From assembly GCA_964016885.1 (NCBI GenBank), contig OZ024745.1, forward strand, positions 47,678,001-47,742,000: a stretch of 64,000 nucleotides of DNA, read 5' to 3'. The stretch comes from Eledone cirrhosa. Lineage: Eukaryota. The notes beneath the pieces were generated by a model that searched no databases, had not been told where the DNA came from, and was given only the letters and a program-made list of their open reading frames with translations. The translations under genes were made by a program, and so were the position numbers. Shown here one piece after another: positions 1-64,000 of the stretch. The stretch's first letter is position 1; each line of letters begins with the position of its first letter.

Positions 1-1050
1 CCTGTTTAGAAGACTGTTGGTGACTGTGGTAGTGGTTATTTTTATGTAGGTTATGGTTTTTGTTTTTGCTTTTATTTTTAATTTTATTTTCATTTATCCG
101 ACGGGTCCCCGGGAGATGGGTAAAGGGACAATCCCGGTCTAAACACAATCTGTCTCGCAGGGAAAAACGGCAGATTTGTGGATTCCTTGTTTGAGTTATT
201 GGTGGTTGTGTTGGTGTTAAATTAGAGTATCTATTATGGTGGTGGCTGTTTGTGGGGATAGATCGTTTTGTCCTAGGTAAATGGGTGAATTTGCAGCCAC
301 TATCCGTACATATTCTATAGCGTAGAGAGTAGCGGCAAATGATGGGGTTTCGAGTGGGTGGGTATGTGGGTGTGTGTGTTGTGAGGGGTGTAGATGATGG
401 TTTGGGTAGGATTTGACGACCTTTGTGGACTGTGGGAGGGAGAGTTCTTGTTCTGGTATTAGAAGGTAAATTCCTTGACATAGCAGTAGACAAAAATGTT
501 GTAGTAGTAGTAGTAGGCAGAGAAGATGTTGGCAGTGGTGATGATTGGACTGCTGGGCCAGAGAAAGGATGTGGCGTTTCATGCTGTGAGACAGAGGCTA
601 CTGGGGGGTCAATAGTTTCATTTAGTAGATCGGCCATTGTTGATGAATCAAGGAGTGGTTCACACTGTTGTTGTCGTTGCTGTTGTTGTCGTTGCTGTTG
701 TTGATGTTGTTGTTGTAGCTGTTGTTGATGTTGTTGTTGTAGCTGTTGTTGTTGTTGCTGTTGTAGCTGCTGTTGTTGTTGTTGCTGCTGCTGGACAGCA
801 TTCGAAGAGAAAACACACCGTAGTTTATCCAAATGTTTATTGATTAATTTAAAAGCAATTTCGATTTGCTTTAATTTATTTTGAATCTGTTGTTCAGATC
901 GAGTTTTCAAAATTGAACTGTACGTTTAGCAATGTCGTTCAGAGATGAAGCATGTATGTCTTCTGTTTGGGAAAGGCAATGCCATGTGTTTATTAGAATG
1001 TCGATTTCATTATCAGACCAGTTCTGTTTGGATTTTTGCTGGTTAGCCAT
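1..1050 (-). pseudogene. Frameshifted ORF: Myb/SANT-like N-terminus, poly-Q, P/T-rich linker, two CCCH zinc fingers; probable retroelement ORF1; runs off the window start
   Basis: ATG at 1050 gives [23 protein letters not shown]...IAKR; 1-nt frameshift near 920; then SSILKTRSEQQIQNKLKQIE...QQQ...CRYSLRYRICTDSGCKFTHLPRTKR (fingers 281-337) and CRFSLRDRLCLDRDCPFTHLPGTRR (116-172), open to base 1. Manual translation. Confidence 0.7.
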
Positions 1051-1090
1051 TCTAGTTTTGAGTGTGTGTGTGTTTTAGTTAAGTATTTCA

Positions 1091-3613
<2,523 letters not shown>

Positions 3614-3614
3614 A

Positions 3615-3981
3615 AGAGATGACCCCTTAGCCTTTGTCAGGGCAGAATTCTAGGAGAAGGAAAACTCTGATATAACACCTGCAACCCTGATGGTATCCAA
3701 TGATGTTGACTTGTTCTTCTTTTTGGTAAATATCATCTTGGTTAAGAGAGTGGGACTGGTTTTGTGCAGTGCCTTTGCTCACTATAAAAGCTTCACGGCA
3801 CAGGTATTGCTTTATATCTGGAGATCTCTCTGCACTTGTTGTCACATGGTACCATGGGCCCAGCACTGTGACAATAATTGTCACAAGTGTAGTGTTTGTA
3901 CCAGAGTGCATCGGTAGGGGTTCTCTCCTACATGGATGTAAAGTGGTGGCCGTACTCGAAAACGAGTTGGCAGCCACCACC
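3615..3981 (+). mobile_element. Non-autonomous RTE-derived element, copy 1 (5'-shortened, internal deletion), followed by (GTAT)n tail
   Basis: Near-identical to 4244-4657; contains TCTAGGAGAAGGAAAACTCTGA (RTE 5'UTR-like) and ends GCCGTACTCGAAAACGAGTTGGCAGCCACC. Confidence 0.6.
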
Positions 3982-4196
3982 ATGTATGTATGTACATATA
4001 TATGTATGTATGTGTGTATGTATGTATGTATGTACGTATATATGTATGTATGTATGTATGTGTGCATGTGCATGTATATATGTATGTACGTATATATGTA
4101 CGTATATATGTACGTATATATGTATGTATATATGTAGGTATGTACGTGTATATGTATGTATATGTATGTATATATATATGTATGTATATATATCAA

Positions 4197-4657
4197 AGGG
4201 CATAGGAGCTCTTAAGAGTCAATGGCCATCCAAAATCACTGGGAGACATGACCCCCTTAGCCTTTGTCAAGGCAGAATTCTAGGAGAAGGAAAACTCTGA
4301 TATAACACCTGCAACCCTGATGATATCCAATGATGTTGACTTGTTCTTCTTTTTGGTAAATATCATCTTGGTTAAGAGAGTGGGACTGGCCTTGTGCAGT
4401 GCCTTTGCTCACTATAAAAGCTTCACGGCACAGGCATTGCTTTATATGCTTTATATCTGGAGATCTCTCTGCACTTGTCGTCACATGGTACCATGGGCAC
4501 AGCACCATGTGTCAATAATTGTCACAAGTGTAGTGTTTGTACCAGAGTTTTCAAGCTGGCTGGACTAAAAAGTCACACTCGTTCAGCGCATCGGTATGGG
4601 GTTCTCCTACATGGATATAAAGTAGTGGCCGTACTCGAAAACGAGTTGGCAGCCACC
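4197..4657 (+). mobile_element. Non-autonomous RTE-derived element, copy 2, retaining a C2H2 zinc-finger remnant
   Basis: Encodes [24 protein letters not shown], like the C-terminal C2H2 finger of RTE ORFs; its tail merges into the microsatellite. Confidence 0.6.
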
Positions 4658-4712
4658 ATGTATGTATATATATATATATATGTATGTATATATATATATG
4701 TATATATATATG

Positions 4713-4747
<35 letters not shown>

Positions 4748-5186
4748 GTATATATATATGTATGTATGTATATATATATATATATGTATGTATGTATATA
4801 TATATGTATGTATATATATATATATATGTATGTATGTATATATATATGTATGTATATATATATATATGTATATATATATGTATATATGTATGTATATATA
4901 TATGTATATATGTATATATATATGTATATATATATATATATGTATATATATATGTATATATATGTATGTATATATATATATATATGTATATATATATGTA
5001 TATATATGTATGTATATATATATATATGTATATATATATGTATATATATGTATGTATATATATATATATGTATATATATATGTATATATATATGTATATA
5101 TGTATATATATATGTATATATATGTATGTATATATATATGTATGTATATATATATATATGTATATATATATGTATATATATATGTA

Positions 5187-5231
<45 letters not shown>

Positions 5232-5448
5232 GTATATATATGTATATATATGTATATATATGTATATATATATATATGTATATATATATGTATATATATA
5301 TATGTATATATATATGTATATGTATATATATGTATGTATATATATATGTATATGTATATATATGTATATATATATATATGTATATATATATGTATATATA
5401 TATATATGTATATATATATGTATATATATATATGTGTATATATATATG

Positions 5449-5479
<31 letters not shown>

Positions 5480-5530
5480 GTATGTATATATGTATATATG
5501 TATATATATGTATATATATGTATATATATG

Positions 5531-5561
<31 letters not shown>

Positions 5562-5640
5562 GTATATATATGTATATATATGTATATATATATATATATG
5601 TATATATATATGTATATATATATGTATATATATATGTATA

Positions 5641-5683
<43 letters not shown>

Positions 5684-5710
5684 GTATATATATGTATATA
5701 TATATGTATA

Positions 5711-5753
<43 letters not shown>

Positions 5754-5935
5754 GTATATATATATGTATATATATATGTATATATATATGTATATATGTA
5801 TATATGTATATATATATGTATATATATATGTATATATATATGTATATATATATATGTATATATATATGTATATATATATATGTATATATATATGTATATA
5901 TATATATATATGTATATATATATGTATATATATAT
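4658..5935. repeat. (TA)n/(TATG)n microsatellite array, ~1.3 kb
   Basis: Directly visible. Confidence 0.98.
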
Positions 5936-8900
5936 GTAGGCACCCTAAAGGGGCGCGCTAACGAGGTTGTAGAAATGCTTGAACGTAAGGAGGTCGATGT
6001 TTGTTGTATTCAAGAGACCAGGTGGAGGGGTGGGTCTGCTAGATTCATTGAGGGTAAAAAACGATGTTATAAGCTTTTCTGGGTGGGAAACGACGATGGG
6101 CTGGGTGGAGTAGGAATCATGGTAGCAGAAAAGTGGGCGGATAAGATAATAGACGTAAATAGAGTGAACGACAGAATAATTAAAATACGACTTGTCCTCA
6201 ATAGAACTACGGTGACAGTAATATCTGCGTATGCACCCCAATCCGGACTGCCCGGCACTATAAAAGACAGATTCTATGAGACACTGATGCTCACTACCTC
6301 CCAAATATCTGACAGTGACTATATAATTATTGCAGGCGACCTAAATGGTCACGTTGGGCAACATTGTGACGGCTACGACGAAATCCATGGAGGCTATGGG
6401 TTTGGTACTAGAAATGAGGAAGGCTCCAGAATCCTGGAATTCTGTGATGCAAATAACCTAACTATCTGTAACACTAACTTCAAAAAACGTGACAATCACC
6501 TGATCACCTATAGATCCGGGGAACACACAAGCCAGGTAGATTATATCCTTACCAGAAGACGTGACAGAGTGTCTGTTGTAAACACTAAATCCCTCCCCCA
6601 TGAAGAATGCACCTCCCAACATAGACTGATAATTAGCGACCTCATAGTCAGGTCGAGACGTACTCGACAGCAGAAGAGGACTATCCTCAGGAGAAAAATA
6701 TGGAAGCTAAAGGACCCCACAGCCAAAAATAAATTTCAAAACATATTACTTGATGCTTTCGACAGTAAGGAAGAACACTTAGAGTCGGACAATATAGAGG
6801 GACAGTGGGAATTTCTGAAAGCAAACCTGCTGTTGGCCACAGACGAAGTCTGTGGCTGGAGCAGGCCTGTAGGCAGGAGGAGAGTAACATGGTGGTGGAA
6901 CAGTAAGGTGGAGGAGTCAATTAAGGCCAAAAAGCAGGCTTGGAAAGTATGGCGGGATGGGGGAAGTAGAGTAGACTATCAAGTGGCCAGGAGGGAAGCT
7001 AGGAGAGAAGTGTACTTAGCAAGAAGGGAAGCTGAGGAAAGAAAGTTCAAGCATGTCCTACAACGCGATGACCAAAAACGTGAGGTGTTCAGGATTGCTA
7101 GGCAATGCGTCAAGGAAAATCGTGATATTGTCGGGGAGAAGTGTGTACTTAACGATGATGGCATACTTGCCATCACCGACACTGATAAGAAGGCAGCTTG
7201 GAAGTGTCACTATGAAAGGCTACTAAATGAGGAGAATAAATGGGAGAAAGACAGTCTCCCCCATGTCGACCCAATAGAGGGACCAGCAGTGTTAGTCGAG
7301 GGGAGTATAATAAGTAAGGCAATCAAGGATATGAAGACAGGTAAGGCGGCTGGGCCTTCGGAAATAGTTGCTGAGATGCTGAAGGCATCTGGCACGGTGG
7401 GACACACCATGGTCACCCGCATAGTTAACCAAGTCGTACAGAATGGGGTTGTTCCGAAGGACTGGCATAGCAGCATCATCGTTAACTGTTATAAGGGTAA
7501 AGGAGACGCCCTAGATAGGAGTAACTATAGAGGCATTAAATTAATCGACCAGGTCATGAAGGTCACAGAAAAAGTAATAGCGCAACTAATCAGAGAGAGA
7601 ATTGACCTAGATGAAATGCAGTTCGGGTTTGTGTCAGGCAAAAGTACCACAGACGCTCTTTTCATAGTACGACAACTACAGGAGAAGTACCTAGCTAAAG
7701 GTAAACCCCTCTACTTAGCTTTTGTCGACTTGGAGAAAGCCTTCGACAGAGTCCCCCGCTCCATTATCTGGTGGGCTCTTAGAAAACTAGGCGTTGACGA
7801 ATGGCTTGTGAGGGCTATACAAGCCATGTATAAAGAAACAGTCAGCAAGGTTAGAATTAACAACGAATATAGTGAAGAGTTTAGCGTAAAAGTTGGCGTC
7901 CATCAGGGCTCTGTTCTCAGCCCCCTACTATTTATTATTGCCCTTCAGGCAATAACAGAGGAGTTCAAGACAGGCTGCCCATGGGAACTCCTATACGCAG
8001 ACGACCTGACACTCATAGCGGAATCAATGGCCGAGCTAGAGAAGAAATTCCAAACATGGAAGCACGGCCTAGAGTCAAAAGGACTTAAAATTAACCTGGC
8101 TAAGACCAAAGTTCTAGTTTGTAGGAAAGAAAACAAGGCGGCGGTCCCTTCTGGGAAATGGTCGTGCTCGGTGTGTAGGAAAGGGGTAGGTAGAAACTCC
8201 ATTTTGTGTCCTAAATGCAAAGTATGGGTGCATAAAAGATGTAGTGGGATCACAGGTAAGCTAACTAAGAACATAGATTTTACATGTGGCCGGTGTTCTG
8301 GTGCAATAAGTAGCAGCAAGTGCCCACACAATACTAGCTCTTTCAATTGCGCAGAGGGTTCTATAGAAATAGTGGACAGCTTCCGTTACCTGGGCGATAA
8401 AATCAGCAGTGGGGGAGGGTGCTCTGAAAGTACTGTAGCTAGAGTCAGAACTGGTTGGAAAAAGTTCAGAGAGCTTATACCACTATTAGCTGCTAAAGGG
8501 TTCTCCCTAAAAATGAAAGGCAGGTTGTACGATGCCTGCATACGAACAGCAATGTTGCATGGCAGTGAGACCTGGGCATTGTGTGCAGAGGATATACGCA
8601 GACTAGAGAGGAACGAAGCTTGCATGCTCCGCTGGATGTGTAACAGTAATATACGTGAACGGCAAAGCATAAACGAACTAAGGAAAAAATTAGAGATAAG
8701 AGGGATCAGATGTTGTTTACTCGAGAGAAGGCTACGTTGGTATGGACACGTGATGCGCATGAAAGTCGATAGCTGTATAACAAAGTGCAGGGCAATAAAG
8801 ATAGACGGTAGCCACGGAATAGGCAGACCTAGAAAAACCTGGGACGAGCTGATAAACTCCGACCTCACACACTTACACCTCTCCAAGACAATGTCACTGG

Positions 8901-8962
8901 ACCGAGACCTTTGGCGGTACTCAGTAACAGAGAAGACCCGCCTTGCCAGTAGGCATCTCTAA
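5936..8962 (+). CDS. RTE endonuclease-reverse transcriptase with PHD-like zinc finger (1008 aa, no stops, own start codon missing)
   Basis: C-terminal part of ORF 4475..8962, starting [10 protein letters not shown]; CSVC..CPKC..HKRC..CGRC after the RT domain. Confidence 0.9.
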
Positions 8963-9320
8963 CAAAATACACCCCGTCCCACCACCACCACCCCCACCCC
9001 ATCCACACCACCCCGTCCTATGTAAAGTTATGTTGGTGCCGCGCCATCCGGGCCGAAACAAATGAGATCGTGTAGGTGTCACGACAAAAAAACACACAGT
9101 CCACGCTGTAATGTGGCCGTGTAGGCAACACGGTAAAAACCTCCCAGACCCACACTGTAAATGTGGTTGGTGTTAGGAAGGGCATCCAACTGTAGAAAAC
9201 CTGCCAGACAGTCCTATGCGAGCAAGACAATCACTCTTGCCTCAAGTGGGACTACCCCCGTCCAAACCCATGCAAGCGTGGAACACGGACGTTAAACGTT
9301 GATGATGATGATGATGATGA
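5936..9320 (+). mobile_element. RTE-clade LINE, nearly full ORF, 5'-truncated, with 3'UTR and (GAT)n tail, inserted in (TA)n
   Basis: APE endonuclease ([34 protein letters not shown]) and RT ([31 protein letters not shown]); 3'UTR 8963-9300; (GAT)n tail. Confidence 0.95.
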
Positions 9321-12415
<3,095 letters not shown>

Positions 12416-12453
12416 GAAATATAAGAATCAAGGAACTGTTCAAAACATTATTG

Positions 12454-12500
12454 TGCTTACAGCTGTTTCCTCCAAACCGAGGTTTGGATTCTTCGGAGCA
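12454..12500 (-). ncRNA. Minimal type I hammerhead ribozyme, variant core CCGAAGA
   Basis: Minus strand: TGCT-CCGAAGA-A-TCCAAAC(CTCG)GTTTGGA-G-GAA-ACAGCTGT-A-AGCA; stem I TGCT/AGCA, 7-bp stem II, palindromic stem III. Confidence 0.75.
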
Positions 12501-13041
12501 ATTTATTAATGCATGGACAGTTATATGACCTCCTTTTCAGCCGAGAGACATACCAACACATATTCAAACATTGATACATATTCAAACATTGTGGGTCAAC
12601 ATTCATTACAGAATTTAGAGTGGCAGTACACACTTCGAGATTACATTTATATTAATAGGTACAATCAAAAATCAAAGATATAGGTTAAAGTACAACATGA
12701 AGATAAGTGGTTATATAGTGCAAATGTTATATGTGTGGCACGCATGTGCGTCTTGTTTATATAGTGTGGCAGAGAGATATGTGTGGTAGAGGCACTTAGG
12801 TAGGTAAATAAGAGTGTTAGGTTGGTAGATCTGGTGGCAAAGTCTTTATATGATTGATATAGTCTGTGTGCAAATGGGTAAATCTCCGGGAAACAAGATC
12901 CGGTGGGGGAGAGAGAGATGTAGGTGGGTGTACGTTGAGATGCGTGATGTGTATAAGATGTGTAGAAAGAAGGGAATGGTATAAAGGATAAAATAAAAAT
13001 AACAACACAAGAGAGAGTTACCTTGGGAGAGATTTAATAGT

Positions 13042-13077
13042 CCCTATATATTTCGGATTCACATCCATCAACTGGGG
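13042..13077 (-). ncRNA. Minimal hammerhead-like fold with divergent core CAGTTGA
   Basis: Minus strand: CCC-CAGTTGA-T-GGAT(GTGA)ATCC-GAA-ATATAT-A-GGG, ~390 nt downstream of the Penelope GIY-YIG stop. Confidence 0.5.
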
Positions 13078-13307
13078 GTTTTTCCGGGGTGGGGGAAAAG
13101 GTTGTCTGTCGGACAGGTGCGAAACGCGTCCTCCGCTGTTTGTTGTTTTGAATATCTGAGGTATTCGGCAGAGCGCGTGTGCGCGTGAAATGGGGTCGGT
13201 CGGGCAGAGGTCAGCGGCCGAATGAGGGAGTGGGATGGCGCTAGCTGTCAGTCCATTCTCTGCCTGTTTGTTAAATGTTACTGTGTGTGTGTGTTGTTGT
13301 CTCGCTT

Positions 13308-13347
<40 letters not shown>

Positions 13348-14970
13348 GTTGTTGCCTTGTTCCTCTGTATTGGCAGTGTAGTATGTTCGTATGGTGGAAT
13401 GCTACTGTGTGTGTGTGTGTAGTTGTCTCGTTTGTCTGTGTTGTGTGTTAATGCATCGTTTGTTAAGTTAAACCAGCCATTTCATTTCACTTCTCTCTGA
13501 TCGGTTGTTTATTTGCAGTTGCAGGCTTTTGATAAAAAGCGCTTCCTTGATACGTAACGTGCCGACGTATCTTTCAGTCGCTAGAATTGTGACAATGGGC
13601 CTTCCGTCTTTGTTTCCGCATTTGTCTATGTGTTTCCGGAAAGACGAGGCCCTGGTTTTAGTGTGTTCCTTGATCCGGATGTGCAAAGGTCGGATTGTGC
13701 TACCTATGTAGTATTGGTTGCACCTGTCACATTCTATCTTATACACGACGTATGTGCGTAGACAACAGTTCGCATGGCGTATCGGGCAGTCTCCGAGGGA
13801 GCATGCATCAGTAGATTTCCCGGGTTTCCTGGAGAGGCATCTTCGCAGGGAGGGGCCTGAGTGGGCCAGGTGGTTGTCGAGGCCCTCCCTCCGTATAGCC
13901 TTGCGGATAGCGTTGGTGGTATTCTCACCCAGGTGTGGCATTTTAAGGAAGCACTTGCCTTGGGTGCCTCTCTCTGTCTCCTATTCTGTCTGTGATTGAG
14001 GTAGGGTACCCGTTCGTCTCCAGCACCTCGAGGAATCGCTTGGTATGAGTGACACCACTCGTGGGATCGCTGCATCTGGTTTTGATTCGCGCGATCTCGT
14101 TCGTGATGTATCCTCTTTTGGCACTGTTAGGGAGGGCGGACTTGTAGTGAACGAACAGGTCCCTGCAGGCTGCCTTTCGGTAGAAGTTGCAGTGGATCCT
14201 TCCCTGTTCCGTGATGTTGATTCGGAAGTCGAGGAGGGCAAGTGACCCGTCTTCGTTGGGGTGTTCAACACTGAAGTCAATGTTCTCGTCCGTGTTGTTG
14301 AACGTCTCGTAGATTCTGTTCGCCGTGTCTTGGGAAGATGTGAGGATGAGGATATCGTCCACGTATCTTGAGAAAAAGGCTACGGCATTGGGGTGGCAGG
14401 CGTTGAGTGCCTTGCGTTCGAGGTTGTCCATGTAAGAGATCGCTAGCACACCTGATAGGCTTGATCCCATGAGCAATCCCGAGGTTTGTTGGTATGTTTG
14501 GTCAAGGAATCCGAAGTAGGTGTTGTCGACGACGATGGATAGGAGTTGGATGTCAGTGGTGGTGAGCCCGAAGCAGTGTAGGTCATTATAAATTAAAGTC
14601 TATATTTTATTATAGGACAAATTTTCACAATGATCTATCCATTAGTAAAGACACTATAAACATATGAATTAATAAAACCGTTTTTAGATAAGTTCTGTTG
14701 AATCCTCTCTGAACCGATTGTAATAACTACTTCACCTTGTCTTATTCTTTTATTATATATATTATAGATAATACATATATAAGGCCATTTGTATCTGGTT
14801 TAGAATAGGTACATTGTATCCCTGAGTGTTGTAAAAAATGGTGTCTGGCTGTAAAATATTCCTCAAAATGTGCTGTTAAACTCATGCCAGCATGGAAAAG
14901 TCTATGTAAAAATGATGATGAATGTGTGCTTGCCATTTCTATTTCTTGAGAAATTGCCATTCTCCTACAT

Positions 14971-17023
14971 GCAATTTGGGAAACTTCAGCGGTCCGACTT
15001 GCCAGGAAAGAATGTCGGAATGCTGAACGGCAATATAAACTGCATAAATCAGATGCCAACAGAAGAAAGCGGAATAAATCTAACCATCTCAAGCAAGTGA
15101 CAAAGAAGGCAGTGCTTGAATTTGAACAGTGCATAGCAACCAATCCTGACAGTAAGGTGTTCTGGAAATATATTCATTCAAAGCAGAGACCTCACTCTCC
15201 AGTTGGTCCTCTTCGCAATCCCCACACAAGCCAGATCACTGACGATCCCAAAGAATGCGCAGAACTCATTGCTGAGTGCTATTGAAGTATTTTTACTGTT
15301 GAAAACCAGAATGTACCATCTCCACCATCTCTAACATCAAATTCCATAACAACTATGGAATTTACACCTGCAATGTTGCGACGTCACCTTAAGAATAAGC
15401 GCAACTATGCCTCCCCTGGTCTTGATGGTGTGACATACCTGCTTCTCAAACGTGGCGGGTATTTCCTTTTGCACCAGCTTTCTTTCTTCTTTCAATACTG
15501 TCTCAACAATGGTGCTACTCCGGAGCAGTGGAAAACTGCCAGTGTCATTCCCCTGTTCAAAAAGGGCAACCGCATGTCACCTGTCAACCAGTCAGTCTTA
15601 CTAGCTGTATGGCCAAACTGATGGAATCCTGTGTCAGAGAAACACTTTGGAACTTCTGGAGCTCTCACAGCCTCATCCGGCCCTCACAGTTTGGATTTAT
15701 CCCTAACTCCAGCTGCTGTGATCAGCTTATCGAGTTCCTTGAAGACATCACCCGGATCACTGACAGCGGCTCATGGGTGGATGTTGTTTACCTTGACTTT
15801 GCTAAGGCTTTTAATTCTGTGCCACACAAAAAGACTTATGGCAAAACTCTCTGCAATAGGTGTGAGGGATGATCTTTTCGACTGGTTGAAATCCTTCATT
15901 CTCAGCTGAAAAGAAGTAGTCACGGTTCTAGGACAGCATTCTTCACCATATGAGATGTCATCTGGTGTACCACAGGGATCTGTTCTTGGTCCCCTTTTGT
16001 TTGTGGCATATATTAATGACATAGATGCCAACTTACAGAATGCCACGGTACTGAAATATGCAGATGACATCAAGCTGTACCTTGAAATCAAAAGGACTAA
16101 TCCTGAAATCTACAACTCTTTCCTACAATCAGACCTGGACACAATGCAGCAATGGATCACAGACTGGCAACTGAAGCTGGCTGTGGACAAGTGTACCACC
16201 ATGCATTTCGGAAGGAAAAATCCAGCGTCCACATACTCCCTCCACAACACTGATATCATGAAGTCCTCTTGTGAACGTGACCTGGGCATTACTCTCAGCA
16301 CCGATTTGCGTTGGACAAAGTATGTCTCTAAGATTGTCAAGAAGGCCGAGGGTGTCTTGGCATCACTCAGCAAGACCTTTGTTAGCCGCTCTCCAGCTAT
16401 CTATTTAAAACTGTATACAGCTATGGTACGACCACACTTGGAATTCGCATCATCAGTCTGGAACCCCTATCTTGCTCAGAACATTGACCGCCTGGAAACT
16501 GTTCAGAGACGTGCAACCAAGCGCATACCCTCTATCAGGGATCTACCATACTCTGAATGCCTTGCTTCCCTGGGCATGGATTCATTGAAGCTCCGACATC
16601 TGGCAATGGACTTGGTAAAAACCCACAAAGTTATTAACCATCTCGCCAACAACAACCCTGAGCACCTTTTTGATCTCCTTGTGTTTAACACACGTGGACA
16701 TGCCTACAAAATCAGAAAACAGCACAGCTCTCATGACTTTCATAAACATTTTTTCACGCTCAGAGTTGCTGAAGCATGGAACAAACTGCCTGCGTCAGTT
16801 GTTAGCTGCCGAGACACTGCATCCTTTAAAACCCTCATGCTTCCCGAAATACACCAAAACTACACCTGATGTACCCCTTCCATACACATGCACACGTGTA
16901 TATCATGACTCATGCACTGTTCATTTTCCTGACGTTTGTACATTACCCTATGTACTATACATACACTTTTTGATGAGTTGTAGTGCACCTGAGCACTGTA
17001 CACAATATTTTTATTATTATTAT
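14971..17023 (+). mobile_element. CR1/L2-group LINE, 5'-truncated, frameshifted RT, (ATT)n tail
   Basis: VVYLDFAKAF, SGVPQGSVLGPLLF, KYADDIK, TRGH; 3' stem-loop GTAGTGC-ACCTGA-GCACTGT then TATTAT tail. Confidence 0.9.
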
Positions 17024-18133
17024 ATTTAGATGTATATAAGTGTGTTTGTATGATTTAGTTTACTCTAAGCATTTCACATCTTCTCAAGTGGTGTTTTATC
17101 TTCACCAACAATCTTTATCGTCCATTATGTAGCGTTGATCTGGTCTTCTTATTAAGACAAGTTTACACTCTCAGTAATGTCTTTCTAGGACATGGTTTTA
17201 TTGTTCTTTCACTCTTGTTCTTCTTAGAGACCATTATAACTCCAATATTTCATTATATTTGGTTTGTTCCATTATTATATAAAAAGCTATATAAAATATA
17301 AATGCATTACACACACACACACTGTTCAATATTTAAATGTGTGTGTGTGTTGGTTTGAATGGACAGAGGAAGGAATACTCAATACCATAGTAGTGTAGTA
17401 TTCCATTGAAGCTGATACAGTAAATTTGAAGTTACTCCAACAGCTGTGTGTGTGTGTGTAATACTGAACTATATGTATATTGTCACCATTTAACGCCCAT
17501 TTTTCCACACTGGTGTACGTTAGACGAGTTATCCCATTGTAAGACAAGTCAGATCAGATAATTGAGTCTTTACTCATGCAGAACTGTTTCTGGCTTCATT
17601 TCTACGGCTGGATGCCCTTCCTAACACATCTGAGTATAATATAAACTATATAAATAGATTACGATTGTGATCCTGTCCATGTAGATTAGGAACATGAGAG
17701 GTGACCAAACCACACAAACCAAACCACCATTATGGAGCAACGCGGGTGCATTTTTGTAGCACCGTCACTTGAGGTTATTGGCCATAGACCAATTGTAGAG
17801 CCATTTCTGCTTTGGGGAGGGAGATAGGTATGGTTGCAGGTGTATGTGGTGATTTGGCAGGACAATGAATAAGGGGTAGTGTGGCTGATTAGTGCATGGG
17901 GAGAGGAGAGTAGTGTTGTGAAGGATGTTGTCAATAGGTTGAGGATAAGGGGTAGGGGTAGCTGATTAATGAATGGAGAAGGCATGTATAAACCTATATG
18001 CACATTCAGCTATGTTTTATATGTCTAATATTAATGTAGTTTATTTTATATATGTATATAATGTATAATATGTGTATGTAAATATGCTTATGTAAAATAT
18101 TTGACATGCATATATACATATATATATATATAT

Positions 18134-18465
18134 GAAGGCGCATGGCTTAGTGGTTAGAGCATTGGCCTTGCAATTGAAAGGTTGTGAGTTCAATTCTCAG
18201 ACCGGGTGTTGTGTTGTTTCCTTGAGCAAGACACTTTATTTCACATTTCTCCAGTTTACTCAGCTGTAGAAATGAGATGATAGGACTGGGGTCCATATCA
18301 TTCCACTGCAAAGTGGTCGTGGAGGTGCCACAGCAAAAAAAAGCATGTAGCACTCACTGTAAATGAGGTTGGTGTTAGGAAGGGCATCCAGCTGTAGAAA
18401 TCAAGCCAGAATCAGTTCCCGTCCCACACTTGCAAGCAGGGAAAAGCGGACGTAAAATGATGATG

Positions 18466-18467
<2 letters not shown>
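18134..18467 (+). mobile_element. tRNA-derived SINE family A with RTE-like 3' end
   Basis: A box TGGCTTAGTGG, B box GAGTTCAATTC, 3' GGTGTTAGGAAGGGCATCCAGCTGTAGAAA...(GAT)n shared with the RTE. Confidence 0.85.
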
Positions 18468-18505
<38 letters not shown>

Positions 18506-18546
18506 TACAAATCAACGGTTTAAGCAAAGAATTTCTGCTTTCACCC

Positions 18547-18601
18547 AAAGTTTCAGATGATCCCACTTAGGGTGAAAGCAGAAATTCTTTGCTTAAATTT
18601 T
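18547..18601 (+). ncRNA. Type I hammerhead ribozyme fold, variant core CAGATGA
   Basis: AAAGTTT-CAGATGA-T-CCC(ACTTA)GGG-T-GAA-AGCAGA(AATTC)TTTGCT-T-AAATTTT; 7-bp stem I with one G-U. Confidence 0.65.
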
Positions 18602-18651
18602 AAATCTGTATTAATAATAAACATTTGCTCTACAGGTTTATATACACTTAT

Positions 18652-18928
18652 ATCATCATCATCACATCATCATTTTTAACGTCCGCTTTTCCCTGCTTGC
18701 AAGGGTGGGACGGGAACTGATTCTGGCTTGATTTCTACAGCTGGGTGCTTTTTTTGCTGTGGCACCTCCACGACCACTTTGCAGTGGAATGATACGGACC
18801 CCAGTCCCTATCATCTAATTTCTACAGCTGAGTAAACTGGAGCAATGTGAAATAAAGTGTCTTGCTCATGGAAACAACACATCACCCGGTCTGAGAATTG
18901 AACTCACAACCTTTCGATTGCAAGGCCA
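18652..18928 (-). mobile_element. SINE family A, 5'-truncated, internally deleted
   Basis: Reverse complement of most of 18163-18467. Confidence 0.85.
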
Positions 18929-18939
18929 TATATATATAC

Positions 18940-19275
18940 ACACCCCCGTCCCACTACCCCCACCCGATCCACACCACCCCCTTAAATGTGAAGTTATGTT
19001 GGTACCACAACATCCAGTCCGAAACAAATGAGGTCGTGTAGGTGTCACGACAAAAAAAACACAGTCCACGCTGTAATGTGGCCATGTAGGTAACACGGTA
19101 AAAACCTCCCAGTCCACACTGTAAACGTGGTTGGTGTTAGGAAGGGCATCCAGCCGTAGAAAACTCGCCAGACAGTCCTATACAAGCAGGGCAACAAATC
19201 TTGCCTCAAGTGGGAAAACTCCCGTCCAAACCCATGCAAGCGTGGAAGATGGACATTAAACGATGATGATGATGA
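18940..19275 (+). mobile_element. RTE 3'UTR fragment with (GAT)n tail
   Basis: Matches 8968-9320. Confidence 0.9.
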
Positions 19276-19782
19276 TATACATATATACCAACATAACTTT
19301 ATAGGGAAAGGATGGAGTAGGGGTAGTGGTTTGGGGTGTATGTTCGGTTTGGATGTGTGTATATTATATTATATGTATATATGTGTGTATATTATATGTA
19401 TATATGTGTGTATATTATATATATTATATGTGTGTATATTATATTATATATATAATGTTCCTTTTACACTCAAGTGTTCACACACATATGAACCATGAAT
19501 AATATTTGCTGATGTTGTACAACGTTGAACCTATCAATATAATGATTTTTGAAAGCACCCTGCAGACAAAGGTTTTGATTGTACTAGCTTCACCTGTGGA
19601 CTAGAGCCCTGTCCTTTCTGTCATTTGTGGCAGATGACTCATTGATTTTCCATCAGCTATTGTAATAGTATTTCTGAAAGTGACTTAAGCAAAGTTAATA
19701 GTATTTACTTAATGCTTGTTTAACTTGGTTTTTCTATCTTAAAAACTAAGGTAAATATATTATGTTGTTTAAAAAAAACAGA

Positions 19783-19970
19783 TTAACTCTTTAACCACCA
19801 ACTCACCCAAAACCTTTGTTTGAAATCTCATTATTACATACCAGATATTAGATGTCAGTAGTTAGATATTTGTCTTTTGTTATTGAGTGGAAAGTTAGTT
19901 ATTTCACTGAACCTAATTAAAACATAATGGCAGTATATTCTTGTTAGAAATATGGTCTCAAAAGGATTAA
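19783..19970. mobile_element. Degenerate TTAA-bounded MITE, family 2 (relatives near 27416, 32935, 47148, 60770)
   Basis: TTAACTCTTT...CCACCCAAAAC...TTAGAAATATGG...AAAGGATTAA pattern recurs in the window. Confidence 0.45.
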
Positions 19971-20407
19971 TAGCTACAAATAATTCCTGTAAATTCAATT
20001 ACTGTTGTCATTGTTGTTGCAGTTATTTAGCTTGCTTAACCATAATCTGATAAACCAATGATCACAGGCAGCCCAGTTGTGACTATCATGTCTTTTTATG
20101 GATATCTAAGACTATATTATCTAATGCTTTCTTTTATTTAAGTCAACAGGGTTGGGTTTTATGACTGTCAGATAGCCTCATCAATAGAAAGACCTATGCA
20201 AATCTAGTTTCCTAAAATTGGATTTTTGCTTAGTAAGATTTAGCTATTATTTCTAGCAGGATAAGAACCCATATCGTCTCCCTTCTTTCTTTTTTAATTT
20301 TGGGGGTTGAAATTATGAAATATATTCATTGTTTGAAACCTCATTTGAAACAAAATTTTCATGCTTTTTCATTTAAGATTATTAGATGAATTGCATTGAA
20401 AAAACAG

Positions 20408-20468
20408 ATGAACTCCAAAATGATGAGTAAAATTAGAAATGTCTTTGATAATAGGGCACCAGCAGAAA
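20408..20468 (+). CDS. Candidate first coding exon of the DEPDC7-like gene (MNSKMMSKIRNVFDNRAPAE)
   Basis: Preceded by acceptor tttttcatttaag (ends 20378); ends phase 1 at A|gtttgt, compatible with exon 35208. Weak donor, no homology support. Confidence 0.3.
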
Positions 20469-20939
20469 GTTTGTGTCCTTTAACTAGTTTTCATAACTAG
20501 GACATTTAACTGTAAAGGTTTAATTCCACCTATATATGAACAATTACATTAAACAACTACAGTACATCATTGAAAGTAACATAAGTACTATATAATCGGC
20601 ATGCGTTTTAACTTTTAGTGCTGAACTCAAATCTTAACTACACATGTATGTACAGCTTAATAAGTCTTTGTTGTAAAGTCAATAAACTTAATCACTCGCT
20701 GCTAGATTTATCTGATTAGGAAATGTTTATAAAATTACACTTTTAATATTGTGGACTGAGTGCTCTACTATTGTGAATATAACCCACCAATGTTCTGTCA
20801 CTAAGGCACCCGTTTTACGTGTGTTGTGTTGATGCAAATAACTGTGTATACTCTGGGAATGTATCTTACATTGCCCATGGAGTATGCTGAGATACAACCG
20901 GTACTGGCATTGATAAATATGCTGTGTCCGTCAACTCCT

Positions 20940-20976
<37 letters not shown>

Positions 20977-21189
20977 GTATTTAAACTACAAGTAATGGCT
21001 ATCTTTCTGAGAAAGAGAACTGAATACAGAGAGTAATGTTTTTATTGAGAGTATTTAAAAGTACAGTTTCTCAATGACTGACCAATTTCATCTCAGTGGG
21101 GAATAATAAACATATAAATATGCTACACAACTTATCTTTGTCTAACTTCATAAACATATATACAGGGTGTATTAAAATGAATGTAATAA

Positions 21190-21380
21190 TAATAATTGTT
21201 TCTACTTTTGGCACAAGGCCAACAATTACCCAGTACATTACTGGTACTTTATTTTATCGACCCTGTAAGGATGAAAGGCAAAGTTAACCTAGGCGGGATT
21301 TGAACTCCGAATGGAAAGGGCCGTAACTCTATGCGCCAAAGCATGGCGTCCGACCCTCTACCGATACTGCCAATCCACCA
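21190..21380 (-). mobile_element. tRNA-derived SINE family B (octopus-type)
   Basis: Matches the reverse complement of 54669-54860. Confidence 0.85.
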
Positions 21381-23056
21381 TGTATTAATAATAATAATAA
21401 TAATAATGGAAATTGTGTACAGTGCTCAGGTGTACTACATATATATATATAAACAGTTCTATATGAGCAAGACATGGTCACTTGACCCAACTTGCCTCTA
21501 ATGGGACAACCTGTCTATCCCATGCTAGCGTGGGAAATGGACGTTAAACAATGATATATATATATATATAATTACATTGACACAAAGCTCCGAATCTGTA
21601 AGGCATGGCTATAGTCAGGGGCCTCATTTGCCTTAAAAATGTGAGGGTGACAAACCAACATTTGTTGATTCTTAAAGGAGCATAAATTGCTTATGCTGCC
21701 TTTCCCGGGCCCTATCACATAAGTAAAATTTTACACTAATTAAATTTTATATATTCAAATGAAGTTCAGATATAAAAAAATAAGCTTAAAAAGAATTTAT
21801 ATCAAATGAACAAAAAATAAAACAGACGTTTTACCCCCCTGAAATAAGGCCCTTGGCTATAGTTAATTGATTTTGAAAGGATATAAAACAGAGCTGATCC
21901 TCTGGTGGGATTTGAACTCCAAAATATACAAGGTTGAAATTTAATATTGCACTCTGCCACTTGAATGCATGGTATAAATATTGACTGTTATTGGTAAACT
22001 GTAAAATAATTGTTTCTACTTTAGGCACAAGGCCAGCAATTACCCAGTGCATTACTGGTACTTTATTTTATCGACCCCATAAGGATGAAAAAGTCTCCCT
22101 TAATGAATATGAAGTCTATCATGAGGCATGGAAGACTAACCTCTGCTTTAGGAGTGGAAACCGACCTTAAAATGCTTGATGTTGCTTTTATTGCTGCTGC
22201 TGTTATAAAATACTTTACAAAAAAAAATCTTCATGTATTTATTTTACTGAGAATACAAATATTGGCTAGCTGTTTACTCAGCCATGTGTAGTGAAGTTAT
22301 TTTTGGAGACATTGTGAAATGAAATCAGAAATTTCTGTCCTTTAGTTCTAAGATGGTGTTAAACCTGTTTTGAAAATGATGGACATGATAAATATAGGAA
22401 ATCGTTTTTTTTTTACAATTTTACTCATTCCCAAAGATAGTTTCCTGTAGATTTACTTTGTTCAGGATTTAAAAATAAATGATGTAATGTCTATACATTA
22501 GTTCAAGTCACACTTCATGCTGATTAGATTAAAGGAGGATATTAAAGGTCAAAGTATGTAACACTGCTATTCCATTTAACTTATATCTTTGTTGCATAAG
22601 CTGTGAACTAAATTATTTTATTGGGGATTGAACTGTTATTGTGTCATTTAAAGGACAGATCATTTTGACTAACCAATGTATTTATTGAAATTATGAAAGA
22701 AACTATACCATTTCAAGACAAAAAGATCAAGAGTTTTTATTCAAAGTTGATGTTATATGCTGTCTTTAGTGAAAGGTGGTGAGGGTGGAAAAGATTTTGA
22801 GATACTATCAGTGACATGGAGATAAAATCATGTCGGAGGAGTTTACATGAGATTTATTAAAATGTCAGCTATCATTATCATCATAGGTGATGACAAAGAT
22901 ATTTAAAATTTTATATAACATTTTTATTGGTTGTAATTATTGTTGATATCATTGAACAATAAGAATAACATTTCTAACTTTCCATTTCACCCTTTTGTTA
23001 CTTTTAAAATACAATGTATTTCAATTCATTTTGAAGATGAGGAATTTGGAGAAATT

Positions 23057-25955
23057 TAATAATAATGATAATAATGAAATTATTGTGTAAAGTGCTCAGG
23101 TGCACTACAACTCGTCAAAGGTGCATGTATAGTACATAGAATAATATACAAATGTCAGTGAATAGTGTACGAGTCATGATATACATGTGTGTATGTGTAT
23201 GGAGGGGGAATATAAGGTGTAGTGTTGGAGAATCTCAGGAAGCATGGAAGTTTTAAAGGATGCAGTGTCTCGACAGCTAACAACTGATGCAGGTAGTTTG
23301 TTTCATGGTTCAGCAACTCTGAGCATGAAAAGATGTTTCCGAAAGTCATGGGAACTGTGCTGTTTTCTGACTTTGTGGGCATGCCCACGTGTTAGACATG
23401 TGGAAATCAAAAAGGTACTCAGGGTTGTTGTTGGCAAGAGGGTTAATGATTTTGTGGGTGTTTACCAAGTCAGTTGCCAGATGTCAGAGCTTCAATGTAT
23501 CCATGCCCAGGGAAGCAAGGCATTCAGAGTATGGTAGATGCCTGATGGAGGGTATTCACTTGGTTGCACATCTCTGAACAGTTTCCAGGCGGTCAATGTT
23601 CTGAGCAAGATAGGGGTTGCAGACTGGTGATGCAAATTCTAAGTGTAGCCGCACCATAGCTATGTACAGCTTTAAATAGATAGCTGGAGAGCGGCTGACA
23701 AAGGTCTTGCTGAGTGATGCTAAGACACCCGCGGCCTTCTTAACAATTTTAGAGACGTGCTTCGTCCAACGCAAATCGCTGCTGAGAGTAATGCCCAGGT
23801 CACGTTCACAAGAAGTCTTCTTGATATTAGTGTTGTGGAGGGAGTATGTGGACGCTGGGTTTTTACTCCCAAAATGCATGGTGGTGTACTTGTCCACAGC
23901 TAGCTTGAGTTTCCAGTCTGTGATCCATTGTTGCATTGTGTCCAGGTCAGACTGCAAGCAAGATCTATAGTGTTCAGGATCTGTCCTTTTTATCTCAAGA
24001 TACAGCTTGATGTCATCTGCATATTTCAGTACTGTGGCATTCTTTAAGTTGGCATCTATGTCATCAATATATGCCACAAACAAAAGAGGGCCAAGAACAG
24101 ATCCCTGTGGTACACCAGATGACATCTCATACGGTGAGGAATGCTGTCCTAGAACCGTGACTACCTCTCTTCGACTGAGAATGAAGGACTTCAACCAGTT
24201 AAAAAGATCATCCTTCACACCCATTGCAGAGAGTTTTGCCATAAGTCTTTTGTGTGGCACAGAACTGAAAGCTTTAGCAAAGTCAAGGTAAACAACATCC
24301 ACCCATGAACCGCCATCAGTGATCCGGGTGATGTCTTCAAGAAACTCGATAAGTTGATCACAGCAGCTGGGGTTAGGGATAAATCCAAATTGCGAGGGCT
24401 GGGTAAGATTGTGAGAGTTCCAGAAATTCCAAAGTTTTTCTCTGACACAGGATTCCATCAGTTTGGCAATGCAGCTAGTAAGACTGACTGAATGATAGAC
24501 TGAATGATGTGCGGTCACCATTTTTGAACAGAGGAATGACACTGGCAGTTTTCCACTGTTCTGGAGTAACACCGTTTTTCAGACAGAATTGGAAGAAGCA
24601 TGATAGCTGGTGCTGAAGGAAGTACCCACCACGTTTGAGAAGCAGGTATGTAACACCATCAAGACCAGGAGAGGCATGGATGCATTTATTTTTAAGGTGA
24701 CATCGTAGCATTGCAGGTGTAAATTCCATAGTTGTAATAGAATCCGGTGTCATAGGTGGTGGAGACGGTACACTCTGGTCTTCAATAGTGAAAATGCATG
24801 CATAGCATTCAGCAATGAGCTCTGCGCATTCCTTGGGGTCATCAGTAACCTGGCTTGTGTGGGGATTGCGAAGAGGACCAACTGGAGAGTGAGGCCTCTG
24901 CTTTGAGTGAACATACTTCCAGAACACCTTACTGTCAGGGCTGGTTGCTATGCGCTGCTCAAATTGAAGCACTGCCTTTTTTGTCACCTGTTTGAGATGG
25001 TTGGATGATTTATTTCGCCTCTTCCTATTGATATCTGATTTATGCAGTTTGTACTCGCACGTTCAGCATTGCAACATTCTTTTCTGGCAAGACGGACTGC
25101 TGCAGTCTCCCAAATTGCACTTTTGAGATGTTTTTTCTGCTTATGTGGCACCGATGCTGCACATGCTGTCCATATTGAGCTCAGGATGTTCTGGAGTACA
25201 GTGTTGACATCTCCAGAGTTGTAGAACTCAAGCCAGTTTGGACGTAACTCGGTGCAGTAACAGTTCGTCTGCTTTATTCCAGTCAAAGTGAGCAGTTTGG
25301 AGATGGTTGTGGTTCTTGTTACTGCCCATGAGGGATAGATTGGCAATGATCATAGCATGATCAGAATCACCTAAAGGTTCCTCAGCAGTAACACTAATAA
25401 CTATTTCATGAGTAGTGGTGAAGAGTAGGTCCAAAGTGTTGTCACCTCTTATTGGGGAAGTGACCACTTGGGACCAATTCGAGTCCAGGACTAGCTCAAG
25501 GAAGTCATTTGCACTTGGCGGCCAACGAAAGGTTTCCCAGTCAATCTCAGGGTGATTGAAGTCCCCTGCAATAAAAACATAAGTGGCTGTTTTCCCGGCA
25601 GCAACTCTGAGGATATCACAAAGTTGAGTGTCCTGATGGTAATTTGGGGGACGGTAAATGACTCCAAGTAGCAGTGTTGACATGATCATACATATATCGC
25701 AGAAAAATACTTCCTGCTGCGATTGGTTCAAATCAACACAAGGAATTGCCAACAAATTTGATCGAATGTAGACCATTACACCACCACCACAATGATTAAT
25801 GCGCTCTTTATGAAACAAGTTGTAGCCAGTTATGCTGAAAACCCCATCACAGAGTAAGGAATGTGCCCAAGTTTCCATGACTGTAATGAAGTCAGGGTTG
25901 ATACTTTTGATGTAGGAGTCAAAAAGATGAATCTTATTGCATAGACTACGTGCAG
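23057..25955 (-). mobile_element. CR1/L2-group LINE, endonuclease + RT, decayed; same family as 14971-17023
   Basis: ARSLCNK..VMETW, GVIYRPP, AGDFNHPEIDW, LDLLF, SDHAM; RT YLDFAKAF and YADD; same 3' stem-loop and ATT tail. Confidence 0.92.
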
Positions 25956-26497
25956 TAATATAATTTAGTAATATAATATTCTTGTTGAGCTAGTATTTGG
26001 AACACAACTTAAAGATTCTTACATAAAATTAATAGATTTTTAGATAAATACACTTTAAAAGCCAACTTTGTATTGTAGTACCATTTTCGCTTCCATAAGT
26101 ATACATAAGTATACATAAGTATACAAAAATAAGTCAAAATAAAGCTTTCTTACAGTGAGGGAGGAGTAATAGTTATCTACTAAAAGAATATTTAACTTTA
26201 TTCAAAATGAACTTGAAAGATATATGAAGATATTTGAACTATAATTTAGCTGTAGGTTTTCAATCTTACACATTGGTATGAATTTTTTAACAATGTGTTC
26301 TAAAGCTAGGTTTTTCTAGTGTAAACTTGTATATGAAAAGTATATCTTCATTGCAGTAAAATACCTTCTTTCATGACAACCATTGTGATACAAAACCAGC
26401 TGAAGTCTTAGTTCTGTGATACAAAACTGTTTTAAAATGTTTACATTTTATCTAAAAACCTTTTAAGTTCTGCTGAAAACACCAGATAAAGTTAGTT

Positions 26498-27197
26498 ATG
26501 GCATATACTCGAATATAAGCTGTCTCCTAATTTATGTCTAAGAAATGGGCAAAAATCTAACTCCATGAGTGGAAAATATATTTAAAACATTTTAAATATC
26601 AAAATATCAAAACTTTATAAGTGTCATTTAGAGTATAGTTTTTGTTCCACAACTCCAATGCATAATGATTTTTTACTATTTCATCCATTTTATAAATTTT
26701 CAACAAGTTTCAAAAGTTTCTCAAATTTGTGTTTACTTCCGGCCACTTACATACTGGGAGTAGTTAAAAACAAGAGATCAGATAAGAGGACATTGAATAT
26801 GGATTCATAGAACAGAAGAGGGCAGCAGTGACATAGTGAGAGAAAGGAGTCAGTGAGAAAAAGAGAGGGCAAAACTGAGAGAAGAGAGAGATAGCAACAT
26901 AATACAAGTAAGATTGAAAGTAAAAATATAATTCAGAGGAAAACTGTGCATGCGTGTATGATTGTATAGGGGATATTTATGTATCAAAATATTCAAATAA
27001 ACAATGTAGTAAATATAGAAAAACAGTTCCGTTGTAAAATAATCATTCCAGACATTTTGGCACCTTATTTATGTAGAATTTAAAAATGGTTAAAATTGTC
27101 AAAATATTGACCCTAAATATAGCCAAACCTCCATTTTAGCAATGATTTTTTTTTTTTTGTCACTATTTCTCGGCTTATATATTAGTATATATGGTAT
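26498..27197. mobile_element. Degenerate Tc1/pogo-like MITE
   Basis: Imperfect terminal inverted repeats CATATACTCGAATATAAGC and GCTTATATATTAGTATATATGGTA. Confidence 0.45.
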
Positions 27198-28166
27198 ATT
27201 ACTAATTCCCATTATTTTCAAAATGATTTGGAAATTACTGACAGTATCTATTATCTATTATTAGAAATATTGTAATGAAAGTATTAAGACAGTAGCATTC
27301 ATGACAAAAGTCACTTAAATGTGTTAACCTTTTTGATACCAAAATGCTTGAAATTGCTTCTTCTTCCACAATGTGAAACTGTCTATTTTAAAATGTCTTT
27401 CATATAATTCTGTCTTAACCCTTTTGATACCAACCTGGCCAAAATTGACTCTAGTTTTATAAAACAAAACCAGCCATTCTAAAAGGGTTTTTATTTAAAT
27501 TAAAATCTTCCAACATATTTTTCTATGAGAATCAAATGTTAAGTTACTATCTTAGTAATGAAATAACAGTTTTAGTAATTAATTGAATTGTTTCATTAAT
27601 TAATTGAAATAGTGAATTTCACTAGAAATTTAATCATTTAAGCAACTGGAATATTGATTGTTTATCTGTTTGTAACTTGGTTCATGAAACCTGTATCTAT
27701 CAGGAAGTATTTACATATGGGTTGGCTGATCCACTACATTGTTGTCCAGCCCAGTGTGAGCTGTATGTTTTACTGATGTAGGTCATTTTGTACAGGGTGA
27801 AGGTGGCTTATGTGTGTGTTGTCAATCAAGAAGTAAATATGTGTATACACATTGAGTAAATTACTGTAATATAAATGAAGGGCTTCTAAAGAGGAATAAC
27901 ATGTTCAAGGTGAGTCACTTAATGTCATGTGGAGTATGTGTAAGCTGACACTAAAGAACATGTGCTTGAATAGAATCAAGTATTTCTCTTCAAACTGCTG
28001 TCCAGGGATTGATCAAGTAGCTGTTAGTTTGAATTAGTTAATCTATCCATGTTTCTGTTGGATATGAAATGATATCTAAATGTTCAAGAGTTTTAATTTA
28101 AAAGAATTGGATTACAATTGGCATCAGTGTGATATATCTCACAATGATGCCAAACATAATCCAGTC

Positions 28167-28207
<41 letters not shown>

Positions 28208-28209
<2 letters not shown>

Positions 28210-28758
28210 CGGCGATAAATTAGTTTTGCGAGGTTTTTGATATGAAATCGTGTGTCGAAACAAATATTGTTATACTTGGGGAGGGTCATATTTGTGTAAT
28301 AATATTGCCAGAATTAATAACAGAACACACTCACTGTTTGGTTGGTTTTCGCTTCTGTGTCTTTTATATCAGTTAATTTAATTTATTCGGTCCTCAATGT
28401 TGCCATTGACTGACCAACGGTCAAAAATACAGATACAATATAGACACAAACACATATATATAGTCTATCAAAGTTCTTTCGTTGCACATCTGCAACATCG
28501 TCAGTGGTGCTATTATGTTTCCTCTCGTTGCATTGTATGCTTACGCCATCTTTATTTAGTTATTTATTTATTTATTTATTTGTTTTTGTTTTTTTGTCTT
28601 CTCTGCGTTTGCGTGTGTGTAGTGTTTTGTTTGATGTGTGTTCTTGTTTGGGTGACTGTGTATTGGTTAATGTATTCTATCTATTCAGTGAGTGTGTTCT
28701 GTTATTAATTCTGGCAATATTATTACACAAATATGACCCTCCCCAAGTATAACAATAT
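28208..28758 (-). mobile_element. Non-coding Penelope-type module between (TA)n tracts, with a perfect 73-bp inverted repeat and an internal hammerhead
   Basis: 28264-28336 is the exact reverse complement of 28686-28758. Confidence 0.65.
28462..28512 (-). ncRNA. Minimal type I hammerhead ribozyme, canonical core CTGACGA
   Basis: Minus strand: AGCACCA-CTGACGA-T-GTTGCA(GATG)TGCAAC-GAA-AGAACT-T-TGATAG; near-palindromic stem III, imperfect stem I. Confidence 0.75.
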
Positions 28759-28772
28759 ATATATATATATAT

Positions 28773-29122
28773 GGAGGCACATGGCTTAGTGGTTAGAGCA
28801 TTGGCCTTGCAATCGAAAGGTTGTGAGTTCATTTCTCAGACCGGGTGATGTGTTGTTTCCTTGAGCAAGGCACTTTATTTCACATTGCTCCAGTTTACTC
28901 AGCTGTAGAAATGAGATGATAGGGACTAGGGTCCCTATCATTCCACTGCAAAGTCGTTGTGGAGGTGCCACGGCAAAAGAAAAGGCACCCAGCACTCACT
29001 GTAAAGGAGGTTGGTGTTAGGAAGGGCATCCAGCTGTAAAAATCAAGCCAGAATCAGTTCCCGTCGCACCCTTGCAAGCAGGGAAAAGTGGATGTAAAAT
29101 GAAATGATGATGATAAAATGAT
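28773..29122 (+). mobile_element. SINE family A, full length, within (TA)n
   Basis: Matches 18134-18467. Confidence 0.88.
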
Positions 29123-29458
29123 ATATATATATATAATCAAATTAATATATATTGTCAACTGAATAGCTATCAATATATTTATGTTGAGAGGAAGATAGTG
29201 TAAGGGGGAAGATATTTAATCAAGTGGGCAAGTGTGTATAGTAATTGATGTATTATTTTTCCATAAGTTGTCATTTACTTTTCTGTTAATTGCTTAGTCA
29301 GAGAAAGAATGGCAGTGCAGTTATACCTTTTCAGGGCCTTTAAGACTGTTGAGGAAAACATTATCCTTAAATTTGAGATATACTATTCATACTTCCTAGT
29401 GTATATTGCTTCTATTTTTAGGTTACATAATTACATATATCAATATCAGATTACACAA

Positions 29459-29853
29459 GGGTAGTAGATTGGCAGAATTTGTAGTGTTGAATAAAATGCC
29501 ATTGTAATGTTTGATCTGGTTCAAATATTGCTGAGGTCAACTTTGCCTTTCTTCCTTCCTGGGTCTATAAAATAAAGTACCAGTCAAAACTGGTATATAT
29601 AACTGTCTTTTCCTTTGCTGGCCTTGTGCCTAAATTAGAAATCATTATTAGATTAGATTAAGGTGGTGAACTGAGAATCATTGGTGCAATATTTTTTTAC
29701 AACTCTTTATTTCAAATCCTGCCGACATCAACTTTGCTTTTCCTTCTTCCAGGGTTAATAAAATAGATTACCAGTCAAGTACTGGGGTCAATAGCATTGG
29801 TTTTTCCTTTCTCCAAAATTATTGGCTTTGTGCCTAAATTAGAAATCATTATT
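29459..29853 (+). mobile_element. Two tandem degenerate SINE family B copies
   Basis: TTCAAAT...GTCAACTTTGC...ACCAGT...TTGTGCCTAAATTAGAAATCATTATT occurs twice. Confidence 0.7.
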
Positions 29854-30207
29854 AGATGACATCATTGTAGCTCTCCTTTGGTGTATTGAGCACTTTGTAT
29901 TATCTAGTTGTATTTCACAGCACTCATTTCATACTTGAGTACTCTTCAAAAGTGGCAAGAATACTATTGAAAGTATGGTTGTGTTATTTGGATGGGACAT
30001 TAACTCAGCAAACTAATAAAATATTAACTTTGCAGTCTACTGCTATTTATATCAATAATATATTACATCAGTAGACACCCAGTTATAATTAGGTGGACTG
30101 AGTCATTTAGATTTAGTGCAGACCAGTAAATGGATACAGCCATTAACCCCTTGGCTAGTTGTCAAAATATTCTATAGATTGAGCTAATCAGTTCTCATTT
30201 CACAGGA

Positions 30208-30413
30208 TTAACTCTTAACATCTTGTACCACAGGAAATACATTAGCAAGACATTCTTGAAAAGTATAAAACAGCACTATGGCTACATCGCATTAAAAATT
30301 AGACTTTACTCTAATATTGCTTCTTCTTTTTTTCTCAATGATCTGTCCATTAGTGAAGATGCTATAAATATTTTTTTATTTTCTGCTAAATCATTATGGA
30401 TGTTAAGAGTTAA
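30208..30413. mobile_element. TTAA-flanked (piggyBac-like) MITE, family 1 (relatives near 14585, 42492, 43970, 44540, 45637, 48775)
   Basis: TTAA-CTCTTAACATC...GATGTTAAGAG-TTAA: 11-bp perfect TIR inside TTAA. Confidence 0.7.
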
Positions 30414-33030
30414 TGTAGGCATTATTCAGAAATAACATCTTGCTTTAAGCAGTTATTAATTGCTTTGTTTGCTTGTATTGCCTTGATAGTAAATGTCAGG
30501 CCAATATCAGACTTTTTGTTCAAGCTGCTCGTAATTGGCCACTCATACTGATATTAAGGTATTGTTCTCAAAATAAATATCAAAATCTCGTAGATTTCAT
30601 ATTATGTGAAATAATCATGTAAGATAAAGTCTTTACCACAAAAATACAATAGTATATATAATGTAAATACTAAAGGTTAAGTTCCAACATAATTTTCTAT
30701 AAGAACCATATGTTAAGTTGGTGTCTTAGTAATGTAATATTTAATGATTTTTGTAAATCCCTCAAAATTCTTCATTAATTAATTGAAAAGGAGTGTATTC
30801 ATTAGAAGTACAGTAATGAAAAGGTTAACACCACTACCTGGCTTTTGGAGGCATTTAGACAAGTTAACTGTGTTGTGTTTAGAACAGGACTCCAGTGTGA
30901 GACAGTCAATATCTTGATGTATTACTTCATACTATAGTAATCAATGAGTCATACTTTCTATCTCCCTTTCCCATCATTAGTCTTGCAACCCTTCTTTTTG
31001 TATATTCATATAGTGATTATTTTGTGGTCAGAAAGGTAAGGATAATTGTCTTCTGCTAAACAGTCAATAAATTGTGAAACCTGTAAAAGTAATCTGTGGT
31101 TTTCTGTGTACAAAGAGATGACAATGTATTTACATTTGTTTTGTTTTTTCACAGTGATGTCTATAAGTTAAACTGTAGTTATACCTACATTAGATTTATT
31201 TTAGAATTTCTAATGTGTGCTGTGCATATTTATTAATTTACCACATTCTTAATAATCATCATCATTTTATGTCACCTTTTCATGCTGGCATGTGTTGGAT
31301 GGTTTGTTATAGTTCAAAACCAGATGAATCAAAGCAACCAATCGTGTTTGTTACATTCCATATTTGACATGGTTTCTATGGCTGGATGACCTTCCTTATG
31401 CCAACCACATTACAGCATGTACTGGGTGCATTTTTCATGATACCAGCAGGTTGTGTGTTTTGTACTGCCTGCACTACTACTTTACAGCATGGATTTGGTG
31501 CAATTTATCATATCAAACTTTACAGGGTGTACTGGGTGCATTTTACTGAGAGCTTATCAAATACAAATTGAGTCAAATCCCATCAGAGTCAGCTTTGCTT
31601 TTCTTCCTTCCAAGATCAATAAGATAAAGTACCAGTCAAATACTGAGTTCATATGACTGCTCCCTTCCCAAACATTTTGTATATTAAATCCTCATTTTTT
31701 TATTTTACATTTATTTTCCCATGTTAACTTGAGTGGGAATGGCTTTGTTACAATTGTTTTTAAAACTAGATACCCTTCTTGTATCTAATCATTGATGTGT
31801 GAAATAGGAGACCCTGTTTACTATCAGAATAATGTTTAAACTACTTAGGTGATGAATAATCTAACACCCTAACTTCACAATTATTATGGCTCTAGGCTAG
31901 ATATTTTCATTCTGAAGGAACTTATCCACTTGTGTTGATATAAGTGATTTTGTGACTTTCCTGTAAGCATTGTATCATTATATATGTTATTATAAACGTG
32001 AATAAATTATATATTTCAGGCCTATTGTATTTGTCAGTGTGGACATTATTGATCTTCATTTATTGTTGTTGATGTTCAACCATTTATGAAACAATTTAAG
32101 TAAAATAAATCCATTCTTGAGTTACTGGGTTTTGTAATCCTTAGTTTTTAAATCTTGACACTGTAAGATTACACAGATAAGAGACCCCCCCCCCCCTTCT
32201 CATATGCACACACAAGAATACTGCAGGTAACCTTCTCAGCAGGTTGTGACAGCTAATTTCCAAAACAAACTGTTCATATATTTAATTTTGGATGTCATGG
32301 AGAGGTACAAACTCTGATGTTTCAAACAAAGCCCTTTGTTAGAGAGAGATTTTATTAGTTTTTTGTTGTTGTTTTTTTAGTTCTTTTTTTTTTTACATTA
32401 GGCTTATTTTTTTGTTATTTAAAGCATATTAGCCATTCAATAAACACACAAAAACAGTTATATTTACCTTTAGAAATAAATAAAAAGTGAATATCATCTT
32501 TTTTATGGTTTAGATGATAAAATTGCTTAAGTAGCCAACTTTTGGTCCCAAAGTCACTTGCCAAACAAGTAGAATTCTAAGTAAAAATATTGTATATACT
32601 TGTGTATAAAATGCACCATTTCTACATACAACATTCTTGGCTCAATATCTGACTTACATATAAGGTTTTGTAAGTCCAGTACATACCATATAAGCCAACC
32701 CTCTGTTATATCTTAGAAATGGGCAAAATCCAAACCCTGTTTACAAGTCGAGGCAACAAATCAATGCATTTTGGAGTGGCTTTAAAATTCTGAAGAGTAT
32801 AAAATATATTTATGAAATTTTAATATTTTGATGTTTAAAATGTTTTGAATGTTGTTAATTCTTGCTGACTCAGACTTAGTGTTCTCATTCTTGCAATTTA
32901 ATAGTCTTAGACTTTATCTACTCCTCTTGGCACTAACCCACCCAAAACCACTTCTGTTTCTATGAAACAAAACACTTATTTTAATGGGTTCATACTTAAA
33001 CCTTTTTAACATATTTTTTATATAAGAACA

Positions 33031-33385
33031 TGTAGCGCTCTCTAGACAAATGGAAGTAGCTAGAGTTACTTCCCCTAGAATTTCTAGAATATTCCTTGAA
33101 CTTCCGTTCCAGGTATTATAAAAATTCTACGGGAAGTAACTCTAGCTACTTCCCTTTGTCTAGAGAGCGCTACAAGACTAGCACCCAAAAGTCGAGTGAA
33201 CTGCCTGGGTAGGTTTAAATGAAATATCCGTTAGCTCGGGCAACGGACTCGGCTGTTATGTCCACTAGAGGTATGACTTCAGGCCACCGAGAGAAACGAT
33301 CGATACAGGTCAATATATATGTGAACCCACGACTAACGGGCCATGGACCAACAATATCCATGTGAATGTGACGGAAACGAGCGTC
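33031..33385 (-). mobile_element. Gypsy/Ty3 remnant: integrase fragment plus foldback of LTR-like sequence
   Basis: 33385->33233 translates DARFRHIHMDIVGPWPVSRGFTYILTCIDRFSRWPEVIPLVDITAESVARA; 33031-33174 is a TGTA...TACA inverted repeat. Confidence 0.85.
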
Positions 33386-33673
33386 TTAATGAAATTATAA
33401 TTTTAATAAATACTTCCCAAATTCTAAATAAAAAATACAGTAGTGAAAGGGTTACTTAAGTTTCATATTTGAGTATAAACTTATTTGTAATTATGTAAAA
33501 ATATACCTGTACTGACATGTTTCCACCAAGTTGTAAAGTTCAGCTTATGCATGAAAATGTATTGCTTGTATGTCAGATTTCCAATGCTATTTAGCCATAC
33601 TCAACACTCTGCCAGTCAAATATGTTAGAATGGTGATAGATTACATAGGTGCTGAAACTCTATTTAGATATTA

Positions 33674-34529
33674 CTAGCAGAATGGCCCGGCATTGCTCGG
33701 GATTCTAAACATAGATTGGCATGTTTATCCCTCCTTTCTGAAACAGTACAGAGAAGTATGGAATACCTCGGCCTGGGGATGATGTCTACATTTTGTGCTT
33801 ATAAAAAAAATTTGTCGTAGATTACCAGGAGTTAAACTTAATTGGGTGCCTGAGAGTAAAATGTTCAACCCACGAAAGCCAAGACGATAGGGTTAAGTAA
33901 AAAGGCATTCGACAAACCGAACATATATTTGTTGTGCTTGGTACAATAAAAGCAATAGTTACAGAGCAGTAAGCATGTGGGACACAGTGGTGGAGAGCAA
34001 GAAGGAATTTAGTTGGATACTTTTAAGGTTACAGGTCCTAACGCAACCAAAATGCTAAACAATGTGGTCTCCGGGCAAAATTTTGAAATCTTTTTCAGTC
34101 AAGAAAATTTGTGAAACTTAAGTAATGCAAGTGCAAAGTTTTTAAAAAATCGGTTGGGTACTTCTTGAGTTATAGGCCCTAACGCAACCAAAATGCTTTA
34201 AAAAATCGGTTTTTCGCCTAATGCGGTCCGTGGGGCAAAAAATGAGAAAATCTTTTTTGCTCAAAACACTTTAAACATAAGTAATGCACATTTTGAAGAA
34301 ATCGCCGGGTTTATTGTTCCGTTATGCCTAAAAAAAGCCTTTAAAGCCTAAAATATGCAGTTTTTTGCCTAATGTGATCCCTAGGGCATTGAAAATTTGA
34401 AATATTTTTTGCTCAAATCACTCACACGACCATAAGTATTACATGTGTAAAGTTTGAAAAAATCTGTTGGGTGGTTCTCGAGTTTTAGGGAGATAGACAG
34501 TCAGACATTCTCTGTTTTAGATATATAGA
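33674..34529 (-). mobile_element. Non-autonomous Helitron with internal tandem repeats
   Basis: Minus strand starts A|TC and ends CTAG|T with subterminal hairpin CCCGAGCAATGCCGGG; internal repeats (CCTAACGCAACCAAAATGCT). Confidence 0.75.
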
Positions 34530-34550
34530 TATGTCAAAGACATGTAATAT

Positions 34551-34794
34551 CACCAAGACAGAGCAAGCCCTCACACCGTGAATGAGTCATAGAAGTGGCT
34601 GAAAAATAACTTTGGAAAATGTGTTGACTGATTTTGAGTGGGCCCCACACAGCCTTGATTTAAGCGCCCCCAATTTCTTTCTTTGGGGCTATCTGAAGGA
34701 TAAGGTTTATGTCAACAAACTCAGGACCATCACTGAACTAAAGGAAGCAATCAGGGAGATCAGAACCATCCCTAAGTTTAAGGTGTTATCCTAA
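34551..34794 (+). mobile_element. Tc1/mariner transposase C-terminal fragment
   Basis: HQDRASPH and WAPHSLDLSAPNFFLWGYLKDKVY, a degenerate WPxxSPDL..FFLWGYLK motif. Confidence 0.8.
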
Positions 34795-35207
34795 ATTTCA
34801 TCATGTCTCAAAAAAATCTGTTTGTGTGTATATGTGTTTATATGTGTGTGTATGAATGTATATGTATGACAGGCTTCCATACAGTTTCCATCATACAAAT
34901 TTCTTTCACAAGACATTGGTCAATTTGAGGCTATAGTAGACACTTGTCCAAGATGTCACACAATGGGACTGAACCCGAAATCATGTGGTTGCAAAGTAAG
35001 CTTCTTTAACCGCATGATTACACCTGAACCTATAAACATTTGGGAAACTGTTCTTTGATATAGGAATCATTTTTAAATATTTTTTTTTGTTTTGTTTTTT
35101 TAATTATTCAACGCTAATAACTGCTTTCAAAGTAATTGTTACTTTGTTGAAGACGTTTATTTTCTACTTATTGTTTCTAATGAATTGCTTGTTTTTTTTT
35201 CTTTCAG

Positions 35208-35407
35208 CCCCATTCAGGGCCACTCAAATATGGAATTCTATTGTGGCATACTTAAAAGAAAACGTCGAAGTAAAACGACGGCGCCATATCATGAAGTACT
35301 ATAATAGTTGCTTTACAGGCTGCGCTGCTGTGGATACTGTGTATGCTTACCTGAGCACTGATAAGGAGGTATTTAGTGTCAACATATCACGGGACAAAGC
35401 TGTGAAG
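35208..35407 (+). CDS. DEPDC7: DEPDC7-like exon (DEP domain, first half)
   Basis: ctttcag|..PFRATQIWNSIVAYLKENVEVKRRRHIMKYYNSCFTGCAAVD..DKAVK|gtgagt. Confidence 0.9.
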
Positions 35408-35697
35408 GTGAGTTCAACACTAATAAAATATTTTTATTGCAACCTCCATCCATCTTTGGATGTCGTCATCAGGCGATATCATTTAACATCCACCTTCTCT
35501 ACTAACAAAGCTTGGACAGGTCTTCATAGACAGTCAGTACTCAGTTACTGTCCTCTCACATGAACGGGGGAGGGGGCTGTTCCTATGCTCTACCAAGTGT
35601 ATTTTATTAAGGCACCAGCACTAGGGAGGCTGTGCAAATATGTAATCTGTTGACAATTGATATTGATTGGTGCTCTTTGATTCAGTCATCCTCATCA

Positions 35698-35888
35698 ATA
35701 ATTGTTTCTACTTTGGGCACAAGGCCAGCAATTACCCAGTACATTACTGGTACTTTATTTTATCGACCCCATAAGGATGAAAGGCAAAGTCAACCTCGGC
35801 GGGATTTGAACTCAGATCGTAAAGGGACATAACTATGCTGGAAAGCATGGCGTCCGACCCTCTACCGATACTGCCAATCCACTGCCCT
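35698..35888 (-). mobile_element. SINE family B
   Basis: Matches the other family B copies. Confidence 0.85.
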
Positions 35889-36309
35889 AAATGATTGATA
35901 AACACTATGGCCATTGTTGCCAACTTTAGAGTGTAATGTGGTGTATTAACCATAAGTGGAATGGTGTCACATCTGGGATACCATGGAGCAACACATCTTT
36001 AGGACAGCTTTTCTCATTGAATATTCAGAAGAATTGAGGTTCAGATAGCGGAAAACAACTTAAAATTAAGAAACTCTATTTTGTATTTGAGGTGGTCGTG
36101 TTGATGGCGGTTATAGTAGTGTTTTTGTGGTAGTGTTGATGTGTATAGGTGTGTTTATTAATTCATGCTTTTCAATTTGAGAAAAAAACAAAAGAAAACA
36201 ATTTTTCTCATTAAATTTAAATGTAAATTCTGGTCTTTCTGCTTATATAATTCTTCTGAATATATATTGTCAGTTTACAATATGCAGTCTCTCTGAATAT
36301 ATATTGTCA

Positions 36310-36976
36310 ATAAACGAACTAAGGGAAAAATTAGAAATAAGAGGGATCAGATGTTGTTTACTCGAGGAAGACTACGTTGGTATGGTCACATGATGCGCGT
36401 GAAAGACGACAGCTGTATAAAAAAGTGCAGGGCAATAAAAATAGACGGTAGCCACAGAGTAGGCAGACCCAGAAAAATCTGGGACGACTTGATAAATTCC
36501 GACCTCACACACTTACACTTCTCCAAGACAATGTCACTGGACCGAGATCTTTGGCGCTACACAGTAATAGAGAAGACACGCCTTACCTAAGTACAAAGTG
36601 AAACCTACTACAGTCAGTAGGCACCTCTAACAAAATACACCCCCGTCCCACTACCCCCACCCCATCCACACCACCCCTTTCAATGTAAAGTTATGTTGGT
36701 ACCACAACATCCAGCCCGAAACAAATGAGGTCGTGTAGGTGTCACGACAAAAAAACACACAGTCCACGCTGTAATGTGGCCATGTAGGTAACACGGTAAA
36801 AACCTCCCAGTTCCACACTGTAAATGTGGTTGGTGTTAGGAAGGGCATCCAGCCGTAGAAAACCCGCCAGACAGTCCTATGCGAGCAAGACAACCACTCT
36901 TGCCTCAAGTTGGAAAACTCCCGTCCAAACCCATGCAAACGTGGAATATGGACGTTAAACGATGATGATGATGATG
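36310..36976 (+). mobile_element. 5'-truncated RTE copy with 14-bp TSD
   Basis: Matches 8669-9320; AGTCTCTCTGAATA at 36286-36299 and 36977-36990. Confidence 0.92.
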
Positions 36977-37033
36977 AGTCTCTCTGAATAAATGCTTTCA
37001 TATATATTTCCAAGTTTCCTACAGCTATAAAAT

Positions 37034-37410
37034 AATTGTTTCTACTTTTGGCACAAGGCCAGCAATTATCCCAGTACATTACTGGTGCTTTATTTTATCG
37101 ACCCCGAAAGGATGAAAGGCAAAGTTAACCTCAGCGGGATTTGAACTCAAACCGTAAAGGGCCGTAACTCTATGCTGCAAAGCATGGCATCCGACCCTCT
37201 ACCGATTCTGCCAATCCACCACCCTACAGCTATAAAATAATTTTCTACTTTTGGCACAAGGCCAGCAATTACCCAGTGCATTACTGGTACTTTATTTTAT
37301 TGACCCCGTAAGAATGAAAGGCAAAGTTAACCTCGGCGGGATTTGAACTCAGAATGGCAAGGGCCGTAACTCTATGCGTCAAAGCATGGCGTCCGACCCT
37401 CTAATGATAC
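37034..37410 (-). mobile_element. Two tandem SINE family B copies
   Basis: Duplication ACAGCTATAAAATAATT flanks the first copy. Confidence 0.85.
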
Positions 37411-37987
37411 TAAATATAATATAATATTATATTATAATATTATATTATAATATTATATTATATTATTATATTATATTATATTATAATATTATATTATAAT
37501 ATTATATTATATTATAATATTATATTATAATATATATATTATATTATATATTATATTATATTATATTATAATATTATATTATAATATTATATTATAATAT
37601 ATTATATTATAATATAATATAATATTATATTATATTATATTATAATATTATATTATATTATAATATTATATTATATTATAATATATTATATTATATTATA
37701 ATATATTATATTATATTATAATATAATATATTATATTATAATATTATATTATATTATTATATTATATTACATTATAATATTATATTATATATTATAATAT
37801 AATATATTATATTATATTATAATATAATATAATATTATATATTATAATATAATATTATATTATATATTATAATATTATATTATATTATATTATATTACAT
37901 TATATTATAGTATTATAATATAATATAATATATTATATTATAATATAATATTATATTATATTATATTATATTATATTATATTATTAT
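37411..37987. repeat. (TATTA/TAT)n AT-rich simple repeat
   Basis: Directly visible. Confidence 0.95.
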
Positions 37988-38170
37988 TGGATTGGCAGTA
38001 TCGGTAGAGGGTCGGACGGCATGCTTTGACACAGAGTTACGGCCCTTGCCATTCTGAGTTCAAATCCCGCCGAGGTTAACTTTGCCTTTCATCCTTACGG
38101 GGTCGATAAAATAAAGTACCAGTAATACACTGGGTAATTGCTGGCCTTGTGCCTAACGTAGAAACAATTA
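37988..38170 (+). mobile_element. SINE family B
   Basis: Matches 54669-54860. Confidence 0.88.
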
Positions 38171-38299
38171 TATAAAATAATTGTTTCTACTTTAGGCACA
38201 AGGCCAGCAATTACCCAGTGCATTAAAATCTTAGGTTTCGGGAAGACACAAAGCAAGAAATGGAAACAAAACTGATGGGAAAAGAAAAACACAAACAAT

Positions 38300-39077
38300 C
38301 ATCATCATCATCACCGTTTAACGTCTGTGTTCCACGCTTGCATGGGTTTGGACGGGGGTATTCCCACTTGAGGCAAGAGTGATTGTCTTGCTCGCATAGG
38401 ACTGTCTGGCAGGTTTTCTACAGTTGGATGCCCTTCCTAACACCAACCACATTTACAGTGTGGGACTGGGAGGTTTTTACCATGTTGCCTACACGGCCAC
38501 ATTACAGCGTGGACTGTGTGTTTTTTTGTCGTGACACCTACACGATCTCACTTGTTTTGGCCTGGATTTTGTGGCACCAACATAACTTTACATAGGAGGG
38601 GGTGGTGGGACGGGGTTGTTAGAGATGCCTACTGGCTGTAGTAGGTTTTACTATGTATTTAGGTAAGGCGGGTCTTCTCTATTACTGAGTACCGCCAAAG
38701 GTCTCGGTCCAGTGACATTGTCTTGGAGAGGTGTAAGTGTGTGAGGTCGGAGTTTATCAGCTCGTCCCAGGATTTTCTAGGTCTGCCTATTCCGTGGCTA
38801 CCGTCTATCTTTATTGCCCTGCACTTTGTTATACAGCTCTCGTCCTTCATGCGCATCACGTGACCATACCAACGTAGCCTTCTCTCGAGTAAACATCTGA
38901 TCCCTCTTATTTTTAATTTTTTCCTTAGTTCGTTTATGCTTTGCCGTTCACGTATATTACTATTACACATCCAGCGGAGCATGCAAGCTTCGTTCCTCTC
39001 TAGTCTGCGTATATCCTCTGCGCACAATGCCCATGCAACATTGCTGTTCGTATGCAGGCATCATACAACCTGCCTTT
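38300..39077 (-). mobile_element. 5'-truncated RTE copy
   Basis: ORF 38659..39027 is near-identical to the RTE C-terminus; possible TSD CAAACAAT at 38292 and 39078. Confidence 0.92.
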
Positions 39078-39328
39078 CAAACAATAATAATATTAATAAT
39101 GGCTTCTGATTTAGGCATTAGACCAGCAATTTTTTGTGTGTGGTGGGGTGGGGGGCAATTAAATCAATCCCTGTACTTGACTGGCACTTATTTGAATAAG
39201 CCCAAAAGAATCCCTAGTAGGATTTCAACGCGAAGTGTAATATGCAAGTCTACCTTCAGGTGGATTGAGTCTGGTTTGGACTAATACCACTTTGCCTACC
39301 TCCATTCTACCTCGCATTCAAGTAGTGG

Positions 39329-39890
39329 TCATCATCATCACCGTTTTACGTCCGTTCTTCCACGCTAGCATGGGTTAGACGGGTTGTCCTGTTGTGGGCA
39401 GTGTCTGGTCGGCTGACCTTGTCTTGCTCATCCAGGAACTGATTCTGGCATGATTTCTACAGCTGGATGCCCTTCCTAACACCAACCTCATTTACAGTGA
39501 GTGCTGGGTGCTTTTTTGCCGTGGCACCTCCACAACCACTTTGCAGTCGGAGGGGGTGGGGGCATATTGTCTATATGCTTCAGCTTCGGCTTGTTCCTGT
39601 GGGAAGTAGGGTCTTCTGTATTACTGTGTGATGCCAGAGGTCACGGTCGTGTGTCATCGTCCTTGCGAGGTGAAATTGGGTATGGTCAGCTTTTATCACC
39701 TCATCCCAGATCTTCTTGGGTCTCCCCACTCCGCGGCTTCCATCAACTTCTAGTGCTCTACACCTTTTTATGTAGTTGTCATCCTTCATACACATCACAT
39801 GTCCATACCAACGTAACCTCCTCTCCTGCACACAGCATTTGATTCCTCTTATGCTCAGTCTCTCTCTCAGTTCGTTTATGCTTTGCCGTT
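39329..39890 (-). mobile_element. 5'-truncated RTE of a related subfamily
   Basis: [11 protein letters not shown]...GRPKKIW; related 3'UTR and (GAT)n tail. Confidence 0.85.
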
Positions 39891-39891
39891 C

Positions 39892-41070
39892 GCGCGTGGT
39901 TCAATTCGCTGCCCTTCTTATCAACCGGTACCCTTCTTGATGATGCGTGCACTCACATCGGAATGGCTCAACACCACAGCCTCAACATGTGTGAGCCACA
40001 TAAATGCTGTTGCAGAGCTGTTGTTGATTAGTTCGGCCTGCACCAATTATCATGCTGCCAGAGCTCAGCAGGCTAGTTCCACCGACATGCCACTCTCAAT
40101 GACATAATGAGAGCCTCGACGGCATCATCATCATCATCATCATCACCGTTTTACGTCCGTTCTTCCACGCTAGCATGGGTTAGACGGGTTGTCCTGTTGT
40201 GGGCAGTGTCTGGTCGGCTGACCATGCCTTGCTCATACAGGAACTGATCTGGCTTGATTTCTACAGCTGGATGCCCTTCCTAACACCAACCTCATTTACA
40301 GTGAGTGCTGGGTGCTTTTTCGTGGCGCCTACACGTCCACTTTACAGTGTGGGCTGGGTGCTTTTTTGCCGTGGCACCTCCACGACCACCTTGCGGTGGG
40401 GGGGGGGGGGGGGCATATTGTTTATATGCTTCAGCATGTACCCATGGGAGGTCGGGTACCCTGTATTACTGCGTGACGCCAGAAGTCACGGTCGTGTGTC
40501 ATTGACTTTGAGAGCCAGTAGGCCTTGACCATGGTGACAGCAAGCGCCCCAATGGAATTACCCTCTTCCCTTTTGAAGGAGGTATATCCCTCATCTGGGA
40601 TGCGACATACTGACATATTCTCTGCTTCCAGCTTAGTCACCTCGGCCATAAACCCAAGTACCACAGCTGACAATGCAGAGGTCAAGAAGACAAGCAAATA
40701 CCAGAGCTTGTCCGGCTGCTTCCTCTTTGCACTGGTTGCTGTTGAGACCTCAGACTTTCTTGGAGACTGGACAGCTGGCCTCTTCCAAGAAATCGAATCG
40801 ATAGCAGCCCGTCTGAGAAAGGAACTCCGTGAGATGTGGTGGCTGTTGCAGTGGGTGTCTGTGGAAATGCTTTTGCTATTTTGTCTGCAGGGCCCAGCTG
40901 AAACACTGCTCTGACCTAGGTGTAGAGTCTGTCACCTTCTCCCCTTCCTTTGTCTAGTAGTCCTTGCTCTTCCCCTCATTTTCCTCTGACATTTATAGGC
41001 CTTTCCAATGCTGTATTCTTTTTCTGTATATTTAACCAATTTATAGTTATATCATCAATAAATTTCCTTT
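39892..41070 (+). mobile_element. CRE-like (restriction-like endonuclease) non-LTR retrotransposon 3' remnant, split by an RTE fragment at 40123-40510
   Basis: [76 protein letters not shown]; stops and frameshifts present. Confidence 0.75.
40123..40510 (-). mobile_element. RTE subfamily 3' fragment nested in the CRE-like remnant
   Basis: Matches 39329-39660. Confidence 0.85.
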
Positions 41071-44000
41071 ACTCTGCAAAGAAAGACCAGCTGAAGCCAG
41101 ATATGTATATTTTTTTTTCAATGAAATAGAAAAAGCCTTATTACCTCAAATCTACTCATTCATAGAATGGGGTTTTTTTTTTTTTAGTATGTTTACTCTA
41201 AACACGAAGTGATAGTAATAACATAAATTATTATAATGATAGTGATATAAATGATAATGATAATTTTGATAATTTACATAAAATAATAAATGTTGTGTTT
41301 TTGTTCAGTCACACTAAAGAGATAGACAAATAGACATATTGAAAGAATGCGTGAATAGAAGTATAAAAAGGAAAATGAAATTAGCAGGATGAGGTGTTTG
41401 TGTCATGCTTGACCAGAGTAGCAAACAAGCAAAGAGAGAGTGTGAGTAATGAAAGTGGTTGGGGCAATAAAATAGCAGGTTAGGCAATGTAAATCAGTAT
41501 GAATGTGTTTGTTGTAAACATAGCAAAATGAAAATTTGTTTTTCTTAATTGGAAAACGCACTACAATAAAGCTGTCATTTTTGACAGGGTTTTTATATTA
41601 GTAACATTGATTAATAACATTGATAGTACTGACTCAGTTTCTAAAGACCTGTCCAACCCTTGCTAGCAAGGAAAGTGGATGTTAAATGATGATGATTGAA
41701 ACATAAAACAGTGTTCGACAAACATTTTTGCGGATGACTGGATTGGAAATATTTTTGTGTTGAATTATTTCTGTTTCTGAAACCATGATCATAAAATGTA
41801 ATGAAAGCAGCTTTTATTTTTTATTACTTAGGTGTTTTACATTATAAATGTTTTAAAGTAGAATAATATAAATGTTATTCATTGGTGATATAAATAACAA
41901 TCAAAAGCGCAGAGGTTTCTTGATACCATTACAGCATCTAATTATGCTACAAAAAATATTTCTTTTGCTCAGCAACAGCTACTTTGAGTTAACACAATGT
42001 ATACGAACAAAGAAATACACTGTCTAGGTGTTTCAAATGATTTTGAAAATAATAAAGAATTTGGAGGGATTTAGTAATGTAGCTAAATTTCCTGTTTATC
42101 TAGTGTATAACAAAGATTCTTAGATAACATTATGATGAAAGGTACTTAGAACCATGGACAGTTTCAAACAATGTTAATGTGAAGAGATTTAACACAATAG
42201 CATCATGTTGATCAAAGATTGGTATGGAAGTAAAAGAATTTTTGTATACGTCACATTAATGAAGTCCATGAATCAGAGAAAAGGAAGCTACAAGGCTGGA
42301 TTTGGTTCATGGGCAATCCCAGATATAAATGTTAATAAAACAATACTAAATGATGATCATGATAGTTATTACTATTATGTCATTGATATCACTAACATAA
42401 ATGATAACAATAATAATAAAAGTGATAGTAATGATTACAGTTTAAATGATTTCTCACATAAGACACAGATTTGGAGAAAAGGAACAGTCGATTAACTCTT
42501 AACATCCTGTACTACATGAAACCACATTTGTAAGACATTCTTGAAACATACAAAACTGTGCTATGACTGCATCACACTAAAAATTGAAGTCTTTACTCTA
42601 ACATTGCTAATTTTCCCAATGATCTTTGAAATATACTATGGCATATTAAATATAGAATAAACATTTGAATAGATAAATCCTTTTTTAGGTATGTTCTGCT
42701 AAATTATTACAGGATGAGTTAAATAGAATTCATTATGTGACAAACACCTCTTTTAAAGACCCCATTTTAAATTGTTTCATAATAAATGGGCTGTAAGTGT
42801 GATGTCTGTGAACCTGGTGGTGGTGATATGAATATGCTTTATTGTTTGTAGTGGAAATATTGGGTGGAAAGACACAACTTGCAAGTACAGTAAGACACTC
42901 ACACATACAGTCGGCCCACTTTTATCCAACACAAAGAAACAACAGCATTTAATTTATTAAATGCAACATAGACATGTCTGCAAGGTTTGTTTTTGCAACC
43001 ATCTACTTTTTGGTTCAATCCTGCTGTGAATTTAGTAGAAAGAAACTATAAAGAAGCTTGTCATATATATTTTCTTTATCATCATTTTATATGTATTTTT
43101 CCATGCTGACATAGTCATCATGGTCTGAGACTAGATTGGGCAGATAATGTCTTGCCCATTTATTGAACATTTTGGCATAGTTTCTATAGCTGAATGCCAT
43201 TCTTCATGTCAACCACATTACAGAATGTTCTTGATGCATTTTATCATGGCATCAGCACTGGAGACATTGCTATGTGCTCAGCATGACCAAAGATGTATCT
43301 ATCCTATAGTGTCTCCATTTCATTGCTGGTCACTTTATCATGTACTAGATGTATTTTAGTGTAGTACCAGTGCTACTAGGGTTGCCAACAAAACCAAAGG
43401 AGTCTCTGTACCCTATGTTGTTTCAATTTATCAGCCACTTTACAGGAAGTACTCAATCCATCATACTATTATAACACCTACATTTTTGAGGTTATCCCAT
43501 CCACTTCATGCAGTCTCTAACCTCTCACCATATTTACTTTTAGTGCTGCCACACCTGTACAGGTGGGCATATCTTTTCTAGTACAGCAAGTCCCTAGTCA
43601 TCATGATCCTGTATCGCCTCCTTTCTTTATTTTCTTGAGGTGTGTGTGTGTTTAGAATAAGTACACCGTATCCCTGCATGTCATAAGCGACTAAAAGTGT
43701 TTGTGTCAGGAAGGGCATCTGGTTGTAAATCATTACCTCAAAAAATCTTGTCCAACCCATGCCAGCATGGAAAAGGTAAAATAAATAGTTTTGTGTCATA
43801 GGACCAGATGTTTTCAGGCTGGTATCAAAAATATTTTTAGAAATTTGTAGGGAAAAAATCATTGAAATGGTATTTTAACTTAATGAAAGGTTTTTATATA
43901 AAATCATGTTTGAAGGTTTTAATTTAAATAGACTTTTTAATGGATAGTTTTATTTAACATTTATTTGCATGAAGCCACATTAGCAAAATATTGGAAAATA

Positions 44001-44596
44001 CAAAACAGTACTATGACCGCATTACATTAAAAACTGAAGTCTTTAGTTTGCTACAGATTTTCACAATTTTTCCACTAATCAAGATACTATAAACATTTGA
44101 ATTAACAAGCCTGTTTAAAAATATTTTCTTCTAAACCATTACAAGAAGTTAAGTGTTAATAGAACCAGAGGTGGTTTAGGGAGTGCTGAGTGATACCAAA
44201 GGGGTTAAAGAAAATATCCGTCTAACCCATGCTAGCATGGAAGATGAACGTTAAACGAAGATGATGATGATGATGATCTGACTATCAGGAAGTAGCTATA
44301 AAATAAGTGCTGGTTAGAAAAGCAGGTTAACATGAAACGATTGTAATTAAAGAAACAAATAAAAACCAAAAACATTGAAATTTTCTAAACTAGGACATGA
44401 ATGGCTCTTCAAATAAAAACAGTTTAGAGGTTTATTGTTAAATGAAAACACTTTTAGATGATTATGCCTAAAAGGAGATTTTCTATGATAAAATATTTAT
44501 TAACCCTTTCAACACCAACATGCCTAAAATAGCCTCTATTAACTCGTAATATCCTGTACCACACGAAACCACATCAGCAGGATTTTTTTTTTTAAA

Positions 44597-44975
44597 GGCT
44601 TAGTGGTTAGAGCATTGGCCTTGCAATTGAAAGGTTGTGAGTTCAATTCTCAGACTGGGTGATGTGTTGTTTCCTTGAGCAAGACACTTTATTTCACATT
44701 GCTCCAGTTTACTCAGCTGTAGAAATGAGATGATAGGGACTGGGGTCCCTATCATTCCACTGCAAAGTGGTCGTGGAGGTGCCACGACAAAAAAGCACCC
44801 AGCCCTCACTGTAAAGTGGTCGTGTAGGCACCACGGAAAAAAAAGCACCCAACACTCACTGTAAATGAGGTTGGTGTTAGGAAGGGCATCCAGCTGGAGA
44901 AATCAAGCCAGAACCAGTTCCCATCCCACCCTTGCAAACAGGGAAAAGTGGACGTAAAATGAAATGATGATGATG
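44597..44975 (+). mobile_element. SINE family A inserted in a family 1 MITE
   Basis: Matches 28773-29122 with one extra 3' module; MITE-like sequence on both sides. Confidence 0.85.
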
Positions 44976-45244
44976 AAAAACAGCATTATGATTGCATCAC
45001 ATTAGAAATTAGTCTTTATTTTTGTTTACTGAAAATGTTCACAGCAATCTGCCCACCAGTAAAGGTACAATAAGCATTTGTATTACAAACCTGTTTTTAG
45101 ATATTTTCAGCTGTATCATTACATGATGTTTAGTTAGAATATTAAAATAATAAATTAAAATCCTGGATTGAAAATCTTTTATTACATGACAGATATTAGA
45201 TTTCAGTAGTTATGTATGTATTTTATTATTGAGTTATTTATTTC

Positions 45245-45347
45245 TTTAATATTTTCTTTGTATATTATTCTATGTACTATAAATGCATCTTTGATGAGTT
45301 GTAGTGCACCTGAGCACTGTACACAATAATTTCATTATTATTATTAT
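45245..45347 (+). mobile_element. 3' tip of the CR1/L2-group LINE
   Basis: TGATGAGTTGTAGTGCACCTGAGCACTGTACACAATA plus ATT tail, as at 16971-17023. Confidence 0.8.
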
Positions 45348-46135
45348 TTGAACCTCTTGTAATTTTTGATTATTTTGATAATCAAAACATAAAAGGTAGT
45401 GTATCCTTGTTAGAAATATGGCCACAAAAGGGTTAATATAATTTCCAATATATAATCTGTTTTGTCTGCCACCCTTAGAACACTAAAAATATTTTCTCAC
45501 TCCCACGCACACTTAAGAATGAAGAGCAAATGTTTATAGTATTTGTACAAAGTAATGTTTTCCTGGAATATACATATAGGAAAATAAATATTCGATAACT
45601 CAATTTTTCTTTTTTCTCAAATTAATGTTTTCACTTAATTCTTAAGATCCTGTAACACATAAAACCATATTAGCAAGAGATTCTTGAAAGATACAAAACA
45701 ATAGTCTGGTTGCATCATATTAAAAATTAAAGTCTTTACTCTAACACTGCACATTTTTACAATGATCTATCCGCTAGTAAAGAGATTTTTTTTTTTTTTT
45801 ATTAAATCATACAGGATATTAAAAGTTAAGACTATATCTGTAGTGTTTGAGCATGAGCAATGTTATGGATCATTTTAGCCAAATGCAGCCATAGTGATTT
45901 ATAATGTTTTTATTTTCAAAATTAGTATGCTTCATTATTTTCTATAAACACCATGTATTTAAAAAAATTAAGATAATTATTTTACTTATGTAACATTAGT
46001 TGAAGTTACTCATAGTGGCAAAGGTATACTCCCAAAATTACCAGTCATATAACAGGTTTAAATAATAATGGCTAGAATAAATATTTTACTTGAGAATAAA
46101 ATATTAAATGAAAACTGCTAATGTTAACATTTTAG

Positions 46136-46362
46136 GTCTGCCAAGCGATATTAGACAAGAAGATCTTTGAAGCTGTTCCTGTATTTGTACGAAACAGCTA
46201 TACTAACTCATCAAAAAAGCCAATATTTGAGGATAGCAACAGCAAACTATACCGTTTTGTCCAGAGCACTAGTTCACCTACCGATGCTTCACAAGAAAAT
46301 GATTCTATTTCTTCAATAGAAGGCATTGAACTTGAGGAAAATAATAAATGTATGGAAACTGA
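46136..46362 (+). CDS. DEPDC7: DEPDC7-like exon (DEP domain, second half); absent from the ORF track
   Basis: tttag|VCQAILDKKIFEAVP...KKPIFEDSNSKLYRF...MET|gtaagt. Confidence 0.9.
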
Positions 46363-47441
46363 GTAAGTAGTTAATATTTTTGTTACTAGTATTTTATCTT
46401 TGTTATCCTTTCATTACTATATTTCTCATGAAATATATGGCCTTTGATTTTCAAATAATTTTTCATTTAATCAAATAATTTTTTTATTTAATCGAGAATT
46501 TCAAGGGGTTTTATAATATAATTCCCTTTCTCATTATTAAGCTGATGGTTGAAACAACCTAAACCAAGTTCTTACAGAAAATTATTATGAAAGGTGTTTA
46601 GATAAATATAAACTTTATAAAAAAAAGTGGTTTTGTATTGTAAAACCAAAAGTTTAGTATCAACAAATAAATACTGATCCAGGGGTGATGGACTTGTGGG
46701 ATTGTTAAAGTGTTGGATGGAATACTTTTCAGGAACTGTTTTATCTAACTTTGTTTTAAGTTCTAATCCTATATCTTGTCACCAGAAAAGTGTTGACTCT
46801 TCTGCCAGGAGTTGATACCAGCAAATAGTATCAGCAATGGAAACCTTGTGTCTTTCAATATCAAGTGTGGTAATCTAAATCCAAATGATTCTCAAGTATA
46901 AGTTTAAAGTTTAAATAGACATTGACTTATGTTGTCTATATCACAACTTTAATTAGAAAACATTTAAAATATTTTATTTATTTTTGTTACACCAGAGACC
47001 TGTGTGTCATAAGAGATGACTAAAATGGTTGGCACCAAGAAGGTCATCCAGCCATAAAACATTGCCTCAAAAAGGTTTCTGTGATGAATATGAAGCCTAT
47101 TGTGATATCCACAAGGTTAATCCTTACTTTAGCAAGGAAAATAGCTATAACTCTTTTGATACTACCCCACCCAAAACTGCCTCTGGTTCTATGAAACAAA
47201 ACCACCCATTAAATTAAAATCTACCAAAATAATTTAAGAACCTTTTTTTAAATTGTGTTACAAATATCATCTTGACAATTTTAGTAAGTCTCTCCAAATT
47301 TTTCAATAATACAAAATATTTTATTAGAAATATGGTTAAAAAACGGTTATTGTACTTTTTCAACAAATATTACATAGAACATATATGATAATATTTCTTG
47401 GTGTGAAATAAAATAAAATTCTTTGTTTCTTTTTCTTTTAG

Positions 47442-47611
47442 TCCTATACCTCGCAGGATCTCATTGGACCCAAGTCTTATCTTCCATTCTAGAAATACAG
47501 ATGAACCAAGAACTCCACAGCCACTTATGCGTGTGCGAAGTACTGGATCAATACAACTTTTCCAAAATACTCCAATTACAAGGAAACAAGAGAGTACTTT
47601 ATCAGTTGGAT
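47442..47611 (+). CDS. DEPDC7: DEPDC7-like exon (linker)
   Basis: ttttag|T-PIPRRISLDPS...STLSVG-T|gtaagt; phases match both neighbours. Confidence 0.8.
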
Positions 47612-48122
47612 GTAAGTTACTTGAATATTATTATGGAGGGTTGACAGAATTGCTAAAATGTCAGACAGAATACTTTGTAGTATTTGCACTAAGTCCCACC
47701 CAAGGTCAACTTTGCCTTTCATTTTTCTTGGGTCATTAAAGTACTAATCATGTAAAAAGGGTAAAGACCCCCTTTGGTCACAAATGACCATGGGATTTGC
47801 TCCTACAATGTTCCTCTCTGAGGCACAAGTCCGGGCAAGGTTGTTTGTGGAAGACCAACAGTCGCCCATGTATACCAGTCCCCCCCCTCTACACCACCGA
47901 TGTTGTCCAAAGAAAAGGCAATTGCTGATGCAGCTTGGCACCAGTAACATAATTCATTTCTACAGTTGAGTGAACTGGAGCAATGTGAAATAAAGTGTCT
48001 TGCTCAAGAATACAATGCAAAGCCCAGTCCAAGAATCATGTACAGTGGTCAATTTAATCAACGTTTCCCCCTCCACCCCAAATTGTTGGATTTGTATCTA
48101 AATTAGTAACCATTATTACTGG

Positions 48123-48283
48123 ACAGTATTGGTAGAGGGTCAGACGCTATGCTTTGCAGCAAAGAGTTACTGCCCTTTATGGTCTGAGTTCAAATCCCGT
48201 TGAGGTTAACTTTGCCTTTCATCCTAAAGTACCAGTAATACACTGGAATAATTGCTGGCCTTGTGCCAAACGTAGAAACAAAT
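48123..48283 (+). mobile_element. SINE family B, internally deleted
   Basis: Matches the other family B copies. Confidence 0.75.
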
Positions 48284-48700
48284 ATTACTGTTGTTGTTGT
48301 TAATGTTTTATTATTGAGATGAGTGGATAGCAAATCCAGTACTGTCTGACAAAATGCCTTGCTATATTTGATCATGACCCTTTACACCCTATGTTCAAAT
48401 TCCTCCAAGGTTGACTTTGTTTATCTGAGGTTGATACAATAAAGCAACACCCAACTACAGATATCAGTATAAATCAATAATATCCCTCCCACGAAATATG
48501 TAGCCTTCATCCAATTTTAGAAACTATTTCAGGCATCTAGTATTGACCCTTTACATTCTGAACTCAAATCATAGCTTTGCCTTTCTTCCTTATGGGGTCG
48601 ATAAAATAAAATACCAGTAACGAACTAGGGTCAATTTAGGCCATGGGCCTAAATTAGGAATTATCTACATCATTATCATAAAAGCATTAAACAAAATAAC

Positions 48701-48741
<41 letters not shown>

Positions 48742-49086
48742 GGACCTTTGCATTCTGAGTTGTGCTAACAATTTTAACTCTTAACATCCTGTACCACATG
48801 AAGCTACATTAACTAGAGATTCTTAAAAAGTAGAAGACAACACTGACAACATTACATCAGATATTAGTCTTTAATTTAGTATTGCAAATTTTCACAATCT
48901 GTCCACTAGTAAAGATACTATAAACATTTGCATTAAAAAGCCATTTAAAAATATTTTCTGCCAAATCATTGCAGGATGCCAATAAAGCTTTAGCTGTTTT
49001 ATTATACAAAATTGAGTAAGTTGAAATTTTTTTTTTAAATCTGATTTTTTTTTTTTTCTAATTTTATTTTTTTATTTTATTTTTAG

Positions 49087-49619
49087 TGAAAGATGATGTT
49101 CTTCGCCAGGTATCACTGTGTGAACTCTTGCGTTTACTTGACATCCACATTTTAGATGGGTTTCTAGCACATTTACACATGGAAGATGATTCACGGCAGA
49201 ACGGCTGGACCAACTATGGGCTGTCATTTGCAGCTTGTACTTCACCAATGTTTGGCAAAAGATCACATGACCCCTTTTTAACAGCTGCTATGGACTGTCT
49301 AGCAACATCTATTTATGACTTACCTGGATTGAGAAAAGAAGGTTTCTGTATACCACTATCATTAGAGGAGAAACAACATCTATTTGAGACAGTCCTTAAA
49401 CATTACAAATGTTTAGATGAACCCCTTCTATCATCCTGGGACTTGGATTTCCATTTATCTATTCGGAATATGATTCTTAATGGAGATGAAAACAAGGCCA
49501 AACATGCTTTTCATCTATATTCTCTCATACTTCCAAGATACCAGAAGGAAAAACTTATTCGAATCCTGAATTTTATTCAATTAGTGATAAAGGATGAAGA
49601 ACTACAGCAGTGTAGTCAG
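49087..49619 (+). CDS. DEPDC7: DEPDC7-like exon (RhoGAP-like region)
   Basis: ttttag|..LRQVSLCELLRLLDIHILD..LTAAMDCL..KQHLFETVLKHY..EPLL..CSQ|gtaaga. Confidence 0.9.
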
Positions 49620-51040
49620 GTAAGAAGAAAGGAAATATATATTTCTATTCCCCTCATAGGATCTACCTTCCTCTTTCTCACTGATTTACATCCTTAATTC
49701 TTCCTTTACAGCCATAAGTTGTTTGTTTACTCTTTCACTCAACAATATTTAGGTACCTCTTCTGCCAGTGTACTCTCTACCCTACATCGCTAACCTCACA
49801 ATCCCCCCCCTCTCTCTCACACACACACACTTGATCTCCCCTCTACAACCCTAATATTGCCCTCCTCCATGAACCCCAGTGACTAGTCCAACTATGCCAA
49901 CATGGGAAAACGTGAGCACCCCACAATGTACTACCAGACATCACTCAGGCTACCTTGGCGAACAGCATGTATCCCCTCGCTCTTGCCTTCCCTCACTCCT
50001 ATCACTGCTTCCCAGGTAGTGCACTCAGCCCACTCTGCAAAGTGGTAATGTGAGTGCCACAATAAAAGTACCCAGTGCACTGTTGGGTTGTAGTGGCTGT
50101 GCCATGATAAAACACACCCAGTACATGCCGAGAAGTTGTTCACATTAGGAAGGGCATCCAGTTGTAGAAACCAAGCTAAAACGAAGTGTATGAGCAAGAC
50201 GCAGTCATCTGACCTGTCTGACCTCAGAATGTGACAGCCTATCTAACTCATGCAAGCATGGTATATAGACATAGAATAGTGATGATTATCATGATCATTT
50301 TACATGTATATCTAGATCCATGTCTTATTCATACATTCTATATTGTATCATGATTTCTTTGGATAAATGCCCTTCCTAATGCTAATCACTTTACAGAGTT
50401 TACTAGGCTCATTTTATCATAGTACCTGCACTACAGAGATCGTCATCTTCTTGAAAAGGTTGGAGTCTTCTCTTCTTATATAGCATGGTTTCCATTTAAT
50501 TGCCAGTCACTTTACATGAAGGAAGTGAGAGCCAATGTGTGGGCAATGCTCTGCTATGGAACTAAAGACTTCAGGATGTATTATTAGAGCAATAATCACA
50601 AAATGTTTCATCATTGATTTAGTTTGTTCATATTCCTTAAGGATTAGCCTAATGCTAAGAGGCTACATAAATTGTTAAACATATTTATTTAGAATTCATA
50701 AAAGTAAGTTAAAAAAAGGTGGAATGTAAACTCCTTCGGTTGGACAACATATCTCAACTATATCCTGTACACAAAGCTGGCTAAAATATTGCTATGAAGA
50801 ACAACCAGCATTATCTCCTGCATTAACCATTCCTCTTCATAGAGGGCTTCTTTCTCAGGTGTGATGTCATCTTGATTTGGTGGAGACCAAGGACCAATAT
50901 TAAATATATGCCTACAATATTAAATATATGCTTAACATTTGATCCCTTTTCTGCATTAAGCAAGACACTCAGTAGTTCTATAAAACAATTTTAATAAAAT
51001 TTATTATTATTTAAGAATTATGTTGTTGTTTTATCTCCAG

Positions 51041-51245
51041 ATGTATAGCACATATCCAGTTGTGCGAGCATTCACCGACTCGATTTTAAGACATCCCCTT
51101 ATGGCTCATGAACTTGCTGTCATTGTTGTCAATTTCTTCCTTGATAATCATGGACTGCTTTCAGCCCCACCACCTGAATACATCCGGGAAAATGTGAATC
51201 ACATTTTAAGTGAAATTCAAGAAGGAAAACATGTTCCCTATCAGC
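51041..51245 (+). CDS. DEPDC7: DEPDC7-like exon
   Basis: ctccag|MYSTYPVVRAFTDSIL..FFLDNHGLLSAPP..PYQ-C|gtaaga. Confidence 0.88.
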
Positions 51246-52171
51246 GTAAGATATTCTTTTGTATTTTTTAGATATAAAATGATGATAATACTGACAATTT
51301 TATGTCTGCATTTCATGCTGGCCTGAGTTGAATAGAGTGTCACGGTTTGAGACAGAGTTGGATAACACTGTCTTACCTATACATTTTTGGCGTGGTTTAT
51401 ATGGCTAGATACCTTTACTAATTCCAACCACTTTAGAGTGTTGGGGGTACATTTTGTGGTACTAGCACAATCACTTTACAGAGTGTACTAGAGTATTTTA
51501 TTATAGCATCAACACTACTACTTTACACCCCCCCCCCCACACACACACACACCCCTCACTAAAATAGTTTGCCTTGTGCCTAAACCAGAAACCATTATTA
51601 ACGAAGGCAAATAGGGTGCTGGATTTGGCAGAATTGTTAGTGCATCAGACAAAATGTTTTTAGTTATTGCCCTTTACATTCTGAGTTCAAATCCAGGGTC
51701 AATAAAAAATAATACCAGTACTGGTATAATCAACTTTCCCTTTCCTCCAAATTTCTAGCTTTGTGCCTAAAGAATTATTAAAGAAGGCGAAGGAGCAGCC
51801 AAAATGCTGTCAGTTCATATCAACTTTGCCTTACATCCTTCTGAGTATATAAAATAAGGTGCCAGTCAAATATTGGGATTGATTTAATCAACTAATCCTT
51901 CTTTCTCTATATTTAGGAACTTGTACTTATCTTAGAAATGATTATCAAAAAGAGCTTTGAGTTCAAATCCTGCCATGGCCAATTTTGTATGTAATCCTTC
52001 AGGGTTTATTAAAATATATGCCATACAAGTATTCAGGTTGATGCAATTGACTATGTCTCCCCTCTACAAATATGTGGCCTTGTGCTCATATTAGAAATCC
52101 TTCTCATCACCATCCTCCATTGTTATTGATAGTAATATTATTATATTTTGACTTGTTTGTTTTATTTCCAG

Positions 52172-52374
52172 CTCCTCGTTTTAGCCGTCCTGTGTCTATG
52201 GTAGAATATGAACACCTTGGCCAAGAATGTACCACCTCTAGTCTAATAATGCTGATGAACAGTATCATTGACAATGTACAGCTCTCATTAAAAGAGAAAA
52301 AAAACAAACTGAAGCATTTCCAGAAACACCATCCTAAACTCTACAAAAAACATTTTCCTAATATGCTTTTATAA
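52172..52374 (+). CDS. DEPDC7: DEPDC7-like last coding exon
   Basis: ttccag|..PRFSRPVSMVEYE..SIIDNVQLSLKEKKNKLKHFQKHHPKLYKKHFPNMLL*. Confidence 0.9.
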
Positions 52375-53894
52375 AATAATTTCCCTTCCAAGATACAATA
52401 TCTCTATTGTAGTGAATGTATGTGTATTCCTCTAGTCGACTTTGTAAGATACACAGTATTATGTAAGTATGGATTGCTAAAGTAAACTTACTATTCTGTA
52501 GGTGAGAAACAAACTTCTTGATATTTCAAACAACTTATTCCAGAACTTATTCAGTATATTCATAGTGTTGCTAACCTGTGAAGCTGATAACCATGATAGA
52601 TGTACTGGTGGTGTTAGCAACACATTTACTATGCTGAATAGATTGACTGAGTAATTTCAGTATAGTTAATAACTATGCTACCGTGCTAATCAAGATTGTA
52701 ATATTTACCATGATATTGTTTGTAACAGGACCATTTATATCAGACTACCTTAATAACTATGATGTTGTTGGGCCACACATCTACCATGGAAATCAAATTA
52801 GGTTAGTAACCTTGATGTTAGCAACTTTTCAGCCATACTGGTCAACACTTCAGTGTTTGCTGTAGTACTGTTAGTAAACATTACTTTGCAGATCTGATAA
52901 CTATGATACTGTTAACAACACCCCTACCATGTAAATCAGATTAACTTAACAACATTACTATCAACTGAACTTAGCAACATTGCTATCATGTTGATCAAAT
53001 GTGCAATGTTAGTAAGTTACATTGCATATCAGATCACCATGGTAGTTGTGATGTTAAGCAACATCTATGAAAACAATAACTATTATTGTTGTAAAATTCA
53101 GTGTTGTAATAATGATGTTACATCATCAAGTGAAATATTACCATTAACTTATATTTAGGACAATTTGTTTTTATCAAAAGATAACCAATGGCAAAACCTT
53201 TCGGTTTCATCTCACTCTGCATCTTTCGTACTGTCACACACCCAAAATTTCTAGTATATAACCTAAGGTAGTGGAGTAACAGAAGTAGTAGGCCAAATAC
53301 TTTAGTCAATACAACCTTTTATCTTTTTAAGGTCAATAAGTTATGTTCTGGCATCAATTCACACAACTGTACCCTTCCTCTATAGTATTAGTGTGAGAAA
53401 TACTAATTTCTACTGTTACACACAAAAGCTAATGTATGTAATCTTCACACAGTATCTCATTCACATGTGACTTCAGTCTTTCATACATGTTTTATTTCAA
53501 CTATAACAGTCCTTAAATGTAATTATGTACTTTGTCAAGGACAAACTGATTTTCTCCCGTGTTTCTATTATAACCTTGAATTAGAAAAAAACTTCATTTT
53601 ATGTTATAAATATACTTATGAAATCTTATACTAAAATATTTAGTGATAAGATATTAAGTTACTAGTCATGTCTTGTTAAGATATCCCTATGTTTCAATAG
53701 TGTTTCCTTTTTTTTCTTTTTAAATCACAAATTTGTTTCTATATTACCTTCTTGGTTTAAAGAAGGGGTCCATCTCTTTGCTCATCATCAGTGCTATTGT
53801 TTTATCGTCCATTTTTAAAAAACTATTTTGTGTTTAACAAGATACCTTTTTCAAACTTTCTTTGTAGGCTGCTGCTTGATGTTTTTTTTATTTA

Positions 53895-53900
53895 AATAAA
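53895..53900 (+). promoter_or_regulatory. Candidate polyadenylation signal of the DEPDC7-like gene
   Basis: AATAAA ~1.5 kb after the stop, at the end of a stretch free of recognisable TEs. Confidence 0.35.
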
Positions 53901-54477
53901 GTTTTTTGGTATATGTATGAACCCATAACTCCGTAACATGCATAACTGTAGTAACATACAGCGTTTCTTGGGCATTTTTTAAATCAAGCAGAGCCCATTA
54001 TCTCTCCAGGTCTGAACATAGCCAATTTCTTCTAGAGAAGGAAAGGGAAAGAGATATAGAAGAAGAATCGGCCCAAGTACTGGACTGGTACTTTTTTTTT
54101 ATCAGCCTCAAAAGTATGAAAGGCAAAGTTAACCTTGGTAAGATTTGAACTCAGAGTGCAGAGATCCAGAACAAATACTACAAAGTATTTTATCCAATGT
54201 TCTGCCAATTCACAGCCTTTTTGGTATATAGAATTTCTTAAAATCATCCAATTCTGAACTCTTTTGTGGTTCTCAACTTAACTTTCCTTTTAGTTCCCTC
54301 ATAGCCTGAACTCTTCTCACAAACTTATTTACACCTAACTTTCTTTGATGACAGCACTATTAAGATAGCCAGTCCCCACAAAAACACTTCTTTTTTATCT
54401 GTCTTATCTGAGTATAGCAACTAGTTCTTCATTCTATTTTAGTATGCATTACCTTGCACTGATGTTATCAACTACAT

Positions 54478-54873
54478 GGAGGTGGAGTGACAGAATCATT
54501 AGAGCATTTGCAATATTTGTTTAGGCCTTTTAAATTCTGAGTTCAAATCCTGCTGAGGTTAACTTTGCTTTTCACCCTTTCAGGGTCTATAAAATAATGT
54601 ACCAGTAATGTACTAAGGTTGATGTTGGCCTGAAACCTAAACTAGAAATCATTATTTATGAACTACAAGGGCGGTGGATTGGCAGTATCGGTAGAGGGTC
54701 GGACGCTATGCTTTGACGTATAGAGTTACGGCCCTTGCCATTCTGAGTTCAAATCCCGTCGAGGTTAACTTTGCCTTTCATCCTTACAGGGTCGATAAAA
54801 TAAAGTACCAGTAATGCTCTGGGTAATTTCTGGCCTTGTGCCAAACGTAGAAACAATTATTTATGAACTACAA
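54478..54873 (+). mobile_element. Older SINE B (54478-54660) with a young SINE B (54669-54860) inserted at its tail; 18-bp TSD
   Basis: ATTATTTATGAACTACAA at 54651-54668 and 54856-54873. Confidence 0.88.
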
Positions 54874-55624
54874 ATCTTTATTTTTTTACCAAAACAATCT
54901 TATAAAAAATTCCATTCTTAATTTTGTTGCGCTATTATCAATTCGTATTTCAGTATCCAATATTGATTAAATAATTTTGTACTTACTGTTCTAACTCCCC
55001 AGTACTAATACTATTAGAGCTGCTGGTGTGATAACATTGACAATAGGAACAAGTTTAACTGAAATCAATGATGGAAATAAAGATGACCCATGCTTTAAAC
55101 TGAATTTTATTTTAGAGTTGTACTTGTTTGTCAAGTGATTTGATCTGCATCTTTGTCGAAATTGAAACAATTATATCATGACAGAGCTAAAAACACACAA
55201 AAACTGTTATATTCACTTGCATTTATTTTGTAAAGTGTACAAATTGCTGTACGTCTTCAGTCTTATTACCGTCGAGCTATTATAGGCCTCGTGTTTGTCT
55301 ATCCTTGGTGAACATATTGTTGTATAGGTGTAATGTATAACTTCCTAACCCTAGTTGTTGTCTTTTATGAAAATGTGTATATACCATTTTAGACCATTGA
55401 TTCTCAACTGGGTCCATATAAGAATTTTAGGGTCATCACAAAAAAATTAGTAAATTTCTTAAGCATTAGAGAAAGAAAACAAATAAAACAGTTAATTTAA
55501 AGCAGTTGATAAAATAATTCACTGGGGAACAAAAACAACTAGATTCAGTGGTAATGTGTAAATAAATTTATAAGCATATATATATACATACACACATAAA
55601 CAAAGAATGTTGTCTCATATATAT

Positions 55625-57075
55625 ATCATCGTTTTTACGTGTTTTTCCATACTTGCATGGGTTGGACGGGTCCTTTTCAGCACAGTATCTCTCCACATGT
55701 TGTTATCCTTCATCTCCATTCTGAGTTTCAGTGATTTGAGATCAGCTCTCACCACCTCTACCCAGGTCTTTCTCTACTGTGGTTTCCTTCCATTGGGATT
55801 TCTTAGCACTTCTTCACCCAGCAATTATCATCCATACATATACCAATGCAGTCTTTCCTCTCGCACACTATCTCTGTTTCTTCTGATACTTAGTTATTCT
55901 GTAAGTTCATCAAAGCTCTATTGTTCTCTTACATTAACATTGCACATCCATTGAAGCAGTCACTGCTCATGTTTTAGCTATGCAGTATAGCATTTCGAGC
56001 ACAGCTGACATACAGCCAGCCCTTCATTTAGAAAGAGAAACCTTTTATCAACAGTAGTAGTAGTAGTAGTAGTAGTAGATCCCTAAACTTCTTCCATCCT
56101 ATCCTTATTTTAGTTACTATACTTTCGAAGCACTCTCCTCTACAGCTAATTATATCACTCAGATAGCAGAAGCTATTGACCATTTCTATGGATCCTTCCT
56201 AGAAAAGATTCATATCATTGTTGCTGCTACTATCAATTAACCCTGAACATCTACATCAAAGTCTTACTTTCCTGTTGTCCCACTACATCCCTTGTGTACC
56301 CAAGATTTACATTGTATAGAGTTCATGCCTATTCCTTTTCTACATATTGAGCAGGGCCACTTCCCTGAAGGAGTCAGTTTTATCTTCTTTCCTATATACT
56401 AGCACTCTAGTTCTTCCATGGTTTCAGCTATAAGGACCAGATCATCAATGTACAGAAGTTCCCATGGACAGCCAGTCTTAAATTCCTAAGTTATGACCTG
56501 GAGAACTATGATGAACAGAAGTGGACTTGTACTTTAAACTCTTCACTAAACTCATTGCCTATACTCACTTTACTTACAGTTCCTCTGTACATGGCTTGCA
56601 CTGCTCTCACAAGCCACTCTTTTACCCTTAGTTTCTTTAGGGACCACCAGATGACAGATCAAGGTACTCAAAAGCCTTTTCTAGATCAACATATGCTAAA
56701 TATAACAGTTTATTCTTGGCTAGGAAATTCTCTTGCAGCTGTCTCACTAGGAAGAGGGCATCTGTAGTACTTTCCCAGGCATAAAACTGAACTGCAGCTT
56801 TTCTAACCTTACTCTTTCCCTAATTAACTGTGCTAGAACTCTTTCCATCACTTAGTTTTATTCTTCAGCAGCTGCTCCTTTCTAAAGCATCACTTTTTCT
56901 TTGTAGCAATTAAAAACTGTACTGTTACACCAGTCATTGGGTATGACTCAGTTGTGTATTACCTGATTGACTATGCAAGTTACTAGTTCACCTTCTACTT
57001 CTCCAGATGCTTTCAGCATCTCAGAAACTATCCCTTACCATCCTATGGCTTTACCATTCTTCATCTACACAGCCT
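55625..57075 (-). mobile_element. Old, decayed RTE copy
   Basis: Minus strand retains [17 protein letters not shown] and SGKWPCSICRKGIG plus the RTE terminal motif; many stops and deletions. Confidence 0.8.
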
Positions 57076-59332
57076 TATTTATGGATTTTGTTATTTACTT
57101 GAACTTGTTTTGATGCTTAGAATCGGTAATATTACAGTAATTCATTGTTTTTGTTTTTATTCATTTAAAGATAAATTGGACTTGTGCTACTGTTACAGTG
57201 CTTTGGATTCTAGCTTGAATTTTAAGCCCCTCAAGAGTTGTATCCTTGTAATACTTGACCCCATAAATTTAGCCTTAAAAATTAGACTTTTACAGGAGTA
57301 TATACAGTGTGTGTGTGTGTGTGTATGTATGTATATATATATCCCTAGTTCAAACGGAACAAACTAAAATAGGATTTTTTAACACATCAAATGGCTATGG
57401 GAGTATACCAGAGGGAAAATAGGAATCAAAGGGGTTCATAAGTAAATAAAGACCGAGAACTACTGTTTTAGACAAGCTACAACAAAAAGAAATCCTCTAT
57501 TTTGTAAAATAGTCCAGTATTAAATTATTCCTTGTTTGAACTAGAAGACTGACTGTACAAAATATTTTGTAAATTAAGATTTTTCTTTTTATTAGACCAG
57601 TCCAGAACTAGAATCGATTCTTTCTCTCCTTCTCTGGAAGAAATTGGCTATGTTTATACCTGGACAGGGGATGGGCTTTGTCAGGTTTAAAATGCCCAAG
57701 AAACACTGTAAGTTACTACGGTGCCACTACAACTCCACAAGTAGTTACATGTAAAAAAAATAATTACAGATCTTTCCCTGGATAAGGATTCCTCTGTATC
57801 ACTAGTTGAAGAGGATTTAAAATTGCAGTATCATCTCTACCCAATTATAGCTAGAGAAAGGTTAAGCATTGAGTTATCTTTTACAGAGACACAGTGCAGT
57901 TATAGTTATGATATGAGGGTTGATCCCCATAAACTCAAATAACTTTACCTCTTACTGCCTACTTATAGAGACAGAGATCAGTATATATATATATAATACT
58001 GGGGAAGGTGAGAGACGGAGGCGATGACAGTTGGAGTTTGGCTCCTCTGTGTCCGGACCTGGTGTACATGTGTGTGTATGTTTACTCTATTCACCCCTCA
58101 AATACAGTCACAGTCAAATGTAAACCAAGTGATTCATCTGACTTTCATACTAGACTCTTAGATTCATTAGTTATTGTGTTGATGTAACACCAGTTTTCTT
58201 GAGTTTGTCACATTTGGTTATTTGACTTTTCATGACCAGATGAATGCAATAGCTATTTTGACCAATTGATACATATGGTGAAACCAAACCCTTTAGCCAC
58301 ACACACACAAAGGTAGATAAATGAACTGATCCAGAGAGAGTTAGATCACTGGGTTATATTTGAACTATCTTTAGTTATCTAAAGGCTATCGTTTTTGTAT
58401 TTATTTTGCAAAATTCTTGAATCGGAGGAGCAAAAATAGTCATTGCGAAAGTCACAAAATGTGTAATGAAAGAGCTTTGAAAATTAAATAACCATCCAGT
58501 TACTAAGCTGGTGTGTGTGTTTAGTGGGAACATGGCCCTCCCAAAGTATAACAGCAACAAGTGTATTCATTTCCATAATTGCACATTTATTTTATGTTGA
58601 TTGCTATATATTTGAAATTATCACCTTATTTATTATCTAAATCATATATTTTTTCTTGCACATGTCGTGACGGATTTATTTTGTTTTTAATATACTACCA
58701 AATTGTAAAAATATAACTATCAATTTTGCTGTCATTTTTTACAAACATTCAAAATTGATTTTGTTTTTTGTTTTATTTACAATTTTTCTTCACCACTATT
58801 TTTTTTGAATAAATTATTTCTGCTACCTTATAATTTAAGGAATAAAATTTATTTCGCATTGTTATTTCTGTATTGATTTCATCCAGATGGTTGATTTTCT
58901 AAAAGTTTGATATATGACTAGCATAGTACCCATTAAACATTTGGGGTGTATAGTAAAAATAAAAACATTTAATAGCATGGTTTCAACATTCTAAATAATT
59001 CTTGATTCTCCTTCACCTTCATAATTTTCAATATGATTTCTTTTTCTTCTGCTTATTTATAGACAGATAAATAGAAATTATTATTTTTCTTGCTTGGCTG
59101 CTGTTTCCAGCTAACTTGTCTATAGAGTTGTTTTATTGTCACCACCAGAAAAGAGAGCAGGGTGGCAATAAATAGAAAAAAAAAAATTGTGAATACGTTT
59201 GTGTGTGCAACATAGAGAAGGGAGAAAGATGTTAAGGAAAGAAGAGAAATGCATCCCTTTCTCCTTGTCTTGATGCATGGAAATGAACAACTTCTGTTAA
59301 CAAAACCATGAACAATATATTTCAAGATAGAT

Positions 59333-59520
59333 CCTCCACGCTGTAAAGTGGTTGTGTAGGTGCCACGATCAAAAGCACCTAGTACTCACTGTAAATGAGG
59401 TAGGTGTTAGGAAGGGCATCCAGCTGTAGAAATCAAGGCAATGCCAGGTCAGGTGACCATAACAGGACAACTCGTCTAACCCATGCTAGCATGGAAGAAT
59501 GGACATAAAACGGTGATGAT
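59333..59520 (+). mobile_element. RTE/SINE A 3' fragment
   Basis: GGTGTTAGGAAGGGCATCCAGCTGTAGAAA...CCCATGCTAGCATGGAAG...GATGAT. Confidence 0.75.
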
Positions 59521-62500
59521 CCTCCATTGATTTCTACAATGAGCATTCAGCTCTTAGAATTTGACATTTAGTTAATTATTCTCTCTTGTCAATGGGTACA
59601 TGACTAGTGAGATTTGAACTCATGGCCATGTGATCATAGCCCAGAACCTTATAGTCATTGTGCATCATTTTCAAAAATAAAAGATTAACAACATTGAATG
59701 TTGTAAAACATTTATTAAGCAAATAAATAATTGATTAAATAAGTCATAACAATACATATTTTAGATACAAAGAATGTTTCACTGCTAAAAAAAATGATTC
59801 TTCTACAAAAGTTGCAATGAGAACTATTGTCTGGAGGAAATAGAACTGTTTCATACAAAAAGCCAGGCACCTCCAACAGTTTTGCAAGTTTTCTTTCCAT
59901 TTCTCTGTTTTGTAGTCAACTATCTTTATATATATATATATATATATATATATTTGAAATGAATTAGACCCAAAAAGACTAATCACAGCCTTAATCTTGT
60001 TATTTACACTGGAAATAACATGAGAAACCTTTGCTAATTTTCAGCAATTTTATCTAATTTTAAATTCTTTTATTTTTTCTTGTTTAACGTTTTCATCACA
60101 AAAATATAGTAACATCTTAAATATGATACAAAGAACAGACGAAGGGGGAGGGGGTTCTAGACTAAATGTATAGCATTTTTTCAATATTGCTGAAGGCCTT
60201 ATGACTACTTTGACAATTTATCTAAATTTTTTACAGAAATTCCCTAAACTAATTCTGTATACCTTTATAGATAAGATTCCAGCTCGTCATCAAAGGATTA
60301 TTAGATAAGTTTTAATGAATTATAAAATTAAAACAACTGATACAAATAGTGAATACTCAGTGCTGGTGATTATAGGTAAGTGTTGATGAGTGAGGGAACA
60401 AATTACTGAAAATAATCATTAGATAAATTAAACATTTTGGGTGGGGACAGAAATAATGACATTCTATTGTCTAACATTTTAGTGATGTTATTCTTTCAAG
60501 CTATCCTAGTCAGCAGTCTATGGTAAAAGATGTTACTGCTCGATTTCAGAAAGGAAGATGTGGCTTCTAAATGTTTAAATGTATTTTGAGATCTGAATGA
60601 TAAAGAAAAACACAAGTTAATTATTGAAAAATGAAGAAACTGATCAAAGTGATAATAGTTCTTACAAAAGTTTCAGTTAAGATACTATTTAGCAACAAAT
60701 TCTTATATTAAAATACAAAGATTATTCAATGTAATCTCACTTGTGAGGCTCATAGAACATACAGATAACCCTTCTGTTACCATATTTCTAATACTGCTTA
60801 TGATTTTCAAAGAATTTGGAGGGATTTAGTCATATATCTAACTTTAACATTAGGTTGGTGTATAATGTAAAGATTCTTACAGGAAGGTTTAAATTTTTTT
60901 ATCATAGAACCAAAAGCAGTTTCGGGTAGTTTGGTACCAAAAGGATTAATGAAATGGTTGAAGTTCTTACAAAAGTTTCAGTTGACAAGTAATATATTGG
61001 CAGAGTCATTAGATGGAGTGCGTTGTGGTATCTGCTCTCTGAGTTCAACTTTGCTATTTATCCTTTCAAGGTCATTAAAAAAGTACCAGTTTAGTACTAG
61101 TGTTGAATCTTCCTCTATATCTCTTTCTATGGAAGAAACCTGCTGAACTCAGGCCTAGGTTTCACCAGACTTAAAATGCCCAATAAATGCTGTATGGCAA
61201 TACAGTGCCCCTATGACTCCATTAGAAGTCCTTTATATATTAAAATATTGTGAAACTCATATAATATAGAAGATTAAAACATGAAGTATGTGATTTTGCA
61301 AGCATTGAAACAAGTATAATGATACTAATTTAACTGTTTCGTTACTATATTTCTAACGAAAGAAACTGCTTCTGATTTTCACGTCATCTTGAATTTAATC
61401 AAGATGATTTTCAAATCATTCTGAATATAAACTTTCTCATTATTAAGCAGGTGTTTGGAACATAACAAAGATTCTTACATAAAATGATGGTGGTAGGTTT
61501 TATAAAGACAATTATAAACACTTTAAAATATACAGCTTAATATTATAGACCCACCAGGGACAGTTTCAGGTGGTTTGGTATTAATGAGAAAAATATCTAA
61601 CATCATTATTTTCATGTTAGGTGTCAAATTGACAGAGCTGCTAGAGCATAAAACTTGTATTTTTTACATATTTGTGCTCTGAGTTCAAAACCCACTGTGG
61701 TTGGCTTTGCCTTTCATCATTTCAGGGTTGATACAGTGGTTTGGCAGAATTGTTAGGGCTTTCAATGAGATGCTTTGTGGTTTTTGTTCAAGTCCTTTGC
61801 ATTCAGAGTTCAAATCCTGCTGTGGCCTACATACCATTATAAGCTGAGAAATGTGTGACCAAAAATTCTACATATATGAGGTGTTAAAATGTTTTCGCTT
61901 TGGAGGTAAATATTACACTGGTTTCACTTTGTAGGTGTGATTTGTTTTGAATGAATATGGCCTTCAAAATGGTTGAAAATTGGTAAAATGTTAGAGGCTT
62001 GAAAGACACACCCTGTATGGTAGTTAGTATTACCATAAAAAAAACATGCCAAATACAGAAGATAATGAGCAAGCTTGGTTGCTCTGACTCGCCTGGTCTT
62101 GAACTATGACAACCCATGCCAACATGGAGAGATGATGTAATATAATATCATCATTATTGTTGTTTTTACATCAACTTTTTCATGGATTGGACAGGACTTT
62201 TTGAGGCAATGTTTTCATGAAACTAACTTTATTAATCTCCTCTTACAACATTAATACAGTGTACCTACATTATCTCTGCTCTTCTTGGTAGTAAATCATA
62301 GTTTATACATATGTATGTCCTTGAAAGAAATGACAAAAGGGTTCAAAATCTTTTTTTCAAATGATCTGAATATATTTGAAGGTTAAGCCCAGTAAATAAT
62401 GGGTTCTAATATAGACCACTAATTTGGAGAGAAAAGAAAGTTGATTAAATCAACTCTGGTACTTCACTGGTATTTCATTTTATTGACTTTAGAAAGATGA

Positions 62501-62772
62501 AAGGTAAAATTAATTATATCAACTCTAGTACTTGATTGGTGCTTTATTTTATCAACCTCAGAAGGAGAAAAGGCAAAGTTGACCATGACAGGATTTGAAC
62601 TCAGAAAGTAAAGAGCTAAGCATTTGTCTGACACTAACAATTCTGTCAATCCACCCCACTATATCTCTAAATAATAATCACCATTAGATAATGAATAATG
62701 ATTTATTACTATTTACTAATAGTTACAATTAATTATCAAATATAAAAATAATAATTACCATCATAGTGCCAA

Positions 62773-62870
62773 CTAAAAATTCTTCAATAATAGATTTTCT
62801 TTCATCTTTGCCTGTCTCCGATGAAGTTCTTCAGTAATAATGCGTCTAAGATTGGGATCGGTAAAATGAG
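62773..62870 (-). CDS. RIIAD1: RIIa domain-containing protein 1-like, last coding exon
   Basis: ttgtag|CT-HFTDPNLRRIITEELHRRQAKMKENLLLKNF*; joins in phase with 63819-63865. Confidence 0.8.
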
Positions 62871-63818
62871 CTACAACATAAAAAGTAACAAATCAAATAA
62901 TTCTGATAATTTACCAGAAAACACATTTTGAATAAAGTCTTAATTATTTTATCATATTTTTTTCAGTGCTTATGCTACGATAAAATGTACCCAGTACACT
63001 CAGTAAAAGTTATTGACATTAGGAAAAGCATGCAGTCATAAAATCTATGAAACATATGAACACATGTTTTTCCAACCTGTCTTGTCTCAGACCATGATGA
63101 CCCATCCAACTCATGCTAATATGAAAGACAGATATAATATGATGATGATGTTTTACATCTATCTTCATATGTCAGCATCAGTCTTTTACAACTTTGGATA
63201 TTTTCATAAGCTGGAATGAATTGTTCATACAAATATTACTATAGCTTGAGTCTTTCTGACAGTTACACTTAACTACAAAGGAGTGGTCGGTACCTTATTA
63301 GTTAAACAGGCAGCAACAAACAAAATAATGAGTCTTGCCTAAGAGAAAAACACAATAACTGTAGAAAGATTGAAACTCCATGTGATAATTTACCAACTAT
63401 TTTAACTTAGAAGCCCTTGTGTTTCCTTGATAAAGAAAGGTTCATAAAATATAACTCTATTATCCTCATTTATAAGCATGTTTTCATCTCTTCTCACTAC
63501 TTAATATTGTTGAGTTTTTGCTAAATCAAGCCAGTTAATAGCTAACAGAATTATCCATTAGCCAATAGTAAACAAACTTCTTAAAGTCATAAGAATAAAA
63601 GTTTAGGATTTTTTTACTATGACTATATCTTTGGAATAGCACTTCCTAGCTTTTTTTTTTTGTTTGCATCTTTATCTTTAATATAGGCTGATTTGGTTGT
63701 AGGATATGCTATACTAATTCAACAGGAGCTAAAGCAGAATTTACTACTTTGTACTTAGCAGTCGTGCATATACTTGGTATTTAATTATGTCAAAAACAAA
63801 ACAAAAGGCTTAATTTAC

Positions 63819-63865
63819 CTGCAGCAAACTCATGGATATTATCTGGTTGTTTCAATAGAATTTCA
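63819..63865 (-). CDS. RIIAD1: RIIa domain-containing protein 1-like, internal 47-nt exon
   Basis: ttttacag|T-EILLKQPDNIHEFAA-G|gtaaat; spliced EILLKQPDNIHEFAAAHFTDPNL resembles the RIIAD1 motif as recalled (EIFLKRPDNILEFAADYFTDPRL). Confidence 0.8.
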
Positions 63866-64000
63866 CTGTAAAAGATAAGTTTAAACAGAATGAAAAACGT
63901 GTTCATAAAAACAAATAATAGTTCATGCATTCATGAGAAATTTGTACATTATTATTCAGGACTTTAAGATGTCTATCTTTAACATTAAATATTAATTTTT

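What the first reader, a model, noticed from the sequence alone, without database searches (positions are those of the whole stretch)
12454..28512. Recurring hammerhead modules with variant catalytic cores at (TA)n-associated Penelope-type insertions
Seen: four otherwise unrelated sequences keep type I hammerhead topology (stem I, core, stem II, GAAA, short or palindromic stem III, UH) with cores CCGAAGA (12454), CAGTTGA (13042), CAGATGA (18547) and CTGACGA (28462); all have an extra base after the core and three lie within ~250 nt of a TA tract. Established: Penelope-like elements carry minimal hammerheads that can cleave as dimers via palindromic stem III, and U4 of CUGANGA is normally conserved. 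Inference: three of four altering position 4 while keeping the stems suggests lineage-level variant ribozymes in several microsatellite-targeting, retrozyme-like families rather than random decay.
Basis: partly seen in the sequence, partly recalled or inferred. Interest (0 to 1): 0.8.

Follow-up and report, generated by a model that had tools for sequence, protein, structure and literature searches.

The report
Penelope hammerheads with inherited altered cores
Three of four jumping-gene families in this window carry hammerhead-shaped RNA motifs whose normally fixed core letters are changed in nearly every one of thousands of genomic copies and in sister families, so these are inherited variants, predicted (not shown) to self-cleave slowly or only with help from the element's own protein.

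Summary
All four motifs are present. Each lies in the pseudo-LTR of a different Penelope-like retrotransposon (PLE) family with a C-terminal GIY-YIG nuclease. The variant cores are family consensus, not copy decay. Family A has C4 in 3,629 genomic matches against 49 with another base. Family C has A4 in 63 of 65. D is canonical with a weak stem I. The variants persist in diverged sister families with covarying stems: C4 in 86 of the first 100 of 1,108 older A relatives, and CCGUUGA in a 1,484-copy B sister whose protein is 61-66% identical. C3, G8 and A9 stay as the family letters. Family A is young, with intact ORFs and no second hammerhead. Most hammerheads sampled in this genome keep U4 (48 of 62). 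The elements are autonomous PLEs, not retrozymes. Cleavage is untested, and published mutagenesis predicts low activity. U4C is known from a viroid. I found no report of inherited U4A or U4+A6 changes in PLEs, but two key papers were unavailable. The scan noted only a different, published variant (U3-A8) on other DNA.

The parts
12416..12870 (-). 5'-truncated 3' end (pLTR, about 460 nt) of young PLE family A, ending at a (TA)n-rich array
   Evidence: 98-99.8% identical to most of 29 other copies over these bounds; junction at 12870 also seen as loose ends in public contigs
12454..12500 (-). Hammerhead motif A: core CCGAAGA at 12496-12490 (C4 = 12495), A.G mismatch at 10.1-11.1, 7-bp stem II, palindromic stem III ACAGCUGU; predicted cut between 12458 and 12457
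   Evidence: C4 in 3,629 vs 49 genomic matches; lowest-energy dimer fold is a double hammerhead
12871..14599 (-). 5'-truncated PLE family B: C-terminal RT (13943-14599), GIY-YIG nuclease (13468-13980, frameshifted) and 3' pLTR
   Evidence: RVT_1 E=1.4e-8, GIY-YIG E=1.6e-4; ORFs
13042..13077 (-). Hammerhead motif B: core CAGUUGA at 13074-13068 (A4 = 13073, U6 = 13071), U9.1 bulge, 4-bp stem II, stem III AUAUAU; predicted cut between 13045 and 13044
   Evidence: 2,397 genomic matches, first 100 all GTTGA; 42 non-A4 matches, none canonical
18504..18655 (+). Short fragment of older PLE subfamily C1 with a fold-back inverted piece (about 18520-18546), beside a (TA)18 tract at 18468-18503; ends approximate
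   Evidence: one C1 copy (L093) has a PLE nuclease 633 nt upstream; the younger C2 relative links nuclease and motif in 24 of the 40 best matches
18547..18601 (+). Hammerhead motif C: core CAGAUGA at 18554-18560 (A4 = 18555), U.U mismatch, 3-bp stem II, long hairpin stem III, 7-bp stem I; predicted cut between 18594 and 18595
   Evidence: A4 in 63 of 65 genomic matches
28209..28690 (-). 3' pLTR fragment of PLE family D, ending at (TA)19 (28171-28208); upper end approximate
   Evidence: longer copies run into RT, Cys linker and GIY-YIG
28462..28512 (-). Hammerhead motif D: canonical core CUGACGA at 28504-28498, U9.1 bulge, 6-bp stem II, weak stem I; predicted cut between 28471 and 28470
   Evidence: (core unchanged in 30 of 30 best matches)

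Best explanation
These are the pseudo-LTR hammerhead motifs of four separate Penelope-like retrotransposon families, and in three of them a changed U-turn (U4C in A, U4A in C, U4A plus A6U in B) is inherited by the whole family and its sister families while the stems stay paired, which likely reflects selection for a fold that still cleaves, but slowly or only with the element's protein. Shown: family-wide fixation, persistence across diverged sister families, stem covariation, and amplification of family A to thousands of near-identical copies with intact ORFs. Inferred: two motifs pair through the palindromic stem III in A and B (C has a hairpin long enough to act alone); G8 and G12 would still act as acid and base; the lost U-turn contacts would lower the rate, and binding of the RT-nuclease protein would compensate, as published for the anole PAc element. 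The (TA)n association comes from the element's nuclease targeting, not from the ribozyme (established for such PLEs, PMC8557442).
For: Fixation: A 3,629 C4 vs 26 T, 14 A, 9 G; B 42 non-A4 matches beside 2,397 total from a slightly shorter pattern; C 63/65. Persistence: older A relatives with U7, 1,108 matches, C4 in 86, T in 13, A in 1 of the first 100. Seven A-lineage representatives with 32-65% upstream-flank identity keep 72-94% identity in the motif (truncated copies may lower some flank values). In 11 A-lineage representatives 92% of stem cells pair, 4 pairs change on both sides, and 0/500 shuffles reach the covariation score. The B sister (CCGUUGA; 1,484 matches; C4 100/100 and U6 98/100 of those listed) has 61-66% protein identity, 48-50% flank identity, 74-76% motif identity and two compensatory stem II changes. 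Among recurring variant families in 1.4 Mb, family-level changes fell at positions 4, 6 and the 3-8 pair; two other small recurring groups (TGGAAGA, CTGAGAC; 3-4 loci each) score low and were not followed up. The 7 family-A loci spanning the ORF all have 832 aa or more open, and no second hammerhead lies in the one A and one B element scanned. Natural U4C retains viroid infectivity (PMC3088659). The PAc hammerhead cleaves only with its protein (PMC11167929).
Against: No cleavage data. A full double-mutant scan found low activity for all CUGA-turn mutants except the C3-G8 swap (PMC9901934), so B's double change may be inactive. PAc transposes in vitro without cleavage, and Naiad PLEs amplify without canonical hammerheads. 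My descriptors were anchored on GAAA, and most patterns fixed G5, G8 and A9, so they cannot measure conservation there without bias. Covariation controls ignore relatedness. Only A's lowest-energy dimer fold was a hammerhead; B gave stems I and II with weak stem III, and C, D and B' folded otherwise. No insertion 5' ends at A's predicted cut were listed in DNA contigs (51 rows not shown).
Confidence: 0.55

Rival explanations
1. The hammerhead fold is kept for a non-catalytic job (RNA dimerisation through the palindrome, or a binding or folding site for the RT-nuclease), and cleavage has been lost or is dispensable in these lineages. This is most likely for the B lineage.
For: Mutants in the CUGA turn are nearly inactive in vitro (PMC9901934). 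PAc insertion in vitro does not need cleavage, and no RNA-seq ends were found at its cut site (PMC11167929). Position 4 differs between B (A) and B' (C). No insertion ends at A's cut site were listed.
Against: C3, G5, A6, G8, A9 and U16.1 are invariant across 11 A-lineage representatives, which were picked by patterns that left the 7-nt core free or nearly free. A purely structural role would not obviously need the C3-G8 pair or a non-G at position 17.
Confidence: 0.3
2. Neutral hitchhiking: a founder copy with a damaged ribozyme happened to amplify, and the motif is no longer under selection.
For: Copy counts within one young family are not independent events. Naiad PLEs amplify without canonical hammerheads. 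C4-G5 is a CpG, so C and T interconvert easily.
Against: The variant persists across subfamilies whose flanks have diverged to 32-65% identity, and across B/B' with about 35% protein divergence, while the motif stays 72-94% identical with compensatory stem changes.
Confidence: 0.1
3. An overlapping signal drives A4 in family C: C3-A4-G5 completes a pyrimidine-tract/CAG 3' splice-site-like word in the pLTR.
For: C reads UUUCAG after a pyrimidine tract. In D. virilis Penelope an intron ends at the 5' edge of helix I (PMC4209133).
Against: An earlier AG lies 6 nt upstream, at the helix I edge, and would normally be used first (own knowledge). B' has CCG at this place and A has CCG, so the idea cannot explain them. 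No spliced copy or RNA was seen.
Confidence: 0.05

Closest known systems
Minimal type I hammerheads of Penelope-like elements (Cervera & De la Pena 2014, PMC4209133)
   Same: Located in pLTRs; type I topology; short stem I; 9.1 extra base (B, D); palindromic stem III predicted to pair in dimers (A, B); thousands of dispersed truncated copies. Their U3-A8 variant also occurs here as a separate family.
   Different: All 44 rows of their Fig. S3 that I saw (the first rows of the 56 were not read) have U4, G5 and A6, and their descriptor fixed these. Here U4 is C or A and A6 is U as family consensus. A and C have a mismatch in place of G10.1-C11.1.
PAc (Poseidon, Anolis) protein-assisted hammerhead (Frangieh et al. 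2024, PMC11167929)
   Same: PLE pLTR hammerhead; offers the mechanism (cleavage only with the element's protein) that could tolerate a weak core.
   Different: No core variant is described in the passages read. PAc is Penelope/Poseidon clade, whereas A, C and D have Cys-rich linkers of Neptune type.
Natural core variants: viroid U4C, phage A6C, U3-A8 (Perreault et al. 2011, PMC3088659)
   Same: U4C exists in nature with lower in vitro activity but enough in vivo; an A6 change gives low but detectable activity.
   Different: These are described as rare single cases. U4A, A6U and a double U4/A6 change are not in the passages read (Fig. 5 itself not seen). None is described as fixed across transposon lineages.
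Non-LTR retrozymes (PMC7229834, search listing only; bioRxiv 10.64898/2026.07.22.740005, first part read)
   Same: Animal type I hammerheads related to PLE pLTRs.
   Different: Retrozymes are non-coding tandem repeats. These motifs sit in protein-coding PLEs, about 4.19 kb apart in A and 3.33 kb in B.

Membership tests
Hammerhead ribozyme, type I | Three stems around a core, open at stem I | tested here: met
   A, B, C by descriptor; covariation in the A lineage and B/B'. D has only 2 contiguous stem I pairs.
Hammerhead ribozyme, type I | Catalytic G8 and G12, C3-G8 pair, G5, A9, A13, A14, A15.1-U16.1, H17 | tested here: met
   Present in all four motifs; C3, G5, A6, G8, A9 and U16.1 invariant in alignment A1.
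Hammerhead ribozyme, type I | Canonical CUGA U-turn (U4, A6) | tested here: not met
   U4 replaced in A, B, C and A6 replaced in B at family level. Met in D.
Hammerhead ribozyme, type I | Self-cleavage 3' of H17 | not testable with these tools
   Needs an assay or raw RNA reads; none available.
Hammerhead ribozyme, type I | Match to Rfam hammerhead models | tested here: not met
   No hammerhead among the matches shown. D and its canonical core were missed too, so the test is insensitive.
Minimal PLE hammerhead | 9.1 extra base with G10.1-C11.1, and palindromic stem III | tested here: inconclusive
   B meets both. D meets the first and has an imperfect palindrome. A has the palindrome but an A.G mismatch. 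C has U.U and a long hairpin.
EN+ Penelope-like element | Single ORF with RT and C-terminal GIY-YIG | tested here: met
   B: Pfam RVT_1 and GIY-YIG. A: 832-aa ORF with YRDD and YVG motifs; Pfam gave no significant hit, PDB none; Atlas nearest clusters at 0.96-0.98 carry HTH_animal, GIY-YIG and RVT_1 in part of their members. C and D: read from longer copies.
EN+ Penelope-like element | Direct pLTRs, inverted 5'-truncated partners, hammerhead in the pLTR | tested here: met
   A motifs about 4.19 kb apart, B 3.33 kb apart, and many opposite-strand pairs.
Neptune clade | Cys-rich Zn-finger-like linker before the nuclease, and placement in an RT tree with reference elements | tested here: inconclusive
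   Linkers seen in A (CNCRANRTC), C (CNCRNRVDC), D (CTNRKCIIC) and B (CSLRDC). No reference PLE proteins were in hand for a tree.
Non-LTR retrozyme | Non-coding tandem repeats, each unit with a hammerhead | tested here: not met
   No tandem array at the four sites; families are protein-coding.

The most novel reading that the evidence does not exclude
At least three PLE lineages have independently given up the 'invariant' CUGA U-turn. One of them (B/B', about 3,900 copies, CNGUUGA) runs an active hammerhead lacking both U4 and A6, with the retrotransposon's own protein supplying what the U-turn normally does: a natural RNA-protein hammerhead that canonical descriptors miss, including perhaps in PLEs reported to lack ribozymes.
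Probability: 0.25. Interest if true: 0.8.

Novelty: new variant of a known kind. Interest (0 to 1): 0.55.

Why it matters
The role of PLE hammerheads is an open question: cleavage is slow, protein-assisted in one element and dispensable in vitro. Here successful families carry core changes that cripple model hammerheads, side by side with canonical sister families. They give ready natural pairs for testing whether cleavage matters for transposition. If the variants cleave, the hammerhead consensus is wider than ribozyme searches assume, and PLEs called ribozyme-free need a second look. If they do not, the fold has a conserved non-catalytic role.

Tried and rejected
Rfam scans found no hammerhead; uninformative, since canonical D was missed too. 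No RNA holder was listed. Contigs from runs labelled as two other organisms cover motif A at depth 2-5; too shallow to use. In DNA contigs of one sample no C4>T difference was listed at 1%; consistent with the genome counts but not independent of them. Looking for insertions that begin at A's predicted cut gave nothing among the rows shown. An alternative register for B (UUGAUGG as core) was rejected because it breaks the covarying stem II and separates stem I from the core. Window hits at 13166+ (antisense hairpin of B) and 36026+ were treated as chance. The first pair count used a misplaced structure string and was redone. The first nuclease tree lacked family A. The second (13 rows, after dropping duplicates, window chimeras and weak hits) puts A and C in one clade with a canonical-core family, B/B' apart, and D among canonical families; branching between A and C has only 88% support, so separate origins in A and C are likely but not shown. 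Literature: eight searches found no report of U4A, U4C or A6U as PLE family consensus. Lunse et al. 2017 and Arkhipova et al. 2017 were not held and could describe such variants. Supplement file 1 of PMC4209133 was not searchable, and figures were not visible.
Full report
OBSERVATION. The window lies in an unnamed 3.0-Gb genome, G000. The four motifs are at the stated places. A relaxed type I descriptor recovered A (core 12496-12490, minus), B (13074-13068, minus) and C (18554-18560, plus), plus two doubtful hits: 5 positions against a mean of 1.2 and maximum of 4 in 30 shuffles. D was missed because its stem I has 2 pairs before a mismatch. B has two changes, U4A and A6U. The extra base after A9 is a bulge in B and D but a mismatched pair in A and C. 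C's stem III is a long hairpin.

WHAT THEY BELONG TO. Each motif is in the pseudo-LTR of a different Penelope-like element. A is a 460-nt 3' fragment of a 4.19-kb element; all 7 fetched loci spanning its ORF have 832 aa or more open. Pfam and PDB gave no significant hit on that protein; its motifs and the Atlas neighbours point to a PLE. B follows an RT and a GIY-YIG domain in the window. D's longer copies run into RT, a Cys linker and GIY-YIG. C's younger relative links nuclease and motif in 24 of the 40 best matches, and one copy of the window's subfamily has a nuclease 633 nt upstream. No second hammerhead was found in the one A and one B element scanned. They are not retrozymes. Their 3' ends abut (TA)n: 46/50 A, 16/30 B, 23/31 C and 22/30 D copies, against 25% of random positions.

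ARE THE VARIANTS CONSENSUS? Yes. A: 3,629 exact genomic matches with C4 against 49 without (26 T, 14 A, 9 G). B: 2,397 matches, the first 100 all G5-U6-U7; a slightly longer pattern found 42 with a base other than A4 (24 G, 14 T, 4 C), all still U6. C: A4 in 63 of 65. D: canonical in the 30 best matches. These patterns need exact flanks, so they count the better-preserved copies.

ARE THEY SELECTED? Copy counts within a family are one event, so I compared sister families. Older A relatives with U7 give 1,108 matches; the first 100 are 86 C4, 13 T4 and 1 A4, the T share fitting CpG decay. Seven A-lineage representatives share 32-65% of their upstream flank with A but 72-94% of the motif; the two most distant relatives have U4, and one U4 copy nests among C4 ones. 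On 11 representatives 92% of stem cells pair and 4 pairs change on both sides; no shuffle of 500 reached the covariation score, a control that ignores relatedness. B has a sister family, CCGUUGA, with 1,484 matches, C4 in 100 and U6 in 98 of the 100 listed. Its protein is 61-66% identical to B's, its flanks 48-50%, its motif 74-76%, with two A-U to G-C changes in stem II. C's younger subfamily keeps A4. In 800 kb sampled at regular positions, 62 descriptor hits (4 on reversed sequence) were 48 U4, 12 A4 and 2 likely spurious, so variants are a minority. A nuclease tree of 13 rows places B/B' apart, and A and C in a clade that also holds a canonical family, with weak internal support. At least two, likely three, separate losses of U4 follow.

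HOW IT LIKELY WORKS. Inferred: the PLE transcript carries a motif in each pLTR. A's lowest-energy dimer fold is a double hammerhead joined by the 8-bp palindrome. B's A-U palindrome is weak, and C, D and B' did not fold as hammerheads at minimum energy. G8 and G12, named as the catalytic guanosines in PMC9901934 under its own numbering, are kept; the changed bases belong to the CUGA turn. That paper found all turn mutants except the 3-8 swap to have low activity, so these RNAs are predicted to be slow alone. The anole PAc hammerhead cleaves only with its protein and is not needed for insertion in vitro. I put 0.55 on slow or protein-assisted cleavage, 0.3 on a kept fold without cleavage (likeliest for B), 0.1 on hitchhiking and 0.05 on an overlapping splice signal in C. 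Cleavage could not be tested, and a search for insertion ends at A's cut site showed none among the rows listed.

COMPARISON AND NOVELTY. PLE minimal hammerheads are known (PMC4209133: first two of four parts of the text and part 2 of supplement file 2 read); all 44 alignment rows seen have U4 and A6. Natural U4C (viroid) and A6C (phage) are reported as rare cases (PMC3088659: passages and one section part). PMC8557442 (introduction, passages, supplement search) describes (TA)n targeting and relaxed descriptors but, in what I read, no such cores. PMC11167929, PMC9901934, PMC11014351, PMC13725137, PMC6765202 and PMC6155905 were seen as passages; the 2026 retrozyme preprint as its first part. 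Eight searches found no report of inherited U4A, U4C or U4+A6U cores in PLEs. Lunse 2017 and Arkhipova 2017 were not held and may contain some. The scan's earlier notes held only a U3-A8 case in another genome and nothing on this genome.

VERDICT. A real feature and a new variant of a known kind. Interest 0.55.

Noticed in passing
family C1 copies L081-L110; window 18520-18553: 17-18 of 28 scored copies lose the family's own upstream sequence within about 10 nt 5' of the core, mostly as fold-back inversions. This suggests cDNA often ends or switches template at the 5' edge of stem I. Not seen for A or D.
   Followed up: partly
L035 1938, L165 3186, L235 3038 and others: A separate family with the published U3-A8 core (UUGAAAA): 17 hits in 9 loci.
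   Followed up: partly
window about 13024-13018 (minus); L239, L247: B and B' both keep a GGTAAC splice-donor-like word about 20 nt 3' of the predicted cut, followed by a pyrimidine-rich stretch: a possible pLTR intron.
   Followed up: no
L205 + about 5536: A single PLE copy with a hammerhead-like motif reading CUUGAGA, downstream of an A-like nuclease; may be another variant family.
   Followed up: no
window 5940-8962: An uninterrupted LINE ORF (AP endonuclease and RT motifs, RTE-like by recall) between two multi-kilobase (TA)-rich arrays.
   Followed up: no
window 18135-18467 and 18660-18930: Two copies of a SINE-like repeat in opposite orientation bracket the C fragment.
   Followed up: no
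G000, 80 evenly spaced 10-kb stretches: 62 hammerhead hits in 800 kb would extrapolate to about 200,000 motifs genome-wide, from more than a dozen families. Many have a mismatch instead of G10.1-C11.1.
   Followed up: partly
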